This document shows, piece after piece, positions 1 to 64,000 of a DNA stretch of 64,000 nt; the stretch's first letter is position 1, and the number at the start of each line of letters is the position of its first letter. The stretch covers positions 5,234-69,233 of the forward strand of contig JAZRFJ010000028.1 of assembly GCA_045661305.1 (NCBI GenBank). The letters are read 5' to 3'. Below the pieces are notes generated by a model that was not told where the DNA came from, searched no databases, and saw only the letters and a program-made list of their open reading frames with translations. The DNA is from Clostridia bacterium (GTDB taxonomy: Bacteria > Bacillota > Clostridia > UMGS1840). The position numbers were made by a program, and so were the translations under genes.

Positions 1-266
1 TTTTATGCGGAACAGGAATCGGTATTTCAATTGCCGCAAACAAAGTAAAAGGAATCAGGGCGGCAGTATGTTCTGACCCTGCCTCATCAAAGCTTTCAAA
101 GTTACATAACAATTCAAACATTCTTGCAATGGGGGCAAGAATAGTCGGAAAAGAACTTGCAAAAGATATTTTAAGAGCTTGGCTTGATACTGAATTTGAG
201 GGTGCAAGACATCAGGAAAGAATAGATGCAATTTCTGATATTGAAAACGGAAAAAAACTCTATTAA
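1..266 (+). CDS. rpiB: ribose-5-phosphate isomerase B (RpiB/LacAB family), C-terminal part; 5' end lies outside the window
   Basis: Frame 3 reads open from the window edge: LCGTGIGISIAANKVKGIRAAVCSDPASSKLSKLHNNSNILAMGARIVGKELAKDILRAWLDTEFEGARHQERIDAISDIENGKKLY, with stop TAA at 264-266. The GTGIG...NKV.GIRAA...HNN.N.L..G.R pattern is typical of RpiB. Confidence 0.85.
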   Translation, partial: LCGTGIGISIAANKVKGIRAAVCSDPASSKLSKLHNNSNILAMGARIVGKELAKDILRAWLDTEFEGARHQERIDAISDIENGKKLY

Positions 267-287
267 AAAAATTAAGAGATAATAAAT

Positions 288-1022
288 ATGAAAAGAATAG
301 CTTTTATAACAGGCGGTGCAACAGGAATAGGAAAAGAAACAGCAAAAACACTCTGCAAAGACGGTTTTTTTGTTGTTATTTTCTGTAACAACAGTGAACA
401 AGACGCCGCTTTATTATGCGAAGAACTTAACGAAAAAGACTTTAATTCCTGCTATATTAAAGCGGATTTATCAGTTTTTGAGGAAGCGCAAAAAGCAGTA
501 GCTGATGCTTTAAAAATAACAGGCGGAGTTCATCTTCTTGTTAACAACGCAGGTATTGCACAGCAAAAGCTTTTTAGCGAAATAACACATGTTGACTGGC
601 ACACAATGATGAATACAAATCTTAACTCTGTTTTTTATATGTGTAAAGAGGTAGTTCCTCTTATGATTAAAAACAAATGCGGAAAAATAATTAATATTTC
701 TTCAATGTGGGGAATATGCGGTGCTTCCTGCGAAGTCCACTATTCAACCTCAAAAGCGGCAGTTATCGGCTTTACAAAATCACTTGCACAAGAACTTGGT
801 CCAAGCAATATACAGGTAAACTGTGTTGCACCAGGTGTTATAGATACAAAAATGAACAGTTGTTTTTCAGGGGAAACTATGGAAGAATTAAAAGAAATGA
901 CACCTCTTGGAAGAATAGGAAAACCCTCGGATGTTTCTGAACTTATTTCCTTTCTTGCAAGTGATAAAGCTGATTTTATTACAGGTCAGGTTATTAGCCC
1001 CAACGGTGGATTTTTGATTTAG
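288..1022 (+). CDS. short-chain dehydrogenase/reductase (FabG-like 3-oxoacyl-ACP reductase family)
   Basis: 244 aa ORF with TGGATGIG Rossmann motif, NNAG, and the catalytic S...YxxxK (YSTSKAA). AAGAGATAAT lies upstream of the ATG. Confidence 0.85.
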   Translation: MKRIAFITGGATGIGKETAKTLCKDGFFVVIFCNNSEQDAALLCEELNEKDFNSCYIKADLSVFEEAQKAVADALKITGGVHLLVNNAGIAQQKLFSEITHVDWHTMMNTNLNSVFYMCKEVVPLMIKNKCGKIINISSMWGICGASCEVHYSTSKAAVIGFTKSLAQELGPSNIQVNCVAPGVIDTKMNSCFSGETMEELKEMTPLGRIGKPSDVSELISFLASDKADFITGQVISPNGGFLI

Positions 1023-1052
1023 GGATGTTAAAAAAGTCCAGACCGCAAAAAA
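1022..1052. repeat. 31-bp direct repeat, copy 1 (GGGATGTTAAAAAAGTCCAGACCGCAAAAAA)
   Basis: 28/31 identical to 1238-1268, offset 216 bp. The pair brackets the structured repeat at 1126-1230. Copy 1 starts at the last base of the SDR stop codon. Confidence 0.8.
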
Positions 1053-1125
1053 ATCAAACCAAAAAAATAAAAGAAATTTTAACAGATTTTTCTTGTTAGA
1101 ATTTAAAAAGTTTTTTGATTTTTTT

Positions 1126-1230
1126 GCTATGAACAAACCTCGCCTCTCGGTGTACCTTTGTACACCTTCGGGTTTCCCAAAGCTTTGCTTTGGCTCGGTT
1201 TGTCCATTCTGAAGCTTTTTTTCCTATCCC
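1126..1230 (-). repeat. structured intergenic repeat family E, copy E1 (candidate three-way-junction small RNA, minus-strand sense)
   Basis: The reverse complement aligns over about 105 nt with 51564-51670. Hairpins at 1149-1166 (GGTGTAC/GTACACC) and 1177-1193 (CCAAAGC/GCTTTGG). Closing helix 1131-1138 with 1202-1209. Covariation against copy E2. Confidence 0.7.
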
Positions 1231-1237
1231 TAAAAAT

Positions 1238-1268
1238 GGAATGTTAAAAAAGTCAAGACCACAAAAAA
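1238..1268. repeat. 31-bp direct repeat, copy 2 (GGAATGTTAAAAAAGTCAAGACCACAAAAAA)
   Basis: See 1022-1052. It contains GTCAAGACC, which recurs exactly at 15392-15400 and 17649-17657. Confidence 0.8.
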
Positions 1269-1278
1269 GGATTAAAAA

Positions 1279-1322
1279 GGGGAATTGCCGAAAGTTACAA
1301 AAAATTCCCCCTCCCCCCTATA
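1279..1322 (-). repeat. G-rich hairpin repeat family G, copy G1
   Basis: GGGGAATT (1279-1286) pairs with AATTCCCC (1303-1310), followed by CTCCCCCCTATA. The reverse complement TATAGGGGGGAGGGGGAA...CTTTCGG...TTCCCC aligns with 21837-21871. Confidence 0.6.
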
Positions 1323-1347
1323 AAAAACAACAACAAGGAGAACTAAG

Positions 1348-1851
1348 ATGAACGAAAATTATAATCAAATAAGAATAGATGTAAGACTTGAAGACTATGA
1401 CGGAATAGTGTACAGACACTTCTGCCCATACTGCATGGAAGAAATTGAAAAATCATTGCCTTATGAGGAAAGCAGTATAGAATGTGATGTATGTAAAAAA
1501 ATCATAAATCTTAACTGGTCAAGCTATGTAGATGATATTGAAGACTATTTATCCGAAAAAATAAGATACAGTATAAAATCATCAAATGCCTACGATGATG
1601 AAGATTCGCTGACAGAAGCTTTGTGTGATGTTATCGAAGAAGTTTACCGTTCCGACGACCATGAAGAATGTTATTCGGTTGCAGAGGAAGTTGTGGAAAT
1701 AACAAGAGGCTACGAAGACGAGCATGATATTGCAAAAGAAATTATTGACATTCTCGATGTTCCGTCATTTTCAGAAGAAGACGCAGATAGCTTTTACGAA
1801 GACGATTATGAAGATGACTATAACTATAATGATGACGATGAAGAGTTTTAA
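1348..1851 (+). CDS. hypothetical, highly acidic protein with N-terminal CxxC...CxxC zinc-ribbon
   Basis: 167 aa ORF with a good RBS (AAGGAG 7 nt upstream). CPYC...CDVC motif. C-terminal half is very rich in D/E/Y (ends DDYEDDYNYNDDDEEF). No family recognised. Confidence 0.6.
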   Translation: MNENYNQIRIDVRLEDYDGIVYRHFCPYCMEEIEKSLPYEESSIECDVCKKIINLNWSSYVDDIEDYLSEKIRYSIKSSNAYDDEDSLTEALCDVIEEVYRSDDHEECYSVAEEVVEITRGYEDEHDIAKEIIDILDVPSFSEEDADSFYEDDYEDDYNYNDDDEEF

Positions 1852-1863
1852 TTCTTTAAATTT

Positions 1864-1901
1864 AAATAGGGTATAAAGCAACTTAGCTTTGTACCCTATT
1901 T
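1864..1901 (+). terminator. long stem-loop downstream of the acidic-protein gene (putative terminator)
   Basis: AAATAGGGTATAAAGC / GCTTTGTACCCTATTT, 16-bp stem with one T-G wobble and a 6-nt loop. The downstream T-run is weak. Confidence 0.45.
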
Positions 1902-2011
1902 AAATCTATATATTTGTCCAAAAAAAGTTCAGCTGATATTAGTTGTTATTATAATAAATATACGATTTGATATAAAAAATATATAGAATGAATTCTGTAA
2001 TAAATTCTGTG

Positions 2012-2040
2012 TTGCATTCTTGTTAAATATATGTTATAAT
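2012..2040 (+). promoter_or_regulatory. sigma-A type promoter for putP
   Basis: TTGCAT, 17 nt, TATAAT. It ends 37 nt upstream of the ATG at 2078. Confidence 0.5.
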
Positions 2041-2077
2041 ATTCCTATTATAAAATAGGAAATGTGAGGTAACAAAA

Positions 2078-3616
2078 ATGACACACACACAATGGGGCAT
2101 GATACTTGCTATCGCAGTATATTTGCTCGGAATGGTATATATAGGATATATATACTCCAAAAAGACAGAAAATGCCGGAGATTTTTATCTTGGCGGAAGA
2201 AAATTAGGACCTTTTGTAACAGCTATGAGTGCGGAAGCATCTGATATGTCCGGTTGGTTACTTATGGGACTTCCCGGTGTTGCACTTGCAGGAAGTATTG
2301 CAGAAGCGGCATGGACTGCTATCGGTCTTGCAATAGGCACATACATAAACTGGCTTATTGTTGCAAGAAGAATAAGATGTTACACAGAGGTTGCAGGAAA
2401 TTCTGTTACACTGCCTGAATTTTTCGAAAACAGATACAAGGATAAATCCAAGCTATTAAGATTGTTTTCTGCACTTTTTATTGTAATATTCTTCGTTCCG
2501 TATACAGCCTCAGGATTTGTTGCTTGCGGAAAAGTTTTTGCAACTGTATTTGGCGCTGAGTATGTTACAGCGATGATTATTTCAGCATTCGTTATTGTTC
2601 TTTATACATCTATGGGCGGATTTTCTGCTGCAAGTACAACAGACTTTATCCAGAGTATTGTTATGTCAATAGCTCTTATTATAGTTGTTGTATTTGGTAT
2701 TTCAAATGCAGGCGGAATAAGTTCAGTAATTAATAACGCAAAAGATTTAAACGGATATTTCAGTCTTACAACACTTTCAAACTGGATGACAGACGGAAGT
2801 GTAGGACAATACAACGGTCTTACAATAGCATCAACACTTGCATGGGGACTAGGCTACTTTGGAATGCCTCATATTCTTTTGAGATTTATGGCTATTGAAG
2901 ATGAAACAAAGCTCAAGCTTTCAAGAAGAGTTGCATCAATATGGGTTGTTATCGCTATGTTTGTTGCAATAGCTATCGGTGTAATCGGATATTCTCTTAT
3001 CCAAAACGGCACAGTAACCACAATAGCTGACTTTGCACAGAGAGAAAATATAATTATGGTTATCGCAACACTCATAAGTGAATACGGATTTGTTTTTGCG
3101 CTCGTTGGCGGAATTATTCTTGCAGGAATTCTTGCTTCAACAATGTCAACAGCAGATTCACAGCTTCTTGCTGCCGCGTCAAGTATTTCAGAGGACATTA
3201 CTCAAGGCGTTTTGGGAATTAAAATTTCTGAAAAGAAATCAATCCTTATCGCAAGACTTACTGTTATAGGAATAGCTATTATCGGTATATTCCTTGCACT
3301 TAATCCTGATTCATCAGTATTCAAAATCGTATCATTTGCATGGGCAGGCTTTGGTGCGACATTCGGCCCTGTTGTTCTTGCTGCACTTTTCTGGAAGCGT
3401 TCAAACAAATATGGTGCTTTAGCAGGTATGTTAAGTGGTGCTATTATGGTATTTGTATGGAAATTCTGTATTGCTAAGCTTGGCGGAGTATTTGCAATAT
3501 ATGAGCTTCTCCCTGCATTTATAGTTGCTTGTATCGCGATAATTGTCGTAAGCTTGGCTACAAAAGCTCCTGAAAAGGAAATAACAGACGAATTTGAAGC
3601 TGTTGTTAACGCATAA
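2078..3616 (+). CDS. putP: sodium/proline symporter (SSF family)
   Basis: 512 aa polytopic membrane protein. The N-terminal FYLGGRKLGPFVTAMSAEASDMSGWLLMGLPG block is characteristic of PutP. Confidence 0.8.
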   Translation: MTHTQWGMILAIAVYLLGMVYIGYIYSKKTENAGDFYLGGRKLGPFVTAMSAEASDMSGWLLMGLPGVALAGSIAEAAWTAIGLAIGTYINWLIVARRIRCYTEVAGNSVTLPEFFENRYKDKSKLLRLFSALFIVIFFVPYTASGFVACGKVFATVFGAEYVTAMIISAFVIVLYTSMGGFSAASTTDFIQSIVMSIALIIVVVFGISNAGGISSVINNAKDLNGYFSLTTLSNWMTDGSVGQYNGLTIASTLAWGLGYFGMPHILLRFMAIEDETKLKLSRRVASIWVVIAMFVAIAIGVIGYSLIQNGTVTTIADFAQRENIIMVIATLISEYGFVFALVGGIILAGILASTMSTADSQLLAAASSISEDITQGVLGIKISEKKSILIARLTVIGIAIIGIFLALNPDSSVFKIVSFAWAGFGATFGPVVLAALFWKRSNKYGALAGMLSGAIMVFVWKFCIAKLGGVFAIYELLPAFIVACIAIIVVSLATKAPEKEITDEFEAVVNA

Positions 3617-3643
3617 AAAATTTTAAAAAATAAATTAGAAAAA

Positions 3644-3682
3644 AGAGGTAATGAAAAAATTCTTTTCATTGCCTCTTTTTTT
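3644..3682 (+). terminator. rho-independent terminator of putP
   Basis: AGAGGTAATGAAAA / TTTTCATTGCCTCT stem followed by a T-run. Confidence 0.75.
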
Positions 3683-3725
3683 CACTTTTAATATTGCTCT
3701 CTTTTGTTAAAATAATAAAAGAGAG

Positions 3726-4802
3726 GTGGTGGAAAATATAGAAACAAAAAAAAATAATTTTCAAAATTACAAAAAAAATGATAAGAAAAACAAAATTTTT
3801 AAATTTAAGTTTTATTCTCTTGTTTTCAGTATTTACATTATATTTGTAGGATATGCAAATTCGGTAGCTGAAAACGAGGTTTGCGTTTATTCAGATTTAA
3901 GAACTCAAAAACTTATTCCCTCAGGTCAGGCTGTCGCAATGAAATTAAAAACAAATGGAGTTTTGGTTGTAGGAGTAAAAAACGATGCAAATCTTCCCGC
4001 AAAAAAGGCAGGAATAAAAAACGGCGATATCATAACGATGGTAAATGATACAAAAGTTTTAAACACTGCCCATTTTGAAGAAATAATACAAGCTGCAGAT
4101 GAGAATGAAATTACGCTTTTCATAAAAAGAGATGACAAAATTTACAGTACAAATATTATTCCCCAAAAAAATAATGGTTTTTGCGAAATAGGTCTTTGGC
4201 TTCGGGACAGTGCAGCAGGAATAGGAACAGTTTCGTTTTATTCGAGTGACAAAAAGCATTTCTACGCACTGGGACATCCGATAGCTGACAGCGATACTCA
4301 AAAAAATTTTTCCGTAAGAACAGGAAGCTTAGAGCTTGTTGACATTCACGGTGCAAAAAAAGGTAAGAAAAACAATCCTGGGGAGCTTATAGGAACGATG
4401 TCCGATTACGAGATAGGAAGCATTTTAACTAATACAAATTCAGGAATTTACGGTAAAATCAAAGACAAGGGTGTAATACTTGAAAAACCTATCGAGGTAA
4501 TGAAAAAAGAAGAAGTCAAAGAAGGCAAAGCTTATATTTTCACAACTGTGAGCGACTGCGGAGTAGAAAAATTTGAAATAAAAATTTCAAAAATTTTAGA
4601 CAACAATAAAAACAAAGATTTCATTATAAAAATAACTGATAAAAAGCTTATAGAAAAAACAGGCGGAATAGTTCAGGGAATGTCGGGTTCACCGATAATT
4701 CAGAATGGCCGAATTGTGGGAGCTGTGACACATGTTTTTGTGAATGATCCAACAAGAGGTTATGGGATATTTATTGAAAATATGCTAGCGGCGTCATCAT
4801 AA
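3726..4802 (+). CDS. spoIVB: SpoIVB peptidase (S55 sporulation signalling serine protease)
   Basis: 358 aa with N-terminal membrane anchor, PDZ-like segment (GIKNGDIITMVND) and the S55 catalytic block GGIVQGMSGSPIIQNGRIVGAVTHVF. Non-ATG (GTG) start as in the track. Confidence 0.85.
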   Translation: MVENIETKKNNFQNYKKNDKKNKIFKFKFYSLVFSIYIIFVGYANSVAENEVCVYSDLRTQKLIPSGQAVAMKLKTNGVLVVGVKNDANLPAKKAGIKNGDIITMVNDTKVLNTAHFEEIIQAADENEITLFIKRDDKIYSTNIIPQKNNGFCEIGLWLRDSAAGIGTVSFYSSDKKHFYALGHPIADSDTQKNFSVRTGSLELVDIHGAKKGKKNNPGELIGTMSDYEIGSILTNTNSGIYGKIKDKGVILEKPIEVMKKEEVKEGKAYIFTTVSDCGVEKFEIKISKILDNNKNKDFIIKITDKKLIEKTGGIVQGMSGSPIIQNGRIVGAVTHVFVNDPTRGYGIFIENMLAASS

Positions 4803-4804
4803 GC

Positions 4805-4833
4805 AAAGCCCACACCGAAACGGTGTGGGCTTT
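4805..4833. terminator. GC-rich bidirectional terminator hairpin between spoIVB and the acyltransferase gene
   Basis: AAAGCCCACACCG aaa CGGTGTGGGCTTT, a perfect 13-bp stem, A/T-flanked on both sides. Confidence 0.8.
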
Positions 4834-4839
4834 ACATTG

Positions 4840-5877
4840 TTAAAATATTTTAGCTTTTTTTAATAATTTCAGAAGTTTGTCGCATATAATATGCACAATC
4901 GTTGCAAGTATCACAGTTGTTATAATTGAGAGGATAATGAAACAGCTTGAATTAATGTTTGGCAATACTTTCTCAACAATCTCGAACACAAAACAATGCA
5001 TCAAATACATTTCAAAGGAAATACTACCTAAGAAATAACTTATTTTATTACCAATTTGAATTTTTTCGTTCAGAAGTAATATAAACGCAAGAATTGCCAC
5101 ACCCAACAAAATCTTTAAAATATAGTCGCCCCAAAAAACAATATGCTTGAAAGACAGATACGATACTCCCAGGACAAGCGACGACAAGCACGCAACAGAA
5201 ACCTTCAATATCCATTTCTGACAAGAGGGTTTTTTGATGCTGTCATAATTAGCAAATAAAACTATTCCCCAAACAAAACCAATAGATTCGGTACACCATG
5301 TAGTTGTCTGAACAATTCCAATAAGTTTTAAAATATAGAGCAGTAAGCTGAAAGCAATGACAACAAAACATACAATCGGTCTGCGAAGCTTCTCTTTCCA
5401 TTTAAAACGGTAACCAATCCAAAACGCAACATAGCACACCAAAAGCCATCTTACCCACACATTGATCTGTAGCGGGCTACCTAAACGGGAACTGCCGGCA
5501 AGCAGAATCATGTCAAGCAAGATAATAACAACATTAGATATCCAGTTAGGAAGAATCAGTTTAGGCAATCTGCTGGTCCAGAACCGTTCGGTTGAATTTA
5601 TTTTTTTGCTTATACCTACAGACAAACCGTAGGCGGAAGTCATAAAGAAGAATGTAACACCAATATACGCAAAACTGCCAATCATATCCTGGATTTTATT
5701 CTGATATGCTGTTGGGATGTGAACAAGAATTACGATTAAGCACCAAAATCCACGCATCGCTTTTGTGTTGTCCATATCAAAAAAATTGTCATTGCCAGAA
5801 GAAATGTACTTTGATCCATGCGTCAGCATAAGTACCAAAAAAACAAGGATACCCATCATAATTACATAGTCAAGCAT
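4840..5877 (-). CDS. acyltransferase family 3 membrane protein (O-acyltransferase-like)
   Basis: 345 aa with about 10 predicted TM helices. The N-terminal FDMDNTKAMRGFWCLIVILVHI block resembles the acyltransferase_3 R/H motif region. RBS AGGGGG. Confidence 0.75.
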   Translation of the reverse strand: MLDYVIMMGILVFLVLMLTHGSKYISSGNDNFFDMDNTKAMRGFWCLIVILVHIPTAYQNKIQDMIGSFAYIGVTFFFMTSAYGLSVGISKKINSTERFWTSRLPKLILPNWISNVVIILLDMILLAGSSRLGSPLQINVWVRWLLVCYVAFWIGYRFKWKEKLRRPIVCFVVIAFSLLLYILKLIGIVQTTTWCTESIGFVWGIVLFANYDSIKKPSCQKWILKVSVACLSSLVLGVSYLSFKHIVFWGDYILKILLGVAILAFILLLNEKIQIGNKISYFLGSISFEMYLMHCFVFEIVEKVLPNINSSCFIILSIITTVILATIVHIICDKLLKLLKKAKIF

Positions 5878-5992
5878 ACTTTACCCCCTAATCATGAAAT
5901 TATATTTATTTAAGTCTACCAAAAAATACTAAAATTTGCAAGTAGTAATACTATTTTATAATCTGTAATGTTGTCCCCTATTGACAACACTC

Positions 5993-6100
5993 GTGTCAGG
6001 TTCACCGATACTTCAAAATGGTAAAATTATTGGTGCAGTAACTCATGTGTTTGTAAATGACCCGACAAGAGGGTATGGGATTTTTATTGAGAATATGCTC
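5993..6100 (+). pseudogene. orphan fragment of a spoIVB 3' end (36 codons, no start, frame runs into unrelated sequence)
   Basis: Aligns codon-for-codon with 4680-4787 of the intact spoIVB ([36 protein letters not shown]). My manual alignment gives 21 mismatches in 108 nt, mostly third positions. Confidence 0.75.
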
Positions 6101-6128
6101 TCTTTTTTAAACAGCCACATTTCTCTTG

Positions 6129-8072
6129 TTATTTTGTTTCTTCTTTTAAAAACACATTCCCTAAAGGTTTTAAGTTATCATAACTGTCAATAGCAAAAAC
6201 TTTTACAGTATAATCTTTAAAATCAGCAGGAATTTTCTGATATTCAAAAACATTCCCTTTGTTTCCCATTGGCTTATCCAAAATCTTTACAAGCTTGTTT
6301 CCGTTATATATTCCGCAAATAAGCGTTGTTTCATCAAGATTAACACCATCAACAACTGCCGCAATACGAACTGTATCGCCCTCGTTAAAAGTTGTTTTTT
6401 CTGCTTTACTTTCATCTGTGAAATTTACAAATGAAATATCTGTATATTTTTCATCTGTTTTTGTTATGGCTTTTATAGGGAAATTAGCACCGCCCAAGTC
6501 TGCTTCAACACGCTTATGTAAGTCGATGAATCCCACCATACCTAAAAGGTTTGGATAATAAAATGATTGCATAGGCTCACTTTTGGCATTTACTACACCC
6601 GCTTGAGATACATTTGCTTCAAAACACAAATTATGCGGCTGATATGTCGGTGAATTGGCAAGAATCAAAATTGAAAATTTTTCTGATGTTATTTGTGTAT
6701 CTTCAACATCAACAGTATGATAACCTGTATTTTCGGGAATTAATTTCCCAAATCTTATCATACTTTCCTCAAGGTTTTCAAAATACACATGATAGCCTGC
6801 ATTTTCATCTGCTTCTTTCAACTCATCATCAATCAGATATATATAATATTCAAAGCCTTCTTCAGCATAAAGAGAAATATGTGTCAAAACTTCACTTTCA
6901 GTTTTTCTTTCAAATTGGTTTCCGTAATAATTCATATAAGATAAAAATTTGTTTTCGTTCTCATCTTTTAATTCTACAGACATACTCCAATGTGAAAAAA
7001 AATCATCATACGAGTATAAAATCGTATTAGAGTTTCTTCTTTGCATTTGGGTTATAGCAAAAAGCTCATATCCTACATAGTAATCATAATAGGAAAGATA
7101 AAAAAATCCATTATCACACGCATCAGTACCCCAACTGTTTTTAACGATAAAAGCACCGTTATCAGGTGGAACTATTTCAACACCACTAACAGTATGTCTG
7201 AAATTTTCTTTATCATATGTATCATCCCATCCCACTATCAGCACAGAATGATTTGTACTAACAGTTGGGGAAGTTTCAGAAATTGGAAAATAGTATAAAT
7301 TCTTTTTCTCTGCCTGGGCAAAATAAGTGTAATTTGAATTCAAGGTACAAACTGCTGAGCCATAGGATAGTATAGCTTTTTTTAGGTCATCTCTCATTTC
7401 TGCTTTTTTATCATAATCTCTGCCATCATATTCTTTTATATCTTCATGATTGAATATCGTTCCTGTTATAATATAATCACTAAGAGGAATATTTGCAGTT
7501 TCAGAATAATCTCTGCCTTTTGCAGGCCACACAAATTCATCATCTTTTTCATTGACAAGACCTATTCTGTTTAAGAAATATGGAACAGATTTTCCATAGT
7601 TTCCTCCAGAGCCAAGAGACATATTGTGTCCAAAGGTGGTATTGTTATATCTATTTGAAACCATATATTGCATATGATTTTCGCTAAAATCATATGCATC
7701 ATTTATAGTTTTCCCATTTAGATCTAAAACAGGAAAATTTTTCAACATATAGCTTTCAGCCGCACCAAGTGCTGAAAATATCCAGCAGTTTCCACTTTCC
7801 CCTTGTGATTTAACAGGTGAAACAAATTGCAAATTATTTATGTCATCATTATATTTTGAAGGCAAATAGGCTGATTCGTTATCAAGAAATAATTTGCAAT
7901 TCAATTCACCAAGATCATACAAAACATTATCAGAATACTCTTCAACAAATATAGGCTCAGTTTCTAACCTATATGTTTCCATTATTTCAAGTCCATAGTT
8001 TTCTTCTGCATAACTCAAGGTTGTACTTGATAACATTACAATAGTTACCAAAATAACAAAAAACCTCTTCAT
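6129..8072 (-). CDS. secreted papain-like cysteine peptidase (C1 family) with long C-terminal extension
   Basis: 647 aa with signal peptide ([22 protein letters not shown]). Catalytic Cys in [12 protein letters not shown], His in [11 protein letters not shown], and the KNSWG motif. About 250 aa of beta-rich C-terminal region. Confidence 0.8.
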
Positions 8073-8183
8073 TTTAACACCTCTTAATTACAATTATATT
8101 TTCATTCTATCACCAAAATTAGCATTTGTCAATACAAATGAAAAAGGGATATTGAATTTTCGTCCAATATCCCCATATAATTC

Positions 8184-9329
8184 CTATTTAAAATAATCTT
8201 TCAATGTACTAAAGAAGCTTTTTCTTTTAGCGTGATTACTGCTTTCACATGCTTCATCAAACTTTTTAAGTAATTCCTTTTGTTTTTGGTTAAGCTTCTT
8301 TGGAATTTCAACCTTAACAATTACATACTGATTTCCGACTCCGCCGCCTCTTAAGTATGGAATGCCCTTTCCTTTAAGCATAAATTTTGCACCGTGCTGT
8401 GTTCCCTCAGGAATTGTCATTTCAATTTTTCCGTTTATTGCAGGAACAATAACTTTACCGCCAAGTGCTGCCTCTGCATATGTTATAGGAAGTTCAACAT
8501 AAATATCAAAGCCTGAACGCTGGAAAATTTTATCAGGTGTTACATTAACCTCGATATAAAGGTCGCCCATAGGTCCATTGTTTTTACCCGGTTCACCTTC
8601 ACCTCTTAGGGTTATTGCCTGACCGTCATCTATACCTGCAGGAATATTAATTTCCAGCTTCTTTGTTTTCCTTTCAACACCATTACCGTTACAGGTTTTA
8701 CATGGTTCTTTTATAATTTTACCTGTACCATTACAATTTGGACAAGTACCTGTTGTCTGAATATTTCCAATAGGTGTTCTCTGAACTTTTCTTACAGTAC
8801 CGCTTCCGTTACAGTTTGAACAAGTTTCAGGGCTTGTGCCTTTTCTTGCACCGCTTCCCATACAGTCTGAACATCTTTCATTTTTAGTTATTGAAATTTC
8901 TTTTTTTACACCAAAAACAGATTCTTTAAATGAAATAGTAACAGCCTTTTGTAAATCTCTTCCTCTTTGCGGACCGTTTCTTCTTGATGAGCCACCTCCA
9001 CCAAAGCCTCCGAAACCACCGCCGAAGAAGGAATCAAATATATCACTAAAATCACCAAAGCCTCCAAATCCACCGCCAAAACCGCCTCCGCCTGCCGTCT
9101 GGTCAAAAGCTGCATGACCAAACTGGTCATACTGCTGTCTTTTTTGAGAGTCAGACAAAACGGCATAAGCTTCATTTGCTTCTTTGAATTTAGCTTCAGC
9201 CTCTTTATCACCAGGGTGCAAGTCAGGATGGTACTGCTTTGCAACCTTTCTGTATGCTTTTTTTAAATCGTCCTCAGTAGCACTTTTAGAAACACCGAGG
9301 ACTTCATAATAATCTCTTTTTTCCGCCAT
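8184..9329 (-). CDS. dnaJ: molecular chaperone DnaJ
   Basis: J domain (YYEVLGV...HPD), G/F-rich linker and four CxxCxGxG zinc motifs. I place the start at MAEKRDYY (9329) rather than the track start at 9356. Confidence 0.95.
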
Positions 9330-9410
9330 CTGTTTTCTGCCTTTCACAACATTCAATCATCGGAGAGTCGAACTCAAACAGTTCAGCTCCCCGATGACTC
9401 TTAGTCTGTT

Positions 9411-11252
9411 TTATTTATTATCCTCGTCAACAACTGTATAATCAGCCTCATAAGCATCATCATCGCCCGCTGACTGCTGTGCACCTGACATATCAGGACC
9501 TGCCCCCTGTGCATTAGGATTTGCCTGTGCGTAAATCTTTTGTGCAACTTCGTTGAATTTCTTTGTCACTTCTTCGCTTGCAGCTTTGATAGCATCTGTG
9601 TCTGTGCCTTTTAATGCTTCTTTTAATTTATCAACTTCAGCCTGTATTCCGGAAACTTCTTCAGGTGATAATTTGTCTTTTACTTCGCCTAAAGTTTTTT
9701 CTGTCTGATATACAAGGCTGTCAGCCTGATTTCTTATTTCAATGCTTTCTTTTTTCTTCTTATCTTCAGCTGCAAACTGTTCAGCTTCTTTAACAGCCTT
9801 ATCAATATCTGCATCTGTTAAATTTGTTGATGCAGTAATTGTTATCTTCTGCTCTGCACCTGTTCCCAAGTCTTTTGCACTTACATGAACGATACCGTTA
9901 GCATCTATATCGAAAGTAACTTCAATCTGCGGAATACCTCTTGGAGCAGGAGCAATACCTGAAAGCTGGAAGTTTCCGAGAGTTTTGTTATCAGCAGCCA
10001 TTTCTCTTTCACCCTGGAGGATATGAATATCAACTGCTGTCTGATTATCTGCTGCTGTTGAGAATATCTGACTTTTCTTTGTAGGAATTGTTGTATTTCT
10101 TTCTATAAGCTTTGTGCATACTCCTCCAAGTGTTTCAATACCGAGTGAAAGCGGTGTAACATCGAGTAAAAGTACATCCTTTACATCACCAGCCAAAACA
10201 CCTGCCTGAATTGCAGCACCAACAGCTACACATTCGTCAGGATTAATACCTTTGAACGGTTCTTTACCGATAAAGTTTTTAACAGCTTCCTGAACAGCAG
10301 GTATTCTTGAAGAACCGCCTACGAGTAATACTTTTGCAATATCTCCGGGCTGAAGTCCTGCATCTGAAAGTGCCTGTTTTGTAGGAATCATTGTTTTTTC
10401 TACAAGGTCAGCTGTAAGCTGGTCAAATTTTGCTCTTGTAAGAGTCATATCAAGGTGTTTAGGGCCTGTTTCGTCTGCTGTGATAAACGGAAGGTTAATA
10501 TTTGCTGTTGCAACACCTGAAAGCTCAATTTTTGCTTTTTCAGCAGCTTCTTTAAGTCTTTGAAGTGCCATTTTATCTTTTCTAAGGTCAATTCCGTTTT
10601 CTTTTTGGAATTCATCTGCAAGATAGTTCATAACTCTTTCATCAAAGTCATCACCGCCAAGACGGTTGTTACCGTTTGTAGCAAGAACTTCAAATACACC
10701 ATCACCGATTTCGAGGATTGAAACATCGAATGTTCCGCCTCCGAGGTCATATACCATAATTTTATGCTCGCTGTCCTTATCAAGACCATAAGCCAAAGAT
10801 GCAGCAGTAGGCTCGTTTATAATTCTCAAAACCTCCAAGCCTGCGATTTTACCTGCGTCCTTTGTTGCCTGTCTTTGAGCATCTGAGAAGTAAGCAGGAA
10901 CTGTGATAACAGCCTGGCTTACAGTTTCACCGAGGTAGCTTTCAGCATCAGCCTTTAATTTCTGTAATACCATTGCTGAAATTTCCTGAGGTGTATAATT
11001 TTTGTCATCAATGTTTACTTTTTTATCTGTACCCATATCTCTCTTTATAGAGCTGATTGTTCTTTCAGGGTTTGTAATTGCCTGTCTTTTAGCAACCTGA
11101 CCTACAAGTCTTTCACCTGCTTTAGTGAAAGCAACAACTGATGGTGTTGTTCTTGCACCCTCTGCATTAGCGATAACTACAGGTTCTCCACCCTCTAAAA
11201 CTGCAACACATGAATTTGTTGTACCTAAATCAATACCAATTATTTTAGCCAT
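9411..11252 (-). CDS. dnaK: molecular chaperone DnaK (Hsp70)
   Basis: 613 aa. [18 protein letters not shown] and other canonical Hsp70 signatures. Confidence 0.98.
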
Positions 11253-11311
11253 AATAAAAATCTCCTTTTTTCTTTTTCTCTTTTTTCTTATTTATCTTTA
11301 CTTATTAAATT

Positions 11312-11854
11312 TTACGCTTTTACCTTAACCATACTATGACGGATTACCTTATCCTTTAACATATAGCCTTTTTGGAATTCGTCAAGCACAGTTCCGCTTT
11401 CTCCTTCGCCCTCTTCACTGTTCATAACTGCGTTATGGAACTCAGGGTCAAACGGGTTCCCAACAGCTTCTATCGGTGTAACACCAAGCTTTGAAAGAGT
11501 GTCATTAAACTTCTTTATAACAAGCTCAATTCCTTTTCTGTAATCCTCAACATTTCCCGTTTCATTTTTCATAGAAATTTCTAAAGTATCCAAAATCGGA
11601 ATAATGTCATTTACTGTGTTTCCGACAGCGAGGTCATAAGTGCCCTCTTTTTCCTTTTGAGTTCTTCTTTTATAGTTGTCAAACTCAGCAAGCAATCTCA
11701 AATATTTATCATTTATTGCGTTTGCATCATCCTTTAGCTTCTGAATTTCATTTTCTAAAGCTTCTTCTTTGGTTTCTTCTTTTTCTTCTGTTGTTTCTTC
11801 AATTTTTTCTTTTTCTGTTTCTTGTACTTTCTCTAATTTTTCTTTCTTTGCCAC
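11312..11854 (-). CDS. grpE: nucleotide exchange factor GrpE
   Basis: 180 aa with acidic/lysine-rich N-terminus, then LRLLAEFDNYKRR. Its position between hrcA and dnaK fits. Confidence 0.95.
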   Translation of the reverse strand: MAKKEKLEKVQETEKEKIEETTEEKEETKEEALENEIQKLKDDANAINDKYLRLLAEFDNYKRRTQKEKEGTYDLAVGNTVNDIIPILDTLEISMKNETGNVEDYRKGIELVIKKFNDTLSKLGVTPIEAVGNPFDPEFHNAVMNSEEGEGESGTVLDEFQKGYMLKDKVIRHSMVKVKA

Positions 11855-11874
11855 TTTTTCTGCCTCCTCCCATT

Positions 11875-12906
11875 TTATTCGCCGTTGCCTAAAAGATTTT
11901 CCATAGTTTTGGACATATTCTCTAAAGTAGTTATAACTTTTTCATAATTCATTCTCTTTGGTCCTATTACTCCAATCATGCCTGTTCTTCCGTCATAAGC
12001 CTTGTAAGAAGTAACAACCAAGCTTAAATCCTTGTCTTTTAACATCGGGCTTTCGTCACCGATAATAACAGTTGTACCTGCATTTTGGGATACGCTGTTT
12101 ACAAGTGCATTAACCTGCTCCTTATTATCAACAAGCTCTAAGAAATCCATAATTTTTTCAGTATCGGAAAACTCGGGTGCTTTTAACATATGTGATTTTC
12201 CGCTCATATACATCTGAGGTGTTCCCTTTTCCTCTAATGTTTCTGTGAGAAAATCAAGTATCATACCGAGTATTTCAAAATTGCTATTGAACTTTGCCTT
12301 AATCTTTTCTATAATTTCAGGCGTAATCATATCAAGCGTACAATGCCTTAATTCCTCGTTTACAATCTCTTTTATATATTCAATGGATTGTTGGGTTATA
12401 GGTGTAAGTATGCGTACCTGCTTACTTCTTACAGCACCTCTGTCGGTAACTAAAATAAACATCAGATAAAACTCTGTTATTTTCAAAATATCAAGGTGGC
12501 TTATTGAACCAAATGTATTATCCCTGATATTAGTTATGGCAGTAAGTCCCGTATTTTCCGAAATAGTCTTTGCCGCAAAATCCAAAAAGCGATTAAGCTC
12601 AAATAAATTTGCTTCCATTTTCGCCTTTAAGATTTCCATTTCCGTGTTTGTTGCCTTTATCTTTTTTATTAAGCTGTCAACATACAAACGGTAACCTGTG
12701 CTTGACGGTATTCTTCCCGCCGATGCGTGAGGCTGTGCCAAAAGTCCCATTTCCTCCAGGTCAGACATTTCATTTCTTATCGTTGCCGAGGATAAACCGA
12801 TATCACATTTTTTTGCAATAGTTCTTGACCCTACCGGCTCCGCCGTTTCTATATAATCCTCTATTAATGCCTTTAAGATGGTCGCTTTTCTTTTATCGAG
12901 TTCCAT
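11875..12906 (-). CDS. hrcA: heat-inducible transcription repressor HrcA
   Basis: 343 aa with N-terminal winged helix EPVGSRTIAKK. It is the first gene of the hrcA-grpE-dnaK-dnaJ operon, with CIRCE upstream. Confidence 0.95.
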   Translation of the reverse strand: MELDKRKATILKALIEDYIETAEPVGSRTIAKKCDIGLSSATIRNEMSDLEEMGLLAQPHASAGRIPSSTGYRLYVDSLIKKIKATNTEMEILKAKMEANLFELNRFLDFAAKTISENTGLTAITNIRDNTFGSISHLDILKITEFYLMFILVTDRGAVRSKQVRILTPITQQSIEYIKEIVNEELRHCTLDMITPEIIEKIKAKFNSNFEILGMILDFLTETLEEKGTPQMYMSGKSHMLKAPEFSDTEKIMDFLELVDNKEQVNALVNSVSQNAGTTVIIGDESPMLKDKDLSLVVTSYKAYDGRTGMIGVIGPKRMNYEKVITTLENMSKTMENLLGNGE

Positions 12907-12948
12907 TTTTTCACCTCTTTATAAGATAGTACCAGGCTTTCTTAGTTG

Positions 12949-12975
12949 TTAGCACTCTATCAAGTCGAGTGCTAA
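12949..12975 (-). promoter_or_regulatory. CIRCE operator (HrcA binding site)
   Basis: TTAGCACTC-N9-GAGTGCTAA, a perfect match to the CIRCE consensus. The palindrome extends to 12944-12980. Confidence 0.92.
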
Positions 12976-12982
12976 CAACTAT

Positions 12983-13011
12983 AAGATACCACTTTTTTTC
13001 CCTTTTGTCAA
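12983..13011 (-). promoter_or_regulatory. sigma-A type promoter of the hrcA operon
   Basis: Minus strand TTGACA (13011-13006), 17 nt, TATCTT (12988-12983), immediately upstream of CIRCE. Confidence 0.6.
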
Positions 13012-13129
13012 GCATTTTTGAAAAAAATTTAAAAATTATTTTTCCAATTTATAAAAAGTGAAAAATTAAAAAAGCTGAACAAATACTTAAAATAAAGCAT
13101 TCATTCAGCCTTTCAAAACCATTCTTATA

Positions 13130-13333
13130 CTATTTGGAAGAATCTCTGTCCCTGAAAAGAAGAGTAATAGCCCAAAGGCCCGCAATTCCAACTAAAGAGA
13201 AAATAATTCTTGAAATAGGAGATAACATACCGCCGAAAATTGATGAAACAACATCAACTCCAAAAAGTCCTATACTTCCCCAGTTAAGCGCTCCTACAAT
13301 TACAAGTATAAGTGCAATAGTGTCAATAATCAT
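13130..13333 (-). CDS. DUF378 family small membrane protein
   Basis: 67 aa with two TM helices. The ALILVIVGALNWGSIGLFGVDVV motif is typical of DUF378. Confidence 0.7.
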   Translation of the reverse strand: MIIDTIALILVIVGALNWGSIGLFGVDVVSSIFGGMLSPISRIIFSLVGIAGLWAITLLFRDRDSSK

Positions 13334-13417
13334 AATTTTGCCTCCATAAAATAACTTAAAAAATAATTTTTTTCATATATAATTATTGACAGAAATTATA
13401 TTTTTATACTTATTATA

Positions 13418-14347
13418 TTACTTTTTCTCTTCCGCTTGTTTTACCTGCTCGGTTTTTATCCCTAAAAACTCTGTTCTTATAAGCTCCTTTGTTTTTGGAA
13501 CATCACATATTACATATGAAGCCGTTCCGATGTAAAGCGGATTGTTTGGCATTTCATACATTCTGATACTGTCTTTACTAAGGGTATTTAAAATAGGAAG
13601 TAAATCTGTGAAGTTATAAAGTGCAACATTTGTTTTAAGATTTTTTTCTATTTCACTAAAAAGCTCAGGTGCTTTCGCAATCAAATCAGCATTAAGCTTC
13701 TGCTCATAAAGTGCTTTAACAAAATTCTGCTGTGCCTCAATTCTTCCCAAATCACCCGTAGGATATGACCGAAAACGACAGAACTGCTCCGATTTATCAC
13801 CATCAAGAAGCTGATATCCTGGGTATAGGTCAATATATAGTCCCTGGTCAGGGTCAGTATATTTCATTCTCTGCGGAACATCAATATAAACTCCGCCCAA
13901 AATATCTATGATTTTAGCAAATCCGCCCGGATTAACAACAGCATAATAATTTATAGGAAGCCCCGTAAGCTCTTTTACTTTAGCTAAAACGGCATCTACT
14001 CTTTGTCCCTCTTTTGCAGAAGCATAAACAGCATTTATTTTATTGTTCTGCGACCTTCCGATTGTTACTCTTGTATCTCTTGGAATACTCATTACATTAA
14101 GTACACTTCTTTTTGTATCAACAGAGGCAAGCATAATCGTATCTGTAAGAAGTCCGCCTTTGTCAGTTGCAAGAAGAAGCATATTTACTCTTCCGTCAAC
14201 CACCTTTTCGACCTCTGTAACACTCTGATTTTTTATAACAGGTTCAAGATACATAATTGCAGTATTTACTCCTGCAAAAACTGCAAAAATACAAAGTGCA
14301 ACCGAAATTATTCTTTTTACAATTTTTAAAAAAATTTTAAAATCCAT
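13418..14347 (-). CDS. LytR-CpsA-Psr (LCP) family cell-envelope glycopolymer transferase
   Basis: 309 aa with N-terminal TM anchor. Conserved LLLATDKGGLLTDTIMLASVD...SIPRDT...NKINAVYA and RFRSYPTGDLGRIEAQQNF blocks. Confidence 0.85.
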   Translation of the reverse strand: MDFKIFLKIVKRIISVALCIFAVFAGVNTAIMYLEPVIKNQSVTEVEKVVDGRVNMLLLATDKGGLLTDTIMLASVDTKRSVLNVMSIPRDTRVTIGRSQNNKINAVYASAKEGQRVDAVLAKVKELTGLPINYYAVVNPGGFAKIIDILGGVYIDVPQRMKYTDPDQGLYIDLYPGYQLLDGDKSEQFCRFRSYPTGDLGRIEAQQNFVKALYEQKLNADLIAKAPELFSEIEKNLKTNVALYNFTDLLPILNTLSKDSIRMYEMPNNPLYIGTASYVICDVPKTKELIRTEFLGIKTEQVKQAEEKK

Positions 14348-14372
14348 TTTTATTAAAGTCCTCTAACTTAAT

Positions 14373-15239
14373 CTAATCTGTCTGTTTTGTAGTTTTTTTA
14401 AACACATCATCTATAAGCTTTTTTGTTTCCTCTTCATTCTGCACCATATAGGACGCTCCGCCTATATACTTAGGTGATGAGGGAAGCTGATAAGTATTGA
14501 GTGTTAAGTTCTTAAATTTATATAATGTTTTTGCAAATTTTGAAATATCCGACAGACCAATATCTGTTTTAAAATCGTCCTTTACCTTTTTATATATAGC
14601 AGGAAGCTTTGCGATTGTTTTTGCATTGAGTTTTTGTTCATAAAGTGCTTTTAAAAACTCTTGCTGTGCATGTATTCTTCCCAAATCAGCATTTGCATAT
14701 CCACTTCTGTACCTCACATACTGCTCTGCCATAGCACCGTCAAGATGTTGCATACCTTTATTAAGATGTATATAAAGTCCCTGGTCGGGGTCCTCATAGT
14801 GCATATTCATAGGAACATCAAAATCGACACCGCCAAGTGCATCTATGACATTTTTAAAACCGTCAGGGTGAATAATCACATAATTATCAATTTTTAAATC
14901 AAGCATGTCCTCCACTTTCTTTTTTACAAGCTGGGGACGCTTTTTCTCATCCTCTCTTTGATAAACGCTGTTTAGTTTTACATGTCTTCCATTATCAAGC
15001 ATAACTCTCGTATCACGCGGTAGCGACATAAGATTTAAGCTCTTGGTATGAGTATTTATGTTTGCAACCATAATGGTATCTGTAAGAAGGCGTCCTTTAT
15101 CCGTTGCCAGAATAAGAACATTTACATTTCCTTTTGTAAAAAAGCCTTTTGATAACATTATTGCCGACATAAGTATAAAAATTACTAAAGCAACACTCAT
15201 TATTTTTCTTAAATATCTGAAAAATAATCTATTATTCAT
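14373..15239 (-). CDS. LCP family protein, tandem paralog
   Basis: 288 aa with the same motif set (ILATDKGRLLTDTIMVANIN...SLPRDT...RYRSGYANADLGRIHAQQEF). Clearly paralogous to 13418-14347. Confidence 0.85.
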   Translation of the reverse strand: MNNRLFFRYLRKIMSVALVIFILMSAIMLSKGFFTKGNVNVLILATDKGRLLTDTIMVANINTHTKSLNLMSLPRDTRVMLDNGRHVKLNSVYQREDEKKRPQLVKKKVEDMLDLKIDNYVIIHPDGFKNVIDALGGVDFDVPMNMHYEDPDQGLYIHLNKGMQHLDGAMAEQYVRYRSGYANADLGRIHAQQEFLKALYEQKLNAKTIAKLPAIYKKVKDDFKTDIGLSDISKFAKTLYKFKNLTLNTYQLPSSPKYIGGASYMVQNEEETKKLIDDVFKKTTKQTD

Positions 15240-15282
15240 ATATATTCCTCACAATTTTCTAAAATGTTTTAATAGTTTTATA

Positions 15283-15363
15283 TTATTCTTTATTATGGAG
15301 TATAAACATTGTTACGGGTACAATTATTGCAATAGCTATCGCAAGCCAGGTGGTAAAATTCAT
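15283..15363 (-). CDS. possible 26-aa hydrophobic micro-protein (MNFTTWLAIAIAIIVPVTMFILHNKE)
   Basis: Not in the ORF track (too short). Strong RBS AAAGGAG 7 nt upstream of the ATG. One predicted TM helix. Lies directly upstream of the LCP pair. No homology evidence. Confidence 0.3.
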   Translation of the reverse strand: MNFTTWLAIAIAIIVPVTMFILHNKE

Positions 15364-15414
15364 AGTGTTTCTCCTTTCTTTCGGAAGTTCGTGTCAAGAC
15401 CAGATTAAAAATTA

Positions 15415-15705
15415 TTATTTATCATAATATTTATATCCGCAAAAAGGACATTTTGGATAATCTAAATCGTGCTTCTTAGCACATTTGGGACATTGGATTT
15501 GTGCTATACCATTCTCTTCTTGATGTTCAGTATGATAAAACTCAATTTTACCACATCTCTCACATGAATATATATCAACTTCCATTGCACCAGCAATTAT
15601 ATTCGGCAAATCGCCTAAAATCCAACCAGTTTCTCCTAATTGAATTTTTCTTGAACCACTGTATTTCATTTTATTATTACATCTTAAACATACTAACTCT
15701 TTCAT
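15415..15705 (-). CDS. hypothetical double zinc-ribbon protein
   Basis: 96 aa with CLRC...CERC and CPKC...CPFC pairs. RBS AAAGGAGA. Confidence 0.55.
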   Translation of the reverse strand: MKELVCLRCNNKMKYSGSRKIQLGETGWILGDLPNIIAGAMEVDIYSCERCGKIEFYHTEHQEENGIAQIQCPKCAKKHDLDYPKCPFCGYKYYDK

Positions 15706-15717
15706 ATCCTATCTCCT

Positions 15718-15734
15718 TTCGGAAACTTTCGACA
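15718..15734 (-). promoter_or_regulatory. tandem Spo0A-box-like heptamers (TGTCGAA agt TTCCGAA) in the leader of 15415-15705
   Basis: The minus strand reads TGTCGAA (perfect 0A box), a 3-bp spacer, then TTCCGAA (6/7 to TGNCGAA). This is the same 7+3+7 geometry as the tandem 0A boxes of B. subtilis abrB. Confidence 0.45.
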
Positions 15735-15740
15735 TTCTTT

Positions 15741-15936
15741 ATATAAAGACTGTATAATCCGGATGCCAAGCATTTTTTATGAATTGACAACTCCGTTGTC
15801 ATGAATTGGCTCTGCCATGAATTCTCACTGACGCTCCATGAATTGAATTGCCTTAATGCACGAAGTGCAATTCATGAGCTGTAAGGCTCAATTCATGAAA
15901 CCTTTGATTTCAATTCATGCCGCAGGCAATTCATTG
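15741..15936 (+). repeat. repeat family R1, copy A: promoter-like module plus an array of short hairpins punctuated by CATGAATT (x4) then AATTCATG (x4)
   Basis: Direct-repeat partner at 18241-18438. Octamers start at 15779, 15801, 15817, 15838 and at 15869, 15890, 15912, 15928. Each inter-octamer segment is a small palindrome. The left end carries TGTATAAT on plus and TTGGCA-N17-TTATAT on minus. Confidence 0.85.
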
Positions 15937-15955
15937 CAGTCACAGACCGCATACG

Positions 15956-16123
15956 CTCGTGCCAAGTCAGGCGAACAGTGAATAATAGGACCTACTATTT
16001 TCTGTTCTTGTTTTCCTAAACAAAATCCATCAGAACCCGCAGGAATATTAGATTTTCCTGCCCGATATGTAAATATTTATTATCGGCAAACTAATCTTTT
16101 AAATTGTATGGACTTGACACAAG
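15956..16123. repeat. repeat family R2, copy A: 168-bp unit bounded by 13-bp terminal inverted repeats (MITE-like, switch-like, or structured RNA)
   Basis: CTCGTGCCAAGTC ... GACTTGACACAAG. Both ends are conserved with copy B and the centre has diverged apart from a covarying hairpin at 16039-16061. The unit ends 20 nt from the stop codon of 16143-16679. Confidence 0.8.
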
Positions 16124-16142
16124 TATGTAAACCCACTAAAAA

Positions 16143-16679
16143 CTATAAATTAAGTTTTCCTTTCATCTGTTTTGCATAAGGAATATCATCTATGCATATT
16201 TCAACAAACTGTATTACTGCATTGGCATAATCATTCCAATCTGCATCCTCATCTAAAATGACTTCATCAACGCCTAAATACTGATAACCACTTTTACAAG
16301 GCAACAACAAAGACACATACTTGCCTTGCATATCATCCCAACCAAGATGTATATATCTTTTTCCTTTTATTGCTTTTTTGAAACCTTTAATGCCATAATA
16401 TTTTTCTTCAAAAGTATTTTTACCCGAAAAATCATTGTATGATTCGTGCTGATTCCATTGTTCAATACCATATTTAATTTTTTCAGCTAGTTCTTCTTTG
16501 GTATATGGGCTTTTTAATTCTATAGGGTAATACGCTGTACAAAACCACGGCTCGTTTATTATTGTTCCATCCGCTAATTTTTGAGGTTCGTTGGTTTCAC
16601 TTTGCGGAAAAATAACGATGTCTTTTTCCTCATTCACATAAATATCAATCCATCTGAATTCTTCAAAATTAACTTTCAT
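16143..16679 (-). CDS. hypothetical cytoplasmic protein (acidic, about 178 aa)
   Basis: ORF 16143-16721 in the track. I prefer the start at MKVNFEEF (16679) because of the RBS GAAAGGTG. No family recognised with confidence. Size and acidity are compatible with an immunity-type protein, but that is a guess. Confidence 0.6.
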   Translation of the reverse strand: MKVNFEEFRWIDIYVNEEKDIVIFPQSETNEPQKLADGTIINEPWFCTAYYPIELKSPYTKEELAEKIKYGIEQWNQHESYNDFSGKNTFEEKYYGIKGFKKAIKGKRYIHLGWDDMQGKYVSLLLPCKSGYQYLGVDEVILDEDADWNDYANAVIQFVEICIDDIPYAKQMKGKLNL

Positions 16680-16711
16680 TTTTCCACACCTTTCTACATC
16701 ATTATATACCA

Positions 16712-16728
16712 TTCGACACAATTCTTAC
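16712..16728 (-). promoter_or_regulatory. Spo0A-box-like site (GTAAGAA ttg TGTCGAA) upstream of 16143-16679
   Basis: Perfect TGTCGAA on minus (16718-16712) with a degenerate partner 3 bp upstream. TGGTATATAAT (extended -10-like) follows immediately downstream. Confidence 0.4.
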
Positions 16729-16913
16729 TCGTGTCAAGTCAGGAGAACAGTGAATAATAGGAACTACTATTTTTGCCCTATTTTTTCAACTGTTTTTCTT
16801 TTAACACTTTTCCCTAGAACCCGTGAGAACACTGGATTTTCTCGCATTCGATAGTATATGTAAATATCAAAATCGGCAAACTAATCTTTTAAATTGTATG
16901 GACTTGACACGAG
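16728..16913. repeat. repeat family R2, copy B: 186-bp unit with perfect 13-bp terminal inverted repeats
   Basis: CTCGTGTCAAGTC (16728-16740) and GACTTGACACGAG (16901-16913) are exact reverse complements. Internal hairpin at 16823-16845. The unit ends 20 nt from the stop codon of 16933-17541. Confidence 0.85.
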
Positions 16914-16932
16914 TAACATGAATTTTAATTCT

Positions 16933-17541
16933 TCAATACAAGGATACGGGCTCCCAACCATAATGCTTGATGTAATTAATATCTAATCCGTTATGCTCTG
17001 CGTACATTCGCATGAATTCTATCTCTGCTTGATCGTTATCGTGATGGGTCATAAATTTATCATAAAGACCTGTATAGCCTTTTGTAAACTCTTTGATACT
17101 TTCAGCATAGTGCTCTCCGTCACCAGCTTTCTCAACAGATACAACAACATATCCGTTTTCTGTTTCTTTTAAATGAAAACAAGCAGGCATCTCTCCGCCA
17201 CCACCCTGCACCATTGTATCCCCCTCTAAGCGATAACCACCCGACCAGAAATTACCAAACACCAAATGCTCTCCATCACGGTCCGTCTCTTCTAAAATCA
17301 CAAACGAAGGAATCCAAACATCACCATAGCTTGCGTGACGCTCTGCTTCTTCATTAAACCAGTCACAAATAGCTGCAATAGCAAGGTTATCACCCACATA
17401 TACAAACGAGGGCATCTGTGTACCATCCTTTTGAGTAATATTAAATTGTGGTCCTCCGGAAGCAAGCGGTGGTTTTTCTGTCTTTTGACCGCAGCTGCAC
17501 AAAAGAAAAACAATCAAAAATAACACTAATATTTTTTTCAT
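16933..17541 (-). CDS. hypothetical lipoprotein
   Basis: 202 aa. Signal peptide with lipobox (LFLIVFLLCSC, Cys at the cleavage site). No recognised domain. Confidence 0.7.
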   Translation of the reverse strand: MKKILVLFLIVFLLCSCGQKTEKPPLASGGPQFNITQKDGTQMPSFVYVGDNLAIAAICDWFNEEAERHASYGDVWIPSFVILEETDRDGEHLVFGNFWSGGYRLEGDTMVQGGGGEMPACFHLKETENGYVVVSVEKAGDGEHYAESIKEFTKGYTGLYDKFMTHHDNDQAEIEFMRMYAEHNGLDINYIKHYGWEPVSLY

Positions 17542-17627
17542 AAAAACACTTCCTTTATATTATTTTCATATATCATATCAAAATAAGTGTGCTATAAACC
17601 TGACTTTTCTATCATTATTCAATAAAC

Positions 17628-17644
17628 TTCGACACAATTCGACT
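17628..17644 (-). promoter_or_regulatory. tandem Spo0A-box-like heptamers (AGTCGAA ttg TGTCGAA) upstream of the lipoprotein gene
   Basis: The minus strand reads CTTGACA aaa GTCGAA ttg TGTCGAA. This is a perfect box plus a 6/7 box with a 3-bp spacer, directly downstream of a TTGACA hexamer. Confidence 0.45.
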
Positions 17645-17729
17645 TTTGTCAAGACCGGCTAAAAAAATCACATCTGTATAAAAGCAAGCATATAATATAC
17701 AAAAAAGAAAAATTTTGTAGGTGATTTAT

Positions 17730-18212
17730 ATGTTTAACAATTATATACCTAATTTTAAGCAAAGACCTTATGCGTTTGCAAAAATAAATGGAAGTAATGA
17801 TTACCCAAATATAAACGGGATTGCATACTTTTATAAAGTAGAATCAGGCGTAATAGTTTCCATACAACTAAAAGGTCTTCCTGTATCAGATGATATTTGT
17901 AAAAAACCAATATTTGCAGTTCATATCCACAGTGGTGGCAGTTGCACAGGCAACAGCACCGACCCTTTCGCAAACGCCATGACACACTATAATCCAAACA
18001 ATTGCAATCACCCCTACCATGCAGGCGACTTACCGCCTATATTTGGTGCGAACGGGATTGGTTTCTCTGCATTTTTAACAAATCGATTTTCTCCTGAAGA
18101 GATAATAGGAAAAACTATTATAATCCATTCCGCACCCGATGACTTTACAACTCAACCATCAGGAAATTCAGGTATGAAAATTGCTTGCGGTGTGATTTCT
18201 TCTGTATATTAG
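17730..18212 (+). CDS. sodC: Cu/Zn superoxide dismutase family protein, no signal peptide
   Basis: FAVHIHSGGSC, HYNP, NHPYHAGDLP and IIIHSAPDD give the full set of His/Asp metal ligands. I prefer the start at 17730 (RBS AGGTGA) over the GTG at 17721. Confidence 0.8.
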   Translation: MFNNYIPNFKQRPYAFAKINGSNDYPNINGIAYFYKVESGVIVSIQLKGLPVSDDICKKPIFAVHIHSGGSCTGNSTDPFANAMTHYNPNNCNHPYHAGDLPPIFGANGIGFSAFLTNRFSPEEIIGKTIIIHSAPDDFTTQPSGNSGMKIACGVISSVY

Positions 18213-18240
18213 GCGATTTTATCTTGATATACGCTTTTTG

Positions 18241-18438
18241 ATATAAAGACTGTATAATCCGGATTCCAAGCTTGTTAAATGAATTGACAACTGTCGTTGT
18301 CATGAATTGGCTACGCCATGAATTCTCGCTTTGCTCCATGAATTGAATTGCCTTTTAAATGCACGAAGTGCAATTCATGAGTCGCAAGACTCAATTCATG
18401 AAATCTTTGATTTCAATTTATGCCGAAGGCAATTCATT
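18241..18438 (+). repeat. repeat family R1, copy B
   Basis: Collinear with 15741-15936 and in the same orientation. Differences cluster in hairpin loops or are compensated in stems. Lies 29 nt downstream of the sodC stop and is followed by an 11-bp perfect hairpin at 18438-18462. Confidence 0.85.
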
Positions 18439-18514
18439 GATTTCAAGCTTTGCTTGAAATCATTATATCACCTTTGCAATAAATTGTCAATTTTTTTAAC
18501 AAAATATACACAAT

Positions 18515-18550
18515 AATGACACTCACAAAATTTATGAGTGTCATTTTATA
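18515..18550 (+). terminator. rho-independent terminator (plus-strand sense, possibly bidirectional)
   Basis: AATGACACTCA / TGAGTGTCATT stem followed by TTTATAT. Confidence 0.6.
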
Positions 18551-18564
18551 TAGATTATTAAAAC

Positions 18565-18813
18565 CTAATTCAATTCTGAAATTTTATCTATACAGCATTT
18601 ACATATTTTTTTGTTTTCAAAGTCGATAAGGTCCTCGTCTGCCCCGCAAAATAAACAAGAAATTTCATATTTTTTTATGATAACTTCTCCGTCATTTCCG
18701 ATAAAAAATTCCAAAACATCTTCCTCCGAAACATCAAGTGCTTTTCTAATCGGCTTTGGTATAAGAAGTCTTCCAAGCGGGTCGATTTGCTTTGTTATTC
18801 CTGTTGCTTTCAT
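18565..18813 (-). CDS. AbrB/MazE/SpoVT-family DNA-binding protein fused to a C-terminal CxxC...CxxC zinc-ribbon
   Basis: The N-terminus MKATGITKQIDPLGRLLIPKPIRKAL is a typical swapped-hairpin AbrB fold signature. C-terminus has CLFCG...CKCC. Start at 18813 with RBS GGAGGAAG. Confidence 0.8.
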   Translation of the reverse strand: MKATGITKQIDPLGRLLIPKPIRKALDVSEEDVLEFFIGNDGEVIIKKYEISCLFCGADEDLIDFENKKICKCCIDKISELN

Positions 18814-18865
18814 ACTTCTTCCTCCATTTTTATACATTTGTTTTCTGATTCTTTATTTTTTCTAC

Positions 18866-18894
18866 ATTATATCATGGAAAAAGAGCGATGTCAA
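18866..18894 (-). promoter_or_regulatory. near-consensus sigma-A promoter of the AbrB-like gene
   Basis: Minus strand TTGACA, 17 nt, TATAAT, with a TGa extended -10. A perfect TGTCGAA heptamer lies further upstream at 18940-18946 (minus sense). Confidence 0.65.
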
Positions 18895-18951
18895 GGATTT
18901 TGGCAAAAAAACCCAAAATATGTAATTTTTGCCACATATTTCGACAAATTT

Positions 18952-19731
18952 CTACTTTACAACTGTCTTTAAGTATGTCAAGGTTTTTGGGACAAAGTCA
19001 ATTTGCGTCAAAAAAAGTCTTTCCGAGAACGAAAAAAGCTCGTTGTGGAAAAGCTCACCGAGATTAAATTTCAAAAAAGAACTAAGCTCAGCCTCAGTTA
19101 TATACTTTATACATTTATAAGCATCAAAGCTTATTTTTTTTATGTGGTCACCCGAAACACTCATACACTCGTCACAAGAAAGAATGTTTTCAATGAAATT
19201 ATAAAAAACAAATTCGCTGTCATTAAACTTCTTCTGGCAGAACATACACTCCGACATTTCGGGAACAACACCCAGAATAACACAAAGTCTTATTTCAAAC
19301 GCAGACTTTATAAGAAGGGACGACTTAACATTATTTGAAAGTGCATATAAAGAGTTGAGAGCAAGCCTTAATATTTCTTCGTCAGGCTGTTCATAAGTAC
19401 CTGTCAACCTAACTGCCTCCAAAATATAGCAACCAACGGCAAACGCAGTAATATCCTTTTTAATATCAAAAAAATTAGTAATTATATTACATTCCCTTAC
19501 AGTATAAATCTGCTTGTTGCGTGTTAAGATATAATCTCCGTAGCAAAACATATTTATTCCTGCCATATCTTTACGCTTTAAACTTTTTGCACCGGGTGCT
19601 TTTGCGTTTATAAGTCCATATTCATCTGTATAGACAGTAAGCATTTTGTCGCCCTCGTTAATCGCAGTTTCACCGACAACAATCCCTTTTGCAGTTAAAA
19701 AGTCCAAGAAAGCACCCCCATTATGAAACAA
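18952..19731 (-). CDS. recO: DNA repair protein RecO
   Basis: 259 aa. N-terminal OB-fold pattern (KGIVVGETAINEGDKMLTVYTDEYGLINAKAPGAKS) and C-terminal CxxC...CxxC zinc motif (CMFC...CDEC). The start codon is uncertain because the TTG at 19731 sits inside the T-tract of the plsY terminator. Confidence 0.8.
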   Translation of the reverse strand: MFHNGGAFLDFLTAKGIVVGETAINEGDKMLTVYTDEYGLINAKAPGAKSLKRKDMAGINMFCYGDYILTRNKQIYTVRECNIITNFFDIKKDITAFAVGCYILEAVRLTGTYEQPDEEILRLALNSLYALSNNVKSSLLIKSAFEIRLCVILGVVPEMSECMFCQKKFNDSEFVFYNFIENILSCDECMSVSGDHIKKISFDAYKCIKYITEAELSSFLKFNLGELFHNELFSFSERLFLTQIDFVPKTLTYLKTVVK

Positions 19732-19752
19732 AAGGACGGAAATATCCGTCCT
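19725..19752 (-). terminator. hairpin plus T-tract immediately after plsY
   Basis: AGGACGGA aata TCCGTCCT (19733-19752) overlaps the plsY stop codon and is followed on the minus strand by TTTTGTTT. Confidence 0.55.
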
Positions 19753-20365
19753 ATTTTTTCTTAAACGAAATTTTATTTTCAGTTTTAGAAAGTAATCTTT
19801 TTATATTTTGATGATGACGCACTATAATCTGAAGTGCAAGAATAATTGTTGCAATTACTATAAGTACAATATGCTCCGAGCCTTTACAGAAAAACCATAC
19901 CCAGAAAGGTGCAGAAAAAGCTGCTAAAATTGAGCCGAGTGACACAAACTTTGATAAAGCGATAACTATAACACCTGTCAAAAATACGCATAGTCCTGCA
20001 AGCGGACTGAAGCAAAATACTGCTCCGCACGAAACGGTAACGCCTTTTCCGCCCTTAAATCCAAAATATACAGGATAGTTATGACCTAAGCTTGCAGTAA
20101 TTGCAGCAATATACGAAGTAGGTAAATCACGCGTAAATAAATATGCAACACCGTATGCCGCAACAGCTTTGAATGTATCCATTATAAGAACTATAACAGC
20201 AGGAAGTGTCCCTAAAGTACGAAGTGTATTCGTAGCTCCTGCATTTTTACTTCCATGCTCTCTTACATCAACTTTATAAAAAATCTTACCTATAATTATC
20301 GAAAAGTTAAGACTTCCGAACAAATAACCTACCAAAGCGGCAATAACATATAATAAATATTTCAT
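19751..20365 (-). CDS. plsY: glycerol-3-phosphate acyltransferase PlsY
   Basis: 204 aa membrane protein with GSKNAGATN and GHNYPVYFGFKGGKG motifs. Confidence 0.92.
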   Translation of the reverse strand: MKYLLYVIAALVGYLFGSLNFSIIIGKIFYKVDVREHGSKNAGATNTLRTLGTLPAVIVLIMDTFKAVAAYGVAYLFTRDLPTSYIAAITASLGHNYPVYFGFKGGKGVTVSCGAVFCFSPLAGLCVFLTGVIVIALSKFVSLGSILAAFSAPFWVWFFCKGSEHIVLIVIATIILALQIIVRHHQNIKRLLSKTENKISFKKK

Positions 20366-20380
20366 AGCATAAAGTCTCCT

Positions 20381-21712
20381 TTACAGCTTTTTCTTTTCGT
20401 TTCTTTCACGGATATAGAACTTTATAGGTGTTCCTGTATAATCAAATGCACTTCTTATCCTGTTTTCAAGATATCTTTCATAAGAAAAGTGCATCAATCT
20501 TACATCGTTTACAAATATTACAAACTGAGGGGGAGTAATATCTGATTGAACTCCGTATAAAATTTTAAGTCTTCTTCCTTTATCCGTAGGCGGCTGTACT
20601 CTTGCAGTTGCATCTGCAATGAGGTCATTTAACATACCTGTTGTAATTCTTCTTTTTGAATTTTCATAAACGCGGTCAATCATTTCAAAAATGCCTTCTA
20701 CTCTCTGTCCTGTCTTTGCTGAAATAAACATTGACGGAGCGTACATCATATATGGAAATTCTTCCATTACTTCTTTTTTCATTTCGTCCATCGTGTGAGT
20801 ATTTTTTTCAACGATATCCCATTTGTTTATAACAAATATTGAAGCTTTACCCTCGTTATGAGCATATCCTGCAATCTTTGTATCCTGTTCTGTCGGACCT
20901 TCAGTTCCGTCAATAAGAATAAGACAAACATCTGCTCTTTCAACAGCAGTATATGAGCGTAAAACAGAATATTTTTCAACCTTTTCGTTAACTCTGCTTT
21001 TTCTTCTTATTCCCGCAGTATCAATAAACAAATATTTTCTTCCGTCTTTTTCGACATAGCTGTCGATTGCATCTCTCGTTGTTCCGGGAATATTTGAAAC
21101 AATCATTCTTTCTTCGCCCAAAATACAGTTTACCAAAGAAGATTTGCCTGCATTTGGTTTTCCTACGACAGCAACCTTTATTATGTCTTCTTCCTCCTCG
21201 GAAATATCATCTGACGGAAAGCCTTTTACCACTTCGTCAAGAAGGTCACCTGTTCCCATGCCCTGAATAGCACTTATAGCAACAGGCTCACCCATTCCAA
21301 GATTGAAAAATTCGTAATATTCCATAGGTGGCTCACCCGGAGAATCGCACTTATTAACAGCAAGGACTATCGGTTTTTTAGATTTCATAAGTATCTTTGC
21401 AACTTCCTCATCATCAGGAAGAAGTCCTGTGCGAACATCTGTTAAAAATATAATTACATCAGCAGTTTCAATAGCTATTTCCGCCTGCGTACGCATCATA
21501 GCTGTTATTTCATCATCGCTGTCAGGCTCAATACCGCCTGTGTCAATAAGAAGAAAGGCTTTGTCAAGCCACTGTGCCTCGGACATTATTCTGTCTCTTG
21601 TTACACCAGGAGTATCTTCAACTATTGAAACCCTCTTCCCCACTATTCTGTTAAAAAGCTGAGATTTACCCACATTTGGGCGTCCTACTATTGCAACTAT
21701 CGGTTTTGACAT
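20381..21712 (-). CDS. der: ribosome biogenesis GTPase Der (EngA)
   Basis: Two tandem GTPase domains (GRPNVGKS and GKPNAGKS P-loops) plus a KH-like C-terminus. ATG at 21712 is preferred to the TTG at 21721. Confidence 0.95.
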   Translation of the reverse strand: MSKPIVAIVGRPNVGKSQLFNRIVGKRVSIVEDTPGVTRDRIMSEAQWLDKAFLLIDTGGIEPDSDDEITAMMRTQAEIAIETADVIIFLTDVRTGLLPDDEEVAKILMKSKKPIVLAVNKCDSPGEPPMEYYEFFNLGMGEPVAISAIQGMGTGDLLDEVVKGFPSDDISEEEEDIIKVAVVGKPNAGKSSLVNCILGEERMIVSNIPGTTRDAIDSYVEKDGRKYLFIDTAGIRRKSRVNEKVEKYSVLRSYTAVERADVCLILIDGTEGPTEQDTKIAGYAHNEGKASIFVINKWDIVEKNTHTMDEMKKEVMEEFPYMMYAPSMFISAKTGQRVEGIFEMIDRVYENSKRRITTGMLNDLIADATARVQPPTDKGRRLKILYGVQSDITPPQFVIFVNDVRLMHFSYERYLENRIRSAFDYTGTPIKFYIRERNEKKKL

Positions 21713-21743
21713 ACTTCTCAATCCTTTCTTTTCATCTTAATTC

Positions 21744-21800
21744 TTACTTTATTTTATTTAAAAATTCTTTCATATCAGCCATCGGAGTGATGGAGCGTTT
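21744..21800 (-). pseudogene. remnant of a PfkB-kinase 3' end (...MADMKEFLNKIK stop)
   Basis: The minus-strand reading ends MKEFLNKIK-stop (TAA at 21746-21744), against MKEFLDSIK-stop for the intact kinase at 21950. The 15-bp identical core TAAAAATTCTTTCAT occurs at 21759-21773 and 21965-21979. The upstream extent of the remnant is unclear. Confidence 0.45.
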
Positions 21801-21836
21801 ATAATTTGTATTAATAAATAAAACTGTATTTTTCTC

Positions 21837-21929
21837 TATAGGGGGATGGGGGAACCTTTCGGTGTTTCCCCTTTGTCCCCCTATGACCCCTATCCCCCTC
21901 CTAGCGATCGCTCAATCGCCGCGAGGCTG
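21837..21929 (+). repeat. G/C-rich structured block containing repeat family G, copy G2
   Basis: TATAGGGGGATGGGGGAACCTTTCGGTGTTTCCCC aligns with the reverse complement of 1279-1322. The block is a local GC spike in an AT-rich genome. Further hairpins are GCGAT cgctca ATCGC and GCC gcga GGC, and it contains GCGATCGC. Confidence 0.6.
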
Positions 21930-21949
21930 AATGTCTTAATTTTATATGT

Positions 21950-22825
21950 TTACTTTATACTATCTAAAAATTCTTTCATGTTACTTGGTACTGCCTCTTT
22001 GTTTGAAACAACAAATCCGCTTACCTGCGAAGCGAAGTCCATACAGGTACACAAATCGTTTCCATTAAAATATTTAAAGAGAAACGCTGCTCCAAAGCTA
22101 TCTCCTGCACCTACGGTTGAAACTACCTCAACCTTTTCTGCCTTACAAATAAGCACTTTGTCATTTTTTATATCATACGCATATGAGCCGTCTTTTCCTG
22201 CAGTAATTATTATAATTTCAAGTTTGGGGAACTTCTCTTTTAATCTTACAAAGGCATCTTTTACTCCGTATATTTCTCCAAACACAAGCTTACACACAAT
22301 TGGAAGCTCCTCATCGCTTATTTTAACGATATCGGAATTTTCAAGACATAACATTACACTTTCCTTTGAATAAAAAGGAGGTCTTATGTTAAGGTCTGTA
22401 TATATTTTCCTGATTTTCTCGCTTTTTATAACCTTTTTTATCGCATCAGTATTATGTTTCCCACGCAAAGCCAGAGTTCCGAACACCAACACATCAAATT
22501 CTTCATTTAAAGTATCAGCATCAATATAATCATAAGCTACATCATTTTTTAAATCATATGACGGAACAAAATTCTTATCAAGTGTGACATCGCATCTGCC
22601 TGTAATCTTATCATTAAGTCTTGCGATATATTTTGTGTTTATACCCATAGACTTCATTTCTTCTACTGCTTTTTTTCCTAAATCGTCTTCACCGACAGCA
22701 GACATAACAAAAGCTTCACCACCTAATAAAGAAAAGTGGGACGCTAAATTAAGCGGTGCACCGCCAATGCAAGATTTGTCAGGATAAACATCGTATAAAA
22801 CTTCTCCGAAAGATAACAACTTCAT
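21950..22825 (-). CDS. PfkB-family carbohydrate kinase (fructokinase-like)
   Basis: 291 aa with N-terminal FGEVLYDV...GGAPLN and C-terminal VSTVGAGDSFGAAF (PfkB signature 2). Confidence 0.85.
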   Translation of the reverse strand: MKLLSFGEVLYDVYPDKSCIGGAPLNLASHFSLLGGEAFVMSAVGEDDLGKKAVEEMKSMGINTKYIARLNDKITGRCDVTLDKNFVPSYDLKNDVAYDYIDADTLNEEFDVLVFGTLALRGKHNTDAIKKVIKSEKIRKIYTDLNIRPPFYSKESVMLCLENSDIVKISDEELPIVCKLVFGEIYGVKDAFVRLKEKFPKLEIIIITAGKDGSYAYDIKNDKVLICKAEKVEVVSTVGAGDSFGAAFLFKYFNGNDLCTCMDFASQVSGFVVSNKEAVPSNMKEFLDSIK

Positions 22826-22851
22826 AGCTGTTTTTCCCTTTCTTATATATT

Positions 22852-24138
22852 CTACAAATATAAATTTTTAAGTAATTCTCCACCGTCAGCCTCGCACACA
22901 ATAACCTCGCATGAAAGTGCCTTTTCAATATCCGCTTTTGTAAAATCGTCAAGTGTTACATCGCCCTGTGCACGAAACATATTTTTAGGGAGTAAAAGTT
23001 TTTCTATTTTCTTTATTTTTAACTGTTCTATAACATCTGTTGCGGTAAGTAAACCCGAAACAGTTATATTCTCACCAAAAAAGTTGTTTTTAATTTTTAT
23101 CGTTTCAATATTACTTTCAAATTTTTCATTAAAATCATCAACAAGCTTTTTCACCGTATCATACGCGGCATAGCCTGTTACAACAACTTTGTTTTCTATT
23201 TTCTTTTTTCTGTTTTTCAGACAAAATCTTTCAAGATTAAATTCATCTTTTAAAGATGCTATCATCCCAACCCCGTTTTCAATCTGCGGAAAGTCATCAT
23301 AATACTCAATATTGGGTATAGGGATTTCACCCTTTATAAAAAATTCATCTGCAGGATACACAAATCTGCAGCCTCTTTCCTTATACGAAATATCACCGTA
23401 TTTATTTATAGTGTTTATAACGCAAATACAATCTTCTTTTGTAAAAAGCTCTACTTCAGTAAGCTTTTCTCTATATTTCGTCTGTCCCATAGGAACAACT
23501 GAAACACTGTTTACACCTAAATCATATAAATCCTTTAAAGATGTTTCCAAGTGTTCTTTATCATTCCAGCCTTTGCACAAAACAATCTGTGCATTGACCG
23601 TAATATTATTATCAATAAGTCTTTTTATTTTTTCTTTTATTCCGCCTGCAAAGCGGTTATTAAGCATTTTCTTTCTCAAATCATCTTCTGTTGAATGAAC
23701 AGAAACATTAACAGGAGAAAGGTGCATTTTTATTATATTTTCAAATTCATCATCTTTCATATTTGTAAAAGTGACATAATTCCCTGTTAAAAACGACAGT
23801 CTTGTATCGTCATCCTTGAAATAAAGCGGTTCACGCATACCTTTTGGAAGCTGGTCAATAAAGCAGAAAATACATTTATTGTGACAGCTTTTCGGGTTTT
23901 CTACCATAGGACCGTTGTTTATTATCCCGATATCCTCATAGTTATTGTGTATTGTTACAATATAATTTTTGTTATCGGGTTTTAGGACATTAAGTGTTAC
24001 CTTTTTGTCACAGATTAGATATCCGTACATAAGACCATCGGTAACTTCTTTGGAATTTATATGCGTAATAAAGTCGCCTTTTCTTATATGCTTTTTATAC
24101 GCAAGGCTGTTTTTTATAACATCTTCAACATAATACAT
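22852..24138 (-). CDS. DUF512 protein (PDZ plus radical-SAM-like domain)
   Basis: 428 aa with N-terminal PDZ-like region, a CHNKCIFCF cysteine motif and a C-terminal DUF512-type region. Confidence 0.8.
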   Translation of the reverse strand: MYYVEDVIKNSLAYKKHIRKGDFITHINSKEVTDGLMYGYLICDKKVTLNVLKPDNKNYIVTIHNNYEDIGIINNGPMVENPKSCHNKCIFCFIDQLPKGMREPLYFKDDDTRLSFLTGNYVTFTNMKDDEFENIIKMHLSPVNVSVHSTEDDLRKKMLNNRFAGGIKEKIKRLIDNNITVNAQIVLCKGWNDKEHLETSLKDLYDLGVNSVSVVPMGQTKYREKLTEVELFTKEDCICVINTINKYGDISYKERGCRFVYPADEFFIKGEIPIPNIEYYDDFPQIENGVGMIASLKDEFNLERFCLKNRKKKIENKVVVTGYAAYDTVKKLVDDFNEKFESNIETIKIKNNFFGENITVSGLLTATDVIEQLKIKKIEKLLLPKNMFRAQGDVTLDDFTKADIEKALSCEVIVCEADGGELLKNLYL

Positions 24139-24150
24139 ATAAATCCCTCC

Positions 24151-24194
24151 AAAATATAAAATGACGGGGAACTTAGAACATAAGTATCCCCGTC
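24151..24194 (-). terminator. rho-independent terminator of rpmF
   Basis: GACGGGGA / TCCCCGTC stem (24163-24194) followed on the minus strand by ATTTTATATTTT. Confidence 0.7.
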
Positions 24195-24205
24195 TAGCTA
24201 AAATA

Positions 24206-24382
24206 TTAATCTACTTTAACTACTTCTCTACCTTTGTAATATCCACAAGCTTTACAAACTCTGTGTGGTAATGTCAATTCCTGACAATGTGGACATTTAA
24301 CAAGTCCCGGAACACTAAGTTTCCAATTTGCTCTTCTTTTGTCTCTTCTTGCTTTAGAAACTTTTCTCTTTGGTACAGCCAT
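24206..24382 (-). CDS. rpmF: 50S ribosomal protein L32
   Basis: Not in the ORF track (58 aa). The minus strand translates to [58 protein letters not shown]. Canonical L32 N-terminus and CxxC...CxxC. Confidence 0.95.
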
Positions 24383-24430
24383 TTTCTACACCTCCTGAGT
24401 GTATATAATAATTTTTTAAACAAATGTAAG

Positions 24431-24946
24431 TTAGTTTTTGAAAAAGTCCTTCAATTTCTCAAGTCTTGGGTCAATTTCATCATCGGTGCAATCACAAGTC
24501 TTAAAGTTAAGATTTAAGCCGCATTTTGAACATAAACCCTTGCAGTCATCTTTACAGATATGTTTTTCAAGTGTAAGCTGATATATATATTTAAAAATCG
24601 CTTCAACTAAAAAAACCTTATTCCCTGCATATGAAATATACTCATCAGCCTCAAAATCTGAATTTTCTTTTGCTATAACCTCGTCAATTTCAAGACAAAA
24701 TTCCTTAGTGAAATCGTCTAAACAACGGTCGCAAGCAAAATATAATAAAAAGCTTACAGTACCTTTCAAAAACAAGTTGCCCGACAGATTTGTAATATTT
24801 CCACTTAAAGACACATCGCTTGCAAGCGGAAGCGTTCTTTCAACCTCATAAAAAACTTCTTTCGGGTAAGTTTTGTTAACGTCCAAAACTGCCCCCTCAG
24901 CCTTTGTTATAGAGGACAGGTCAATATATAAAGCATTATCTTGCAT
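24431..24946 (-). CDS. yceD: YceD/DUF177 family ribosome-maturation protein
   Basis: 171 aa with CDRC...CKGLCSKCG zinc motif. The conserved position directly upstream of rpmF fits. Confidence 0.85.
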   Translation of the reverse strand: MQDNALYIDLSSITKAEGAVLDVNKTYPKEVFYEVERTLPLASDVSLSGNITNLSGNLFLKGTVSFLLYFACDRCLDDFTKEFCLEIDEVIAKENSDFEADEYISYAGNKVFLVEAIFKYIYQLTLEKHICKDDCKGLCSKCGLNLNFKTCDCTDDEIDPRLEKLKDFFKN

Positions 24947-25031
24947 AATTTACCTCCCCATTCAATAAAAGAACTGTTAATCTTGTTAATCTAAGTTGAA
25001 AAAATTAACAACTGACAGACATACAACTAAT

Positions 25032-25060
25032 ATAATACATAATTTTTGCCATTTTGTCAA
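25032..25060 (-). promoter_or_regulatory. sigma-A type promoter of yceD-rpmF
   Basis: Minus strand TTGACA (25060-25055), 17 nt, TATTAT (25037-25032). Confidence 0.55.
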
Positions 25061-25115
25061 GAGTTTTTTTGAAAAAACTTATCAAATAGACTATTTTACG
25101 ACCAAAAAACCAAAT

Positions 25116-26297
25116 TTATATTAATTTTTGTGTTTCAAGTGCAATCATAAGCTCTTCATTTGTAGGAATAACAAGAGTTTTAACTTTTGCACCCTCTTTT
25201 GTAATATCAACAGTACCTCTTGTGCTGTTCTTATCCTGGTCGATTTCTATTCCCATAAACTCAAGACCTGAAACTATGTCAGCTCTCATTTTTGCATCGT
25301 TTTCACCAATACCGGCTGTAAATACAACTGCATCTACTCCGCCCATTGCTGCAGCATATGCACCTATATATTTTTTAACACCGTATTCAAATATTTCAAG
25401 CGCAAGTGCACATCTTTCATCGCCTGCTTCTTTTCCTGCACACAAATCTCTGAAGTCTGATGATTTTCCTGAAATACCTAAAACTCCTGATTCTTTGTTA
25501 AGAATTGTGAGCACTTCTGATACTGAAATACCTCTCTTATTAGCAATAAACTCAACTATTGCAGGGTCTAAATCTCCAGAACGGGTTCCCATTGCTATAC
25601 CTGCAAGCGGTGTAAGTCCCATTGTTGTATCAACTGATTTTCCGCCGTTTACAGCAGTTATTGAGGAACCGTTTCCTAAATGACAGGTAACAATTTTGAG
25701 ATCTTTAGCATCTTTTCCAAGATACTCTGCAGCTTTCATTGATACATACTTATGGCTTGTTCCATGAAAACCGTATCTTCTGATACCATACTCCTTATAA
25801 AACTCGTAAGGAAGTGCATATATATATGCTTTTTGAGGCATTGACTGATGGAAAGCAGTATCAAACACGCCAACCTGTGGAACATTCGGAAGAATTTTTT
25901 TGCATGCTTCAATACCGATTATGTTCGGAGGATTGTGAAGCGGAGCAAGCTCGATACATTCATCAAGTGCATTCATAACTGCTTCTGTGATAACACATGA
26001 GCCGTTGAATTTCTCACCGCCGTGAACAACTCTGTGTCCAATAGCATTGATTTCTTCCATAGATGAGATAACACCCATTTCTTTATCTGTAAGGCTGTTA
26101 AGAACAGCGTTTATAGCATCGCTATGGTCTTTTAAAGGAAGCTCTTTTTCAAACTTCTGTCCGTCTTTTTCATGCTTTAATTTTCCGTCTATACCTATTC
26201 TTTCGCATAAGCCTTTAGCCATAACTGTTTCATTATCCATATTTATAAGCTGATATTTAAGTGATGAGCTTCCGGCATTGATTACTAATACTTTCAT
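25116..26297 (-). CDS. ackA: acetate kinase
   Basis: 393 aa. [17 protein letters not shown] and the HRVVHGG and FHGTSH motifs. Confidence 0.97.
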
Positions 26298-26366
26298 TTT
26301 TTATTTTTCCTTTCTTTTTCTCTCTTTTTTCTTTTGTATTTATTTGTGTAATGCTTAAATTTTAAC

Positions 26367-26475
26367 TTGGATTTTGGATGAGAAAATTTGACTTTCGAGG
26401 AAGCTTGCCGCAGGTGTATATAGATACATCGAGGAAAAGCTGACGATGAAAACGAATTTTATCGCCAAAAGCCAA
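26367..26475 (+). repeat. imperfect long palindrome with a central GGTGTAT-atag-ATACATC hairpin in the pta-ackA spacer (possible degenerate relative of family E)
   Basis: The outer arms TTGGATTTTGGATGAGAAAATT and AATTTTATCGCCAAAAGCCAA are partly complementary. The central hairpin at 26413-26430 and the flanking CGCAG...CGAGG resemble the CGAAG-hairpin-CGAGAGG core of E1/E2. Confidence 0.35.
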
Positions 26476-26481
26476 TTAAAA

Positions 26482-27471
26482 TTACTGAGCTTGTACGGCT
26501 GTTATTGCCACTACTCCTACTATGTCTTCGCTGCTGCAACCACGGGATAAGTCATTTATCGGCATTGCAATACCCTGTGTTATACGACCGTACGCTTCTG
26601 CTTTTGCAAGACGCTGAACGAGTTTATAACCGATGTTTCCTGCATCTAAGTCACGGAAACACAGAACATTTGCTTTACCTGCAACATCACTGTCAGGAGC
26701 TTTTGATGAGCCGACTGACGGAACGATAGCAGCATCAAGCTGAAGCTCTCCGTCAACCTTAAGGTTGGGGTTATTTTCTTTACATATTCTTGTAGCTTCT
26801 ACAACCTTGTCCACATCTTGATGCTTTGCACTTCCCTTTGTTGAGTGTGAAAGCATTGCAACGATTGCTTCTTTTTCAACTAAAAGCTCAAAAGATTCAG
26901 CACTGCAAGCAGCTATTGCAGCAAGCTTTTCAGGGTCAGGATTCTGTTCTAAACCGCTGTCAGCGAATATAAATGTTCCGTCCGCACCATATTCACAGTT
27001 TGGAACTTCCATAAGGAAAAATGCTGATACAAGCTTAACACCAGGTTTTGTTTTTATAATCTGTAAGCTTGGGCGAAGTGTGTTTGCAGTTGAGTGACAT
27101 GCACCAGAAACAACACCGTCTGCGTCACCTGCCTTAACCATAAGACAAGCATAGTACATATAATCTCCCAAAGCTGTTTTTTTAGCTTCTTCATAAGTAA
27201 GACCTTTTGATTTTCTCAGTTCAACAAAAAGGTTTAAGTATTCTTCTGTTTTTTCATAAGTAAACGGGTCAATAATTTTAGCTTTTTTAATATCAAGACC
27301 TGCACTGTTTTTCTCTACTTCTTCCTTTGTACCAATAATAATGAGGTCGGCAATATCTTCTTTTAATATAATTTCAGCTGCCTCAAATGTTCTTCTGTCC
27401 ATTGATTCGGGCAGAACAATTGTTTTTTTGTTCATTCTTGCTCTTTCTTTGATTCTGTCAATAAAAGCCAT
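26482..27471 (-). CDS. pta: phosphate acetyltransferase
   Basis: Start placed at MAFIDRIKERA (27471, RBS GGAGGAG) rather than the track start at 27543. Typical Pta sequence (TIVLPES..., GADGVVSGA, HSTKGS). Confidence 0.95.
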   Translation of the reverse strand: MAFIDRIKERARMNKKTIVLPESMDRRTFEAAEIILKEDIADLIIIGTKEEVEKNSAGLDIKKAKIIDPFTYEKTEEYLNLFVELRKSKGLTYEEAKKTALGDYMYYACLMVKAGDADGVVSGACHSTANTLRPSLQIIKTKPGVKLVSAFFLMEVPNCEYGADGTFIFADSGLEQNPDPEKLAAIAACSAESFELLVEKEAIVAMLSHSTKGSAKHQDVDKVVEATRICKENNPNLKVDGELQLDAAIVPSVGSSKAPDSDVAGKANVLCFRDLDAGNIGYKLVQRLAKAEAYGRITQGIAMPINDLSRGCSSEDIVGVVAITAVQAQ

Positions 27472-27664
27472 TTTATCTCCTCCTGAAATTAAGGGAAAAA
27501 CCCATAATATTATATGATAATCATTATATACCAAAAAATACAATTTTTCAAGTCTTTTTTGAATTTTTTAAAATTTCATTTCATTTTTCTTTTTTTATTT
27601 GACTTTTATACATTATTATGGTACAATTCATTTATAAATACAGTAATTAAGAGGTGTAACAGAT

Positions 27665-28543
27665 ATGGCACTTAGTATGACCGGCTACGGAAGAGAAAAG
27701 AACTTAAGCGGTAATTATGAGGTAAGCGTTGAAATTAAATCTGTAAACAACAGATATTTTGATGCAAACATAAGAGTACCGAAAGTCTTTAATTTTTTAG
27801 AAGAAAGAGTAAGAAAATACTTATCTGAAAGAATAAACAGAGGTAAGGTTGATGTTTTCATATTTATGAGAAATACCGTTGAAGATGAGTCTGATATTTC
27901 TTATAATAAAGACCTTGCAAAAAAATATTACGACGTTTTTAAAGAAATTTCCGTTAATCTTGATATTCCTTTTGACCTTACAGCAACAAAGCTTGGTAAA
28001 ATGAATGATATTTTCACTATTTCGCAAAAAGAGTTCAGCGAAGACGAAATTTTTGAAATTTTAAAGCCTGTACTTGATAAAGCTACCGATGATTTTATAG
28101 ATATGAGAAAAAAAGAAGGCAAACGCTTAGAGGAAGATGTTTTATCAAGAATAGAAAAGCTTAAGGGAATTGTATCTGAAATTGAAAAGCTTTTACCACA
28201 GTCTGTTAAAGAATATGAGCAAAGACTTCGTTCAAAGCTCGACGAATACTTAAAAGGCGTTGAATATGACGAACAGCGTGTTTTAACAGAAGTTGCAATC
28301 TTCTCCGACAAGGTTGCTACATTTGAAGAAACTACAAGATTAAGAAGTCATTTTGAAGAATTTTTAAGTCTTGTATCAAAACAAAGTCCTGTCGGAAAAA
28401 AACTTGATTTTATCATTCAGGAAATGAACAGAGAAGTAAATACAACCTGTTCAAAGTGCCAGAGTATTGAAATTTCAAAGCTTGGAATTGAAGCAAAATC
28501 AGAAATTGAGGCGATACGCGAACAAATCCAAAATATCGAATAA
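27665..28543 (+). CDS. yicC: YicC/YloC family endoribonuclease
   Basis: 292 aa. MTGYGR start motif and the C-terminal EMNREVNT / EQIQNIE signature. Confidence 0.9.
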   Translation: MALSMTGYGREKNLSGNYEVSVEIKSVNNRYFDANIRVPKVFNFLEERVRKYLSERINRGKVDVFIFMRNTVEDESDISYNKDLAKKYYDVFKEISVNLDIPFDLTATKLGKMNDIFTISQKEFSEDEIFEILKPVLDKATDDFIDMRKKEGKRLEEDVLSRIEKLKGIVSEIEKLLPQSVKEYEQRLRSKLDEYLKGVEYDEQRVLTEVAIFSDKVATFEETTRLRSHFEEFLSLVSKQSPVGKKLDFIIQEMNREVNTTCSKCQSIEISKLGIEAKSEIEAIREQIQNIE

Positions 28544-28556
28544 AGATGTGAAACAA

Positions 28557-29213
28557 ATGACAAAAAAAGAACGATTTTTTAAAATAAAAGCTGAGCTTGA
28601 TAAGCTTTATAAAAACCCGCATTGCACACTTAACTATAACTCCCCTTTTGAGCTTCTTATTGCAACAATGCTTGCAGCACAGTGTACAGATGCAAGAGTA
28701 AATATCGTTACAGAACAAATGTTTAGAAAATATAATACTCCCCAAATGTTTTCAAAGCTAAGGCTTGAAGAAATCGAAGAAGAAATAAAATCAACAGGCT
28801 TTTATAAAAACAAGGCAAAAAACATTAAAAAATGTTCAATACAGCTTTTGGAAAAATATAACGGAGAAGTTCCTGAAAATATGGAGGATTTGGTTTCTCT
28901 TGCAGGGGTAGGCAGAAAAACTGCGAATGTTGTACGCGGTGAAATTTTTAATAAACCTGCCATTGTTATAGATACTCACGCAAAAAGGCTTGCCAACAGA
29001 ATGGGACTTACAAAAAGCGATGACCCTGTAAAAATCGAATTTGAACTGAAAAAATTCATTCCCGAAGAATATCAGTTTCAATTTTGCCACTGTCTTGTTT
29101 TTCACGGTCGTGAAATATGCAAGGCACAAAAGCCACTTTGCCAGGCTTGTCCGATTAACAGCTTTTGTCCACATAATTTAAAAAAAGATAAAGAAACTAA
29201 AAAAGGAAAATGA
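28557..29213 (+). CDS. nth: endonuclease III
   Basis: Start at MTKKERFF (28557). HhH-GPD motif (LVSLAGVGRKTANVV) and the C-terminal 4Fe-4S Cys cluster CxxxxxxCxxCxxxxxC. Confidence 0.92.
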   Translation: MTKKERFFKIKAELDKLYKNPHCTLNYNSPFELLIATMLAAQCTDARVNIVTEQMFRKYNTPQMFSKLRLEEIEEEIKSTGFYKNKAKNIKKCSIQLLEKYNGEVPENMEDLVSLAGVGRKTANVVRGEIFNKPAIVIDTHAKRLANRMGLTKSDDPVKIEFELKKFIPEEYQFQFCHCLVFHGREICKAQKPLCQACPINSFCPHNLKKDKETKKGK

Positions 29214-29668
29214 TTATGATTTTATATATAACAATCTGTACAATTATCATAGCATTAACCCGTGCGTTTTCATACTGGGGAATATATGTTTTAAAAGATA
29301 ACCCGATTGTGCTTATAAAAAATGTGCTTAACCTTACTTATGTTGAAAATACAGGTGCGGCATTCGGAATTTTCAATAATCATACAAGCATTCTTTCAGT
29401 TATCGGAATAATATTTTTTATTATCATAACATACATTGTTGCATCTAAGAAATTAAAAGGCACTTCCTTTGTCGTTGCACTTGCATTTTTAGCGGGCGGC
29501 GGAATTTCAAATGTATGTGACAGAATAAAGTTCGGGTTTGTAGTGGACTATATTGATTTTACACTTATAAATTATCCTGTTTTCAATCTTGCTGATATTT
29601 GTGTGGTTTTAAGCTGTATATTTATATTTATAAAAATTCTTTTTACAAAAGAAAGTGATGAAAAATAG
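29210..29668 (+). CDS. lspA: lipoprotein signal peptidase II
   Basis: 152 aa with four TM helices, NTGAAFG and FNLAD motifs. ATGA overlap with the nth stop. Confidence 0.9.
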   Translation: MIMILYITICTIIIALTRAFSYWGIYVLKDNPIVLIKNVLNLTYVENTGAAFGIFNNHTSILSVIGIIFFIIITYIVASKKLKGTSFVVALAFLAGGGISNVCDRIKFGFVVDYIDFTLINYPVFNLADICVVLSCIFIFIKILFTKESDEK

Positions 29669-29670
29669 CT

Positions 29671-30600
29671 ATGGAAGAAAAAAAACTCACTGCTGATGTC
29701 TGTGAGCCTGTAAGAGCAGATAAGTATATAGTTTCTGCCCTGTCGGAGCTTACCAGAAGCCACATTCAAAAGCTTATTGAAGACGGAAATGTTCTTATAA
29801 ACGGAAAAACATGTTCAAAAAAGACTTTAGTAAAAAAAGATGATGAAATAACAGTTTTAATCCCAGAGCCTGAGCTTCTTGATGCAAAACCGCAGGATAT
29901 CCCTATTGATATTGTTTATGAAGATGATGATGTGATAATCGTCAATAAACCGAGAAATATGGTTGTTCACCCAGCCGGCGGAAATCCTGACGGCACACTT
30001 GTGAATGCACTTATGTACAGGTTTTCTGACAGTCTTTCTACTATAAACGGAGTTATCCGCCCTGGAATTGTACACAGAATTGATAAAGATACTACGGGGA
30101 TTCTTATGGTCGCAAAAAATGACCGTTCGCATCTTTTTTTGTCCGAACAAATTAAAGACCACTCGTTTGTAAGAGAATATATTGCACTTTGTGACGGAAA
30201 TATTAAAGAAGATACAAAAAGAATAGATAAGCCCATCGGGAGAAGCGAAAAAGACAGAAAAAAGATGGCTGTCACTATGAAAAACTCAAAAGAGGCAATA
30301 ACAGATATTGAAGTAATAAAGAGATTTGGTACACATACACTCATAAAGTGCAAGCTTTATACAGGCAGAACGCACCAGATAAGAGTACATTTATCATCAA
30401 TCGGTCATGCTATAACAGGTGATAGTGTTTACGGTGCGAAAAAGCAACCCCTCTTTGACAAGGGACAGCTTCTTCATGCTTATAAGCTTGGCTTTATTCA
30501 TCCAAAAACAAATAAATACATCGAATTTACCAAAGATATACCTGAAGAATTTGAAAAAGTTCTTAAAAAACTTCAAGGAAAGGAAAATGATTTACTATGA
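29671..30600 (+). CDS. rluD: RluA-family 23S rRNA pseudouridine synthase (RluD-like)
   Basis: 309 aa with N-terminal S4 domain, and the HRIDKDTTG catalytic motif plus GRTHQIR. Confidence 0.9.
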   Translation: MEEKKLTADVCEPVRADKYIVSALSELTRSHIQKLIEDGNVLINGKTCSKKTLVKKDDEITVLIPEPELLDAKPQDIPIDIVYEDDDVIIVNKPRNMVVHPAGGNPDGTLVNALMYRFSDSLSTINGVIRPGIVHRIDKDTTGILMVAKNDRSHLFLSEQIKDHSFVREYIALCDGNIKEDTKRIDKPIGRSEKDRKKMAVTMKNSKEAITDIEVIKRFGTHTLIKCKLYTGRTHQIRVHLSSIGHAITGDSVYGAKKQPLFDKGQLLHAYKLGFIHPKTNKYIEFTKDIPEEFEKVLKKLQGKENDLL

Positions 30601-31595
30601 AAATAACGATTTTAGGCTCAGGAGGCTGGGGTACTGCACTTGCGTGTACGCTTTCTAAAAATTCTAAAAAAGATATCCTCCTTTGGTCATTATTTGAAAA
30701 TGAAATAAAGGCTTTAAAAGAAGAAAAAGAAAATAAAGCATTTCTTCCCGGGGTTAAGCTTCCCGATGAAATTGAATATTCATCCGACCTTGAATATAGT
30801 GTAAAAAGAGCAGAAATTGTCATTTTTGCAGTACCGTCCTTTGCGATGCGTGAAACGGCAAAAAAAGCATCTTTATACTTTAATCCCGAAACACAGATTG
30901 CAGTCTGTGTGGCAAAAGGTCTTGAAGACAGTACATTTATGACTCTGGGAGAAGTTATAGAATCAGAATTGCCGAAAAACAGCCGTGTTTGTGCGCTCAG
31001 CGGTCCTACACACGCAGAAGAGGTTGCAAGAGATATTCCTACAACAATCGTTGCTGCAGCTAAAGATATAAAAACTGCTCAGATTGTTCAGGAAAGTATG
31101 ATGAATGACAAATTCAGAATATATACCTCTGATGATATGAAGGGTGTCGAGCTTGGCGGAACAATAAAAAATATTATTGCACTTTGTGCAGGAATTTCAG
31201 ATGGTTGCGGATTTGGTGACAACGCGAAAGCTGCACTTATGACAAGGGGTATTCACGAGATTGCAAATCTTGGCGTTGCTATGGGCGGAAAAAGAGAAAC
31301 ATTCTATGGTTTGTCGGGAATAGGTGACTTAATTGTAACCTGCACAAGTATGCACTCCAGAAACAGAAGATGCGGAATTTTAATCGGAAAAGGTATGAAA
31401 GCCGATGATGCAATGAAAGAAGTAAATATGGTTGTAGAAGGTGTTAAATGCTTAAAAGCTGTTTATAATGCTGCAAAAAAATGTAATGTTGAAATGCCTA
31501 TTATAAACGAAGCTTATGATGTTATCTATAATAATAAAAATCCTTTTGACTGCGTAAATGCACTTATGACAAGAGATAAAAAATCTGAGCTTTAA
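30597..31595 (+). CDS. gpsA: NAD(P)H-dependent glycerol-3-phosphate dehydrogenase
   Basis: 332 aa. GSGGWGTALA Rossmann motif, GPTHAEEV and GTIKNIIA blocks. Confidence 0.95.
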   Translation: MKITILGSGGWGTALACTLSKNSKKDILLWSLFENEIKALKEEKENKAFLPGVKLPDEIEYSSDLEYSVKRAEIVIFAVPSFAMRETAKKASLYFNPETQIAVCVAKGLEDSTFMTLGEVIESELPKNSRVCALSGPTHAEEVARDIPTTIVAAAKDIKTAQIVQESMMNDKFRIYTSDDMKGVELGGTIKNIIALCAGISDGCGFGDNAKAALMTRGIHEIANLGVAMGGKRETFYGLSGIGDLIVTCTSMHSRNRRCGILIGKGMKADDAMKEVNMVVEGVKCLKAVYNAAKKCNVEMPIINEAYDVIYNNKNPFDCVNALMTRDKKSEL

Positions 31596-32467
31596 TGATT
31601 GTAAATAAAAAGAACCTTTATTTGTCACTTCTAATCATTGCTGCCTTTATGCTTATCTACATTGTTCTATATTATTGTCAACCTTATATAATAACAAAAG
31701 ATAAGCTTACTATTGAATTTATTGACACAGGGAAGTCAGACAGTATTTTTATAAAATTCCCCAACGGAAAAACTGCTCTTGTAGACGGCGGTTTTGCAAA
31801 TTCTCTGCCCAAAATACAAAGCACACTTTATAAATACCGCGTCAGAGAAATTGATTATTTAATAGCAACCCATCAGCATGATGACCATATTGGCTCTTTT
31901 TATGATATTTTAAATATTTACGATGTAAATGGCATCTATATGCCAGCCTCCCCCATAGAAAATGGTAAGCTCGTTAATTTGGAAAACGAAATAGAAGAAA
32001 ATAACATTCCGCTTTATTTTTCAAAGCATGGTGATGTACTGATAGACGAGAGTGATATTTTTTTAAAAGTTATCTCTCCGTTTCCCCAGGATAAATACTA
32101 TGAAGAAAACGATTACAGCCTTGTTTTCTATCTAACCTACAAAGACTCATCTTTTCTTTTTATGGGTGATGCAACAAGAAAAATTGAAATTCTTTTGATG
32201 AAGTATTATGAGGAAGAACTGAAAAAAGCTGATGTTATAAAGCTTGGTCATCATGGAAGCGATACATCAAGCTCTTATAATTTTTTAGAAAAAATAAGTC
32301 CGCGTTATGCAGTTGTTACAACTGATGAAAACGGAGAAAATAAACTTTCCAAAAATCTTCTTAACAAATTAAATGAACTTAAAATAAAGCTCTTTTCTAC
32401 AAATAAATACGGGAATATTTCTTTCATTTCAGACGGAAATGATATTAAAATAATAACAGAAAGATGA
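31595..32467 (+). CDS. membrane-anchored MBL-fold hydrolase (ComEC C-terminal-domain-like)
   Basis: 290 aa with N-terminal TM helix and the HQHDDH metallo-beta-lactamase motif, then LGHHGS. Confidence 0.75.
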   Translation: MIVNKKNLYLSLLIIAAFMLIYIVLYYCQPYIITKDKLTIEFIDTGKSDSIFIKFPNGKTALVDGGFANSLPKIQSTLYKYRVREIDYLIATHQHDDHIGSFYDILNIYDVNGIYMPASPIENGKLVNLENEIEENNIPLYFSKHGDVLIDESDIFLKVISPFPQDKYYEENDYSLVFYLTYKDSSFLFMGDATRKIEILLMKYYEEELKKADVIKLGHHGSDTSSSYNFLEKISPRYAVVTTDENGENKLSKNLLNKLNELKIKLFSTNKYGNISFISDGNDIKIITER

Positions 32468-32569
32468 ATTGGGGATTTATTATTAAAAAACGGCAGAATC
32501 AGATATGATTCCCTGACATAATTTTTCACTTGACATATAATATATGTATAAAATTCTAAAAAAGGAGAA

Positions 32570-33178
32570 ATGAATATGAATATATGTGTATACGGAGCTT
32601 CAAGCGATATGATAAAAAAAGATTATATAAAAATGGGTGAAGAACTCGGAAGAAGACTTGTTGAACGCGGGCACCAACTTGTTTACGGCGCAGGCGGTAA
32701 AGGAATGATGGGTGCTGTTGCAAGAGGTGCTTACGAAAAGAACGGTCATATTATCGGTGTTGTACCGAGATTTTTCAATGCTGACGGAGTTTTGTTTGAC
32801 AACTGCACAGAGCTTATCAGAACAAATACCATGCGTGAGAGAAAGCAGATAATGGAAGACAGTTCAGATGCCTTTATAACAACTCCGGGCGGTATCGGAA
32901 CATTTGAAGAATTTTTTGAAATTCTTACCCTAAAACAGCTTGCAAGAACAAATAAGCCGATATGTATTTTTGATATTGACGGATATTATGACGAGCTTCT
33001 TTCACTTATGCACCACGCAATTGAAGAAAACTTTATGAAAGAAGAATGTACAGAATTATATAAGGTTTTCACAGAAATTGACCCGATGCTCGATTATATT
33101 GAAAACTATGACCCTGATGATGTTAATTTACTCGAAATGAAAGATATTCATGAAGAAAAGGAAATAAAAAATGTATAA
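32570..33178 (+). CDS. LOG family (TIGR00730) nucleotide phosphoribohydrolase
   Basis: 202 aa with GGGKGMMG and PGGIGTFEE motifs. Confidence 0.85.
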   Translation: MNMNICVYGASSDMIKKDYIKMGEELGRRLVERGHQLVYGAGGKGMMGAVARGAYEKNGHIIGVVPRFFNADGVLFDNCTELIRTNTMRERKQIMEDSSDAFITTPGGIGTFEEFFEILTLKQLARTNKPICIFDIDGYYDELLSLMHHAIEENFMKEECTELYKVFTEIDPMLDYIENYDPDDVNLLEMKDIHEEKEIKNV

Positions 33179-34091
33179 AATTAATCTTGGCTCATCAAAT
33201 TTTAAAGTTCCGACAATGGCTGTGGGCTGTATGAGAATTAATAGCACCGATAAGAAAAATGCCGAAATATTTTTAAGGACTGCTATTGAGTACGGTGCAA
33301 ACTTTTTTGACCATGCCGATATATATGGCAGAGGCGAATGTGAAGAAATTTTTTCTGATGTTCTTGATATGGGAAACAGTATAAGGGAAAAAATCATTCT
33401 CCAGACAAAATGCGGAATTGTACCCGGTAAGATGTATGATTTTTCAAAGGAACATATTATAACTTCAGTTGAAAAAAGCTTAAAACGACTTAAAACTGAT
33501 TATGTAAATGTACTTTTACTGCACCGCCCTGACGCACTTTGCGAGCCTGAAGAAGTAGCAGAAGCTTTTTCTGTTCTTAAAAATAGCGGAAAAGTTCTTC
33601 ATTTCGGTGTTTCAAATCATAATCCTATGCAGATTGAACTGTTGAAGAAATATCTTGATGTGCCTATCGTTGCAAATCAGCTTCAACTAAGCATCACAAA
33701 CTGCACAATGATTTCAAATTCCATTAATGTAAATATGGAAAATTATTCATCAACTATGAGAGACGGCTCAGTTTTGGACTACTCAAGACTAAATGATATA
33801 ACAATTCAAGCCTGGTCGCCGTTTCAGTATGGATTTTTTGAAGGCGTTTTTATTGATAGTGATAAATTCCCTGAGCTTAATAAAAAGCTTTCTGAAATTG
33901 CTGAAAAATATAATGTTACAAAAACAACTATCGCATTCTCGTGGCTTCTTCGCCATCCTGCAAAATTCCAGCCTGTTACAGGCACTATGAATGTAGATAG
34001 ACTGAAAGATTGCATAAAAGCAACAGAGATAAAGCTTACAAGAGAAGAATGGTACGAAATTTATAAGAGTGCTGGAAACACACTACCATAA
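33171..34091 (+). CDS. aldo/keto reductase
   Basis: 306 aa. FFDHADIYG, LLLHRPD and GVSNH motifs. Confidence 0.85.
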   Translation: MYKINLGSSNFKVPTMAVGCMRINSTDKKNAEIFLRTAIEYGANFFDHADIYGRGECEEIFSDVLDMGNSIREKIILQTKCGIVPGKMYDFSKEHIITSVEKSLKRLKTDYVNVLLLHRPDALCEPEEVAEAFSVLKNSGKVLHFGVSNHNPMQIELLKKYLDVPIVANQLQLSITNCTMISNSINVNMENYSSTMRDGSVLDYSRLNDITIQAWSPFQYGFFEGVFIDSDKFPELNKKLSEIAEKYNVTKTTIAFSWLLRHPAKFQPVTGTMNVDRLKDCIKATEIKLTREEWYEIYKSAGNTLP

Positions 34092-34147
34092 ATACCAAAA
34101 AAAAGACAACCAAAAAAATTTTGGCTGTCTTTTTTACTGTTTTTTTA

Positions 34148-36541
34148 TTAAAGAATATTTTCATCAACCTTCTGGGCAAATCTTACTGCCTCCATAGCAT
34201 CTTTAGCATAAAAATCAGCATCTATTTTCATAGCATAGTCTTTGGTAAGCACAGCTCCTCCCACAACTATTTTACATAAAGGAGCATTTTTTCTTAAAAT
34301 TTTTATTGTCTCCTCCATTGATACAACAGTAGTCGTCATAAGTGCGCTAAGACCGACAACAGATGCTTTTCTCTCTATAACCGTTTCTACTATTTTTTCA
34401 GGCGGAACATCTTTTCCCAAGTCAATTACATCAAAGTTATAGTTTTCGAGTAATACTTTTACAATATTTTTTCCTATATCGTGAATATCACCTTTTACAG
34501 TCGCAATAACAAAAGTACATTTTTTTGTTTTTTCAGTATCCTGTGTTGTATCACAATTTTTCATATGTGCTTTTATTACATCAAAAGCTTCTTTTGCTGC
34601 CTCAGCACTCATAAGAAGCTGAGGTAAAAACACCTTGTTTTCTTCAAAGCCTTTTCCAACCTCATTAAGTGCAGGGATAATGTCGGAATCTATTATTTCA
34701 AGCGGTTTCTTTTCTTCCAAAAGCTCTTTTGAAATCTGTGATGCCTTATCACGAAGACCCTTTTTTATACTTTCAAAAAGGGTAAGTTTTTCTTCGGAAA
34801 CATTAGCTGTAACAGGCTTATTTTCCGAGAAATAGCTTATATAATTACTGCAATTTTCATCTAAATTATTAAGTGCACAAAAACTGTAATAAACCTTTAG
34901 CATATCCTCGGAATATGGATTCATTATAGCACAGGAAAGTCCATTTTGAAGTGCAAGAGCAAAAAATGTTGATGTAAGTGCCTCACGCGCGGGCATACCA
35001 AAAGAGATATTTGATACACCGAGGCTTGTTTTCATATCAAGTCTTTCTTTTATGAGCCTTATTGCATCTAAAGTAACTATTGCAGATGAGCTGTCAGCAC
35101 TAACTGCCATCGCAAGCGGATCAAAAATTATATCCTTTTTCTTTATTCCGTATTTAAGTGCAGTTTCATAGATATTTTTTGCAATTTCAAATCGTCCATC
35201 TGCGTTTTTTGGAATAGAATTTTCGCAAAGAGTAAGTGCAACCACTACCCCACCATATTTTTTCACAAGCGGAAAAATCTTCTCCATGCTTTCCTTTTTT
35301 CCGTTTACCGAGTTTACCATAGGCTTACCATTATAAGCTCTCATTGCTCTTTCCATAGCCTCGCAGTTTCCTGTATCAATCTGAATCGGAAGATTTATAA
35401 CTGCCTGAAGCTCTTTTACAGCATTCTCAAGCATATCCTTTTCATCAATTTCGGGAAGTCCGACATTGACATCTAAAATATCAACATTCTTTTCTTGTTG
35501 CTTTATTCCCTCCGACAAAATATAGTTCATGTCATTTGCAATCAAAGCTTCTTTAAACTTCTTCTTTCCTGTTGGGTTAATTCTTTCACCGATTAGAACA
35601 GGTTTTTTATCAAAAATAACTGCATGGGTATAGGAAGAAACCATTGTAAAGTCTTTTTCTTCGGGGATTTTTGGTATAACTTCAGAAACTTCCTTTTTCA
35701 TTTTTTCAATATGGAGAGGCGTAGTTCCGCAACAGCCTCCAAGTATTGTTGCACCCAATTTTGCAATTTCTTTCATTTCTTTTGCAAAATCTTCAACTGA
35801 AATATCAAAAACAGTTTTTCCGTCCTCAAGTCTTGGAAGTCCTGCATTAGGATTTACCATAACAGGAATTGATGAGTATTTCACAAGCTCTTTTACTGTG
35901 TTTTTCATCTTATCAGGTCCTAAGCTGCAGTTAAGACCGAGTGCCGAAACCCCAAGTCCTTCAAGAAGTGTAACCATTGCTACGGGATTTGCACCTGTCA
36001 TAAGCTTCATACTCTCATCATAAACATTCGTTACAAAAACAGGCAAATCGCAAGTTTCTTTCGCCGCTAAAACTGCAGCCTTCGTTTCATAGCTGTCATT
36101 CATCGTTTCAATAAGAATTAAATCGACACCGCACTCACACGCAAAAGAGATGCTTTTTTTAAATACATCTATTGCGTCTTCAAATTCAAAATCACCGTAC
36201 GGCTTTAGCAGTTTTCCTGTCGGGCCTACATCAAAAGCAATATGGATTTCACGGTCACAAAATTCCGAAACGGCTGTTTTGGCGTTATTTATTGCCTCTT
36301 TTATAACAGCTTTTAAAACACTTTCCTCCATTTTAAGAACATTTGCTCCGAAAGTGTTTGTTGTTATAACATCTGCACCGCTTTTTATATATTCTTTATG
36401 TATATCTATAATAATTTCTTTGTGAGTTATATTCCACATTTCAGGAAGCTCTTCACTTGTAAGTCCGTGTGATTGCAGAATTGTGCCCATTCCGCCGTCA
36501 AAAAACACAAAACCTTTTTTAATTTTATCCGTTATTTTCAT
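34148..36541 (-). CDS. metH: cobalamin-dependent methionine synthase core (Hcy-, pterin- and B12-binding modules; no activation module)
   Basis: 797 aa. N-terminal homocysteine S-methyltransferase (GGCCGTTP), pterin-binding region, B12 cap and the DxHxxG motif (GDIHDIGKN). Confidence 0.9.
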   Translation of the reverse strand: MKITDKIKKGFVFFDGGMGTILQSHGLTSEELPEMWNITHKEIIIDIHKEYIKSGADVITTNTFGANVLKMEESVLKAVIKEAINNAKTAVSEFCDREIHIAFDVGPTGKLLKPYGDFEFEDAIDVFKKSISFACECGVDLILIETMNDSYETKAAVLAAKETCDLPVFVTNVYDESMKLMTGANPVAMVTLLEGLGVSALGLNCSLGPDKMKNTVKELVKYSSIPVMVNPNAGLPRLEDGKTVFDISVEDFAKEMKEIAKLGATILGGCCGTTPLHIEKMKKEVSEVIPKIPEEKDFTMVSSYTHAVIFDKKPVLIGERINPTGKKKFKEALIANDMNYILSEGIKQQEKNVDILDVNVGLPEIDEKDMLENAVKELQAVINLPIQIDTGNCEAMERAMRAYNGKPMVNSVNGKKESMEKIFPLVKKYGGVVVALTLCENSIPKNADGRFEIAKNIYETALKYGIKKKDIIFDPLAMAVSADSSSAIVTLDAIRLIKERLDMKTSLGVSNISFGMPAREALTSTFFALALQNGLSCAIMNPYSEDMLKVYYSFCALNNLDENCSNYISYFSENKPVTANVSEEKLTLFESIKKGLRDKASQISKELLEEKKPLEIIDSDIIPALNEVGKGFEENKVFLPQLLMSAEAAKEAFDVIKAHMKNCDTTQDTEKTKKCTFVIATVKGDIHDIGKNIVKVLLENYNFDVIDLGKDVPPEKIVETVIERKASVVGLSALMTTTVVSMEETIKILRKNAPLCKIVVGGAVLTKDYAMKIDADFYAKDAMEAVRFAQKVDENIL

Positions 36542-37232
36542 TTTCTTTTATTCCTTTCCTGAAATTACAGCTGTAGTTTTTGCAAGACAAACATTTATTA
36601 TTACACTTTTCTTGTTTACTTTGGGGATTTTTGCTTAATCCGATGATTGCACAAACAGATTTTGAAGGCATCATCATAAAGCTTTCGTTAAGATATACTC
36701 CTGTATTTTTAGGAGCATCAAGATATGAAAAAATTTCTTTCTGGCATTTTAAATCGAGGTCTTCATACCCAGGGCTAAAGCGGGAAGTCAAAAAATAGTC
36801 TTTTGCCTGCTCCCCTATTATATCACACAAATAGTCGCAATAGCTTTCTATATATGACGCACCTGCAGAATTTACACCTAAAGCATAGGACATTGAGGAA
36901 ACGCTGTGTTTTTTTACTAGCATATCAATTCCGTTTCCGATTGTAGCAACCATAAAAACAACATAACTTGAGTTTTTCAAATGCTTAGCCAAAGCTTTTG
37001 AAGAAAATGTAAAAAAACCAAAATCAACCGTGTTCTCTGTTATATTTTCAATTTTTACATACCGCCACACAGCCGAGTTTTTCAAAACAGTTTTAACTTC
37101 GTTTTTCGCATTTTCGGCAAGCTTTATCATTGAATTATCATTACTGTCTTTACACCCCATATATCGTAATATTTCACTTAGTTGAGTATCAATATTATTA
37201 TCTGAATTTTTAAAAATGTTTTTTAAATCCAA
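36525..37232 (-). CDS. stand-alone methionine synthase reactivation (AdoMet-binding) domain protein
   Basis: The track ORF runs to 37280. I prefer the TTG at 37232, which is preceded by AAGAGGTG, leaving room for TTGATA-N17-TAAAGT. RFSPGYEDL is typical of the Met_synt_B12 domain. Overlaps the metH start by 17 nt. Cys-rich C-terminal tail. Confidence 0.75.
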   Translation of the reverse strand: MDLKNIFKNSDNNIDTQLSEILRYMGCKDSNDNSMIKLAENAKNEVKTVLKNSAVWRYVKIENITENTVDFGFFTFSSKALAKHLKNSSYVVFMVATIGNGIDMLVKKHSVSSMSYALGVNSAGASYIESYCDYLCDIIGEQAKDYFLTSRFSPGYEDLDLKCQKEIFSYLDAPKNTGVYLNESFMMMPSKSVCAIIGLSKNPQSKQEKCNNKCLSCKNYSCNFRKGIKENENNG

Positions 37233-37284
37233 GAAAATGCACCTCTTTACTACTTTAGCACAATATAACCAAAATATCAAGTGT

Positions 37285-37322
37285 TTTTTAACAAAAAAGG
37301 ATTGCGAAAACTCGCAATCCTT
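37285..37322 (-). terminator. rho-independent terminator of the zinc-ribbon gene
   Basis: AAGGATTGCGA / TCGCAATCCTT stem followed on the minus strand by TTTTTTGTT. Confidence 0.75.
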
Positions 37323-37341
37323 CGGCTTTTTTAAATTAAGA

Positions 37342-37611
37342 TTAACCTTCGTTGTTCATTTTTTCAAAGCATGCACTGCAATAAACAGGTTTGTCATCTC
37401 TTGGAATAAATGGAACCTTAGCTTCTCCGCCACAGCTAGCACATACAGCTGTATGAAGTTCTCTTTTTGCATTTTTTCTTGCAGTTCTGCAATCTTTACA
37501 TCTCTGTGGCTCGTTTTCAAAGCCTTTCTCAGCGTAAAATTCCTGTTCTCCTGCTGTGAATACAAATTCGTTTCCGCATTCTTTACATGTTAATGTTTTG
37601 TCCTGATACAT
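37342..37611 (-). CDS. zinc-ribbon protein of the CxxC-FxFTxxEQxFYxxKGFxNxPxRCxxC type
   Basis: 89 aa. CKECGNEFVFTAGEQEFYAEKGFENEPQRCKDCR plus a second CxxC...CxxC. Confidence 0.75.
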   Translation of the reverse strand: MYQDKTLTCKECGNEFVFTAGEQEFYAEKGFENEPQRCKDCRTARKNAKRELHTAVCASCGGEAKVPFIPRDDKPVYCSACFEKMNNEG

Positions 37612-37642
37612 TTTTTTGTCTCCTTAGGTTTTTAAAAATTAT

Positions 37643-38203
37643 TTATAGCATTTTTTTAATTTTTGCCTTTATCCTCTGAATAGCATTATCAACAGCTTTT
37701 GGTTCTTTTTCCATAGCTGAAGCTATTTCCTTATAGGTCATTCCGGAATTAATTAGACACAAAACACTATATTCAAAGGAACTAAGCTCATTTTTCAGAT
37801 TAAGTAAAAAATTTTCAAAGTTTTCATTATCAATATACTGTTCTTCAGGACCAAAACACAAAATAGGAATTACATTCCCGTTTTCGTCTTCAATCGGCTG
37901 ATACTCATTAAGCGGAATGTGCTTTTTCCGCAATGAATTTTTGATGGCTGTTTTAATTCTTAAAACTATGCAGTTTTTTGAAAAAATGATAAAATCAGTT
38001 CCACGCGAAATGTCGTAACTTTCTATCGCATGAAAAAGTCCTATCATTCCCTCTTGAATGATATCTTCTCTATCAGAGCCGGCAAGAAAATATTTAAGTG
38101 CAAGCGAACGGATAAACGGTTTAAATTCATCATAGATGATTTTCAGGGCATCTTCATCAAATGCCTTTGCTTTTAAAATAATTTCTCCGTCGATACTTTC
38201 CAC
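37643..38203 (-). CDS. sigma-70 family sigma factor, SigH-like
   Basis: 186 aa with GTG start. IIQEGMIGLFHAIESYD and RKKHIPLNEY closely resemble the region 2 and linker signatures of B. subtilis SigH (QEGMIGLYKAI, RQKHIPLNSY). Confidence 0.8.
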   Translation of the reverse strand: MESIDGEIILKAKAFDEDALKIIYDEFKPFIRSLALKYFLAGSDREDIIQEGMIGLFHAIESYDISRGTDFIIFSKNCIVLRIKTAIKNSLRKKHIPLNEYQPIEDENGNVIPILCFGPEEQYIDNENFENFLLNLKNELSSFEYSVLCLINSGMTYKEIASAMEKEPKAVDNAIQRIKAKIKKML

Positions 38204-38234
38204 CAGATATTTCCTCCCGAAATGCTATAAGACT

Positions 38235-38262
38235 ATTATACAACTTTTTTTTGATTTGTCAA
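38235..38262 (-). promoter_or_regulatory. sigma-A type promoter of the SigH-like gene
   Basis: Minus strand TTGACA, 16 nt, TATAAT. Confidence 0.55.
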
Positions 38263-38376
38263 CACTTTTTCGTTAATTACTATTATTTTTTCAGCGACAC
38301 AACTCGACAATATGTCTGTTTTGCACAAAAAGAAATATGTTTTTTCAGCAAATAAAATAGCACTTCAAATTTTTCC

Positions 38377-38405
38377 TTGCAAAATAATTTTTTTTGTGTT
38401 ATAAT
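38377..38405 (+). promoter_or_regulatory. sigma-A type promoter of the topoisomerase operon
   Basis: TTGCAA, 17 nt, TATAAT, with a TGt extended -10. Confidence 0.6.
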
Positions 38406-38447
38406 ATAATAGTATGTTTATATAAACTTTTACAAGAGGTGAGATTT

Positions 38448-40430
38448 TTGGAAAATAAAGAAGCTTATGGACAAGATAGTATTTCAAAATTAAAGGATGA
38501 AGAGCGAGTTAGACTAAGACCCGCAGTTATTTTCGGCTCAGACGGTCTTGAGGGATGTCAGCACGCTGTTTTTGAAATACTTTCAAACTCAATAGACGAA
38601 GCTAGAGAGGGTTACGGAAAGAAAATTGAAGTAACAAGATACAGTGACCTCTCTGTTGAGGTTGTCGACCATGGACGCGGTATACCTCTTGATTATAATA
38701 CAAAAGAAGATACTTATAACTGGATGCTTGTTTTCTGCGAGCTTTATGCAGGCGGAAAATATAACAACCAGGATGGAGAAAACTATGAGTACAGCTTGGG
38801 ACTTAACGGTCTTGGTGCATGTGCAACACAGTATGCGAGTGAATATATGGATGTTGAGGTTGTAAGAGACGGATATCTCTACAAGCTCCATTTTGAAAAG
38901 GGAAAAAATATCGGCGGTCTTTCAAAAGAGCCTACCTTAGAGAAGAAAACAGGCACAAAAATAAGATGGAGACCTGACCTTGATGTTTTTACAGAAATCG
39001 AAATCCCTGCGGAATATTATATAAATACACTTAAAAAGCAAGCGGTTGTAAACGAGGGAATTACATTTATTTTTAAAGACCAGAAGGATGACGGAAAATT
39101 CCAGGAATACAGCTTTGTATATAAAAACGGTATCACTGACTATGTAAATGAGTTGAAAGGCGAAAAAGCATTTACAGATGTTCATACAATAAGTGCTGAA
39201 AGAGTAGGCCGTGACAGAAGTGATAAGCCTGAATACAAAGTGAAAATGAATTTTGCTTTTTGTTTTTCAAATGAAGTAAATGTTTTGGAATACTACCATA
39301 ACTCAAGCTTTTTGGAGCATGGCGGTTCACCTGATAAGGCTGTAAAAAATGCCTTTGTTTACGCAATTGACAGCTATATAAAACAACTTAACAAATATAA
39401 TAAAAACGAGAATAAAATCACCTATAACGATGTTTTTGACAGCTTAATTCTCGTTTCTAATTCATTTTCAACTATAACCTCCTACGAAAACCAGACTAAA
39501 AAGGCTATAACAAACAAATTCATTCAGGAGGCAATGACAGACTTCTTAAAACAGAAGCTTGAGACCTATTTTATTGAAAACAAGGCTGAGGCGGACAAGA
39601 TTGCAGAACAGATACTTGTAAACAAAAGAAGTCGTGAGCAAGCCGAAAAAGCGAAAGTAAACATCAAGAAAAAGCTTTCGGGAAATATTGATATCACAAA
39701 CAGAGTACAAAAATTTGTTGACTGCCGTACAAAAGACATAAAAAGACGCGAACTGTACATTGTTGAGGGTGATTCTGCTCTTGGCTCATGTAAACAGGGG
39801 CGTGATGCAGAATTTCAGGCAATCATGCCAATACGAGGAAAAATTCTAAACTGCTTAAAAGCAGGCTATGACAAAATTTTTAATTCCGAGATTATAACTG
39901 ACCTTATCCGTGTGCTTGGATGCGGAGTTGAACTGAAGCTGAAAAACCAAAAGGATATGACAGCCTTTGACCTTGCAAAATTAAAATGGGACAAGGTTAT
40001 AATATGTACCGATGCCGATGTCGACGGCTTTCAGATAAGAACACTTGTTCTTACAATGCTTTATATACTTACTCCTACACTTATCGACATAGGAAAAATA
40101 TATATTGCAGAATCACCGCTTTTTGAGATCAATACAAAAAACGAAACCTTTTTTGCTTATGACGAAAGAGAAAAGGTTGAAATTATTTCAAAGCTCGGAA
40201 ACGAAAAATATACCATTCAGCGTTCAAAAGGTCTTGGTGAAAACCAGCCTGACATGATGTGGCAGACAACTATGAACCCCGAAACAAGACGGCTTATAAA
40301 GGTTATGCCTGAGGACGCAATTAAAACAAAAGATATTTTCGACCTTCTTTTAGGAGATAACCTGCAAGGAAGAAAAGACTATATACAGACAAACGGAAAA
40401 ATGTACTACGAATTTCTTGATTTGAGCTGA
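38448..40430 (+). CDS. type IIA DNA topoisomerase subunit B (divergent GyrB/ParE family)
   Basis: TTG start at 38448 with RBS GAGGTGA. GHKL ATPase (EILSNSIDEA, GLNGLGA), Toprim (EGDSA, DADVDG). The N-terminal block differs from canonical GyrB (RPAVIFGS instead of RPGMYIGS). Confidence 0.88.
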   Translation: MENKEAYGQDSISKLKDEERVRLRPAVIFGSDGLEGCQHAVFEILSNSIDEAREGYGKKIEVTRYSDLSVEVVDHGRGIPLDYNTKEDTYNWMLVFCELYAGGKYNNQDGENYEYSLGLNGLGACATQYASEYMDVEVVRDGYLYKLHFEKGKNIGGLSKEPTLEKKTGTKIRWRPDLDVFTEIEIPAEYYINTLKKQAVVNEGITFIFKDQKDDGKFQEYSFVYKNGITDYVNELKGEKAFTDVHTISAERVGRDRSDKPEYKVKMNFAFCFSNEVNVLEYYHNSSFLEHGGSPDKAVKNAFVYAIDSYIKQLNKYNKNENKITYNDVFDSLILVSNSFSTITSYENQTKKAITNKFIQEAMTDFLKQKLETYFIENKAEADKIAEQILVNKRSREQAEKAKVNIKKKLSGNIDITNRVQKFVDCRTKDIKRRELYIVEGDSALGSCKQGRDAEFQAIMPIRGKILNCLKAGYDKIFNSEIITDLIRVLGCGVELKLKNQKDMTAFDLAKLKWDKVIICTDADVDGFQIRTLVLTMLYILTPTLIDIGKIYIAESPLFEINTKNETFFAYDEREKVEIISKLGNEKYTIQRSKGLGENQPDMMWQTTMNPETRRLIKVMPEDAIKTKDIFDLLLGDNLQGRKDYIQTNGKMYYEFLDLS

Positions 40431-40471
40431 TGCCCCCAAAATTTTAAATTAACAAGAAAGGTATATTATAT

Positions 40472-42640
40472 ATGAATTTTACACAGCAACATATAACTGA
40501 CACTCTTATGACAAACTATATGCCATATGCAATGAGTGTTATTATTTCAAGAGCAATTCCTGAAATTGACGGTCTTAAGCCATCCCACCGAAAGCTTCTT
40601 TATACTATGTATAAAATGGGGCTTTTAAATTCAGCTAAAACAAAGTCTGCAAATGTTGTCGGACAGACAATGAAATTAAATCCGCACGGTGACCAGGCAA
40701 TATACGAAACACTTGTGCGTCTTACTACGGGAAACGAGTCACTTCTTCACCCGTATATCGACTCAAAAGGAAATTTCGGTAAGGTTTATTCAAGAGATAT
40801 GGCATATGCCGCATCCCGTTACACAGAAGTAAAGCTTGAGGGTATTGCAAACGAATTATTCCGTGACATTGGAAGTGACACAGTTGACTTTATTGATAAC
40901 TACGACGGCACAATGAAAGAGCCTGCACTCTTTCCTGTTACATTTCCTACTATCTTAACAGGCTCAAATCAGGGTATTGCTGTTGGTATGGCATCAAATA
41001 TCTGCTCCTTTAATTTAAGGGAGGTTTGTGATGCTACAATTGCCTACTTAAAAGACGAGGACTGCGATATTTTTGAACATATAATCGCACCTGATTTTCC
41101 AACGGGCGGTATTGTAATTGCTAACAAAGAGGAATTAAAAGAAATCCTTGCAACAGGAAGAGGAAGCTTTAAAATCAGGTCAAAATATAAATATGACAAA
41201 AAAGAAAATCTTATTGAAGTATATGAAATTCCTTATTCGACAACAACAGAAGCAATAATGGACAAGATTATTGAGCTTGTAAAAGCGGGAAAATTAAAGG
41301 AAATTTCCGATGTAAGAGACGAAACTGACAGAAACGGACTAAAACTCACAATCGACCTGAAAAAAGGTACTGACCCTGATAATCTTATGCTTAAATTATT
41401 TAAGCTTACACCTCTTCAGGACAGCTTTGGCTGTAACTTCAATATTATTATTGATAAAGAGCCTGATGTTTACGGAGTTGGCGGAATAATTGCACAGTGG
41501 AGCAAATTCCGTATTAACTGTGTAAAAAGAAGACTTACCTATCAGATAAACAAGAAAAAAGACAGACTTCATCTTCTTGAAGGTCTTAAAAAAATACTTC
41601 TTGATATAGATAAAGCTATTTCAATAATCCGTGAAACAGAGGACGACGCGTTTGTTGTTCCAAACCTCATGAAAGGATTTTCAATTGACGAAATTCAGGC
41701 AGAATTTATTGCAGAAATAAAATTGCGTAATCTTAATAAGAAATATATTCTTGATAAAATCGCAGATGTTGACAAATTAAAAAGCGAAATTTCGGAAATG
41801 GAAGCTTGTCTTAAAAGCGAAAAAGGTGTTAAAAACATAATCATTGAAGAGCTTGAAAATGTTAAAGAAAAATACGGCAAGGACAGAAAAACAGATTATA
41901 TTGACGAGGCTGACGCCGAGCATTTTGACGATAATTTAAAAATCGAAGACTATAACCTCAAGCTTTTTATAACAAAACAGCACTATATCAAAAAAATCCC
42001 ACTTGTTTCGCTTCGTGCAGGCGGTGAGCATAAGCTTAAAGAGGACGATAAGGTTTCCTATGAAATAGACGAAACAAACTTAGGCGAAATCCTTGTATTT
42101 ACAAATCAGTTTAACGCATATAAGCAAAAGCTTCACTTAATTCCTGACGCAAAGCTTTCAACCTACGGTGAATATCTGCCGTCACTTTTGGAAATGGAAA
42201 AGGACGAAAAGCCTGTTAATGTATTTACAACAAAGGATTATAAGGCATTTTTCCTGTTTGTATTTGAAAATGGTAAAGTAGCAAAAGTACCTTTAAGCTC
42301 ATATCAGACAAAAACTAACAGAAAGCGTCTTATAAAAGCATATTCAAACGCATCTCCTGTTGTAAGAATATTCAAGCTTGAAGAAGACTGTGACATTGCA
42401 CTCTTCTCAGATAAAGAAAAGGTACTGATATTTAACACCTCTCTTGTAAGCTTAAAAACAACAAAAGATACCATAGGAGTTCAGGCTATGAGGCTTACAA
42501 GGGCAAAAATAAAGCGTGCGGCACTTCTTAATGAAACAAAAATCAAAGAGCCTGAATTTTATTATGCAAAATCAATTCCACTTAGCGGTTGCACACTTCG
42601 TCCTGAAGAAAAAGGCTTCAGACAGCTTAAGCTATACTAA
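40472..42640 (+). CDS. type IIA DNA topoisomerase subunit A (divergent GyrA/ParC family)
   Basis: 722 aa. YAMSVIISRAIPEIDGLKPSHRKLLY, HPHGD, and the active-site Tyr context AASRYTE. Confidence 0.88.
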   Translation: MNFTQQHITDTLMTNYMPYAMSVIISRAIPEIDGLKPSHRKLLYTMYKMGLLNSAKTKSANVVGQTMKLNPHGDQAIYETLVRLTTGNESLLHPYIDSKGNFGKVYSRDMAYAASRYTEVKLEGIANELFRDIGSDTVDFIDNYDGTMKEPALFPVTFPTILTGSNQGIAVGMASNICSFNLREVCDATIAYLKDEDCDIFEHIIAPDFPTGGIVIANKEELKEILATGRGSFKIRSKYKYDKKENLIEVYEIPYSTTTEAIMDKIIELVKAGKLKEISDVRDETDRNGLKLTIDLKKGTDPDNLMLKLFKLTPLQDSFGCNFNIIIDKEPDVYGVGGIIAQWSKFRINCVKRRLTYQINKKKDRLHLLEGLKKILLDIDKAISIIRETEDDAFVVPNLMKGFSIDEIQAEFIAEIKLRNLNKKYILDKIADVDKLKSEISEMEACLKSEKGVKNIIIEELENVKEKYGKDRKTDYIDEADAEHFDDNLKIEDYNLKLFITKQHYIKKIPLVSLRAGGEHKLKEDDKVSYEIDETNLGEILVFTNQFNAYKQKLHLIPDAKLSTYGEYLPSLLEMEKDEKPVNVFTTKDYKAFFLFVFENGKVAKVPLSSYQTKTNRKRLIKAYSNASPVVRIFKLEEDCDIALFSDKEKVLIFNTSLVSLKTTKDTIGVQAMRLTRAKIKRAALLNETKIKEPEFYYAKSIPLSGCTLRPEEKGFRQLKLY

Positions 42641-42655
42641 AAACAGGAGGCTTTT

Positions 42656-44053
42656 ATGAAAAAATTCATCGGTTCATGGAGTTTTTATAAAAAAACTCTT
42701 ATAATAGCAATTCCGATTATGATTCAAAATCTTATCACAAATTTCGTTGCACTTATTGACAACATAATGGTTGGGAAAATAGGAACCGAACAAATGTCAG
42801 GCGTTGCAATTTCAAATCAGCTTTTTTTCGTTTTTAATTTAGCTGTTTTCGGTTCAATTTCAGGTGCAGGAATATTTTGTGCACAGTTTTTCGGAAAAAA
42901 GGACTACAAAGGTGTCCAAAGCACCTTCCGTTTTAAATTTTTAACTGCAGGTGTTATTACACTTTTAGGATGTATTATCTTTCTTATTTTTGGTGGAAAT
43001 CTCATATCCCTTTATTTACATGATGCACAAAAAGGGATTGACCTTAATAAGACATTTTTCTTTGCAAAGGAATATATGGCAGTAATGCTTATAGGGCTTA
43101 TCCCGTTTTCATTTGAACAGGTATATTCAAGCACACTAAGAGAGGGCGGAATTTCAACACCTCCGATGATAGCGGGAATTGTTGCTGTTATTACAAATAT
43201 TATTCTTAACTATTTACTTATTTTTGGTATAGGATTCTTCCCCGAGTTAGGTGTTATAGGTGCTGCAGTTGCGACAGTAATTTCAAGGTTTGTTCAGCTT
43301 TTTATTGTTATTTTATGGACTCATTCACATAAAAATGAGCTTCCTTATATTAAAAATATTTATAAAACATTTAAAATTCCTGCAAATCTTGCAAAAAGAA
43401 TTTTTATCAAGGGTTGTCTTCCGCTTACAACAAACGAATGTCTTTGGGGAGCAAGCGTTGCCGCACTTGCACAATGCTACTCTGTAAGAGGAATTGATGT
43501 TGTTGCAGGACAAAATATTGCAAACACGGCAATAAACCTTTTTAATGTGCTTTTTATTGCATTTGGCTCGGGTGTTTCTGTTGTTTCGGGACAACTTCTC
43601 GGCGCTGATGACATTGAAGGCGCTAAAGATGCCGCACCAAAACTGATATTTTTCTCAGGTGCAATGTGCGTTGTTGTAGGGTTTGTAATGGCACTGGTTT
43701 CAAAAGTGTTCCCCGAAGTTTATAACACAACCCAAAATGTAAAATCCCTTGCAACTTCTTTTATTTTAATAAGTGCAATATTTATGCCTGTTCATTCAGT
43801 TGTACATTCAACATATTTTATTCTCCGTTCAGGAGGAAAAACTCTTATTACATTTCTTTTTGACAGTGTTTTTGCATGGGGAATAAGTGTTCCGTCAGCT
43901 TTTTTGCTTGCGCACTACACTAATCTCAACATAGTAGCAATATATATTTCAACACAGCTTATAGAAAGTATAAAGTGCGTTATAGGGCTTGTTCTTATAA
44001 AAAAAGGTGTTTGGATTTCAAATATTATAAATGAAAAAAAGTTCAACTCGTAA
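42656..44053 (+). CDS. MATE family efflux transporter
   Basis: 465 aa with 12 TM helices and the typical N-terminal IPIMIQNLITNFVALIDNIMVGKIG. Confidence 0.9.
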   Translation: MKKFIGSWSFYKKTLIIAIPIMIQNLITNFVALIDNIMVGKIGTEQMSGVAISNQLFFVFNLAVFGSISGAGIFCAQFFGKKDYKGVQSTFRFKFLTAGVITLLGCIIFLIFGGNLISLYLHDAQKGIDLNKTFFFAKEYMAVMLIGLIPFSFEQVYSSTLREGGISTPPMIAGIVAVITNIILNYLLIFGIGFFPELGVIGAAVATVISRFVQLFIVILWTHSHKNELPYIKNIYKTFKIPANLAKRIFIKGCLPLTTNECLWGASVAALAQCYSVRGIDVVAGQNIANTAINLFNVLFIAFGSGVSVVSGQLLGADDIEGAKDAAPKLIFFSGAMCVVVGFVMALVSKVFPEVYNTTQNVKSLATSFILISAIFMPVHSVVHSTYFILRSGGKTLITFLFDSVFAWGISVPSAFLLAHYTNLNIVAIYISTQLIESIKCVIGLVLIKKGVWISNIINEKKFNS

Positions 44054-44115
44054 CACACAATGTTGTCAACTCATTAAAATCATTTGCTGATTTTAAAAAA
44101 TAGGAGTGAAAAACT

Positions 44116-45297
44116 ATGGAATACAATAAATTAAGTGACAGTCTTATTGAAAAAATTAAGTCTGACAATCCTGAAAAATTTAAAAGCTATGATAAAGCAA
44201 TCCGCAGGGACAATAATCACGATGTTGCAAACATATGGAGACCTGCGTTTGTAAGAGATATTGAAAAAATTCTTCATTGCCCCTATTATAACAGATATAC
44301 GGACAAGACACAGGTTTTTTCATTCTATAAAAATGACGATATTTCCCGCCGCGCTCTTCATGTTCAGCTTGTTTCAAGAATTGCAAGAAATATCGGAAAG
44401 GTCTTAGGACTTGATTTGGAGCTTATTGAGGCTATCAGTATAGGTCACGATATCGGACATACTCCGTTTGGGCATGCAGGCGAAACCATTCTTAATAAGC
44501 TTTATAATTACCATACGGGAAGATACTTTATGCACAATGTGCATAGTGTGCGTGTTTTAGATAAAATTTTTAATTATAATATTTCACTCCAGACATTAGA
44601 CGGAATTTTATGTCATAACGGAGAGGTTGAGCTTGAAAAATATCAGCCTGTTAAGCTCACAGATTTTTCTGATTTTGATAAGAAGTTTGAAAATTGCTAT
44701 ATCAACAAAGATGCTTCATCAAAGCTTGTCCCCTCAACTCTTGAAGGCTGTGTTGTAAGAATAAGTGACATTATAGCTTATTTGGGTAAAGACCGTCAGG
44801 ATGCTTCAATCGTTGGCTATGAGCCTGATGAAAAAGTATATAACAACGGAAAAATAGGAACATTCAATGCACAGATGATAAATAATCTTATTGTAAATAT
44901 AATTGAAAACAGCTATAATAAGGACTATATTGCACTTGATACAAGTTATTTTGAAGATTTAAAAATTGCAAAAGAAGAAAACTACAGATTTATTTATCTT
45001 AACGACGCAGTTAAAAAGTTTTTGCCTCACATAGAGCCTATATTTGAAAAGATATATAATAAGTGTATTTTTGACCTTGATAAAAAAGATACCACATCAT
45101 TAATATACCGTCACCACATAGATTATATCAAGGAAAGAACACGCTATTACGCAAAGAATAACTATGAAGAAACAGAAAAAAACCAGATTGTTGTTGACTA
45201 TATTGCAAGTATGACAGATGATTATATTACAGATTTATATGCTTACTGGTTCCCAAAAGAAAAACAGATTGAATATATTCCATATTTTTCTGATTAA
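44116..45297 (+). CDS. HD-domain phosphohydrolase (dGTPase-like)
   Basis: 393 aa. RALHVQLVS...GHDIGHTPFGH (HD motif), DGILCHNGE and RISDIIAY. Confidence 0.8.
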   Translation: MEYNKLSDSLIEKIKSDNPEKFKSYDKAIRRDNNHDVANIWRPAFVRDIEKILHCPYYNRYTDKTQVFSFYKNDDISRRALHVQLVSRIARNIGKVLGLDLELIEAISIGHDIGHTPFGHAGETILNKLYNYHTGRYFMHNVHSVRVLDKIFNYNISLQTLDGILCHNGEVELEKYQPVKLTDFSDFDKKFENCYINKDASSKLVPSTLEGCVVRISDIIAYLGKDRQDASIVGYEPDEKVYNNGKIGTFNAQMINNLIVNIIENSYNKDYIALDTSYFEDLKIAKEENYRFIYLNDAVKKFLPHIEPIFEKIYNKCIFDLDKKDTTSLIYRHHIDYIKERTRYYAKNNYEETEKNQIVVDYIASMTDDYITDLYAYWFPKEKQIEYIPYFSD

Positions 45298-45382
45298 AAT
45301 ATGTAGTAACTGTGAAATTAATTGACTTTTCATTTTTAAGAGTATATAATACTTTTTAAACTACTCATCGGAGGGGTATAAT

Positions 45383-46207
45383 TTGTTTGGATATGTTGTA
45401 ACAAACAACAAAATATTAAGTGAAGAGGATAATAAAATTTACCGTGCATATTATTGTGGTTTATGCCATGCACTTAAAGAAAAATACGGTCAAATCAGCA
45501 GACTTACATTAAATTATGATTTGACCTTTCTTGCAATTTTTTTAGATGCAGTCTATGATATTCCCAAAAAAGAAGAACAGCTTGGCTGCACACTCCATCC
45601 GTTTTCAAAGCATTTATGTTATAAAAACGAAATTTTTTCCTACTGTGCGGATATGAATATCGCACTCACCTACTATAAGCTTTTGGATGACTGGTATGAT
45701 GACAAAAATATCTTTGCACTTTTCTCATCGGAATTTTTCAAGAAAAAAATTGAGGAAATTAAGAAAAAATATCCTCGTCAATGCAGTGCAATAGAAGAAA
45801 ACTTAAAAAAGCTTATGAAAGCTGAAAAAGAAAATATTCTTATTCCTGATATTCCTGCCTCACATTTCGGAAATCTTATGGGAGAGCTTTTTTGTTTATA
45901 TGATGACAAAAACTCCGAGCTTTTAAAAAGCTTTGGTTTTGAGCTTGGAGAATTTATTTATATTATAGATGCCGTGAGTGACATAAAAAAGGACATCAAA
46001 CAAAAAAAGTATAATCCGTTAATTACAACACCACGAAAGGATTTTGAAAAAATACTTACTCTTGTTTTAGCAGAATGTACAGATGTATATAATAAAATTG
46101 AAATAAAAAACAACAAATCAATTATTGACAATATTCTTTATTCAGGAATATGGACAAAATATGAACTGAAAAAACAAAGAAAAAAAGAAGGAAAGAAAAA
46201 TGATTAA
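45383..46207 (+). CDS. DUF5685-like hypothetical protein
   Basis: 274 aa with TTG start after GGAGGGG. The N-terminus [35 protein letters not shown] matches my recollection of the DUF5685 family. Not verified by search. Confidence 0.6.
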
Positions 46208-46796
46208 TGACCCATACAGCGTTCTTGGAGTTCCCAAAGGTGCCTCCGAGGACGAGGTTACAAAAGCATACCGTAAGCTTGCAAAAAAATATCATCCTGA
46301 CTTAAATCCCGGAAATAAAGAAGCCGAGAAGAAAATGAGCGAAATAAATGCAGCTTATGAACAAATTAAAAACGGTGATACATCATCTGGTGGATATGGA
46401 AATTATGGAGGATATGGTAGTTATAACAATAATTCTTCTAACACTGACAGATTTTCCGCTGTTGAACACTTTATCCGCTTAGGATATTTTAATGAAGCAA
46501 TAAATGCTCTTAATTCGATAAATGAAAGAAATGCAAAATGGTACTATTACAGTGCTATCGCAAATTACAGACTTCATAACAAGGTTGTTGCTCTTTCACA
46601 TATCGAAACTGCAGTTAGAATGGAGCCGAATAATTATCAGTATCAGGAGCTTCTTAACAGAATTAAAAATAACAGCTATGTTTATGAACAGCAAAGCTCA
46701 ACCTACGAAAGACCGTTTGCATTTCAAAATATCTGCTGGTGGTACTGTGTTATAAACTTTCTTCTTAACTGCTTTTGCGGAAGGGGGTGCTGTTAA
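46200..46796 (+). CDS. J-domain protein with TPR-like middle and a hydrophobic Cys-rich tail
   Basis: 198 aa. DPYSVLGV...YHPD J domain, a G/Y/N-rich linker, and the C-terminus [22 protein letters not shown]. Overlaps the upstream gene by 8 nt. Confidence 0.85.
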
Positions 46797-47203
46797 TGTT
46801 AAATAAGCTAAAAACATCTTTTTTAAGATTTATGACAGGACGCTACGGTCCTGATGCTTTTTATAAATTCCTTTTATATGTTTATATAGCACTTATAATT
46901 ATAAATATATTTATAGGAAGTGCAATTCTTTACTATCTGTCACTTTTTGTACTTATATATATGTTATTTCGTTTTTTCTCAAAAAACATATATAAAAGGC
47001 AGGAGGAAAACCGTAAATACTGGGTAGTTCATGAGAAAGTAAGAAAATGGATTAATCTTCAGAAGAATAAATACAAATTCAGAAAAACCCACATTTACAG
47101 AAAATGTCCTAATTGCAAGGTAAATATAAAATTGCCCAAAATAAAAGGCAAGCACACTTGTACCTGCCCTAAATGCAAAACAAATTTCAGTGTTTCCGTG
47201 TAA
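46796..47203 (+). CDS. membrane protein with C-terminal zinc-ribbon
   Basis: ATG at 46796 overlaps the J-protein stop (TAATG). One or two TM helices, then CPNC...CPKC. Confidence 0.6.
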   Translation: MLNKLKTSFLRFMTGRYGPDAFYKFLLYVYIALIIINIFIGSAILYYLSLFVLIYMLFRFFSKNIYKRQEENRKYWVVHEKVRKWINLQKNKYKFRKTHIYRKCPNCKVNIKLPKIKGKHTCTCPKCKTNFSVSV

Positions 47204-47223
47204 AATAACAAAAGACGCAAGAA

Positions 47224-47255
47224 GGCTGTGAACGATTGCTCACAGCCCTTTTTAT
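47224..47255. terminator. terminator hairpin between convergent genes
   Basis: GGCTGTGA acgattgc TCACAGCC followed by CTTTTT. Confidence 0.7.
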
Positions 47256-47259
47256 ATGT

Positions 47260-47400
47260 TTAGTTATTTCCCCAGCAAAAGATTAAGAATACAGCTATAA
47301 TAATTAAAATTATAACCCAACTGTCTGTACCATTATTATTGTTGCAAGGATTACAACAAGGGTCACAACAGCAGTTGTTATTATCGAATAAACTTGACAT
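47260..47400 (-). CDS. tiny Cys-rich single-TM protein (46 aa; YjcZ-like)
   Basis: Not in the track. The minus strand gives MSSLFDNNNCCCDPCCNPCNNNNGTDSWVIILIIIAVFLIFCWGNN. RBS-like GTGAGG upstream. Confidence 0.45.
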   Translation of the reverse strand: MSSLFDNNNCCCDPCCNPCNNNNGTDSWVIILIIIAVFLIFCWGNN

Positions 47401-47420
47401 ATTAAAAAACCTCACTTTTT

Positions 47421-47609
47421 TTAGTCACAGCAGCCGCAATTTCCGCCGAACATATTTCCTGAAAATCCTCTTCCGCAACCGTCGTCACAGCCGTCATTGT
47501 AGTTGTTATTCATATTTCCGCAGTTACCGCAGAAGAAAAGAAGAACAAAAAGAATGATGAACCATAAAATTGTGTCGTCCTTAAAACCTCTTAAAAATTG
47601 CATAATCAT
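47421..47609 (-). CDS. tiny Cys/Gly/Asn-rich single-TM protein (62 aa; YjcZ-like)
   Basis: MIMQFLRGFKDDTILWFIILFVLLFFCGNCGNMNNNYNDGCDDGCGRGFSGNMFGGNCGCCD. RBS AGGGAG. Confidence 0.55.
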   Translation of the reverse strand: MIMQFLRGFKDDTILWFIILFVLLFFCGNCGNMNNNYNDGCDDGCGRGFSGNMFGGNCGCCD

Positions 47610-47733
47610 ATCTCCCTTTTTAATTTTTTTAAGAAAACCTTAGCGTTGGTATTTTTGGCTACTGTTTCCTTTCACAATCAATATATGTACTTTCCAAAAA
47701 TGTGTTACTTTTTAAAAAAGTTTGTTAAAACAG

Positions 47734-47762
47734 TTGAAATTTATTAAAAAATATGTTAAAAT
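47734..47762 (+). promoter_or_regulatory. sigma-A type promoter of pheST
   Basis: TTGAAA, 17 nt, TAAAAT, about 40 nt upstream of pheS. Confidence 0.45.
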
Positions 47763-47799
47763 AATAAAGTATACATATTTCTAAATTAAAAGAAAGGCA

Positions 47800-48828
47800 A
47801 TGAAAAAAATGAAAGAGGCATTGAAAAATATTCAAATAGCTGCTGAAAAAAAGATAGCAGACGCCACAATTTCTAAAGAATTAGAAGAACTTAGGGTAAC
47901 ATATTTAGGAAAGAAAGGCGAATTAACTTCAATTTTAAAAGAAATGCGTTCTTTGTCAGCTGAAGAAAGACCGATTATCGGACAGATAGCAAACGAAGTC
48001 CGTGATTCAATCGAAAAAATGCTCAAAGAAAAAGGAGCATCTATTTACGAAAAAGAACTTGCAGAAAAACTTAAAAAAGAAAAAATTGATGTTACAATGC
48101 CTTCACGATTTATAAAGAAGGGTCACCTTCATCCGCTTACAAAAACATTAAATGAATTTTATGATATATTCACAGGTATGGGCTTTGAGGTTGCCGACGG
48201 TCCTGAGGTTGAGCTTGATTATTATAACTTTGAAGCTTTAAATCTTCCGAAAGACCATCCTGCCCGTGATACACAGGACACATTTTATATAGATGAAAAT
48301 GTAGTTTTGAGAACTCAGACATCACCTATTCAGGTGCGTATTATGGAGAAAACAAAACCGCCTATAAGATATATTGCACCGGGCAGAGTTTACAGAAGCG
48401 ATGCAGTTGATGCAACTCATTCGCCTGTTTTCCATCAGATTGAGGGTATCGTTGTTGACAAAGGAATAACAATGGCAAACTTAAAGTCAACACTTGAAAT
48501 TTTCTTGAAAAAATTCTACGGTGAGCAGACTAAAATAAGACTTCGTCCGCATCACTTCCCATTCACAGAGCCATCAGCAGAGGTTGATGTTTCTTGCTTT
48601 AACTGTGGTGGTGAAGGCTGCAGAATTTGTAAAGGCGAAGGCTTTATCGAAATTCTTGGTGCAGGAATGATTCACCCTAAGGTTTTATCAAACTGCGGTA
48701 TTGACCCTGAGGTTTATTCAGGCTTTGCGTTTGGTATCGGGCTTGAGAGAATAGTAATGCGTAAATATGATATTGATGATTTAAGATTATACTATGAAAA
48801 TGATCTTAGATTCTTAAAACAGTTTTAA
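47800..48828 (+). CDS. pheS: phenylalanine-tRNA ligase alpha subunit
   Basis: 342 aa with class II aaRS motifs ([29 protein letters not shown]). Confidence 0.97.
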
Positions 48829-48854
48829 AATATTTTAAAAAGGATGTATGAAAA

Positions 48855-51233
48855 ATGAAATTACCTTTAAGCTGGATAAATGAATATACAGATATTTCAG
48901 ACATATCCTACAAACAGTATGAACACGCTCTTACAATGAGCGGCTCAAAGGTTGAGGGCTTTGAGGATATGGCTAAAGATATAGTAAATGTAAAAACAGG
49001 AAAAATAATAAGTATGGAAAAACACCCTGATGCTGACAGACTTACAGTATGCCAGGTTAATATGGGGGAAAAAATCGGAGTAATTCAGATTGTTACTGCC
49101 GCAACAAATATGAAAGAAAATGATATTGTTCCTGTTGCACTCCATAAGTCAACTATCAAAGGCGGAGCAAAAATTGAAAAAGGAAAATTAAGAGGTGTTT
49201 TATCTAACGGTATGTTCTGCTCAACAGATGAGCTTGGTATCGGTGAGCCTAATGTTAAAGCAACTGGACTTCTTATTCTCCCATCCGATGCACCGCTTGG
49301 TATGGATATTGTTGAATATTTAAAATTAAATGACGCAATTTTTGATTTTGAAATCACTTCAAACCGCCCTGACTGCCTTAGTGTAATCGGTCTTGCAAGA
49401 GAAACAGCCGCTACATTCGGAAGAGCTTTTAATGTGAAAAAGCCTGTTGTTAAAGAGCTTGCAGGCGGAGATATAAATAGCGAGTTGAAAGTTGATGTTG
49501 AAAATTTCGAGCTTTGCAGAAGATATACAGCGAGAGTTGTAAAAAATATTAAAATTGAAGAATCACCAGAGTGGCTTAAAAGACGCTTGATTGCCTGCGG
49601 AGTAAGACCGATAAACAATATAGTTGATATAACAAACTATGTTATGCTTGAATACGGTCAGCCTATGCACGCATTTGACATTAAAAACATAAAAGACAGT
49701 CACATAATCGTCAGAAACGCAAAAGAAAACGAAACTATCACCACTTTAGACGGTATTGAAAGACAGTTATCTTCCGAAATGCTTGTTATCTGTGATGCCG
49801 ATAAGCCTGTTGCTATTGCAGGTGTTATGGGCGGAGAATTTTCAGGAATAACTGAAGATACAAAAACAATCGTTTTTGAAAGTGCTGCCTTTAACGGTGC
49901 ATCAGTAAGAAAGACAGCTAAAAAAGTAGGTCTTAGAACAGAAGCTTCTGCAAGATATGAAAAAGGTCTTGACAAGGAAATGGTTGTTGATGCGTTAGAA
50001 AGAGCGTGCGAACTTATTGAAGAGCTTTCATGCGGTGAAGTTGTAAAAGGCGTTATCGACAGAAATAACGACGAAACAAAAGACATAAAAATAAAATTCG
50101 AGCCTGCAAGAATAAATGAATTTTTAGGTACATCAATTGATGAAAACGAAATGATAAAATCACTTGAGGCACTTGAGTTTGAAGTGAAAGACGGATATAT
50201 AATTCCGCCGTCATTTAGAATTGATATTGAATGCTTTAATGATATTGCAGAGGAAGTTGTAAGAATACACGGATACGATAAAATTCCATCATCTCCTATG
50301 CAGGGTTCAGGCTTTGAGGGCGGTCTCAACAAACAGCAACAACTTGAAAAAGAAGCTAAAATGACTTTGGCAAATTTAGGACTCAGTGAAATATATACTT
50401 ATTCCTTTGAAAGTCCAAAAGCATTTGATATGCTCCTTATCCCTGAAAATTCAGATTTAAGAAATACAGTAAACATCTTAAATCCGCTTGGCAGTGATAT
50501 GTCAATTATGCGTACAACACCGCTTTATGGTATGTTGTCTACACTTTTATTAAATGAGAATAAGCGTGCAAAAGAGGCGTATCTCTTCGAGGTTGCAAAA
50601 ACATATCAGAAAATAAATGGTGAACAGCTCCCGAAAGAAACACAAAACATTACAATCGGAATGTTTGGAAATGATGTTGATTTCTTTAAATTAAAAGGTG
50701 TATGCGAAGAATTACTCGATGTATTTTCTATAAAAAATGCTAAGTTTGAAGCGTGTGAAACTGCTCCGTCATTCCACCCATACCAGACAGCAAAAATACT
50801 TTATAACGGTGAAGAAGTGGGTATAATGGGACAGATTAACCCGACAGTAAGAAATAATTTCAACATAGAAAATCCTGTTTTCTGTGCAATTATCTATTTC
50901 ACAAAAATCTGTGAGCTTGACATTGAAACTGTAAAATACAAACAGCTTAACCGTTTCCCTCAAAGTGAAAAAGATTTCAGCGTTGTTGTAGATGAAGATA
51001 TAACAGTTGATATGATTAAAGAAGTAGCTAAGAAAACTGCCGGTGAAATGCTTACCTCAATTGAGCTTTTTGATATTTATAAGGGAAGTCAGATACCAGA
51101 GGGCAAAAAGAGTGTTTCTTTCACATTTACTCTTGAAAATTATGAAAGAACTCTTACTGACGAAGAAACAAACGGTATGCTGGGTAAGATTATCGAAAGT
51201 GTAAAAGAAGCTTTCGGAGCAGAATTAAGATAA
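48855..51233 (+). CDS. pheT: phenylalanine-tRNA ligase beta subunit
   Basis: 792 aa. MKLPLSWINEY start, tRNA-binding, B3/4, B5 and FDX-ACB domains in order. Confidence 0.97.
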   Translation: MKLPLSWINEYTDISDISYKQYEHALTMSGSKVEGFEDMAKDIVNVKTGKIISMEKHPDADRLTVCQVNMGEKIGVIQIVTAATNMKENDIVPVALHKSTIKGGAKIEKGKLRGVLSNGMFCSTDELGIGEPNVKATGLLILPSDAPLGMDIVEYLKLNDAIFDFEITSNRPDCLSVIGLARETAATFGRAFNVKKPVVKELAGGDINSELKVDVENFELCRRYTARVVKNIKIEESPEWLKRRLIACGVRPINNIVDITNYVMLEYGQPMHAFDIKNIKDSHIIVRNAKENETITTLDGIERQLSSEMLVICDADKPVAIAGVMGGEFSGITEDTKTIVFESAAFNGASVRKTAKKVGLRTEASARYEKGLDKEMVVDALERACELIEELSCGEVVKGVIDRNNDETKDIKIKFEPARINEFLGTSIDENEMIKSLEALEFEVKDGYIIPPSFRIDIECFNDIAEEVVRIHGYDKIPSSPMQGSGFEGGLNKQQQLEKEAKMTLANLGLSEIYTYSFESPKAFDMLLIPENSDLRNTVNILNPLGSDMSIMRTTPLYGMLSTLLLNENKRAKEAYLFEVAKTYQKINGEQLPKETQNITIGMFGNDVDFFKLKGVCEELLDVFSIKNAKFEACETAPSFHPYQTAKILYNGEEVGIMGQINPTVRNNFNIENPVFCAIIYFTKICELDIETVKYKQLNRFPQSEKDFSVVVDEDITVDMIKEVAKKTAGEMLTSIELFDIYKGSQIPEGKKSVSFTFTLENYERTLTDEETNGMLGKIIESVKEAFGAELR

Positions 51234-51267
51234 TAATTTTTAAAATATAAGAAAGGTGGTATTCACA

Positions 51268-51510
51268 ATGGATGGAACAAAGTTAGTAGACATTCCAAAG
51301 AATGATGACAAAAAAATAAAAGAGATTATTTTTTCAGTTTACGAATCATTAAAGGAAAAAGGCTATAATCCTATCAGCCAGTTGGTTGGATATATCATTT
51401 CAGGTGACCCTACCTACATAACAAGCTACAATAATGCAAGAGCATTGATAGGAAGACTTGAACGCGACGACATTTTAGAAGAACTTTTAAAAAGTTATCT
51501 TAGTAATTAA
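51268..51510 (+). CDS. IreB/UPF0297 family regulatory phosphoprotein
   Basis: About 80 aa. [25 protein letters not shown] is diagnostic. ATG at 51268 with RBS AAAGGTGG. Confidence 0.85.
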
Positions 51511-51516
51511 AAAACA

Positions 51517-51566
51517 AAAAAGGGCTGTGGCAAAAATGTTTTAATTTTTGTCACAGCCCTTTTGGG
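51517..51566 (+). terminator. long terminator hairpin downstream of the IreB-family gene
   Basis: AAAAGGGCTGTGGCAAAAAT / ATTTTTGTCACAGCCCTTTT, a 20-bp stem with one G-T pair, then TTTT. Confidence 0.8.
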
Positions 51567-51670
51567 ACGAAGAAAAAATAGTGCAGAACGGACAAGCTGA
51601 GCCAAAGCGTAAGCTTTGGGGTACCCGAAGCTGTATGTGTATACAGCGAGAGGCGAAGTTTGTTCGTAGC
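51564..51670 (+). repeat. structured intergenic repeat family E, copy E2 (candidate three-way-junction small RNA, plus-strand sense)
   Basis: P1 51586-51593 with 51658-51665. P2 51602-51619 (CCAAAGC GTAA GCTTTGG, GNRA loop). P3 51630-51647 (GCTGTAT gtgt ATACAGC). Aligns with the reverse complement of 1126-1230. Confidence 0.7.
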
Positions 51671-51773
51671 ATAAAGCGTTTTGTTTATTCCTCAAAATTA
51701 TAATATTGAAAAAATCCCATCATGATTTTTTATGCTTTATGCGTTCTGTGCATTTTTGCACAGTCCCTATTTA

Positions 51774-53495
51774 TTACTTTACCATCTCAAGCATTGCATT
51801 TGCATACTTTTCTTTGTTTTCTTCAGCAAGCTCTGGTGTTTTTCCTAAAGTCATAACATAAGCTTTAATTTTCGGCTCTGTTCCTGACGGACGGAATGTA
51901 AGAAGCGTGCCATCTTCAAGCTCAAAGCTAAGAACATTTGAAGGCGGAAGCTCTATTTTCTTTTTGTCACCTGTTAAAACATCTGTAACAACCTGATTAT
52001 TATAATCATTTACTTTTACTACTTTAACTCCTGCAAACTCGCATGGTGAATTTTTAGATAAATCTTCCATTATTCCTTTTATTTTCTTTATGCCACTAAG
52101 TCCCTCATGTGATACAGAGATTGTTTTTTCTGTGTAATAGCCGTATTTTTCATAAAGAGCATCTAAAACTTCTTTTAATGTTTTTCCCTGCTCCATATAA
52201 AACGCTGCAGCCTCACAAATAAGCATAGAAGCATTTACCGCGTCTTTGTCACTTGCATGAGTTCCTGAAAGATATCCATAGCTTTCTTCAAAGCCAAAAA
52301 GATAGGTATTACTCTTTGTTTCTTCAAAAAGCTTAATCTGCTCACCGATAAACTTAAAGCCTGTAAGAACATCTATTACCTCTACACCATAGTCCTTTGC
52401 GATAGGTTTAATCATATTTGTAGTAACAATAGATTTAATTATTGCACCGTTTTTCGGAAGTGTTCCCCTTTTTTTCATGCAATCTAAAATATAGCTTACT
52501 ATAACAATACCAATCTGGTTTCCGTTTAAGATTTCATATTCACCACTGCTGTTTTTAAGCATAACTCCTGTTCTGTCAGCATCAGGGTCAGTTCCCACGA
52601 TAATATCGGCATTTATTTTTTTAGCATAACTAACTGCTATATCAAACCCCTCTGAATATTCAGGGTTTGGTGCTTTTACAGTTGGAAAATTACCGTCAGG
52701 AAGCTCCTGTTCCTTAACAACTGTCACATTTTTAAGTCCCATTCTCTCAAGTACAGTTCTTACAGGAATATTACCTGTTCCGTGAAATGGAGTATATACA
52801 ACTTTTAAATCAGTATTCTTTAAAACATCGGGATTTATGCTTAAATTCATAACTGCATTATAATATGCTTCGTCAACATCTTTTCCGATGATTTTTATAA
52901 TACCGCTTTCTACAGCTTTATCAAAATCTATCTTTTTCGCACCGTCAAAGATATCAATTTTCTGCATTTCGCTATACACAACCTCTGCCTCAGGCGGAGG
53001 GAGCTGTGCACCGTCAGACCAGTATGCCTTATATCCGTTATATTCTTTAGGATTATGAGAAGCTGTGATAACAATACCCGCAGTAGTTTTGAGATGCTTT
53101 ATTGCAAAAGAAAGCATCGGAGTCGGACGAAGACTTTCATATAAGTACACCTGTATATTATTTGCAGCTAAAACCTGTGCCGAAACCTTTGCAAACAAAT
53201 CTGCACATATTCTTGAATCGTAAGCAATGGCAACGCCTTTTTTCATAGCTTCTTCACCGTTTTTAACTATAAGGTTAGAAAGCCCTTGTGTTGCCTGTGC
53301 CACAGTATATATGTTCATACCATTTGTTCCTGCACGGATAATTCCGCGAAGTCCCGCAGTTCCAAACTCAAGCGATGCGGAAAATCTTTCTGCTATTTCA
53401 TTTTCATCATCTTTAATTTTTTCAAGCTCAGCTCTGTAAGAGTCGCAAAGGCCCTCATAATTGAGCCATTTTAAATAATTTTCTTTTGTGTTCAT
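51774..53495 (-). CDS. phosphoglucomutase/phosphomannomutase family phospho-sugar mutase
   Basis: 573 aa. Active-site TASHNPKEYNGYK and the metal loop GTDPDADR. Confidence 0.9.
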   Translation of the reverse strand: MNTKENYLKWLNYEGLCDSYRAELEKIKDDENEIAERFSASLEFGTAGLRGIIRAGTNGMNIYTVAQATQGLSNLIVKNGEEAMKKGVAIAYDSRICADLFAKVSAQVLAANNIQVYLYESLRPTPMLSFAIKHLKTTAGIVITASHNPKEYNGYKAYWSDGAQLPPPEAEVVYSEMQKIDIFDGAKKIDFDKAVESGIIKIIGKDVDEAYYNAVMNLSINPDVLKNTDLKVVYTPFHGTGNIPVRTVLERMGLKNVTVVKEQELPDGNFPTVKAPNPEYSEGFDIAVSYAKKINADIIVGTDPDADRTGVMLKNSSGEYEILNGNQIGIVIVSYILDCMKKRGTLPKNGAIIKSIVTTNMIKPIAKDYGVEVIDVLTGFKFIGEQIKLFEETKSNTYLFGFEESYGYLSGTHASDKDAVNASMLICEAAAFYMEQGKTLKEVLDALYEKYGYYTEKTISVSHEGLSGIKKIKGIMEDLSKNSPCEFAGVKVVKVNDYNNQVVTDVLTGDKKKIELPPSNVLSFELEDGTLLTFRPSGTEPKIKAYVMTLGKTPELAEENKEKYANAMLEMVK

Positions 53496-53528
53496 CTCTT
53501 TTTTTGTCCTTTCATCATTATATTATAA

Positions 53529-54239
53529 TTATTTATTATGAATAAGGGCCTGTACCTCATTAGGATTTAATTTTCGTATTTTTCCTGTTTTTAAGTTACC
53601 TAAACTCAAATTCCCAAGTGAAACCCTTTTAAGCTCTATCACATTGTGTCCGACAGCCTCAAACATCTTTCTTACCTGTCTGTTTCTGCCCTCCGAGATA
53701 GTAATCTCGACAACGCTTTTATCTTTGAAAATTTCAGATACAAAAACTTTTGCAGGGTATGTTTTTTTCTTATCAATAACAACACCTTTTCTTAATCTGT
53801 CTGCCTCTGAATCTGTAAGCTTTCCATTTATAACTGCTATATATTTTTTTTCGATATTATGGCTCGGATGTGTGATTTTATTCACAAATTCTCCGTCATT
53901 TGTAAGGATAAGAAGCCCTTCCGTATTATAGTCAAGCCGTCCCGCAGGATAAACCCTCTTTTCGGTTTCACCTTTTACAAGGTCTAAAACACAAGGTCTG
54001 TCAAACTGGTCGTGAACAGTTGTTACATACCCTTTTGGTTTATTTAACATATAATAAACCTTAGCTTCAGCTTTTAGAATTTTCTTGCCGTCAACTGTAA
54101 CAACATCGCCGTCTTTAATGGTATATCCCATTATATCAATAACAGCTCCGTTTACGCTGACTCTTCCCTCTTTTATAAGTTCCTCTGCTTTTCTTCTTGA
54201 TGCAATCCCTGCATCAGCAATATATTTTTGTAATCTCAA
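53529..54239 (-). CDS. rluB: RsuA/RluB-family pseudouridine synthase
   Basis: 236 aa with S4 domain (MRLQKYIADAGIASRR) and the GRLDYNTEGLL catalytic motif. Confidence 0.88.
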   Translation of the reverse strand: MRLQKYIADAGIASRRKAEELIKEGRVSVNGAVIDIMGYTIKDGDVVTVDGKKILKAEAKVYYMLNKPKGYVTTVHDQFDRPCVLDLVKGETEKRVYPAGRLDYNTEGLLILTNDGEFVNKITHPSHNIEKKYIAVINGKLTDSEADRLRKGVVIDKKKTYPAKVFVSEIFKDKSVVEITISEGRNRQVRKMFEAVGHNVIELKRVSLGNLSLGNLKTGKIRKLNPNEVQALIHNK

Positions 54240-54248
54240 TTTCTTACC

Positions 54249-55049
54249 TCAATCTTTTATATAATTTTCATATATTTTTCTATGGTCATTCCAATCATCA
54301 GGTGCTTTTAAGGTTACACATATGTATGTTTTACCGTTTTTCTTAACTGCTGAAACAAGTGTTCTGCCCGCCTTTTTTGTAAATCCCGTTTTAACACCTA
54401 TATAATCATCACTTTCCCATAATAGCTTATTATGGTTTTTTAAATATCTTTCATTCCCGTTTTCACTTTTTATAACAGCAGTTTTTGTGGCAACTATTTT
54501 TGAAAAATCTTCATTTTCTAAAGCATACGCAGTAATGCGAGCCATATCAGAGGCAGTAACATAATGATTTTTCCCATCTAATCCTGACGGATTTTCAAAG
54601 CTTGAATTATATGCACCTGCCCACTTTGCGATTTCATTCATTTCGCCCACAAATCCGTCATATCCAAAGTATGTTGCAATTGCATTTGCGGCATCGTTTC
54701 CCGAATTTAGCATAAGACCGTACAAAAGCTGTTCTAAAGTAAGCTTTTCGCCCGCCTTAAGATAAATGCTTGAGCCTTCTGTCATAGAAGATTTTTTGTC
54801 AATTACTACGGTTGAAGACGGGGTTCCCATCTCTATTGCTGTTATTGCAGTAACAATTTTAGTTATAGAAGCAGGTGACATTTTTTCGTTTTCATTATAG
54901 CCGTAAATAACCTCTTTATCGGTTGCATTGTAAAGACATACCGCCCTTGCACTGTAAAAAATTTCTGAGTTTGCGACAGTAATTCCTGTTATAAAAAGTA
55001 AAAAACTTAAAAACACACTAAGAACTTTTAATTTATTCACAAAAATCAT
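54249..55049 (-). CDS. serine-type D-Ala-D-Ala carboxypeptidase (PBP5 family, low molecular weight)
   Basis: 266 aa with signal/anchor sequence and the SxxK (SPASITK), SGN and KTG motifs. Confidence 0.85.
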   Translation of the reverse strand: MIFVNKLKVLSVFLSFLLFITGITVANSEIFYSARAVCLYNATDKEVIYGYNENEKMSPASITKIVTAITAIEMGTPSSTVVIDKKSSMTEGSSIYLKAGEKLTLEQLLYGLMLNSGNDAANAIATYFGYDGFVGEMNEIAKWAGAYNSSFENPSGLDGKNHYVTASDMARITAYALENEDFSKIVATKTAVIKSENGNERYLKNHNKLLWESDDYIGVKTGFTKKAGRTLVSAVKKNGKTYICVTLKAPDDWNDHRKIYENYIKD

Positions 55050-55108
55050 ACTCCGTATAAAAAATATAAATATCTTTACATAATTATATGAAGTATCTCT
55101 TCTGAATA

Positions 55109-55510
55109 TTATTCTTCAGGCTCTATTATAACAACCTCTTCTTTTTTTGTAAACTTATCTACCACCTTCTCAATTATCCCTGGTGCAACATCAATAAGCT
55201 TATCAAGAGGAGTTGTGGCAGTATCAACATTAATCATTCTTACATTATCGCCTGTAACAACAAGAAAGCCAACAGGTGAAATGCTCATTCCGCCGCCTAC
55301 TCCACCGCCGAAATTAGGTTCTTTTATTTTGTCATTCACACCCTGAAATTCACTTCCGCCTACACCAAAGCCGTAAGCTACACGGGAAATAGGAATAATT
55401 GTTGTCTTATCCCCTGCATTTATAGGTGTTCCGATGATAGTATCAACATCAACAAGGTCCTTGATGTTTTTCAAAGCTCCATCCATAATTTTTTCAATAC
55501 TTGCAGACAT
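55109..55510 (-). CDS. ytfJ: sporulation protein YtfJ/GerW family
   Basis: 133 aa. TIIPISRVAYGFGVGGSEF...GGGVGGGMSISPVGFLVV is typical of the family. Confidence 0.85.
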   Translation of the reverse strand: MSASIEKIMDGALKNIKDLVDVDTIIGTPINAGDKTTIIPISRVAYGFGVGGSEFQGVNDKIKEPNFGGGVGGGMSISPVGFLVVTGDNVRMINVDTATTPLDKLIDVAPGIIEKVVDKFTKKEEVVIIEPEE

Positions 55511-55511
55511 A

Positions 55512-56123
55512 TCATTTAGTCTCCTTTGAAATTTTTTTATAAATTAAAAATGCTTTTGCAATATGAAACGGTTTTGCCTCAACTAAAAAGGCACACTTAA
55601 TTTCAAAAACAGCCTCCTGGGGTTTAAAGTCAACATTTATAACAGGCGGTTTTTCCAAAACAAAAAAATTGCCTGAAAATGAAGAAATGGTATTTACAAA
55701 GGCACAGACACTTCCGTAAGCTATTCCCCCCGTAACAGGATTTCCTGTTCCGAATTTCCCTATGAAGCCTGTTTCGTTTACAGAAATTTTCCCTTTAAGA
55801 TATCCAAGCACTTCGGAAAGTGCTTTTTTCTGACGCATAAAGTTATTTCTCATATCAAAAAACTTTTTCATTATGCTGTCCTCAGAATTAAGCTTTTTTG
55901 CATTTTTCTCATCTTCGGGTTTCTTTATACTCTTTGCTGACTTGTTTTTCATTTTATCAAGAGGAATATTAAAAGAAAATCCGAATTTTAATATTTTTAT
56001 ATAAATTCCGCTGTTACCAACAGAAATTACAAGCTTTAAGCTTGTAAAAATAAATATTAACGCAACTGTTAATATAACAGCCAATATTATAAGTATTGTA
56101 TATAATATTACCAATAATTTCAC
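55512..56123 (-). CDS. DUF2953 (YtfI-like) sporulation-associated membrane protein
   Basis: 203 aa with N-terminal TM helix. Position directly upstream of ytfJ, as in other Firmicutes. Confidence 0.65.
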   Translation of the reverse strand: MKLLVILYTILIILAVILTVALIFIFTSLKLVISVGNSGIYIKILKFGFSFNIPLDKMKNKSAKSIKKPEDEKNAKKLNSEDSIMKKFFDMRNNFMRQKKALSEVLGYLKGKISVNETGFIGKFGTGNPVTGGIAYGSVCAFVNTISSFSGNFFVLEKPPVINVDFKPQEAVFEIKCAFLVEAKPFHIAKAFLIYKKISKETK

Positions 56124-56135
56124 TCCTGTTAAAAA

Positions 56136-56735
56136 TTACTCAAAATCAGCTGTTTCAACATCTTCAAAGGTAAGATTATCGTCATTTGCCACAACATTTT
56201 CAATAACATTTTCGCTTATAGGCGGAAGCTCGTGGATTGACTGGAGTCCAAACATTCTCAAAAATTCATTTGTTGTTCCGTAAAGCTTCGGATGTCCTAT
56301 CGTGTTTAAGTGTCCTCTTTCTTCAATAAGCTCCCTCTCCATAAGACGGCAAAGCGAATTGTAGGAATCTACTCCTCTTATTGAATCTATAACAACCTTT
56401 GTTACAGGCTGATTATAAGCAACTATGCTCAAAACCTCCAAAGCTGATTGTGAAAGTGTTTTTGCACTTCTTGTTTCAAGTGCTTTTGAAACATAGCTGT
56501 GATACTCTGATTTTGTTACAAGCTGTGCACAATCGTTCATTTTAACAAGCTTTACGCCTCTTTTTTCCCTCTCAAGCATAAGCTCGAAAGAATTAAGCAC
56601 CTTTAAAAAAGCTTCATATTCCATTTCAACAGCCTCAGCCATTTTCCTACATTCCAAAGGAGCACCTGCGGCAAAAAGCATAGCTTCTATTATACTATAA
56701 AGTTCAAGAAATTCTTCATTATTCATTTTTGCCAT
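56136..56735 (-). CDS. scpB: segregation and condensation protein B
   Basis: 199 aa. EAMLFAAG..., LSQSALEVLSIVAYNQPVT and GRPKLYGTT-like (GHPKLYGTT) motifs. Confidence 0.92.
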   Translation of the reverse strand: MAKMNNEEFLELYSIIEAMLFAAGAPLECRKMAEAVEMEYEAFLKVLNSFELMLEREKRGVKLVKMNDCAQLVTKSEYHSYVSKALETRSAKTLSQSALEVLSIVAYNQPVTKVVIDSIRGVDSYNSLCRLMERELIEERGHLNTIGHPKLYGTTNEFLRMFGLQSIHELPPISENVIENVVANDDNLTFEDVETADFE

Positions 56736-56739
56736 CTCC

Positions 56740-57480
56740 TTATATTTTTATTAGCATAAATGCTTCTTCGTTTTCACTGTACTCTTCATAAATTGCAATT
56801 TTTTCTTCTTTTACAAGGTCGAGTAGTGCCATAAATGCTGCCGACACCTGTGCACGAGAATAACATATCTCACAAAAAACTTCAACAAGCTCTCTTTTAA
56901 AGCTTTCGTTAAGAGCATTTAAAAGCCTGTCCGACATAGAAGAAACAGATACTATCTCTCTTTCCACCAATGGATAAAACTCTTCCTTTGACGGTGCAAT
57001 TCTCTGGCTTACTCTTTCACTTAAAATATTAAGCACATTTACAAGCTCGTCCTTTTCCATATCAAATTTATTGTATTTGACAAGACCTTTTATTTTTTCC
57101 TTTGGCTTTGTAAAAGAATTAAAGCCGATATGCTCTCTTTCTTTAAAATACGATGTCATTTCAGAATATTTTTTATATTCAATAAGCTTTCTGACAAGCT
57201 CTTCACGAGGGTCTTCTTCAACTATACCTTCAGTAGTTTTTTCGCTTGGAAGAAGCATTTTTGATTTTATGTACAAAAGCTCGGATGCCATAACTATAAA
57301 TTCCGAGGCTATATCCATATTAAGCTCTTCCATTTTTTTTAGATAATCTATATACTGCTGTGTAAGCTCGAAAATAGGTATATCGTATATATCAATTTTG
57401 TTTGCTTTAATAAGATGCAGAAGAAGGTCAAGTGGGCCCTCAAACTGCTCAAGTTTTAAATCCATTTTAAAATTCTCCAT
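56740..57480 (-). CDS. scpA: segregation and condensation protein A
   Basis: 246 aa. FEGPLDLLLHLI signature. Confidence 0.92.
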   Translation of the reverse strand: MENFKMDLKLEQFEGPLDLLLHLIKANKIDIYDIPIFELTQQYIDYLKKMEELNMDIASEFIVMASELLYIKSKMLLPSEKTTEGIVEEDPREELVRKLIEYKKYSEMTSYFKEREHIGFNSFTKPKEKIKGLVKYNKFDMEKDELVNVLNILSERVSQRIAPSKEEFYPLVEREIVSVSSMSDRLLNALNESFKRELVEVFCEICYSRAQVSAAFMALLDLVKEEKIAIYEEYSENEEAFMLIKI

Positions 57481-57490
57481 ACAAATTTTC

Positions 57491-58174
57491 TTAAACTCCT
57501 GGTAAGACGGAAATTACTCTCAAAAAAGCATTAAGAATATTGCTTACACCTGTGTTTATAAGTCTGTCCAAAGTACCTCCCCACAGAAGCACGAAAAAAA
57601 CAATCATAATATATCTTTCATACTGCATAATGCGAAAATAGTAGTTTTGAGGTAAAAACGCAAATAAAACTCTTGAGCCGTCAAGAGGCGGAACAGGAAT
57701 TATGTTAAAAACTCCAAGTCTTATATTAAATATTGCGAGTAACCATAAAAAATCTCCCAAGTATGCAATATGTCCGAAATATGCAAAAAGCATAAGTGAA
57801 ACAAATGCTATTACAAAGTTAGTAACAGGTCCCATAAGTCCAACAATCGCCATTCCCTTTTTAGGGTCACTGAAATTCCCCGGATTAACAGGAACAGGGA
57901 TGAGAAGAAATAAAAATCCAACCCACATAAAAACATCTGTTATAAAGCTCAACGACGGTATAAGTCTTCCTAAAAAAGCACCGCCTAAAATGACTGCTAC
58001 ATATCTTTTGTTTATGTGCTTTAAGGGATTAAAAGAAAGTCTTCTCTGCCACTTTGCAGTATTATCACCCAAAAGATAAGCAGTATATCCGTGCATAACC
58101 TCATGGGGAACGGTTGATAAAATAAGTACAACCACAACCATAAGACCTGATATTATATTATTTAAAATACTCAT
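57491..58174 (-). CDS. site-2 protease family (M50) membrane metalloprotease
   Basis: 227 aa, polytopic, with HEVMHG (HExxH) and the downstream PVPPLDGS motif. Confidence 0.8.
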   Translation of the reverse strand: MSILNNIISGLMVVVVLILSTVPHEVMHGYTAYLLGDNTAKWQRRLSFNPLKHINKRYVAVILGGAFLGRLIPSLSFITDVFMWVGFLFLLIPVPVNPGNFSDPKKGMAIVGLMGPVTNFVIAFVSLMLFAYFGHIAYLGDFLWLLAIFNIRLGVFNIIPVPPLDGSRVLFAFLPQNYYFRIMQYERYIMIVFFVLLWGGTLDRLINTGVSNILNAFLRVISVLPGV

Positions 58175-58360
58175 CTGAAAAATACTCCTTGTTTTTATGA
58201 ATATATTATACCATTATTTCAATTTTTTTGCAATAGATTTTTCATTTTTTTATCAAATACTATAAAATAAAGTTGTGTTTTTTTAATGAAAAATGTAGAC
58301 AAAAAAAGAAAAATATGATATTATAACATTATTATATGACGAAGAAAGGTTTTTTACATT

Positions 58361-59245
58361 ATGGGTTTATTTAACGGATACTTAAAAGAGGGAAAAGGTG
58401 TTGATAAAGATGCACCTAAACCAATAAGACCGATTTATTTTTTTGAACTTTTTTTCAGAAAATTTGGTCAGATGATGAAGCTTAATTTATTATTTTTTGT
58501 TACAACAATACCGATATGGTTTATTCTTTTTATGGTTGGAAACTTCGCACTTTCCAACATGGGCGAAAATCAGTTTGTTCCTATGCTACAGACAATCACA
58601 CAAATTGCTGTTAATCCGCTTTCAATGATTATTCTTCTTGCACTATGCTTTCTTATTGGCCCGTCTACTGCAGGTGCAACATATATTCTTGTGAATTTTG
58701 CAACAGAAATGCCGGTTTTTCTTACCTCAGACTATTTTGAGCATTTTAAGAAAAATATAAAGCAATCTGCACTTCTTATGATGATTAATGTTTTTGCTTT
58801 TATTTCTTTATTCCTTACATGGATTATCCCTATACTTCCCGGCTATAATCAGCTTGAAAGCATCAGACTTTTCTATATGCTAAAATACCCGAGCCTTATT
58901 GTATTTATTATTCTTTTGTTCGTAAATTTCTATGCAAATACTATTATGGTTTTGTTTAATATGAAATTTATCGACATTATAAAAAATTCTATTTTATTTG
59001 CACTCGGAAAACTACCATTAAATGTACTTATACTTGTATTATCACTTCTTCCTGCAATACTTTTATCAAGCTTTTTCCACCCAATAATACTTGTTATTTG
59101 TTTTGCACTCATTCTATATTCTTTCGGTGGATTTATGGTTGTATATTCTGTTTACCCTACGATAGAAAAATATATGCTTATCCCTGCCAAAGAAAAGGAA
59201 ATTGATGTAGAAGAAAATAAAGAGTCATCAGAAGTTGAAATGTAA
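58361..59245 (+). CDS. DUF624/YesL-family membrane protein
   Basis: 294 aa with about 6 TM helices. The N-terminal pattern FFELFFRKFGQMMKLNLLFF resembles YesL-family proteins. Confidence 0.6.
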   Translation: MGLFNGYLKEGKGVDKDAPKPIRPIYFFELFFRKFGQMMKLNLLFFVTTIPIWFILFMVGNFALSNMGENQFVPMLQTITQIAVNPLSMIILLALCFLIGPSTAGATYILVNFATEMPVFLTSDYFEHFKKNIKQSALLMMINVFAFISLFLTWIIPILPGYNQLESIRLFYMLKYPSLIVFIILLFVNFYANTIMVLFNMKFIDIIKNSILFALGKLPLNVLILVLSLLPAILLSSFFHPIILVICFALILYSFGGFMVVYSVYPTIEKYMLIPAKEKEIDVEENKESSEVEM

Positions 59246-59305
59246 AATGTTTTTAAAAATTAAAAAAGCGTTTCTTAAATTTAAAATAAGAAACGCTTTT
59301 TTATT

Positions 59306-59569
59306 TTATTGTTTACTATTATGCTCATGCTCATACTTTAATTTCGTTGCCATGCCCCCTCTTATATGACGCTCTGCTTTATTTGTGTTAAGAACAGCTC
59401 TCACATTTTCATATAAATCAGGATTAATTTTTTTTAGTCTTTGAGTAACATCCTTATGTACGGTTGATTTTGATATGTCAAACTTTTTTGCAGTATCACG
59501 GACAGTAGCATTATTATCTATAATATAGCTTGCAAAAAGCACGGTCCGCTTCTCAATATATTCTTTCAT
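59306..59569 (-). CDS. spoIIID: sporulation transcriptional regulator SpoIIID
   Basis: Start at MKEYIEKR (59569, RBS GGGGAG). HTH ATVRDTAKKFDISKSTVHKDV and the basic tail. Confidence 0.9.
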   Translation of the reverse strand: MKEYIEKRTVLFASYIIDNNATVRDTAKKFDISKSTVHKDVTQRLKKINPDLYENVRAVLNTNKAERHIRGGMATKLKYEHEHNSKQ

Positions 59570-59727
59570 TTTTGCTCTCCCCATATATTTATTTGTATAT
59601 GTATATGAGAGCTTAGCAAATTATATGTGTTTTGGTTCATATTTAAAAAATCATTTGCTAAAAAATGTATATTTGTCCTTTAATTGTAAAAAATATTATT
59701 AGATTTTTTAAAAAAGGAGTAAAGAAT

Positions 59728-60396
59728 ATGTTCAAACATGAAAAACAGCTTTTTCACCCTGTTTCAGTTGAAAGACCAAACCCACAGTATGCCGCACTTT
59801 TGCAGGAACAGCTTGGAGGTGCAAACGGCGAGCTTAAAGCTGCTATGCAGTATATGTCACAAAGCTTCAGAATAAAGGACCCTGAAATTAAAGACTTATT
59901 TCTTGATATAGCAGCAGAAGAACTTGGTCATATGGAAATGGTCGCACAAACAATTAACCTTTTAAACGGACATGATGTAAACGCAGGTGATGTTCCCGCA
60001 GGTGAAATTCAATCACATGTGCTTTTGGGACTTAACCCAGGGCTTATAAATGCGTCAGGTTATTCATGGACAGGTGATTATGTATCAGTAACAGGTGATT
60101 TATGTGCTGACTTACTTTCAAATATTGCATCGGAACAGCGCGCCAAGGTTGTATATGAATATCTTTACAGACAGATAGACGATAAAAAAGTGCGTGAAAC
60201 AATAGATTTTCTCCTTAACCGTGAAGAAGCACACAACGCAATGTTCCGCGAAGCCTTTAACAAAGTGCAGAATACAGGCTCAAATCAGGATTTCGGAACA
60301 ACAAAAGCTGCCAGAATGTACTTTAGTATGTCGGAGCCATCTCCAAAAGACACACCGTTTCCAAAAACTGATGTTGAAAAACCTATGTTTCATTAA
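59728..60396 (+). CDS. manganese catalase family protein (CotJC-like)
   Basis: Start at MFKHEKQLFHP (59728, RBS AAAGGAG). GGANGELKAAMQYMSQSF and EELGHMEMV di-Mn ligand motifs. Confidence 0.9.
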   Translation: MFKHEKQLFHPVSVERPNPQYAALLQEQLGGANGELKAAMQYMSQSFRIKDPEIKDLFLDIAAEELGHMEMVAQTINLLNGHDVNAGDVPAGEIQSHVLLGLNPGLINASGYSWTGDYVSVTGDLCADLLSNIASEQRAKVVYEYLYRQIDDKKVRETIDFLLNREEAHNAMFREAFNKVQNTGSNQDFGTTKAARMYFSMSEPSPKDTPFPKTDVEKPMFH

Positions 60397-60438
60397 TATA
60401 AAAAGCCTCTCACACCGAGAGGCTTTTTATATTAATTT

Positions 60439-60867
60439 CTACATTTTTTCGCAACCCTTACATACTTCACAAAGTGCATCGGACACCTCAAAGGAATAAT
60501 CGAGTGATTGCGATAAATCACCCAGAGTAAGCATTCCCACAAGCTCGCTTTCGTTTACAACAGGAAGTCTTCTTACCTTTATATCCGACATAATATCAAA
60601 CGCATCGTCAAGGTCTGTAAACGGTGAAACGGTAGTTACATCTTTAGTCATAATGTCGCTTGCAGATGTATTTTTCACATCTTTCCCCTCACCGATTGCC
60701 CTTAAAACAATATCTCTGTCCGTAATCACACCGCATATATTTCCGTTATCGTCACAAACAGGTATTACACCTACATCGTTTTCACTCATAAGCTTGGCAA
60801 CATGGTAAATGTCAGTATTTTTCCCGACACTAAGAGCAGGCGTTGTCATAATATCCTTTACTTTCAT
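60439..60867 (-). CDS. CBS-pair domain protein with C-terminal CxxCxxC tail
   Basis: 142 aa with two CBS repeats (MTTPALSV...VCDDNG; MTKDVTTV...VVNESE). Tail is CEVCKGCEKM. Confidence 0.85.
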   Translation of the reverse strand: MKVKDIMTTPALSVGKNTDIYHVAKLMSENDVGVIPVCDDNGNICGVITDRDIVLRAIGEGKDVKNTSASDIMTKDVTTVSPFTDLDDAFDIMSDIKVRRLPVVNESELVGMLTLGDLSQSLDYSFEVSDALCEVCKGCEKM

Positions 60868-61056
60868 AATTTCCTCCGTTTTATTTTTTTGTTTTTGGTA
60901 TTATTTTTATAATACTATTTTTTTTCGCCTTTTAAAAAATATTCATAAATAAAAAGCCTTTTTTAATTTCTGTTCGACAAATTTTTTATATTTGTAGAAT
61001 AATTGTATGAAAAAAAATAATAAACACAAAATTTTTGGAAAAACAAGGAATTTGTA

Positions 61057-61085
61057 TTGACGGTTTTTAATTAAAAAAGTATTAT
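61057..61085 (+). promoter_or_regulatory. sigma-A type promoter of the Spo0A_C-like gene
   Basis: TTGACG, 17 nt, TATTAT. It is followed by 2.5 tandem copies of AAAAGTGCA (61099-61122) in the leader. Confidence 0.5.
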
Positions 61086-61141
61086 TAAAGCTGTTTTTAA
61101 AAGTGCAAAAAGTGCAAAAAGTAAAAAAAGAGGTACAAGAG

Positions 61142-61786
61142 ATGTCAAAGCTTTTATTCTGCGAGAATCCTGATTACTACAAAAAAATTGACAAAAGTCT
61201 TTTATGGAGTTATTTTATAACAGACTCATGGGCGGAATGTAAAAAATATATTTCTCTTTATATGCCAAAATCTATAACAATTTCGGAAAATATGGCAGAA
61301 AATATAGATGAGTTAATAAACCATGTAAAAAAAGAATATAAAGACTTTCCGTCTATATTCATATTTTCAAAAGAGCGTATATTATCATCAATAACAGACG
61401 AATTTGGAAAAAGACAAATTCTCCATGCAGATAAAATTCCACTCGAAACTGATAAAATTATAAACAATATTATGCTAAAATACAGCTTTGTTCCAAAGCT
61501 TAAGGGTTATACATATATAAAGCGGGCAATGTATGAGGGCCTTTTGAATGACGGCGCGTATATAAATATCAAAAAAATTTTATATCCGAACATAGCAACA
61601 ATGTATCTGGTAAGCGAGGGTGCAGTAGAACGCGGGATAACCTTTTCAATACTAAAGGCATATGAAAAGAGCGAAGAAATGAAAGAACTTTTCCAAAATT
61701 CTTCTCGTCCGCCCTCTAATCTCGAATTTCTAAAACGGTTTTTCATAGTTGTAAAAGATGACTTGTCTTGTTATACACATAAATAA
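61142..61786 (+). CDS. orphan Spo0A C-terminal (DNA-binding) domain protein with a non-receiver N-terminal half
   Basis: About 214 aa from the ATG at 61142 (RBS AAGAGGTA). The C-terminal half KLKGYTYIKRAMYEGLL...KILYPNIATMYLVSEGAVERGITFSILKAY parallels the Spo0A effector domain pattern (GY.YL..AI...LYP.IA..Y.T....VER.IR.AI). The N-terminal half has no DD...D...K receiver signature. Confidence 0.6.
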   Translation: MSKLLFCENPDYYKKIDKSLLWSYFITDSWAECKKYISLYMPKSITISENMAENIDELINHVKKEYKDFPSIFIFSKERILSSITDEFGKRQILHADKIPLETDKIINNIMLKYSFVPKLKGYTYIKRAMYEGLLNDGAYINIKKILYPNIATMYLVSEGAVERGITFSILKAYEKSEEMKELFQNSSRPPSNLEFLKRFFIVVKDDLSCYTHK

Positions 61787-62126
61787 GTGCGATACAAATA
61801 AAATACCATAAAAAAAAGTAACCTAAGCATATCTGTCCCATAAAATTAAACGGTAAAGACGAATAATCCCATACATCATATTTAAGAATAATATTAAAAA
61901 CAATACCGAATAAAAGCTCAATAAATGTTATAAATAAAGCGCAAAAAAGGCTTTTTATAAATATATTCATATCAGGATAGCTTTTGTTAAAAGCGTATAT
62001 AAATAATGTACATAGCCCTCCTGCAAAGCACATAGTCGGATGGGAATATCCACGCCAGATAATCTCTAAAACGGGGTATATACAAAACCCCCATGTAAAG
62101 GAAATAACTAAATCCAAATTTATCAC
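61743..62126 (-). CDS. small polytopic membrane protein (putative ABC-transporter type IV / CmpB-like family)
   Basis: 127 aa with 4 TM helices and the VWDYSSLPFNFMGQICL motif typical of that family. Confidence 0.65.
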   Translation of the reverse strand: MINLDLVISFTWGFCIYPVLEIIWRGYSHPTMCFAGGLCTLFIYAFNKSYPDMNIFIKSLFCALFITFIELLFGIVFNIILKYDVWDYSSLPFNFMGQICLGYFFLWYFICIALIYVYNKTSHLLQL

Positions 62127-62233
62127 CTTTACTTATTATTTCTCAATTTAAAACGGCTATGCACTGTTTTTATAATTAAAAGCAGAAAATGTTCAAAAAG
62201 TATAAAAAATTTAGAGTTTTTTTCCAAAAAAGC

Positions 62234-62262
62234 TTGATTTTTTTAAAAAAGTATGGTATCAT
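62234..62262 (+). promoter_or_regulatory. sigma-A type promoter of secG
   Basis: TTGATT, 17 nt, TATCAT, with a TGg extended -10. Confidence 0.5.
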
Positions 62263-62330
62263 AACTTAGTAACTCATTGTTACATAATTTTTCTTAAATA
62301 ATAAAATAATATCTTTGGAGGATTTTTATA

Positions 62331-62723
62331 ATGACAGCGTTAAAATTCATAATTATAGGATTTCAGATTGTTCTTTCCATTATTCTTGTAGCAGTTGTAT
62401 TATTGCAGAGCGGTTCACAGCGTGGACTTTCAGGCAGTATTGCAGGCGGTGCTGAAACTTTCTTCGGCAAAAATAAGGGAAGATCACTCGATGCAAAATT
62501 GAAAAAATGGACATCAGTTGTAGCTGTTTTGTTCCTTGTTTCTTCAATTTCTTTAAACCTTGTTATTCAGGCTGAAGACAAAAAAATAGAAGCTGAAACA
62601 CAGGCTTTAATTGAAGAACAGGCTAAAGCTCAGGAAGAAAATGAAGAAAATCATGTTCACGAAGAGGGCGAAGAGGGCGAAGAGGGCGAAAACACTCCTG
62701 TTGAAGAAGAAACAGCTGAATAA
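62331..62723 (+). CDS. secG: preprotein translocase subunit SecG with long acidic C-terminal extension
   Basis: The first 80 aa or so are typical SecG (LLQSGSQRGLSGSIAGGAETFFGKNKGR plus a second TM helix). This is followed by an extension of about 50 aa rich in E/A/Q. Confidence 0.85.
   Translation: MTALKFIIIGFQIVLSIILVAVVLLQSGSQRGLSGSIAGGAETFFGKNKGRSLDAKLKKWTSVVAVLFLVSSISLNLVIQAEDKKIEAETQALIEEQAKAQEENEENHVHEEGEEGEEGENTPVEEETAE
62661..62690 (+). repeat. perfect 9-bp tandem repeat (GAAGAGGGC x3 plus GAA) inside the secG tail
   Basis: Read directly. It encodes EEGEEGEEGE. Confidence 0.9.
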
Positions 62724-62794
62724 TAAATTAGATTTGATTTTTGAGAGTTCCGTTTTTTCGGGACTCTTTTTGTTTTTTAAGAAAGGAATGTACT

Positions 62795-64000
62795 ATGTCT
62801 AATAAAAAAACAAAAAAAGAAGAAAAAACTTTTGAAGGAACTTTATCCATAACAAAATACGGATACGGTTTTGTTGATATTTCAAAAAGAAACGGTATAT
62901 ATGTAAGCGAGAAAAATCTTAACGGGGGCTTTTTTGGTGATACTGTAAGAGCAAAGCTTATTAAAAAAGGCAAAAAACCTGAATGTAAGGTTGTAAGAGT
63001 AGTAAAGAGGAACATTTCTTCGCTCACAGGCTTTTATCACAAAGAAAATACTCAAGCCTGGTTTGTTCCGCTTGATTCTAAAATACCTTTTATATTTAAA
63101 ATCAAGCACTTTAACCCCGAAATAAATTTCATGCTGTCCGAGGGAGATATAATTACAGGAGAAATATTAAGCTACGGAACTTCAAAAACTCCGCCTACAA
63201 TATATATTTCCGAATTTTTGGGCAGATATGATGATAAAGGAAATGATATGCTTATTGTCATGAAGAAGTATGGTATTTCGGAAAGCTTCCCAGAAAATGT
63301 TCTTTATGAGGCTGAAAATTTTGGGAACATTACAGAAAACGATTTGGAAAAAAGAATTGACTTAACAAATGAAACAATAGTTACAATTGATGGTGACGAT
63401 GCAAAGGACTTAGATGATGCTGTTAATGTTTTAAAGACACCTGACGGCTACACACTCGGAGTTCATATTGCCGATGTAAGCCACTATGTAAAAGCAAACA
63501 GTGAGCTTGATAAGGAAGCTTTCAAAAGAGGGACAAGCGTTTATTTTCCTGACAGAGTTGCACCGATGCTCCCAAAAAAGCTTTCAAACGGTCTTTGCAG
63601 TCTTAATCCTGACGAAATAAAGCTCACTTTCTCGTGTATTATTGATTTTGACAATAATGGGAATGTAGTTAATTACCGTTTGCAAAAATCGTTTATAAAG
63701 TCAAAAGCAAGGCTGACATACGAAGTTGTAAGAAAGATAGTTTTGGAGGAATTTGACGAAGAAACGAGAAAATTTGAGCATCTGAAAAAAGAAATCATGC
63801 TTATGTATGAGCTTTATAAAATATTAAGGAAAAAGCGTGAAAATGACGGGTTTGTTGAATTTAATTTTCCAGAGCCTAAATTTCTCCTTAATGAAAACGG
63901 AAAAGCAGTTGATGTATTCCCCTATCCTTTAAGCTTTTCAAACGAAATAATAGAGGAATTTATGCTATCCGCCAATGTGTGTGTTGCTGATTTTGCATTG
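62795..64000 (+). CDS. rnr: ribonuclease R (RNB family exoribonuclease), N-terminal part; 3' end lies outside the window
   Basis: Open frame from the ATG at 62795 to the window edge. Cold-shock-like N-terminus (GTLSITKYGYGFV) and the RNB start with TIDGDDAKDLDDAV...VHIADVSHYV. Confidence 0.92.
   Translation, partial: MSNKKTKKEEKTFEGTLSITKYGYGFVDISKRNGIYVSEKNLNGGFFGDTVRAKLIKKGKKPECKVVRVVKRNISSLTGFYHKENTQAWFVPLDSKIPFIFKIKHFNPEINFMLSEGDIITGEILSYGTSKTPPTIYISEFLGRYDDKGNDMLIVMKKYGISESFPENVLYEAENFGNITENDLEKRIDLTNETIVTIDGDDAKDLDDAVNVLKTPDGYTLGVHIADVSHYVKANSELDKEAFKRGTSVYFPDRVAPMLPKKLSNGLCSLNPDEIKLTFSCIIDFDNNGNVVNYRLQKSFIKSKARLTYEVVRKIVLEEFDEETRKFEHLKKEIMLMYELYKILRKKRENDGFVEFNFPEPKFLLNENGKAVDVFPYPLSFSNEIIEEFMLSANVCVADFAL

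Follow-up and report, generated by a model that had tools for sequence, protein, structure and literature searches.

A DUF5685 protein with a predicted isoprenoid-synthase fold is encoded together with a cysteine-tailed J-domain protein across Clostridia

What process could call for a J-domain protein encoded between a DUF5685 protein and a small membrane protein? The locus that raises this question lies in a 64,000-nt stretch of DNA from a Clostridia bacterium (GCA_045661305.1, contig JAZRFJ010000028.1, positions 5,234-69,233, forward strand), the whole of which we call the window. A sequence-only reading had described the three genes as a dedicated, membrane-associated Hsp70 co-chaperone module, possibly linked to the spore envelope or to the assembly of Cys-rich proteins. 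Pfam and NCBIfam assign no function to DUF5685, and there is one passing mention of it in the searchable literature. No other relevant literature was found on DUF5685 (PF18937), on cysteine-string J-proteins of bacteria, on clostridial Hsp70 paralogues, on terpene synthases together with DnaK, or on the C. acetobutylicum locus tag CAC0472.

The three genes are tightly coupled, as first described: the ATG of ORF2 sits 8 nt inside ORF1 (46200-46207), and ORF2 and ORF3 share a TAATG overlap at 46794-46798 (Table 1). The program call for ORF3 begins at a TTG at 46775; we prefer the ATG of the TAATG as the start, because the homologue P0241 is also 135 aa long and is 99% identical over 100% coverage. 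The promoter-like site upstream of ORF1 is the top-scoring site of the region, as a consensus match only. The hairpin beyond ORF3, with 5 G-C pairs in its 8-pair stem, runs into CTTTTTAT, and no RNA families were found by Rfam in 44000-49000. ORF1, ORF2, and ORF3 probably form one translationally coupled operon, vegetatively promoted by consensus match, with the DUF5685-J pair as its obligate core.

Table 1 Features of the locus and the housekeeping dnaK gene, in window coordinates.
Feature	Position	Strand	Remarks
Sigma-70/sigma-A-type promoter-like site, TTGACT-17 nt-TATAAT	45322..45350	+	11/12 consensus matches
Shine-Dalgarno GGAGGGG	45370..45376	+	8 nt before ORF1 TTG start; read from sequence
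ORF1, DUF5685 protein, 274 aa, TTG start	45383..46207	+	PF18937
ORF2, class C J-domain protein, 198 aa	46200..46796	+	Pfam DnaJ and Fis1_TPR_C
ORF3, small membrane zinc-ribbon protein, 135 aa	46796..47203	+	111 homologues; no Pfam family
Terminator-like hairpin and T run	47224..47247	+	3' of ORF3, between convergent transcription units
Small Cys-rich ORF	47260..47415	-	61-79% aa identity in two close relatives (range for both small ORFs)
Small Cys-rich ORF	47421..47609	-	61-79% aa identity in two close relatives (range for both small ORFs)
Housekeeping DnaK, 613 aa, in hrcA-grpE-dnaK-dnaJ	9411..11252	-	tblastn; ORF layout 8184-12906, minus strand

Whether the three genes always travel together was asked of 80 species-level genomes carrying DUF5685. 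A member of the J-protein family lies directly downstream of DUF5685 in 80/80 loci; 76 of these pairs overlap or are at most 10 nt apart, most commonly with an ATGA junction. In the reverse direction, all five J-protein homologues taken as starting points have DUF5685 immediately upstream. Pusillibacter faecalis keeps the pair at 30% identity, where NCBI labels the products 'DUF5685 family protein' and 'J domain-containing protein'. The expectation of an invariable trio thus holds for the pair but not for the zinc-ribbon gene, which is next to the pair at 38 of 71 evaluable loci (at times on the upstream side of DUF5685) and stands alone at L090 and L091.

ORF3 itself is, as the sequence-only reading had it, a small membrane protein ending in CPNC...CPKC. 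It has an N-terminal GRYGxD motif, a hairpin of two transmembrane segments (approximately residues 20-66) that appears as a single long hydrophobic stretch (maximum 19-residue Kyte-Doolittle mean 2.43), an FSKNIxKRxxEN motif, a basic linker, and the C-terminal CPxC...CPxC zinc ribbon. A third gene, where present, always encodes a membrane protein: either this two-segment zinc-ribbon protein or, in Lachnospiraceae, a 186-aa protein with multiple transmembrane segments. As the module's third member, ORF3 is facultative.

DUF5685 is carried by at least 593 species-level genomes, and a profile search gathered 6,015 clusters at 50% identity. Most carriers of the module are Clostridia; spirochaete, Treponema, and Erysipelotrichaceae genomes have it as well. 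We also considered a role in anti-phage defence and rejected it: PADLOC matched neither DUF5685 nor the J-protein, its zinc-ribbon match to ORF3 is at chance level, and phages and plasmids lack the family almost entirely. All-against-all clustering of the neighbourhoods turned up no further recurrent partner, only lineage-specific synteny (the BrkB family, Asp23, and others), generic ABC ATPases, and antisense shadow ORFs.

These distributions bear directly on the idea that the module is a membrane Hsp70 co-chaperone system for assembling the spore envelope or Cys-rich proteins, tied to the two small Cys-rich peptides encoded downstream. The convergent small ORFs do exist and are real genes conserved in the two nearest relatives, and the carriers are mostly Clostridia. 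However, the small ORFs were found in none of 85 more distant loci, so that their position beside the module is local synteny and we reject them as members. The link to sporulation fares no better. The promoter-like site matches 11 of 12 positions of the vegetative consensus, no sporulation-type -10 element was seen by eye upstream of ORF1, and in other genomes the module is flanked by housekeeping genes, among them cdaA, gmk, rpoZ, pheST, and genes for ammonium transporters, rather than by sporulation genes. The module is also found in spirochaete, Treponema, and Erysipelotrichaceae genomes; spirochaetes and Treponema, to our knowledge, do not form spores. We therefore rejected the sporulation reading on distribution and promoter type, and the proposal as a whole is the least probable of those considered here, highly unlikely in our judgement.

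If the spore envelope is set aside, the nature of ORF1 becomes central. ORF1 is a full-length member of Pfam DUF5685 (PF18937; E 2.4e-93, 312.9 bits against a cut-off of 26.7), its residues 1-261 aligning to profile positions 1-271 of 272; there are 3,260 database homologues. Its N-terminus reads MFGYV, as in all homologues, and the YCGLCH motif picked out earlier is present at residues 24-29. No transmembrane segment was found (maximum 19-residue Kyte-Doolittle mean 1.16); the C-terminus is polybasic in 71% of homologues, with a median net charge of +3. A search of 1.84 billion representatives gave, among the best 150 matches listed, only single-domain DUF5685 proteins and no bridge to annotated families; longer matches, considered as possible domain fusions, proved to be insertions, N-terminal mis-starts, or frameshift read-through.

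The AF2 model of the DUF5685 protein (pLDDT 88.9, pTM 0.87) gave a consistent answer when compared with the PDB. In 49 of the 50 best Foldseek matches, the structure is a prenyltransferase or a polyprenyl, FPP, or GGPP synthase, and the top match is MoeN5. TM-scores reach approximately 0.6 with probabilities of about 1.0; the E-values are borderline (~1e-3), and the assignment is therefore a fold-level call. No Pfam match to polyprenyl_synt, SQS_PSY, or terpene-synthase families was obtained, and a DUF5685 profile search of PDB sequences found no match. Given the lack of significant sequence or profile similarity, we regard DUF5685 as fold-related and place it in no existing family. We take DUF5685 to be a soluble protein of ~270 aa whose predicted fold is the all-helical one of the isoprenoid (trans-prenyl) synthases.

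The positions of the conserved residues are consistent with this prediction. In an alignment of 30 sequences with 44-79% identity to the query, D102, D106, and D107 of a first Asp-rich motif (DDWYDD, D102-D107; DDWxDD in the family) are invariant, as are D196, D200, and D204 of a second acidic motif, DAxxDxxxD, spaced i, i+4, i+8. In the AF2 model the first triad lies at the C-terminal end of helix 83-107 and the second at the C-terminal end of helix 178-206. Sequence-only hhalign against E. coli IspB and IspA, though without significance (probability 0.2, E 0.28), places both motifs on the first and second Asp-rich catalytic motifs; in this non-significant alignment the first motif pairs with HDDxxD of IspB, and D196 and D200 pair with the first and last Asp of its DDLLD. 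The Asp-rich motifs of the isoprenoid-synthase superfamily bind Mg2+ and the diphosphate of the prenyl diphosphate. A further invariant site in the same alignment, an additional putative metal site, combines Cys25, Cys28, Cys69, and His72 (Cys3His).

Could DUF5685 instead be a catalytically inert helical scaffold, paired through co-assembly only with a J-protein that serves as a general membrane recruiter of DnaK, like DjlA or DjlC? Non-catalytic members of the fold do exist, among them the small subunits of heteromeric hexaprenyl and heptaprenyl synthases (3aqb and 9a4c are among the structural matches), and sequence similarity to active synthases is non-significant. Inert subunits, however, lack Asp-rich motifs, whereas all six acidic residues of DUF5685 are invariant across the 30 aligned sequences (44-79% identical). 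Because six invariant acidic residues are hard to explain without ligand or metal binding, they argue against an inert scaffold, and we consider that alternative quite improbable.

Chain-elongating synthases bind IPP through basic residues: GKxxR close to the N-terminus, a KT pair, and a conserved Lys beyond the second Asp-rich motif. The hhalign alignment, which spans only DUF5685 residues 78-205, contains no counterpart of GKRxR or KT, and the conserved basic residues among the DUF5685 invariants are R40 and K206 only. Because no IPP-binding signature was recognised on this basis, a chain-elongating role as an FPP or GGPP synthase seems less likely; DUF5685 would more likely transfer a prenyl group or ionise a prenyl diphosphate, as MoeN5 and ComQ do. 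A point against prenyl chemistry is that 85 loci yielded no prenyl-diphosphate synthase gene in the 6 kb around the module. Together, the isoprenoid-synthase fold and the two Asp-rich motifs move the likely theme of the locus from Cys-rich protein assembly to prenyl-lipid chemistry.

What, then, does the J-protein contribute? ORF2 has a true J domain with an HPD motif and a TPR-like region, both as claimed from the sequence: Pfam DnaJ (PF00226) matches at E 4.6e-21 and Fis1_TPR_C at 3.6e-07 (30.7 bits against a cut-off of 25.3). The J domain spans residues 1-58, with the HPD at 32-34 invariant in the J-protein alignment; a disordered G/Y/S linker (62-82), a five-helix Fis1-like TPR domain (86-158), a conserved Y..QS..Y..P segment, and a Cys-rich hydrophobic tail with 6 Cys (177-198) follow. 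The protein has 3,637 database homologues, and for all three ORFs the matches go well past what chance would give. Foldseek with the AF2 model retrieved J domains as well as the TPR domains of RPAP3, SGT, Hip, and Fis1 (7yka, 8xwx), and the J domain superposes on that of E. coli DnaJ with an rmsd of 1.1-1.7 Å.

Orthology with a characterised co-chaperone would have spoken against the sequence-only reading, but ORF2 is no such orthologue: DnaJ, CbpA, DjlA, HscB, TopJ, and ActJ are all far under their cut-offs. For DnaJ, the equivalog TIGR02349 reaches 75 bits (cut-off 377), over residues 5-99 only; the NCBIfam equivalogs for DjlA (35 against 162), CbpA (34 against 403), TopJ (61 against 300), and ActJ (41 against 150) fall short as well. 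For HscB, TIGR00714 reaches 21.4 bits against 46.75 (E 2e-4, residues 19-58 only) and PRK05014 15 against 189. Every NCBIfam match of ORF2 is confined to the J domain, and no DnaJ_C or DnaJ_CXXCXGXG match indicative of class A or B was found. By this domain content ORF2 is a class C (type III) J-domain protein.

The J domain implies an Hsp70 partner, and some genomes supply one in the operon itself. A DnaK-like Hsp70 adjoins the pair in 13/80 loci and lies inside the operon in 10 of 61 evaluable ones. These operon-borne Hsp70s are 516-598 aa long and 55-70% identical to the window's DnaK; those encoded upstream of DUF5685 are mostly 70-85% identical to each other across genera. When the operon-borne Hsp70s of L002 and L004 were used as tblastn queries, their sole match in the window was the housekeeping DnaK (67-69% identity), which we infer to be the partner of the J-protein in the source genome. 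Because most genomes carry no dedicated Hsp70, the link to Hsp70 in the window comes solely from the J domain. The presence of a DnaK paralogue in some of the operons strengthens the co-chaperone part of the proposed membrane module; anchoring of the J-protein tail in the membrane is only plausible.

A dedicated Hsp70 and J-protein are also the hallmark of HscA/HscB, and the module could in principle be a clostridial counterpart of HscA-HscB-IscU, in which Cys sites pass a metal or cluster along, Hsp70 drives the transfer, and the isoprenoid-like fold is a scaffold only. Conserved Cys ligands in all three proteins and the weak J-domain-level HscB match (TIGR00714, E 2e-4) fit such a role in metal or Fe-S handling. 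Against it, that match (21 bits against 46.75) lies within residues 19-58 and the HscB C-terminal domain is absent, the spacing of the tail Cys is not fixed, and the invariant acidic motifs of DUF5685 are left without a role. Nor were IscU, IscS, or Suf genes recurrent in the module's neighbourhoods. We judge this alternative very improbable.

The tail of the J-protein deserves separate attention. Its six Cys were confirmed, whereas the hydrophobicity first ascribed to it is only moderate: the best 19-residue Kyte-Doolittle mean is 1.16, under the usual 1.6, and aligned tails include Asn, Asp, and Arg. Because of this moderate value, membrane anchoring of the J-protein is no more than plausible. 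The 22-residue tail holds 4-8 Cys in 119/120 homologues, with no strictly invariant position and no fixed spacing, and in 285-aa variants the Cys string is internal instead of C-terminal.

Such a tail raises the possibility that the J-protein is the substrate of DUF5685, which would move a prenyl group onto a Cys (or Trp) of the string and yield a J-protein with a lipid anchor, able to recruit DnaK to the membrane. Bacteria would then have an equivalent of farnesylated Ydj1/DNAJA and of the palmitoylated cysteine-string protein, organised like the ComQ-ComX pair. The comQ-comX genes have the same layout, and ComQ is a polyprenyl-synthase-like enzyme that prenylates a peptide; here the putative substrate gene overlaps or lies within 10 nt of the enzyme gene in 76/80 loci. 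The closest structure, MoeN5, is a prenyltransferase with a non-IPP acceptor. A tail with 4-8 Cys in 22 residues (119/120) that is too polar for a classical transmembrane segment has the composition expected of a lipidated cysteine string, and the invariant Cys3His site could hold Zn2+, which protein prenyltransferases use for thiol activation. However, four protein ligands would leave Zn2+ no free coordination site, the tail has no strictly invariant Cys, the string is internal in the 285-aa variants, and we know of no bacterial protein S-prenyltransferase. We regard it as unlikely that the J-protein is the substrate of DUF5685. The specific form in which DUF5685 S-prenylates the cysteine string of its co-encoded J-protein, is distinctly unlikely; if true, it would be the first system encoded by bacteria to prenylate cysteines of a bacterial protein, and the J-protein would be a lipidated cysteine-string Hsp70 co-chaperone, widespread in gut and environmental Clostridia.

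We tentatively favour a different arrangement, which we regard as a real possibility: a membrane-proximal enzyme using prenyl diphosphates that is serviced by a dedicated J-protein and DnaK, in other words an Hsp70-serviced lipid-handling module. Its physical complex, membrane location, catalysis, and Hsp70 target may be pictured as follows. In its layout the J-protein resembles a tail-anchored TPR adaptor of the Fis1 type to which a J domain has been added, and its Cys-rich hydrophobic tail would keep it on the cytoplasmic face of the membrane, the site of polyprenyl substrates. The TPR domain would bind DUF5685 and, at loci that encode the two-transmembrane protein, the cytoplasmic zinc ribbon of that protein. 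The HPD motif would then trigger ATP hydrolysis by DnaK, the housekeeping protein here and an operon-borne paralogue in approximately one in six genomes, and Hsp70 would remodel, load, or recycle the enzyme complex.

These findings give DUF5685 a predicted fold with testable chemistry, the handling of prenyl diphosphate and Mg2+, and couple it obligately to a specialised J-protein and sometimes to a DnaK paralogue of its own. Dedicated bacterial Hsp70/J systems are few (HscAB, HscC-DjlC), and with each a specific use of Hsp70 other than folding has come to light. If the proposal is true, tying Hsp70 to isoprenoid-lipid chemistry or to the lipidation of its co-chaperone would be a new use, and one present in many dominant gut Clostridia (Oscillospiraceae, Lachnospiraceae, Faecousia).

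Among those dedicated systems, HscA-HscB resembles the module in that a specialised J-protein gene lies beside its presumed client and, in some genomes, beside its own Hsp70 paralogue. In contrast to HscB, the J-protein here has no HscB C-terminal domain; the operon-borne Hsp70s are close DnaK paralogues (55-70% identity), not HscA-type, and the partner is a protein with a predicted isoprenoid fold, not an IscU scaffold. E. coli HscC-DjlC/DjlB and DjlA likewise combine a class C J-protein with a putative membrane-targeting hydrophobic segment and sometimes a non-housekeeping Hsp70. ORF2 differs from DjlA, DjlB, and DjlC in its Fis1-like TPR domain and Cys-rich tail, and no homology to them was detected beyond the J domain.

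With its small TPR bundle ahead of a hydrophobic tail, the C-terminal half of the J-protein recalls Fis1, the tail-anchored TPR adaptor of mitochondria and peroxisomes. ORF2, however, joins the TPR domain to a J domain, and its tail is rich in Cys and of lower hydrophobicity; the likeness may reflect only a generic TPR fold. The cysteine-string protein DNAJC5 also begins with a J domain (52% identical in a structural alignment), followed by a short Cys-packed segment likely to serve in membrane attachment. Unlike DNAJC5 and farnesylated DNAJA/Ydj1, the J-protein here is bacterial, its string is shorter (4-8 Cys), it lacks a CaaX box, and neither DHHC nor CaaX transferases are involved; any lipidation is hypothetical.

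DUF5685 itself is best compared with the trans-isoprenyl diphosphate synthases and class I terpenoid synthases (IspA, IspB, GGPPS; MoeN5; ComQ), with which it is predicted to share the all-helical fold. As in these enzymes, a DDxxD(D) motif ends a long helix and a second acidic motif follows ~95 residues on at the end of another helix. The second motif is DAxxDxxxD instead of DDxxD, and no GKxxR or KT signature for IPP binding was recognised (hhalign residues 78-205). In contrast to the known synthases, DUF5685 is shorter (~270 aa), has an extra beta-hairpin that carries the Cys3His site, and is always encoded with a J-protein.

Three genes on the same strand make up the module, as the sequence-only reading had claimed: the ORF list and the raw sequence agree on an 8-nt overlap between ORF1 (the DUF5685 protein) and ORF2 (the J-protein) and on a TAATG joining ORF2 to ORF3 (a small zinc-ribbon membrane protein). 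The motifs named in that reading, YCGLCH, HPD, the six-cysteine ORF2 tail, and the CPNC...CPKC end, are each found in the sequence. In Pfam, ORF1 is DUF5685 over its whole length (E 2.4e-93), ORF2 matches DnaJ (4.6e-21) and Fis1_TPR_C (3.6e-07), each over its cut-off, and ORF3 has no match beyond weak zinc-ribbon ones. ORF1 and ORF3 have no NCBIfam model; in ORF2 the J domain alone is matched, far under the cut-offs of DnaJ, CbpA, DjlA, HscB, TopJ, and ActJ.

Features of the module, its surroundings, the heat-shock operon, and the alternative third gene (positions in the window unless a locus from another genome is named)
Feature	Position	Strand	Details
ORF1, DUF5685	45383-46207	+	TTG start, 8 nt past GGAGGGG; 274 aa
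ORF2, J-protein	46200-46796	+	ATG 8 nt within ORF1; 198 aa
ORF3, zinc-ribbon membrane protein	ATG of TAATG (46794-46798) to 47203	+	135 aa
Promoter-like site	45322-45350		5' of ORF1; TTGACT-17-TATAAT, near-consensus vegetative (consensus match)
Hairpin, putative terminator	47224-47247		3' of ORF3
HD-domain dGTPase-like protein	44116-45297	+	directly upstream of module; 393 aa
Small Cys-rich ORF	47260-47415	-	51 aa
Small Cys-rich ORF	47421-47609	-	62 aa
hrcA	11875-12906	-	ORF size
grpE	11312-11854	-	ORF size
dnaK	9411-11252	-	ORF size and tblastn match
dnaJ	8184-9356	-	ORF size
Multi-TM MYGRR ORF	L048 7463-8020
Multi-TM MYGRR ORF	L055 7427-7987
Multi-TM MYGRR ORF	L075 7393-7953

Homologue searches returned 3,637 matches for the J-protein (many to the J domain alone), 3,260 for DUF5685, and 111 for ORF3. 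Around five J-protein homologues, from a Clostridium intestinale-like genome, Acetivibrio cellulolyticus, a gut MAG, and two close relatives, DUF5685 lies directly 5' and a ~135-aa gene 3' in 5/5 cases. A scan with the DUF5685 alignment, taking one genome per species, gave at least 593 confirmed relatives; among the matches listed, carriers are mostly Clostridia (Clostridium, Sedimentibacter, Dehalobacter, Oscillospiraceae including Faecousia, Lachnospiraceae, and Christensenellales), with others in Erysipelotrichaceae and two spirochaete/Treponema genomes.

We scored HMMs of the four families against six-frame ORFs of 80 of these loci. A J-domain ORF lies directly 3' of DUF5685 in every one; 76 also show its family-specific C-terminal half, contig ends cutting the remaining four, and its start overlaps the DUF5685 stop or is at most 10 nt away in 76/80, most commonly as ATGA. 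Of 71 evaluable loci, 38 have the zinc-ribbon gene next to the pair, following J in 22 and directly preceding DUF5685 in 16; 31 loci have none within 6 kb. The expectation that all three genes travel together thus holds for the DUF5685-J pair and not for the third gene. An Hsp70 gene adjoins the pair in 13/80 loci (10/61 evaluable), and all-against-all clustering of neighbouring ORFs gave no further widely shared partner. From these counts and the clustering, we define the unit as an obligate DUF5685-J pair, often joined by a small membrane protein and occasionally by an Hsp70.

The pair is still together at 30% identity in Pusillibacter faecalis, where it sits among housekeeping genes and is annotated merely as 'DUF5685 family protein' and 'J domain-containing protein'. 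This locus (pMM59_01, NZ_AP023421.1 162150-164072) is on a 504-kb record labelled plasmid that looks like a chromid, since it bears the housekeeping genes cdaA, gmk, rpoZ, and priA; an RseC-family small membrane protein lies 4 nt 5' of the pair, in place of the zinc-ribbon protein. The zinc-ribbon family is broader than the module, as homologues with 39-40% identity stand alone in unrelated contexts at L090 4001-4414 and L091 4001-4429 (one a Carnobacteriaceae genome, the other a metagenomic contig), and neither DUF5685 nor a J gene lies within 4 kb of them. The DUF5685 family appears to reach beyond low-GC Firmicutes: P0476 (400 aa) and P0457 (342 aa) have a high-GC-type composition, and some such relatives carry a ~60-100-aa low-complexity insertion past profile position ~150 or long acidic/Ala-rich C-terminal extensions. 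In higher-GC loci, long ORFs on the strand antisense to DUF5685 and J (L066 6106-6804 (-), L038 6863-7645 (-), and ~40 other loci) form apparent families, which we rejected as an artefact of stop-to-stop ORF calling.

An alignment of 30 DUF5685 sequences (44-79% identity to the query) shows invariant M1 and G3, with F2 nearly so; C25 and C28 (CGLC) with C69 and H72 (CxxHP); D102/D106/D107 (LDDWxDD) and D196/D200/D204 (DAxxDxxxD); and E148, D156, N211, and P212. Because the acidic pattern resembles the pair of metal-binding motifs found in class I isoprenoid synthases, we tested the structure by prediction. The AlphaFold2 model from this alignment (pLDDT 88.9, pTM 0.87) is all-helical apart from one beta-hairpin (residues 63-81) bearing C69 and H72, and places the acidic motifs at the C-terminal ends of helices 83-107 and 178-206. 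With Foldseek, 49 of the 50 best PDB matches are prenyltransferases or polyprenyl synthases, including MoeN5, octaprenyl, hexaprenyl, and solanesyl synthases, and GGPP and FPP synthases, and the odd one is a UbiA-type membrane prenyltransferase; probabilities are ~1.0 and TM-scores reach ~0.6, but E-values are only ~1e-3. Sequence-only profile comparison with E. coli IspB/IspA was not significant (E 0.28); nevertheless, the two Asp-rich catalytic motifs came into register, the first with LDDWYDD and the second with IIDAVSD. From the predicted structure and these borderline Foldseek E-values, we place DUF5685 in the isoprenoid-synthase fold, as a divergent member with both metal/diphosphate-binding motifs kept. 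Fold and motifs together argue that it is probably an enzyme with a prenyl diphosphate as its substrate; that it is an inert scaffold is a lesser alternative. The IPP-binding signatures of chain-elongating synthases are not recognisable in it, and MoeN5, its nearest structure, prenylates an acceptor other than IPP. DUF5685 has no TM segment; in 71% of homologues the C-terminal end is polybasic, a feature that would fit peripheral attachment to the membrane. C25, C28, C69, and H72 form a putative single Cys3His metal site; an HscAB-like metal or Fe-S role for the module ranks among the lesser readings.

The J-protein model comprises a J domain (1-58), a disordered G/Y/S-rich linker (62-82) whose length varies among homologues, a five-helix TPR-like domain (86-158, pLDDT >90), a segment Y..QS..Y..P that is disordered in the model yet conserved in sequence, and a low-confidence terminal helix (178-192). 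It matches the J domains of E. coli DnaJ and DNAJC5 and the small TPR domains of the co-chaperones and adaptors RPAP3, SGT, Hip, and Fis1. Its tail carries 4-8 Cys per 22 residues in 119/120 homologues. Asn, Asp, and Arg occur there too, and the highest hydropathy over 19 residues, 1.16, is under the usual TM threshold; Cys-dense and polar, the tail resembles a cysteine string or an amphipathic anchor more closely than it does an ordinary TM helix. In the main rival explanation, which we consider unlikely, the tail is itself the prenyl acceptor; the layout of the pair mirrors the ComQ-ComX enzyme-substrate pair, and a prenylated J-protein would resemble lipidated eukaryotic J-proteins.

From N- to C-terminus, ORF3 shows a conserved GRYGxD motif, a hairpin of two TM segments, the motif FSKNIxKRxxEN, and a zinc ribbon. 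In Lachnospiraceae loci without this gene, a 185-186-aa multi-TM ORF (start MYGRR; no Pfam match) overlaps the J stop; it may stand in as the pair's membrane partner. The third gene, if present, is thus always a membrane protein.

The one Hsp70 gene in the window is the housekeeping dnaK, within hrcA-grpE-dnaK-dnaJ (8184-12906 (-)), an operon identified by ORF sizes with a similarity check of DnaK alone (tblastn); this canonical heat-shock operon lies ~35 kb from the module. Elsewhere an Hsp70 is directly 5' of the pair, as in two of the five J-protein neighbourhoods (A. cellulolyticus and the gut MAG; 582 or 516 aa). Such operon-borne Hsp70s are DnaK-like (55-70% identity to the window DnaK) and C-terminally shorter (516-598 aa vs 613 aa). 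Those placed 5' of DUF5685 mostly share 70-85% identity across genera, consistent with a paralogue lineage. The J-protein of the window presumably works with the housekeeping DnaK, a partnership we infer.

The best explanation, which we put a little short of even, is that a membrane-attached J adaptor and DnaK service a prenyl-diphosphate enzyme. The J-protein would be a Fis1-like adaptor attached by its tail at the cytoplasmic membrane face, its TPR domain binding DUF5685 and, where encoded, the zinc-ribbon protein, and its HPD bringing in DnaK or a dedicated paralogue; the Hsp70 would then remodel, load, or recycle DUF5685.

The module is flanked 5' by a MATE transporter and the HD/dGTPase-like gene and 3' by pheS-pheT. 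The HD-domain protein is a divergent paralogue, as its best NCBIfam dGTPase equivalog score is 174.7 bits against a cut-off of 393, well under every such cut-off; its gene is kept beside the module in close relatives L088 and L089, not elsewhere. The ~190-nt pheS leader (47610-47800) holds no T-box or other Rfam family at gathering score, nor does all of 44000-49000, which is unexpected because pheST of many Firmicutes carries a T-box leader. Each of the two small downstream ORFs combines a single TM segment with a low-complexity part rich in Asn, Cys, and Gly (e.g. NNNCCCDPCCNPC, GNCGCCD), and neither has a Pfam or NCBIfam match. Counterparts with 61-79% aa identity, unannotated by gene callers, lie at L088 6294-6614 and L089 6057-6407. 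They look like real small membrane-protein genes unrelated to the module: the proposed tie between them and the module is weakened by their retention in these two nearest relatives alone (0/85 more distant loci). Their narrow distribution, the spirochaete carriers of the module, and the vegetative-type promoter-like site also count against the earlier suggestion of a spore-envelope module, now a lesser explanation.

A defence role is unlikely, given no PADLOC matches and near-absence from phage and plasmid records, where the family occurs only in a pair of 'Bacteriophage sp.' contigs from faeces that carry no annotation and in two large records of plasmids or chromids. The human faecal contigs (MT835652.1 15937-16725 and MT835850.1 822-1616; 37-40% identity) could be bacterial sequence wrongly assigned to phage, or phage may truly carry the gene.

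In Pfam and at NCBI, the family is entered simply as a DUF. Within the searchable literature, DUF5685 is mentioned once, in passing; this J-protein family, any bacterial J-protein with a cysteine string, and any Hsp70 system tied to an enzyme of isoprenoid fold do not appear there. As a kind, modules with a dedicated J-protein and Hsp70 are already known, HscAB and HscC-DjlC being examples; what this module would add to them is an unexpected partner enzyme, of predicted isoprenoid-synthase fold, with a directly testable biochemical hypothesis.

Follow-up and report, generated by a model that had tools for sequence, protein, structure and literature searches.

A structured non-coding repeat dispersed at gene ends in gut Clostridia, with evidence for gain or loss between close strains

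Introduction

Among the interspersed structured repeats of bacteria, the ERIC/IRU sequences of enterobacteria and the bcr families of the Bacillus cereus group form, for the most part, one long imperfect hairpin each. Repeats of the ERIC/bcr type share transcripts with the genes beside them, and for REP/BIME and ERIC a role in protecting the upstream mRNA from 3' exonucleases has been proposed. REPINs consist of two REPs of ~25 nt and a short spacer. HEARO/IscB omega-RNA and the IS605-orfB RNAs are structured RNAs of mobile elements, 150–300 nt long and conserved through protein binding, while class C group II introns, which are multicopy in Firmicutes, insert just downstream of intrinsic terminator stem-loops and in the direction of transcription. 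In eukaryotes, SINEs are non-autonomous retroelements copied by target-primed reverse transcription; we know of no SINE-type element that has been established in bacteria.

Here we analyse a family of structured repeats, family E, starting from a stretch of 64,000 nt of a Clostridia bacterium (UMGS1840; contig JAZRFJ010000028.1, positions 5,234 to 69,233), hereafter the window. A preliminary description, made from the letters of the window, had proposed two distant copies, E1 and E2, of a repeat of roughly 105 nt that folds as a three-way junction. We find that the repeat is larger than had been thought, that it belongs to a multicopy family of uncultured gut Clostridia, and that it shares features with several of the systems above while differing from each of them.

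Results

Two distant copies fold alike

The two copies had been estimated by eye to be about 80% identical. blastn aligned window positions 51572–51675 (plus strand) with 1223–1121 at 78.8% identity over 104 nt (E 1.2e-19), and a MAFFT alignment gave a mean column identity of 81% for E1 and E2. When folded separately, both copies gave the proposed junction of helices P1, P2 and P3, at -36.7 and -36.9 kcal/mol (z -4.7 and -5.8); the opposite strands of the ~105-nt copies folded more weakly, at -26.7 and -31.9 kcal/mol. The loops of P2 (GUAA in E2 and AAA in E1) and the two compensated base pairs that distinguish P3 of E1 from P3 of E2 are as originally reported. The closing helix P1 is present too but is longer than described, with 11 bp rather than 8, and holds two further pairs that are compensated between the copies. 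A pattern anchored in the joints matched the E1 and E2 sites alone in the window and gave 0 matches in 100 shuffles, and a covariance model (R1) scored E1 at 130.9 bits and E2 at 125.8 bits and detected no other family copies in the window. The pta-ackA spacer, which had been suggested to hold a weaker relative, does not harbor a family member: its hairpin (26408–26430, plus strand) scores 13.2 bits (E 0.78) and matches model positions 65–87 only, that is, the P3 hairpin; it is a chance match.

A larger unit contains the three-way junction as its 5' domain

Conservation extends well past 105 nt when the copies are aligned with long flanks. Rather than a free-standing RNA of ~105 nt, as first proposed, the three-way junction is the 5' domain of a unit of ~205–250 nt with a long-range helix and a second domain. 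The consensus unit runs from GGGGAUAGGAAAAAAUGnUUCAGAAC through the P1/P2/P3 domain, UAGCAAAAAGgc, a hairpin (GAAAAAUC...GAUUUUUC), ~55 variable U-rich nt and gcCUUUUUGCGGUCUGGACUUUUUUAACAUCCCC to a final uuuu. Its 5' end is GGGGAUAGG, the GUGCAG of E2 not being kept in other subfamilies. The median length in the family is 239 nt, with 204 nt for E2 and 209 nt for E1, and shorter, internally deleted forms are also present. RNAalifold, run on 77 full units, added two helices: P0, in which the 5' leader (the first ~26 nt) pairs with the 3' end (the last ~27 nt), and P4, which pairs GCAAAAAGgc with gcCUUUUUGC. In this model P1 is predicted to stack on P0 and to carry the conserved junction with P2 and P3, while P4 and a further hairpin, P5, would form a second arm. 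Across copies, conservation is strong at the nucleotides of the junction and at an unpaired ACCC motif. At least four T occur in the six bases after P0 in 49 of 88 units, so that the unit ends like an intrinsic terminator.

The complete E2 unit spans 51564–51767 on the plus strand, and its minimum free energy fold (-72.4 kcal/mol, z -7.1) matches the family architecture; the antisense strand reaches -54.3 kcal/mol, leaving the sense strand better by 18 kcal/mol. In this fold the 5' strand of P0, GGGACGAAGAAAAAAUAGUGCAGAAC (51564–51589), pairs with 51741–51767, which is the conserved 3'-end motif GCGUUCUGUGCAUUUUUGCACAGUCCC. The 5' domain (51588–51667) is made up of P1 (51588–51598/51657–51667), P2 (51602–51608/51613–51619) and P3 (51630–51636/51641–51647), and the 3' domain (51669–51742) of P4, in which GCAUAAAGC (51669–51677) pairs with GCUUUAUGC (51734–51742) around hairpin P5 (51709–51716/51724–51731). 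The complete E1 unit lies at 1022–1230 on the minus strand and folds into the same architecture at -66.2 kcal/mol (z -5.8). Its 5' domain (1129–1207, minus strand) is closed by P1 (1197–1207/1129–1139), which encloses P2 and P3, and in its 3' domain (1045–1127, minus strand) P4 pairs GCAAAAAAAUC (1117–1127) with GAUUUUUUUGC (1045–1055).

Covariation argues for a fold on the sense strand

In an alignment of 109 distinct sequences, standard pairs make up 96.3% of the P1–P3 cells, as compared with 29–44% when the partners are slid by 1–3 columns. Eighteen of the 24 pairs have changed on both sides (294 cells), the observed measures were reached by 0 of 500 shuffles, and several core positions show four or five different pair types. 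The pairing first drawn from two copies is thus kept in at least ~110 further copies and confirmed by covariation. For P0 and P4 the paired fractions are 92% and 96%, and double-sided changes affect 11 of 17 and 10 of 10 pairs, respectively; the A- and U-rich strands of these two helices raise the slid controls to 39–66%. When every helix of the full unit is counted, G.U occurs in 299 cells and A.C in 37 (~8:1). This excess assigns the fold to the plus strand for E2 and to the minus strand for E1, the orientation that had been claimed from G-U pairs in the two copies. Judging from these substitutions, the fold is under selection on the sense strand. G.T wobble pairs are tolerated in folded single-stranded DNA too, so that a fold of the unit at the DNA level may hold.

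The same data bear on whether the unit is a small protein-coding gene. Its P2 hairpin comes in lengths of 15, 16, 17 and 18 nt, which break any frame, and its substitutions are pairwise compensatory; indel lengths and covariation together rule out a coding reading, even though many copies carry AGGAAAAAAUG, which resembles a ribosome-binding site with a start codon, and an open reading frame of 51 aa is listed in the window at 51548–51703. The AUG is itself missing in many copies. Chance similarity is excluded by the E-value of 1e-19 and by the further copies, and we give coding and chance together a negligible probability. A hammerhead or other small-ribozyme core was also considered and rejected: the joint sequences differ from the consensus sequences of such cores, and Rfam gave no match.

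A multicopy family of gut Clostridia

To collect further copies, one genome per species was scanned with a pattern whose anchors lie in single-stranded joints only (GAGCC N15-24 CCCGAAG N12-24 CGAGAGGCGA); the invariance of these three anchors among the matches is imposed by the search. The scan returned at least 118 loci, of which 9 among those listed are chance matches in high-GC genomes. True copies number at least ~110, with as many as 7 in one assembly among the matches listed; they come from at least 56 assemblies, all species-level MAGs of uncultured gut Clostridia. The listed assemblies, from ruminant and human gut samples, are labelled Clostridia, Oscillospiraceae, Monoglobaceae, Congzhengia and Ructibacterium. 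R1 found anchor-variant copies in which, in 4 of 5 cases, GAGCC is replaced by GAACC together with GGCGA by GGUGA; this joint change is compensatory and supports a G:C pair between the two joints. The same model also finds copies without P2 and, at locus L099, an array of six degenerate tandem units of 129 nt. Genome-specific subfamilies are seen within the family. Many copies sit at contig ends, and the family appears to break MAG assemblies.

The preliminary description could not place the repeat in a named Rfam family, and Rfam 15 gives the same answer: there was no match in the whole 64-kb window at gathering thresholds, and at E<=10 both loci yielded nothing on the unit core and only junk (miRNA and snoRNA models on the adjoining hairpin). 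A blastn search of plasmid and phage collections with the E1 unit gave no match. The pattern scan of IMG/VR gave a single contig, so that a link to phages is not evident. A literature search did not find the repeat described.

Units sit at gene 3' ends beside terminator-like hairpins

Neighbouring open reading frames were called heuristically with a minimum of 150 aa. Of 92 downstream neighbours 69 are convergent and 23 co-directional; of 96 upstream neighbours 59 are co-directional and 37 divergent. Units in divergent-promoter regions are rare (5 cases), and 16 sense-oriented units have co-directional genes on both sides. In 55 of 88 units a convergent frame has its stop codon within -2 to +13 nt of the last base of the unit. 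At E1 the last base, a C, is part of the stop codon of an SDR gene (288–1022), being its first base as read on this strand, and the upstream gene is divergent; E2 ends 6 nt short of the stop of a phosphoglucomutase (pgm) gene (51774–53495). GC skew at the loci tracks the gene strand and is uninformative for the direction of replication.

The neighbours themselves do not point to a partner. Clustering of 646 flanking frames revealed no recurrent protein family beside the units, and by eye the families are housekeeping ones only (AraC-type regulators, ABC ATPases, ATP synthase, MATE, two-component systems, MutS2, Tex). Within 8 kb of the ~110 listed copies we found no protein that is multicopy within one genome and no reverse transcriptase, HUH enzyme or transposase, and none of these loci adjoins tnpB or iscB. 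All 3'-end motifs in the 8 kb around each of these loci belong to units or to fragments of them. No conserved sigma-70-type promoter was detected on either strand in the window and 77 units.

These surroundings speak to whether the unit is a cis-regulatory leader (a riboswitch or attenuator) or a guide RNA of the omega-RNA type for a nuclease encoded elsewhere. A conserved, aptamer-like three-way junction followed by a terminator-like helix would suit such a role, as would the 16 sense-oriented units between co-directional genes. A leader should precede a gene of its own orientation, yet the downstream gene is co-oriented in only the 23 of 92 cases given above and the neighbours are unrelated housekeeping genes; moreover, the terminator helix encloses the whole "aptamer" rather than competing with it. 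A guide RNA lacks its tnpB/iscB-like neighbour, and no guide-RNA family of Rfam matched. We therefore regard leader and guide roles as very improbable. As the identity of the unit, riboswitch, stand-alone small-RNA gene and transposon guide RNA were each rejected, on neighbour orientation, on promoter and synteny, and on tnpB/iscB and Rfam, respectively.

Upstream of most units there is a hairpin followed by a T-run, and the 3' arm of this hairpin resembles the 3' end of the unit itself: a local alignment score of at least 12 was obtained in 22 of 80 cases and in 0 of 80 controls. A fold of -10 kcal/mol or below was obtained for the 60 nt upstream in 53 of 80 cases, as compared with 31 of 80 controls. 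At E2 this is the hairpin that the preliminary description had placed directly before the repeat. We find it at 51522–51559, followed by TTTT up to position 51563 (plus strand) and with a 3' arm, ATTTTTGTCACAGCCC, that directly repeats the 3' end of the unit. Copies in one genome keep an upstream hairpin and linker in common even though their outer flanks are unrelated, implying that hairpin and linker travel with, or are rebuilt at, each copy.

Units are gained or lost between close strains

About 90 of the ~110 listed sites occur in a single assembly. Orthologous sites are few; they link species with flanking proteins 90–98% identical, and persistence at such sites means that a benefit to the host may exist. 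The E2 site could be compared with an empty one, in a strain (locus L140) whose pgm is 98% identical and in which the interval between the stops of pgm and ireB is 49 nt, against 263 nt in the window. The interval in that strain is a single bidirectional terminator, A6-GGGACTGTG-CAAAA-CACAGTCCC-G-T7. In the window the unit ends in 9 nt (CACAGTCCC) identical to the 3' arm of this resident terminator and begins with 5 nt (GGGAC) identical to the start of the resident 5' arm, while the copy of the unit 3' end in the left-hand hairpin is one base off the resident arm. This comparison implies an insert longer than one unit, with its 3' junction inside a short match to the target. The hairpin of the E2-less strain is shorter than and different from the left-hand hairpin of E2, which departs from it in more ways than a simple insertion predicts; this is the sole junction resolved at close range. 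We also considered that the empty site arose from a filled one by simple deletion between short repeats, and rejected this as the sequences do not fit.

The E1 site was followed through three relatives. At 94% identity (L145) the upstream fragment is retained and the interior of the unit is lost; at 84% (L146) only the 3' domain is present, the 5' domain having been replaced by another repeat; and at 78% (L147) the site is empty, with 23 nt between the two genes. Read in the orientation of the unit, this last site is TTTTTTGACAT|TAAATC and the end of the unit is TTTTTTAACATCCC|TAAATC, a match of 10 of 11 nt. Homology at the 3' junction was thus assessed at two junctions, one for E2 and one for E1. 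Exact matches to the IreB-like, pgm and SDR proteins of the window are not on record and the relatives came from homologue searches; a metagenome scan with the pgm protein gave relatives of 40–53% only, none of them with a unit. Two further candidates for comparison were discarded: the second copy at L104, where the contig ends in Illumina adapter sequence, and the pair L006 and L019, in which the relevant side is not syntenic.

Presence and absence between close strains show that the repeat moves or is lost. The unit is multicopy and amplified by lineage, is gained or lost between near-identical strains, and decays by internal deletion. The original suggestion of a dispersed structured RNA or a mobile RNA-like element therefore holds as regards a dispersed, structured and RNA-like repeat that moves or is lost between close strains, and fails as regards its extent of ~105 nt.

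No target-site duplication was seen at E2 in the comparison with the empty site. Nor did the flanks of 88 units match within loci, TA and TTTTA included; the T-rich flanks are the tail or linker of the unit. This result is relevant to the idea of an element that moves as DNA, either with its fold acting in single-stranded DNA for an HUH/Y1-type enzyme encoded elsewhere (REPIN/RAYT-like or derived from IS200/IS605) or as a MITE moved by a DDE transposase that recognises inverted ends. The ends of the unit do form an imperfect inverted repeat of ~17–24 bp (P0), copies are numerous with genome-specific subfamilies, they lie outside genes at gene ends and beside REP-like hairpins, and the absence of target duplications is as for IS200/IS605 and REPINs. 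For a DDE-mobilised MITE, on the other hand, the required duplication is missing. Covariation in every internal helix and conserved junction bases go far beyond what end recognition needs, E1 and E2 stand in opposite orientations within 50 kb, there is no transposase within 8 kb of the listed copies, and the IS605- and HEARO-type RNA models of Rfam do not match. Movement at the DNA level by such enzymes is, in our judgement, rather unlikely.

Partial copies are polar

The preliminary description had noted a 31-bp direct repeat bracketing E1. The repeat exists (1022–1044 against 1238–1260, 91% over 23 nt), but it is no target duplication: one member is the 3' end of the unit and the other an extra, 5'-truncated copy of that end, TTTTTTGTGGTCTTGACTTTTTTAACATTCC (1238–1268, minus strand), which lies 7 nt before E1. 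The same layout, a 3' fragment followed by a full unit, occurs in 17 of 88 units, with fragments from 20 to more than 130 nt that end 6–15 nt before the unit starts. The reverse layout, a full unit followed by a 3' fragment, was found in 0 of 88, and a full unit followed by a 5' fragment also in 0 of 88, true tandems aside. Full head-to-tail dimers do exist, for example at L061 with a period of 245 nt. Independent insertions or random deletions within dimers would yield both layouts equally. The ratio of 17 to 0 argues instead for copying from a fixed 3' end toward a variable 5' end, in a process that is able to pass one unit length.

This polarity is not what duplication with random deletion would give, and it bears on the view that the unit is an RNA module that serves its host and has spread by duplication and gene conversion between similar terminators. 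Such a module could be a decorated terminator or 3'-UTR structure that ends transcription and guards the upstream mRNA from 3' exonucleases, or a set of sibling trans-acting small RNAs released from 3' ends. It would account for the P0 helix with its T-run, for the position at gene 3' ends, for the strongly conserved junction and ACCC motif, for sites kept across species, and for the identity between the outermost P0 pairs of E2 and the terminator arms resident in the empty strain. Where the upstream gene is divergent, E1 included, there would however be nothing to terminate on the folded strand, and at E2 the preceding hairpin already serves as a terminator. Conservation between species is lacking at most sites, deletions erode the copies freely, and a stand-alone small RNA would have no promoter. 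A host-serving module is thus an unlikely reading, though we consider it the strongest of the rivals.

Discussion

We favour the view that family E is the 5' domain of a non-coding, non-autonomous mobile repeat unit which depends on its RNA fold and spreads among terminators. We hold this to be probable, by a modest measure, and put forward mechanism and cellular role as proposals. Polar copying would start at the terminator-defined 3' end of the unit, priming on short homology with resident terminators or with A/T-runs beside stop codons, and might pass one unit length into whatever precedes the unit in the donor. Two routes can be envisaged. One is reverse transcription, in the manner of a SINE, of a read-through RNA that ends at the terminator of the unit, the primer being an A-run by a stop codon or a terminator arm; in the other, similar terminator hairpins would exchange sequence through replicative template switching or gene conversion. 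Some protein, or the copying process itself, may have to recognise the conserved junction. As by-products, the host could acquire a terminator, added or rebuilt, together with a long and structured 3' tail. Two observations temper this proposal. No promoter is seen, and a co-directional upstream gene as a possible source of read-through is present in only 59 of 96 units, which counts against a reading in which RNA is the template. That some sites persist across species, and that the unit supplies a terminator-like end, counts against a purely selfish one.

The boldest form of this proposal is a bacterial counterpart of the SINE: a structured RNA of ~240 nt whose 3' end is set by its own intrinsic terminator and which is reverse-transcribed from that end. 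Priming would occur on A/T-runs and terminator arms at gene 3' ends, and copying would sometimes continue into upstream donor RNA or a second unit; in a variant, multimeric or circular RNA would be the template. Such a pathway would explain the polar partial copies, the hairpins carried along, the absent target duplications and selection at the RNA level, and yet we regard it as a doubtful, speculative extension of the favoured reading.

If the favoured reading is true, gut Clostridia hold an undescribed and widespread mobile non-coding family in which the selected feature is an elaborate RNA fold and not a pair of transposase-binding ends. The family would then add or rebuild terminators and long structured 3' tails at housekeeping operons, dozens of them in each genome. 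It offers a test case for how non-autonomous elements spread among bacterial transcription terminators and for whether RNA-templated, SINE-like mobility exists in bacteria. A covariance model is merited, so that copies can be annotated without confusion with a riboswitch or a small-RNA gene.

How does the unit compare with known systems? Leaders, as set out above, are a poor fit, and a stand-alone small-RNA gene would share the terminator-like end but not the lack of a conserved promoter or the ~90 of ~110 listed sites that are unique. Transposon guide RNAs are set apart by the absence of iscB or tnpB beside the listed loci and of a HEARO or IS605-orfB match in Rfam; in addition, the two ends of the present unit pair together, leaving no evident free end next to a guide. 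Class C group II introns are alike in their preference for terminators, their dependence on RNA structure and their multiple copies. The unit has neither an Intron_gpII or related Rfam match, nor a GUGYG 5' end, nor domains V/VI, and is far too small.

SINEs share with the unit a structured non-coding RNA (predicted here) with a defined 3' end, copies cut short on the 5' side and an apparent short match of the target to the 3' end; donor flanks may be carried over in both, and neither has an enzyme of its own. The features that bring the likeness to mind are the polar partial copies (17 against 0) and, from two junctions, the 9-nt match at the 3' junction of E2, where the other repeat copy is one base off, and the 10 of 11 nt at the distant empty site of E1. 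The unit differs in having a U-run tail instead of an A-tail, in that no variable target duplications were seen, and in that no reverse transcriptase partner was found in the 8-kb flanks.

MITEs of the Correia, RUP or BOX type likewise measure 200–250 bp and have inverted ends; they too occur in many copies whose insertions vary between strains, give rise to internally deleted derivatives and interrupt assemblies. The unit is, like them, small and non-coding with terminal inverted repeats (median 239 nt; ends paired over 17 aligned pairs at 92%; no frame-preserving open reading frame), but it shows no target-site duplication, either at E2 against the empty strain or in the 88 flank pairs. No parent IS with the same ends was seen in the 8-kb flanks, and, unlike in a MITE, the whole interior of the unit covaries and its partial copies are polar. 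REPs and REPINs resemble it in being palindromic, at gene 3' ends, terminator-like, without target duplication, with covarying arms and often clustered. The architecture is another matter, with ~190 nt of conserved, independently folded sequence between the arms, and no RAYT/HUH-like neighbour occurs in the 8-kb flanks.

The ERIC/IRU and bcr repeats are also short, non-coding, extragenic and multicopy, form lineage-specific subfamilies, keep their fold by compensatory changes, lack an open reading frame and are transcribed together with adjacent genes, as the present unit may be. The present unit differs from them by a closing helix with two internal domains, near-invariant junction joints and a terminator-like tail, and belongs to an unrelated host clade with an unrelated sequence. 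Altogether, the unit appears to behave as interspersed structured repeats do elsewhere in bacteria (ERIC, bcr families, REPINs and MITEs), and on this likeness we class it as a dispersed structured repeat.

Tandem and distant derivatives of the family E unit

At L099, a locus of another assembly, a degenerate 129-nt unit occurs as six head-to-tail copies that are 82% alike (1075-1851). These copies retain a P3-like hairpin together with its flanking joints (GCCCGACGGCGUAC...GUACGCCGAGCGG), and the array is a satellite-like derivative of family E. A more distant relative, scoring 55 bits, lies at 2928-3056 of locus L045: its P2 helix is long and different (GUAAAAUGUG...CACAUUUUAC) and its single-stranded joints are altered to CCCGACG and UAGGGUGA, showing that family E extends past the anchor pattern used in our scan. 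Locus L111 (4400-4620) carries a full unit, next to it a hairpin, and beyond the hairpin a ~30-nt 3'-end fragment whose strand is opposite to that of the unit; among the family E loci listed, this inverted arrangement has no second case.

At least 12 units are no more than a few hundred bases away from a true contig end (for example at L008, L010, L014, L020, L022, L028, L050, L060, L095, L117 and L118), which suggests that the family E repeat breaks short-read MAG assemblies. At the contig end of L104, Illumina adapter sequence (AGATCGGAAGAGCGTCGTGTAGGGAAA, 5020-5052) directly follows a unit, and this copy is probably an assembly chimera.

Other repeats and the Rfam scan

When the window (1-64000) was scanned against Rfam at gathering thresholds, zero RNA families were returned, neither tRNA nor leader RNA; pheT and other typically leader-controlled genes are present, yet they have no Rfam leader RNA match.

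A second small repeat family, G-rich and distinct from the family E unit, follows the pattern TATAGGGGGATGGGGGAACCTTTCGGTGTTTCCCC...CCTAGCGATCGCTCAATCGCCGCGAGGCTGA. One full copy (21838-21935, plus strand) lies between two minus-strand genes, and a shorter relative (~1274-1325, minus strand) forms the hairpin immediately preceding the 5'-truncated E1 fragment. In the 84% relative L146, the unit orthologous to E1 has this G-rich repeat (3380-3450) where its 5' domain would be, suggesting a nested insertion.

Finally, terminator hairpins whose arms are nearly identical (GGGACTGT/GGGCTGTG ... ACAGTCCC/CACAGCCC) recur at several sites: in the window at 47248 (minus strand) and 51522 (plus strand), at 3571-3593 of L140, the strain with an empty E2 site, and among the unit-associated hairpins of another genome, SVJM01 (L032, L034, L078 and L113). 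Their recurrence is a hint that these hairpins form a REP-like family with a relationship to the helix that closes the unit.

Follow-up and report, generated by a model that had tools for sequence, protein, structure and literature searches.

Sporulation is normally governed by Spo0A, a single master switch that is extremely conserved and gated by phosphorylation. A sigma-A activator region has been described in the protein (PMC4690370), and the aspartyl pocket of its receiver comprises D10, D11, D56, (T84) and K108 (bioRxiv 10.1101/2022.02.07.479450). Two further kinds of described protein bear on the locus presented here, namely the aspartate-less receivers (ALRs), a concept set out in PMC4395418, and the truncated Spo0A homologues of gut phages, which have been proposed to be independent of host phosphorelay signals (Schwartz et al., mBio 2023, PMC10294663). 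Our literature searches turned up no ALR that is joined to a Spo0A_C output. Our analysis of a 64,000-nucleotide stretch of a Clostridia bacterium contig (the window) suggests that it encodes a protein that may come close to this combination. We put a probability of roughly 0.6 on the whole account, in which the gene is a lineage-restricted, compacted Spo0A paralogue that combines a pseudo-receiver with a Spo0A_C domain, works without phosphorylation, and is likelier to be a repressor or competitor.

The gene occupies 61142-61786 on the forward strand, stop codon included, with a GAGG at 61130-61133 lying 5' of its ATG at 61142, and its product has 214 residues. Longer gene calls of 224 and 227 residues, which start inside the leader repeat described below, are probably wrong, since all orthologues begin with MSKL or MKKL. 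Eleven distinct full-length homologues are 57-84% identical to the window protein; the entry P0001, counted apart from these, is the window protein itself, extended by 10 residues at its N terminus. Many residues of the N-terminal half are invariant in the homologue alignment, and dN/dS is 0.05-0.23 in the N- and C-terminal halves alike, in a comparison that left out L001 because an indel breaks its ungapped codon alignment. Judged by these alignments, the N-terminal half is conserved to the same degree as the C-terminal half and is under purifying selection. The N-terminal domain of ~95 residues is an unannotated domain family, its profile having only 7 matches among 1.84 billion cluster representatives, and a word-index homologue search with its alignment returned no match. 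Every genome-assigned member that we found belongs to an uncultured Oscillospiraceae MAG, and the family is rare, lineage-restricted and chromosomal.

The first-pass annotation of this DNA had recognized the C-terminal ~100 residues as the Spo0A DNA-binding domain and had proposed to check this with Pfam and AlphaFold, and on both counts the assignment stands. Residues 107-198 (61460-61735) are a bona fide Spo0A_C domain that matches PF08769 with 48.5 bits (E 9.8e-13, cut-off 25), a threshold that P0034 and P0036, both distant members, pass as well, and a sequence search of the PDB returned 1fc3 (E 1e-8) and 1lq1 (E 2e-7). In the AF2 model the effector domain (residues 101-214, 61442-61783, forward strand) reproduces the six-helix fold of 1FC3 and 1LQ1 with its helix-turn-helix (Foldseek TM(target) 0.79-0.87, rmsd 1.8-2.2 A, probability 1.00), and pLDDT is mostly high, with 10-residue blocks at 92-96 over residues 161-200 and at 74-77 over 131-160. 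The predicted recognition helix (residues ~159-176, 61616-61669, forward strand) bears an invariant V162-E163-R164. In Spo0A numbering, the equivalents of E213 and R214 are invariant in the family and K203, K204, T207, R217 and H218 are replaced; E213, R214 and R217 are residues that we take to be base contacts. Also lost in the family are G227, G237, Y238, T239, A257 and D258, and the alignment to canonical Spo0A has gaps at 229-230 and 237-239. Thus, within 227-240, presumably the sigma-A-activating region of the B. subtilis protein, the residues that canonical Spo0A keeps invariant are deleted or replaced here, as are A257 and D258, to which we ascribe a functional role in that protein. This weakens the suggestion, also made in the first-pass annotation, that the protein could act as a constitutive activator. 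Taken as a whole, the evidence strongly indicates that the C-terminal ~115 residues form a Spo0A_C helix-turn-helix domain that has diverged but is intact. This domain shares ~27-36% identity with canonical Spo0A proteins, themselves closely alike across classes, and the protein does not qualify as a canonical Spo0A equivalog, scoring 35 bits against TIGR02875 (cut-off 200) by its C-terminal part alone. The apparent reach of canonical Spo0A into the N-terminal half in BLASTP (77% coverage) was rejected as receiver homology, because it is a mis-register in which the alpha4-to-linker segment is laid onto residues 33-92, and when the family was aligned globally to full-length Spo0A with hhalign, the result was sensible in the C-terminal domain only.

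The nature of the N-terminal half is less plain. It had been noted from the sequence that receiver hallmarks, namely the acidic pocket, the phospho-acceptor Asp and the conserved Lys, are absent from this half, and the alignment columns bear this out, with the Thr gone too: the equivalents of the pocket residues are C7-E8-N9, S48, the variable position 76 and H95 (K98 being a possible alternative), and in the hhalign register it is Ser48 that stands at the position of the phospho-acceptor Asp56. The Response_reg profile PF00072 has no match in the whole protein at E<=1, and none at E<=10 in the N-terminal halves of 12/12 members. The further statement that this half is not a receiver is therefore right in so far as a canonical receiver is undetectable, but we consider it most likely that it is a decayed, truncated receiver fused directly to the effector domain, as suggested by its topology, its structural neighbours, the hhalign comparison and a retained Asp in one distant member. 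The domain (residues 1-100, 61142-61441, forward strand) was modeled by AF2 with a pLDDT of 83.8 and a pTM of 0.73, and is predicted to have a (beta-alpha)4 topology followed by beta5, with beta1 at residues 3-6, alpha1 at 10-14, beta2 at 24-27, alpha2 at 30-40, beta3 at 44-48, alpha3 at 49-65, beta4 at 71-75, alpha4 at 77-91 and beta5 at about 91-95; residues 77-91 are helical in this domain model and a strand in the other AF2 model. Next after the Spo0A_C proteins, Foldseek returned mainly REC domains as neighbours, among them those of the atypical HP1043 and the CikA pseudo-receiver, and the top BFVD match is a viral two-domain 'response regulator' over 231 columns. When the N-terminal domain is searched in isolation its REC matches are not significant (E 0.08-0.6, best 0.08) and occur alongside Rossmann-type folds, for instance DXR and V-ATPase subunit F.

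Comparison of profiles gives a similar picture. Against a broader REC profile, which included seven sequences entered by hand, hhalign aligned 69 collinear columns with a score of 22.3 (P 0.0025), though with a probability of just 12%; this score was reached by 0/200 column shuffles (mean 10.6, maximum 17.7), and the reversed alignment scored 9.5. The match to a narrow, Spo0A-only receiver profile was not significant (E 0.11), and a PDB profile search with the N-terminal domain found nothing significant, with arrestin at the top (E 0.11) and the receiver 3b2n at E 1.2; the same receiver register nevertheless appears independently in the narrow-profile alignment and in the match to 3b2n. Moreover, the distant member P0036 retains an Asp at the acceptor-equivalent position, within PKMILID. 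By sequence, the link of this domain to receivers is weak. What is strongly indicated is that the alpha/beta core from beta1 to beta5 survives without its acidic pair, Thr and Lys and with Ser48 in place of the acceptor Asp, and that helix alpha5 and the hinge are deleted in the window protein, so that beta5 runs almost directly into effector helix A. With a receiver that has probably decayed beyond phosphorylation, control would have to be by some other means.

The region upstream of the gene carries 0A boxes. A perfect heptamer, TGTCGAA on the reverse strand (TTCGACA on the forward strand), which had been pointed out earlier, is indeed present at 60973-60979, 169 nt upstream of the ATG and 84 nt upstream of the -35 hexamer of a sigma-A-type promoter candidate (TTGACG-17-TATTAT, 61057-61085, forward strand) that came from a consensus scan and has both hexamers conserved in orthologous loci. 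Together with a one-mismatch box, TGTAGAA, at 60993-60999 on the forward strand, the heptamer forms an inverted pair TTCGACA-N13-TGTAGAA, and TTCGACA-N13/14-TGTAGAA is found in 5/5 main-clade loci (the window, L001, L002, L004 and L011), each time exactly 84 nt from the -35 hexamer, while the P0036 locus has two perfect 0A boxes 10 bp apart and a third, degenerate one. TGTCGAA is not enriched across the window (7 observed against 6.3 expected); as a string of letters the lone heptamer is no more than chance would give there, yet it is conserved in the orthologous loci. The leader also holds a tandem repeat of AAAAGTGCA at 61099-61130 on the forward strand, with a period of 9 and 3.6 copies (earlier read as 2.5 copies at 61099-61122), which is confined to the window, absent from the orthologues and probably incidental. 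No known RNA element was found in the leader with Rfam. Sub-threshold Rfam matches at 60355-60516 represent a terminator hairpin that lies between the genes for the catalase and the CBS-pair protein.

On either side of the Spo0A-like gene are conserved neighbours. Divergent from it is a gene for a stand-alone CBS-pair protein of 142 residues with a conserved C-terminal CxxCxxC tail (60439-60867, reverse strand; Pfam CBS E 2e-32), the same neighbour being present in L004, L011, L005 and L006, and convergent with it is a gene for a small membrane protein of PF06541 (ABC_trans_CmpB; 61743-62126, reverse strand). The 3' end of the latter has 44 nt in common with the Spo0A-like gene (61743-61786), as the first-pass annotation had it, and an overlap of the same 44 nt occurs in L004, L011 and L002. 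A second clade with different outer flanks has the same triad, its CBS-pair and PF06541 proteins being 71% and 58% identical, respectively, to those of the first, and in two further clades both neighbours are missing. As the 71% identity of the CBS-pair protein marks the two clades as fairly close organisms, this synteny may be inherited rather than functional. We hold out little hope for a scheme in which the decayed receiver was repurposed to dock or sense the CBS-pair protein, so that adenine nucleotide, c-di-AMP or redox status, instead of a phosphorelay, would gate a Spo0A-type DNA-binding domain at 0A boxes; if true, the sporulation-initiation regulon of some Oscillospiraceae would have a parallel input that needs no phosphorylation. 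The wider neighbourhood shows chromosomal synteny with SpoIIID, SecG and RNase R and includes sporulation genes, with SpoIIID in the window and Spore_YtfJ in the syntenic locus L004.

Combining these observations, we propose that the protein would not be switched by aspartyl phosphorylation and would bind DNA at 0A-like boxes, or at a related sequence, through its retained V-E-R recognition helix. Because the canonical sigma-A-contact surface is eroded, its role is more probably that of a repressor, competitor or autoregulator than of a Spo0A-type activator, and because its own upstream region bears conserved 0A boxes, the gene may be controlled as part of the canonical Spo0A regulon or regulate itself. 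The conserved pseudo-receiver would likely serve as an input or oligomerisation module, with the adjacent CBS-pair protein perhaps as its partner. It could instead be argued that the gene encodes a receiver-less Spo0A effector with an unrelated N-terminal domain, which activates 0A-box promoters constitutively, as B. subtilis receiver deletions do. The isolated Spo0A DNA-binding domain does bind its legitimate targets unphosphorylated (PMC3485338), the Spo0A_C domain here is intact, and neither a Response_reg match nor a significant structural match of the isolated N-terminal domain contradicts such a view. We nonetheless consider it unlikely, given that the N-terminal half is collinear with receivers above all shuffles and has mostly REC folds as neighbours, and that its strong conservation argues for kept regulation over plain constitutive activity. 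The analogy with receiver deletion is imperfect in that the Spo0A_C domain still has a conserved regulatory-type domain joined to it. Between a phosphorylation-independent repressor or competitor and a constitutive activator, the sequence features make the repressor or competitor likelier.

Other origins of the gene fare less well. If it were a highly derived orthologue and the only Spo0A of its lineage, sporulation initiation would have been rewired or be in the course of being lost; no canonical spo0A lies within the 64-kb window, and spo0A itself is preceded by similar, autoregulatory boxes (PMC3485338). This we find quite improbable, as canonical Spo0A is present in every known spore-former (bioRxiv 10.1101/2022.02.25.481979) and normally so in Oscillospiraceae, within which the present gene is extremely rare, and as sporulation genes occur in its neighbourhood and the low C-domain identity and TIGR02875 score given above set it apart from canonical proteins. 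Hardly credible to us is a domesticated decoy from a phage or mobile element, akin to the truncated spo0A homologues of gut phages, even though receiver-less Spo0A_C proteins are documented there (PMC10294663), phrog_37855 is matched with E 1.6e-8, and weak C-domain matches occur in BFVD and in three human faecal phage contigs. The phage matches are 25-32% identical and cover the C-terminal domain only, the BFVD phage proteins being 98-163 residues long without the N-terminal domain; pattern and tblastn searches of 2.9 million viral contigs found no relative, plasmid and PADLOC searches were empty, and the synteny with chromosomal housekeeping genes holds from species to species. On these grounds a plasmid or phage origin was rejected, as was, from the PADLOC result, membership in a defence system.

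A Spo0A paralogue that has lost the chemistry of phosphorylation and kept the receiver scaffold, the V-E-R helix and the promoter 0A boxes would be a natural experiment in the escape of a response regulator from phosphorelay control, and might, as a brake or competitor for instance, add a second, signal-independent layer to the 0A regulon of uncultured gut-type Oscillospiraceae. With canonical Spo0A as in B. subtilis and C. difficile (TIGR02875; Response_reg followed by Spo0A_C) the window protein shares the effector fold, the two-domain order and the signature blocks KGY.YI, LYP.IA, S.VER.I and P(S/T)N..F, and both genes have 0A boxes upstream (for spo0A, PMC3485338). It differs in having 214 rather than 267-280 residues, because alpha5 and the hinge are missing, in lacking the acidic pocket, acceptor Asp, Thr and Lys, and in the replacement of R217/H218 and of the two Lys residues that precede the recognition helix and the erosion of the sigma-A region. 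Similar to the window protein, truncated phage Spo0A is an effector domain without a functional receiver; the phage proteins are, however, effector-only, whereas ours is chromosomal, syntenic and equipped with a conserved N-terminal domain. For engineered receiver-deleted Spo0A, or the isolated DNA-binding domain, phosphorylation-free DNA binding would be expected by analogy in both cases (PMC3485338), but constitutive activation cannot be assumed for the window protein, since its conserved N-terminal domain is still attached and its activation surface has diverged. ALRs and atypical response regulators, in turn, are still matched by the Response_reg profile, for which our N-terminal domain is below detection, and the latter apparently lacks alpha5. 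ChxR, HP1043 and the CikA PsR have a receiver-type fold without a phosphorylatable Asp, and ALRs and atypical regulators join, as the window protein probably does, a non-phosphorylatable receiver to a DNA-binding output.

The Spo0A-like gene reads on the forward strand at window 61142..61786 and encodes 214 residues. The ORF list includes a 227-aa frame opening at GTG 61103; we place the start at ATG 61142 because this codon is equivalent to the MSKL or MKKL with which every homologue begins, and because it lies 8 nt past a GAGG (61130-61133). The 274 nt before it (60868-61141) are intergenic. In-frame GTG codons ahead of the true start (61103-61141) come from a non-conserved AAAAGTGCA repeat, so that public calls of 224 aa (P0001, the window's own protein with a 10-residue N-terminal extension) and 227 aa (P0039) for this protein are probably over-extended. 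The leader repeat reported in the first-pass annotation is present at 61099-61130 (AAAAGTGCA, period 9, 3.6 copies); it is absent from all orthologues, and the leader matches no Rfam family. The divergent gene upstream (60439..60867, minus strand) encodes a CBS-pair protein of 142 residues (Pfam CBS E 2e-32), with Mn-catalase and SpoIIID farther out. The convergent gene downstream (61743..62126, minus strand) encodes a 127-aa PF06541 (ABC_trans_CmpB) membrane protein, and its 3' end covers 61743-61786, in agreement with the 44-nt overlap read from the sequence alone. The 3' ends therefore leave no room for an intervening terminator. Such an overlap of a small membrane-protein gene by a convergent Spo0A-like gene recurs in three clades, with 44 nt shared with PF06541 in the main clade, 11 nt with PF06541 in the second (L005 7623-7633) and 17 nt with a GtrA-like membrane-protein gene at the P0036 locus (L008 2530-2546). 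The CBS-pair protein has a Cys-rich C-terminal tail, ALCEVCKGCEKM (pattern CxxCxxC), identical in a second-clade homologue of 71% overall identity, and the motif suggests that this nucleotide-sensing module bears a metal or redox site. A GC-rich hairpin, aaaaagcctctcacaccgagaggcttttt (60355-60516), separates the convergent Mn-catalase and CBS genes and looks like a bidirectional terminator common to both; its Rfam matches, to Phe/His leaders and sRNAs, are sub-threshold.

The first proposal, of a Spo0A effector domain in the C-terminal half, was borne out by Pfam (Spo0A_C, 48.5 bits against a cut-off of 25, residues 107-198), by a family profile whose PDB matches were all Spo0A chains (1fc3, E 1.3e-8; 1lq1, E 1.7e-7) and by model superposition. 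Built on 12 family sequences, a full-length AlphaFold2 model reached a mean pLDDT of 78.9 (C-domain 10-residue blocks 74-96) and matched 1lq1/1fc3 at TM(target) 0.79-0.87 and rmsd 1.8-2.2 Å, so that the predicted fold is strongly indicated to be that of Spo0A_C. Neither outcome that would have overturned the proposal, a missing HMM match or a different fold, was observed. We compared 14 family members with 10 canonical Spo0A C-domains at the columns where conservation among the canonical sequences is 90% or higher. The family keeps K171-G-Y, Y175, I193, K195, L-Y-P (197-199), I-A (201-202), V212-E213-R214, I216, I220, A223, F236, P247, N249 and F252; it replaces R177E178 by KR, K203/K204 by T/M, T207/T208 by V/S, R217 by T/S/N, H218 by F, W224 by Y, G227 by S and A257/D258 by F/I, and deletes G237-Y238-T239. 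In B. subtilis Spo0A the recognition helix carries E213, R214 and R217, and transcription activation requires 227-240 plus A257/D258. Of these points, PMC4690370 documents the existence of a sigma-A activator region in this part of the C-domain. Judged from the residues kept, replaced and deleted, the family domain probably still binds DNA, possibly with shifted specificity, and Spo0A-style activation by it is doubtful.

The N-terminal half had been described as non-receiver, without acidic pocket or acceptor Asp. In functional terms this holds, both features being absent. No canonical receiver was detected: Pfam Response_reg gave no match in the whole protein at E<=1, nor in the N-halves of 12 members even at E<=10, and the NCBIfam Spo0A equivalog reached 35 bits where 200 are required, covering the C-part alone. 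The sequences strongly indicate a protein that would work without aspartyl-phosphate chemistry. In the sense of being unrelated to receivers the description is probably wrong, a decayed receiver being most likely. Conservation of the N-half equals that of the C-half, and C7, Y13, D17, W22, T27, Y36, Y40, P42, P70, F73, R91 and D97-K98-I99-P100 are invariant; pairwise dN/dS is 0.11-0.23 over codons 1-100 and 0.05-0.10 over codons 101-214. A conserved α/β N-domain is strongly indicated: modelled in isolation, from an alignment that takes in two distant members, it forms β1-α1-β2-α2-β3-α3-β4-α4 (pLDDT 83.8, pTM 0.73).

We put the probability that this domain is a decayed, truncated receiver at about 70-75%, and that of an unrelated α/β domain at the smaller share that is left. 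Once Spo0A_C is set aside, receiver domains make up most of the Foldseek neighbours of the full-length model (PorX, CosR, FixJ, NarL, PmrA, NtrC4, RssB, KdpE, the atypical HP1043 and the CikA pseudo-receiver), over ~80 columns at rmsd 2.4-3.5 Å with E of just 0.02-0.3. The isolated N-domain has no match at E<=1e-3, and its neighbours are receivers intermixed with DXR Rossmann domains and V-ATPase subunit F. By itself, then, the predicted structure shows a flavodoxin-like fold and does no more than suggest a receiver. A narrow Spo0A-only receiver profile reached E 0.11. A broader profile, combining five Spo0A receivers from our searches with CheY, Spo0F, PhoB, OmpR, NarL, NtrC and B. subtilis Spo0A sequences entered by hand, aligned collinearly in hhalign over 69 columns (query 27-95, receiver 35-108; score 22.3, P 0.0025), in the same register as the weaker comparisons; 200 column shuffles all scored lower (mean 10.6, sd 2.05, maximum 17.7), as did the reversed alignment (9.5). 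In that register the family's TDSWAECKKYISLYMPKSITIS pairs with receiver AYNGQECLSLFKEKDPDVLVLD, setting Ser48 on acceptor Asp56, FPSIFIFS with QPNVIMLT, and RQILH with YFILK. The divergent homologue P0036 (29% N-domain identity; Spo0A_C 53.9 bits) has PKMILID, which places an Asp at the acceptor position. Residues past β5 (P100-LETDKIINNIMLKY) align to effector-domain helix A, so α5 and the hinge, ~40 residues in canonical Spo0A, are missing; this loss and the shorter loops explain a length of 214 aa where canonical Spo0A has 267-280. Descent of the N-domain from the Spo0A receiver is probable. Separately, among otherwise canonical Lachnospiraceae-type Spo0A proteins (P0015-P0028), the first Asp of the acidic pair appears to be replaced, AADHS standing where B. 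subtilis has ADDN at the β1 end; the acceptor motif LLDVVLP is retained.

The family is small. Word-index searches of 5.8 billion clusters gave 11 proteins from the single sequence and 13 family members from a profile, all other matches being canonical Spo0A reached via the C-domain. An exhaustive HMMER scan of 1.84 billion representatives with a profile of the N-domain returned only 7 matches, comprising the main family, a 210-aa clade (P0034), P0036 (247 aa), a fragment, a low-complexity false positive and an apparent chimera, P0037. The last (L007 3479-4231) joins ~75 N-domain residues, nearest P0036 and with a PKTILID motif, to the C-terminal part of Beta-lactamase2; it adjoins two HTH_3 genes and is probably a rearranged remnant or assembly chimera. 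GTDB species genomes hold three matching loci, all in uncultured Oscillospiraceae MAGs. Viral contigs and plasmids yielded no relatives, phage matches being confined to the C-domain at 25-32% identity. A real, selected, chromosomal gene is strongly indicated. The main clade has the order SpoIIID, Mn-catalase, CBS(-), Spo0A-like gene(+), PF06541(-), SecG, RNase R. The clade of P0034 and its cluster-mate P0043 (44% identical overall to the window protein) keeps the central trio in other surroundings, flanked by NrdR, YebC and an HTH gene at one end and by rpsO and pnp at the opposite end. Between the clades the CBS protein is 71% identical, PF06541 58% and the Spo0A-like protein 44%, making it the fastest-evolving of the three; the argument from synteny is tempered because the organisms are not very distant. 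Two further clades have other neighbours: P0006 lies beside an uncharacterised 606-aa gene and one for an LtaS-type sulfatase, and P0036 beside a Mur ligase and the GtrA-like gene.

The perfect 0A heptamer claimed upstream is indeed there: 60973-60979 reads TTCGACA, which is TGTCGAA on the opposite strand. Across the window TGTCGAA occurs 7 times where 6.3 are expected and so shows no enrichment, and the chance of a single box within the 274-nt spacer is ~3%. All five main-clade loci carry TTCGACA-N13/14-TGTAGAA in this spacer, starting a constant 84 nt upstream of a conserved -35/-10, TTGAC(G/A)-17-TAT(T/C)AT, with leaders varying from 33 to 57 nt. P0036, the most divergent member and with another upstream gene, has two perfect TTCGACA 10 bp apart (-142/-132 from the ATG), then TTCGCAC; no other perfect match occurs in its 3-kb contig. 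In the P0034 and P0006 clades every box has one mismatch, which is uninformative because the DNA is AT-rich. With main-clade and P0036 loci both carrying them, 0A-type boxes, as recognised by motif and as candidate sites for canonical Spo0A or for the protein itself, accompany the gene in two independent contexts, and their conservation upstream of it is strongly indicated. Known spo0A genes likewise have 0A boxes upstream (PMC3485338). Elsewhere in the window, 5 of the 7 perfect TGTCGAA fall within 5.3 kb (15728-21056; ~0.5 expected), all on the minus strand (15728, 16712, 17628, 18940, 21050), among two LytR_cpsA_psr genes, two ORFs without Pfam match, Cu/Zn superoxide dismutase, RecO, PlsY and Der/EngA; this is presumably the "cassette islet" of the first-pass annotation.

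Taking these data together, we propose that the protein would bind DNA without need for phosphorylation and may repress, compete or autoregulate rather than activate through sigma-A contact, its N-domain perhaps serving as a regulatory or oligomerisation module whose partner could be the CBS-pair neighbour. Sporulation genes are close by, SpoIIID in the window and Spore_YtfJ in syntenic locus L004; no canonical spo0A was found within the 64-kb window, and all spore-formers examined to date carry one (bioRxiv 10.1101/2022.02.25.481979). The protein has no name in any source looked up, and literature searches found no description of it. Gut phages encode receiver-less Spo0A effector homologues (PMC10294663) and aspartate-less receivers are a recognised class (PMC4395418). 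The present protein appears to belong to neither: unlike the phage proteins it is chromosomal and has a conserved N-domain, unlike aspartate-less receivers its N-domain lies below receiver-profile detection, and it differs from canonical Spo0A in scoring below the equivalog cut-off while scoring above that of the Spo0A_C domain.
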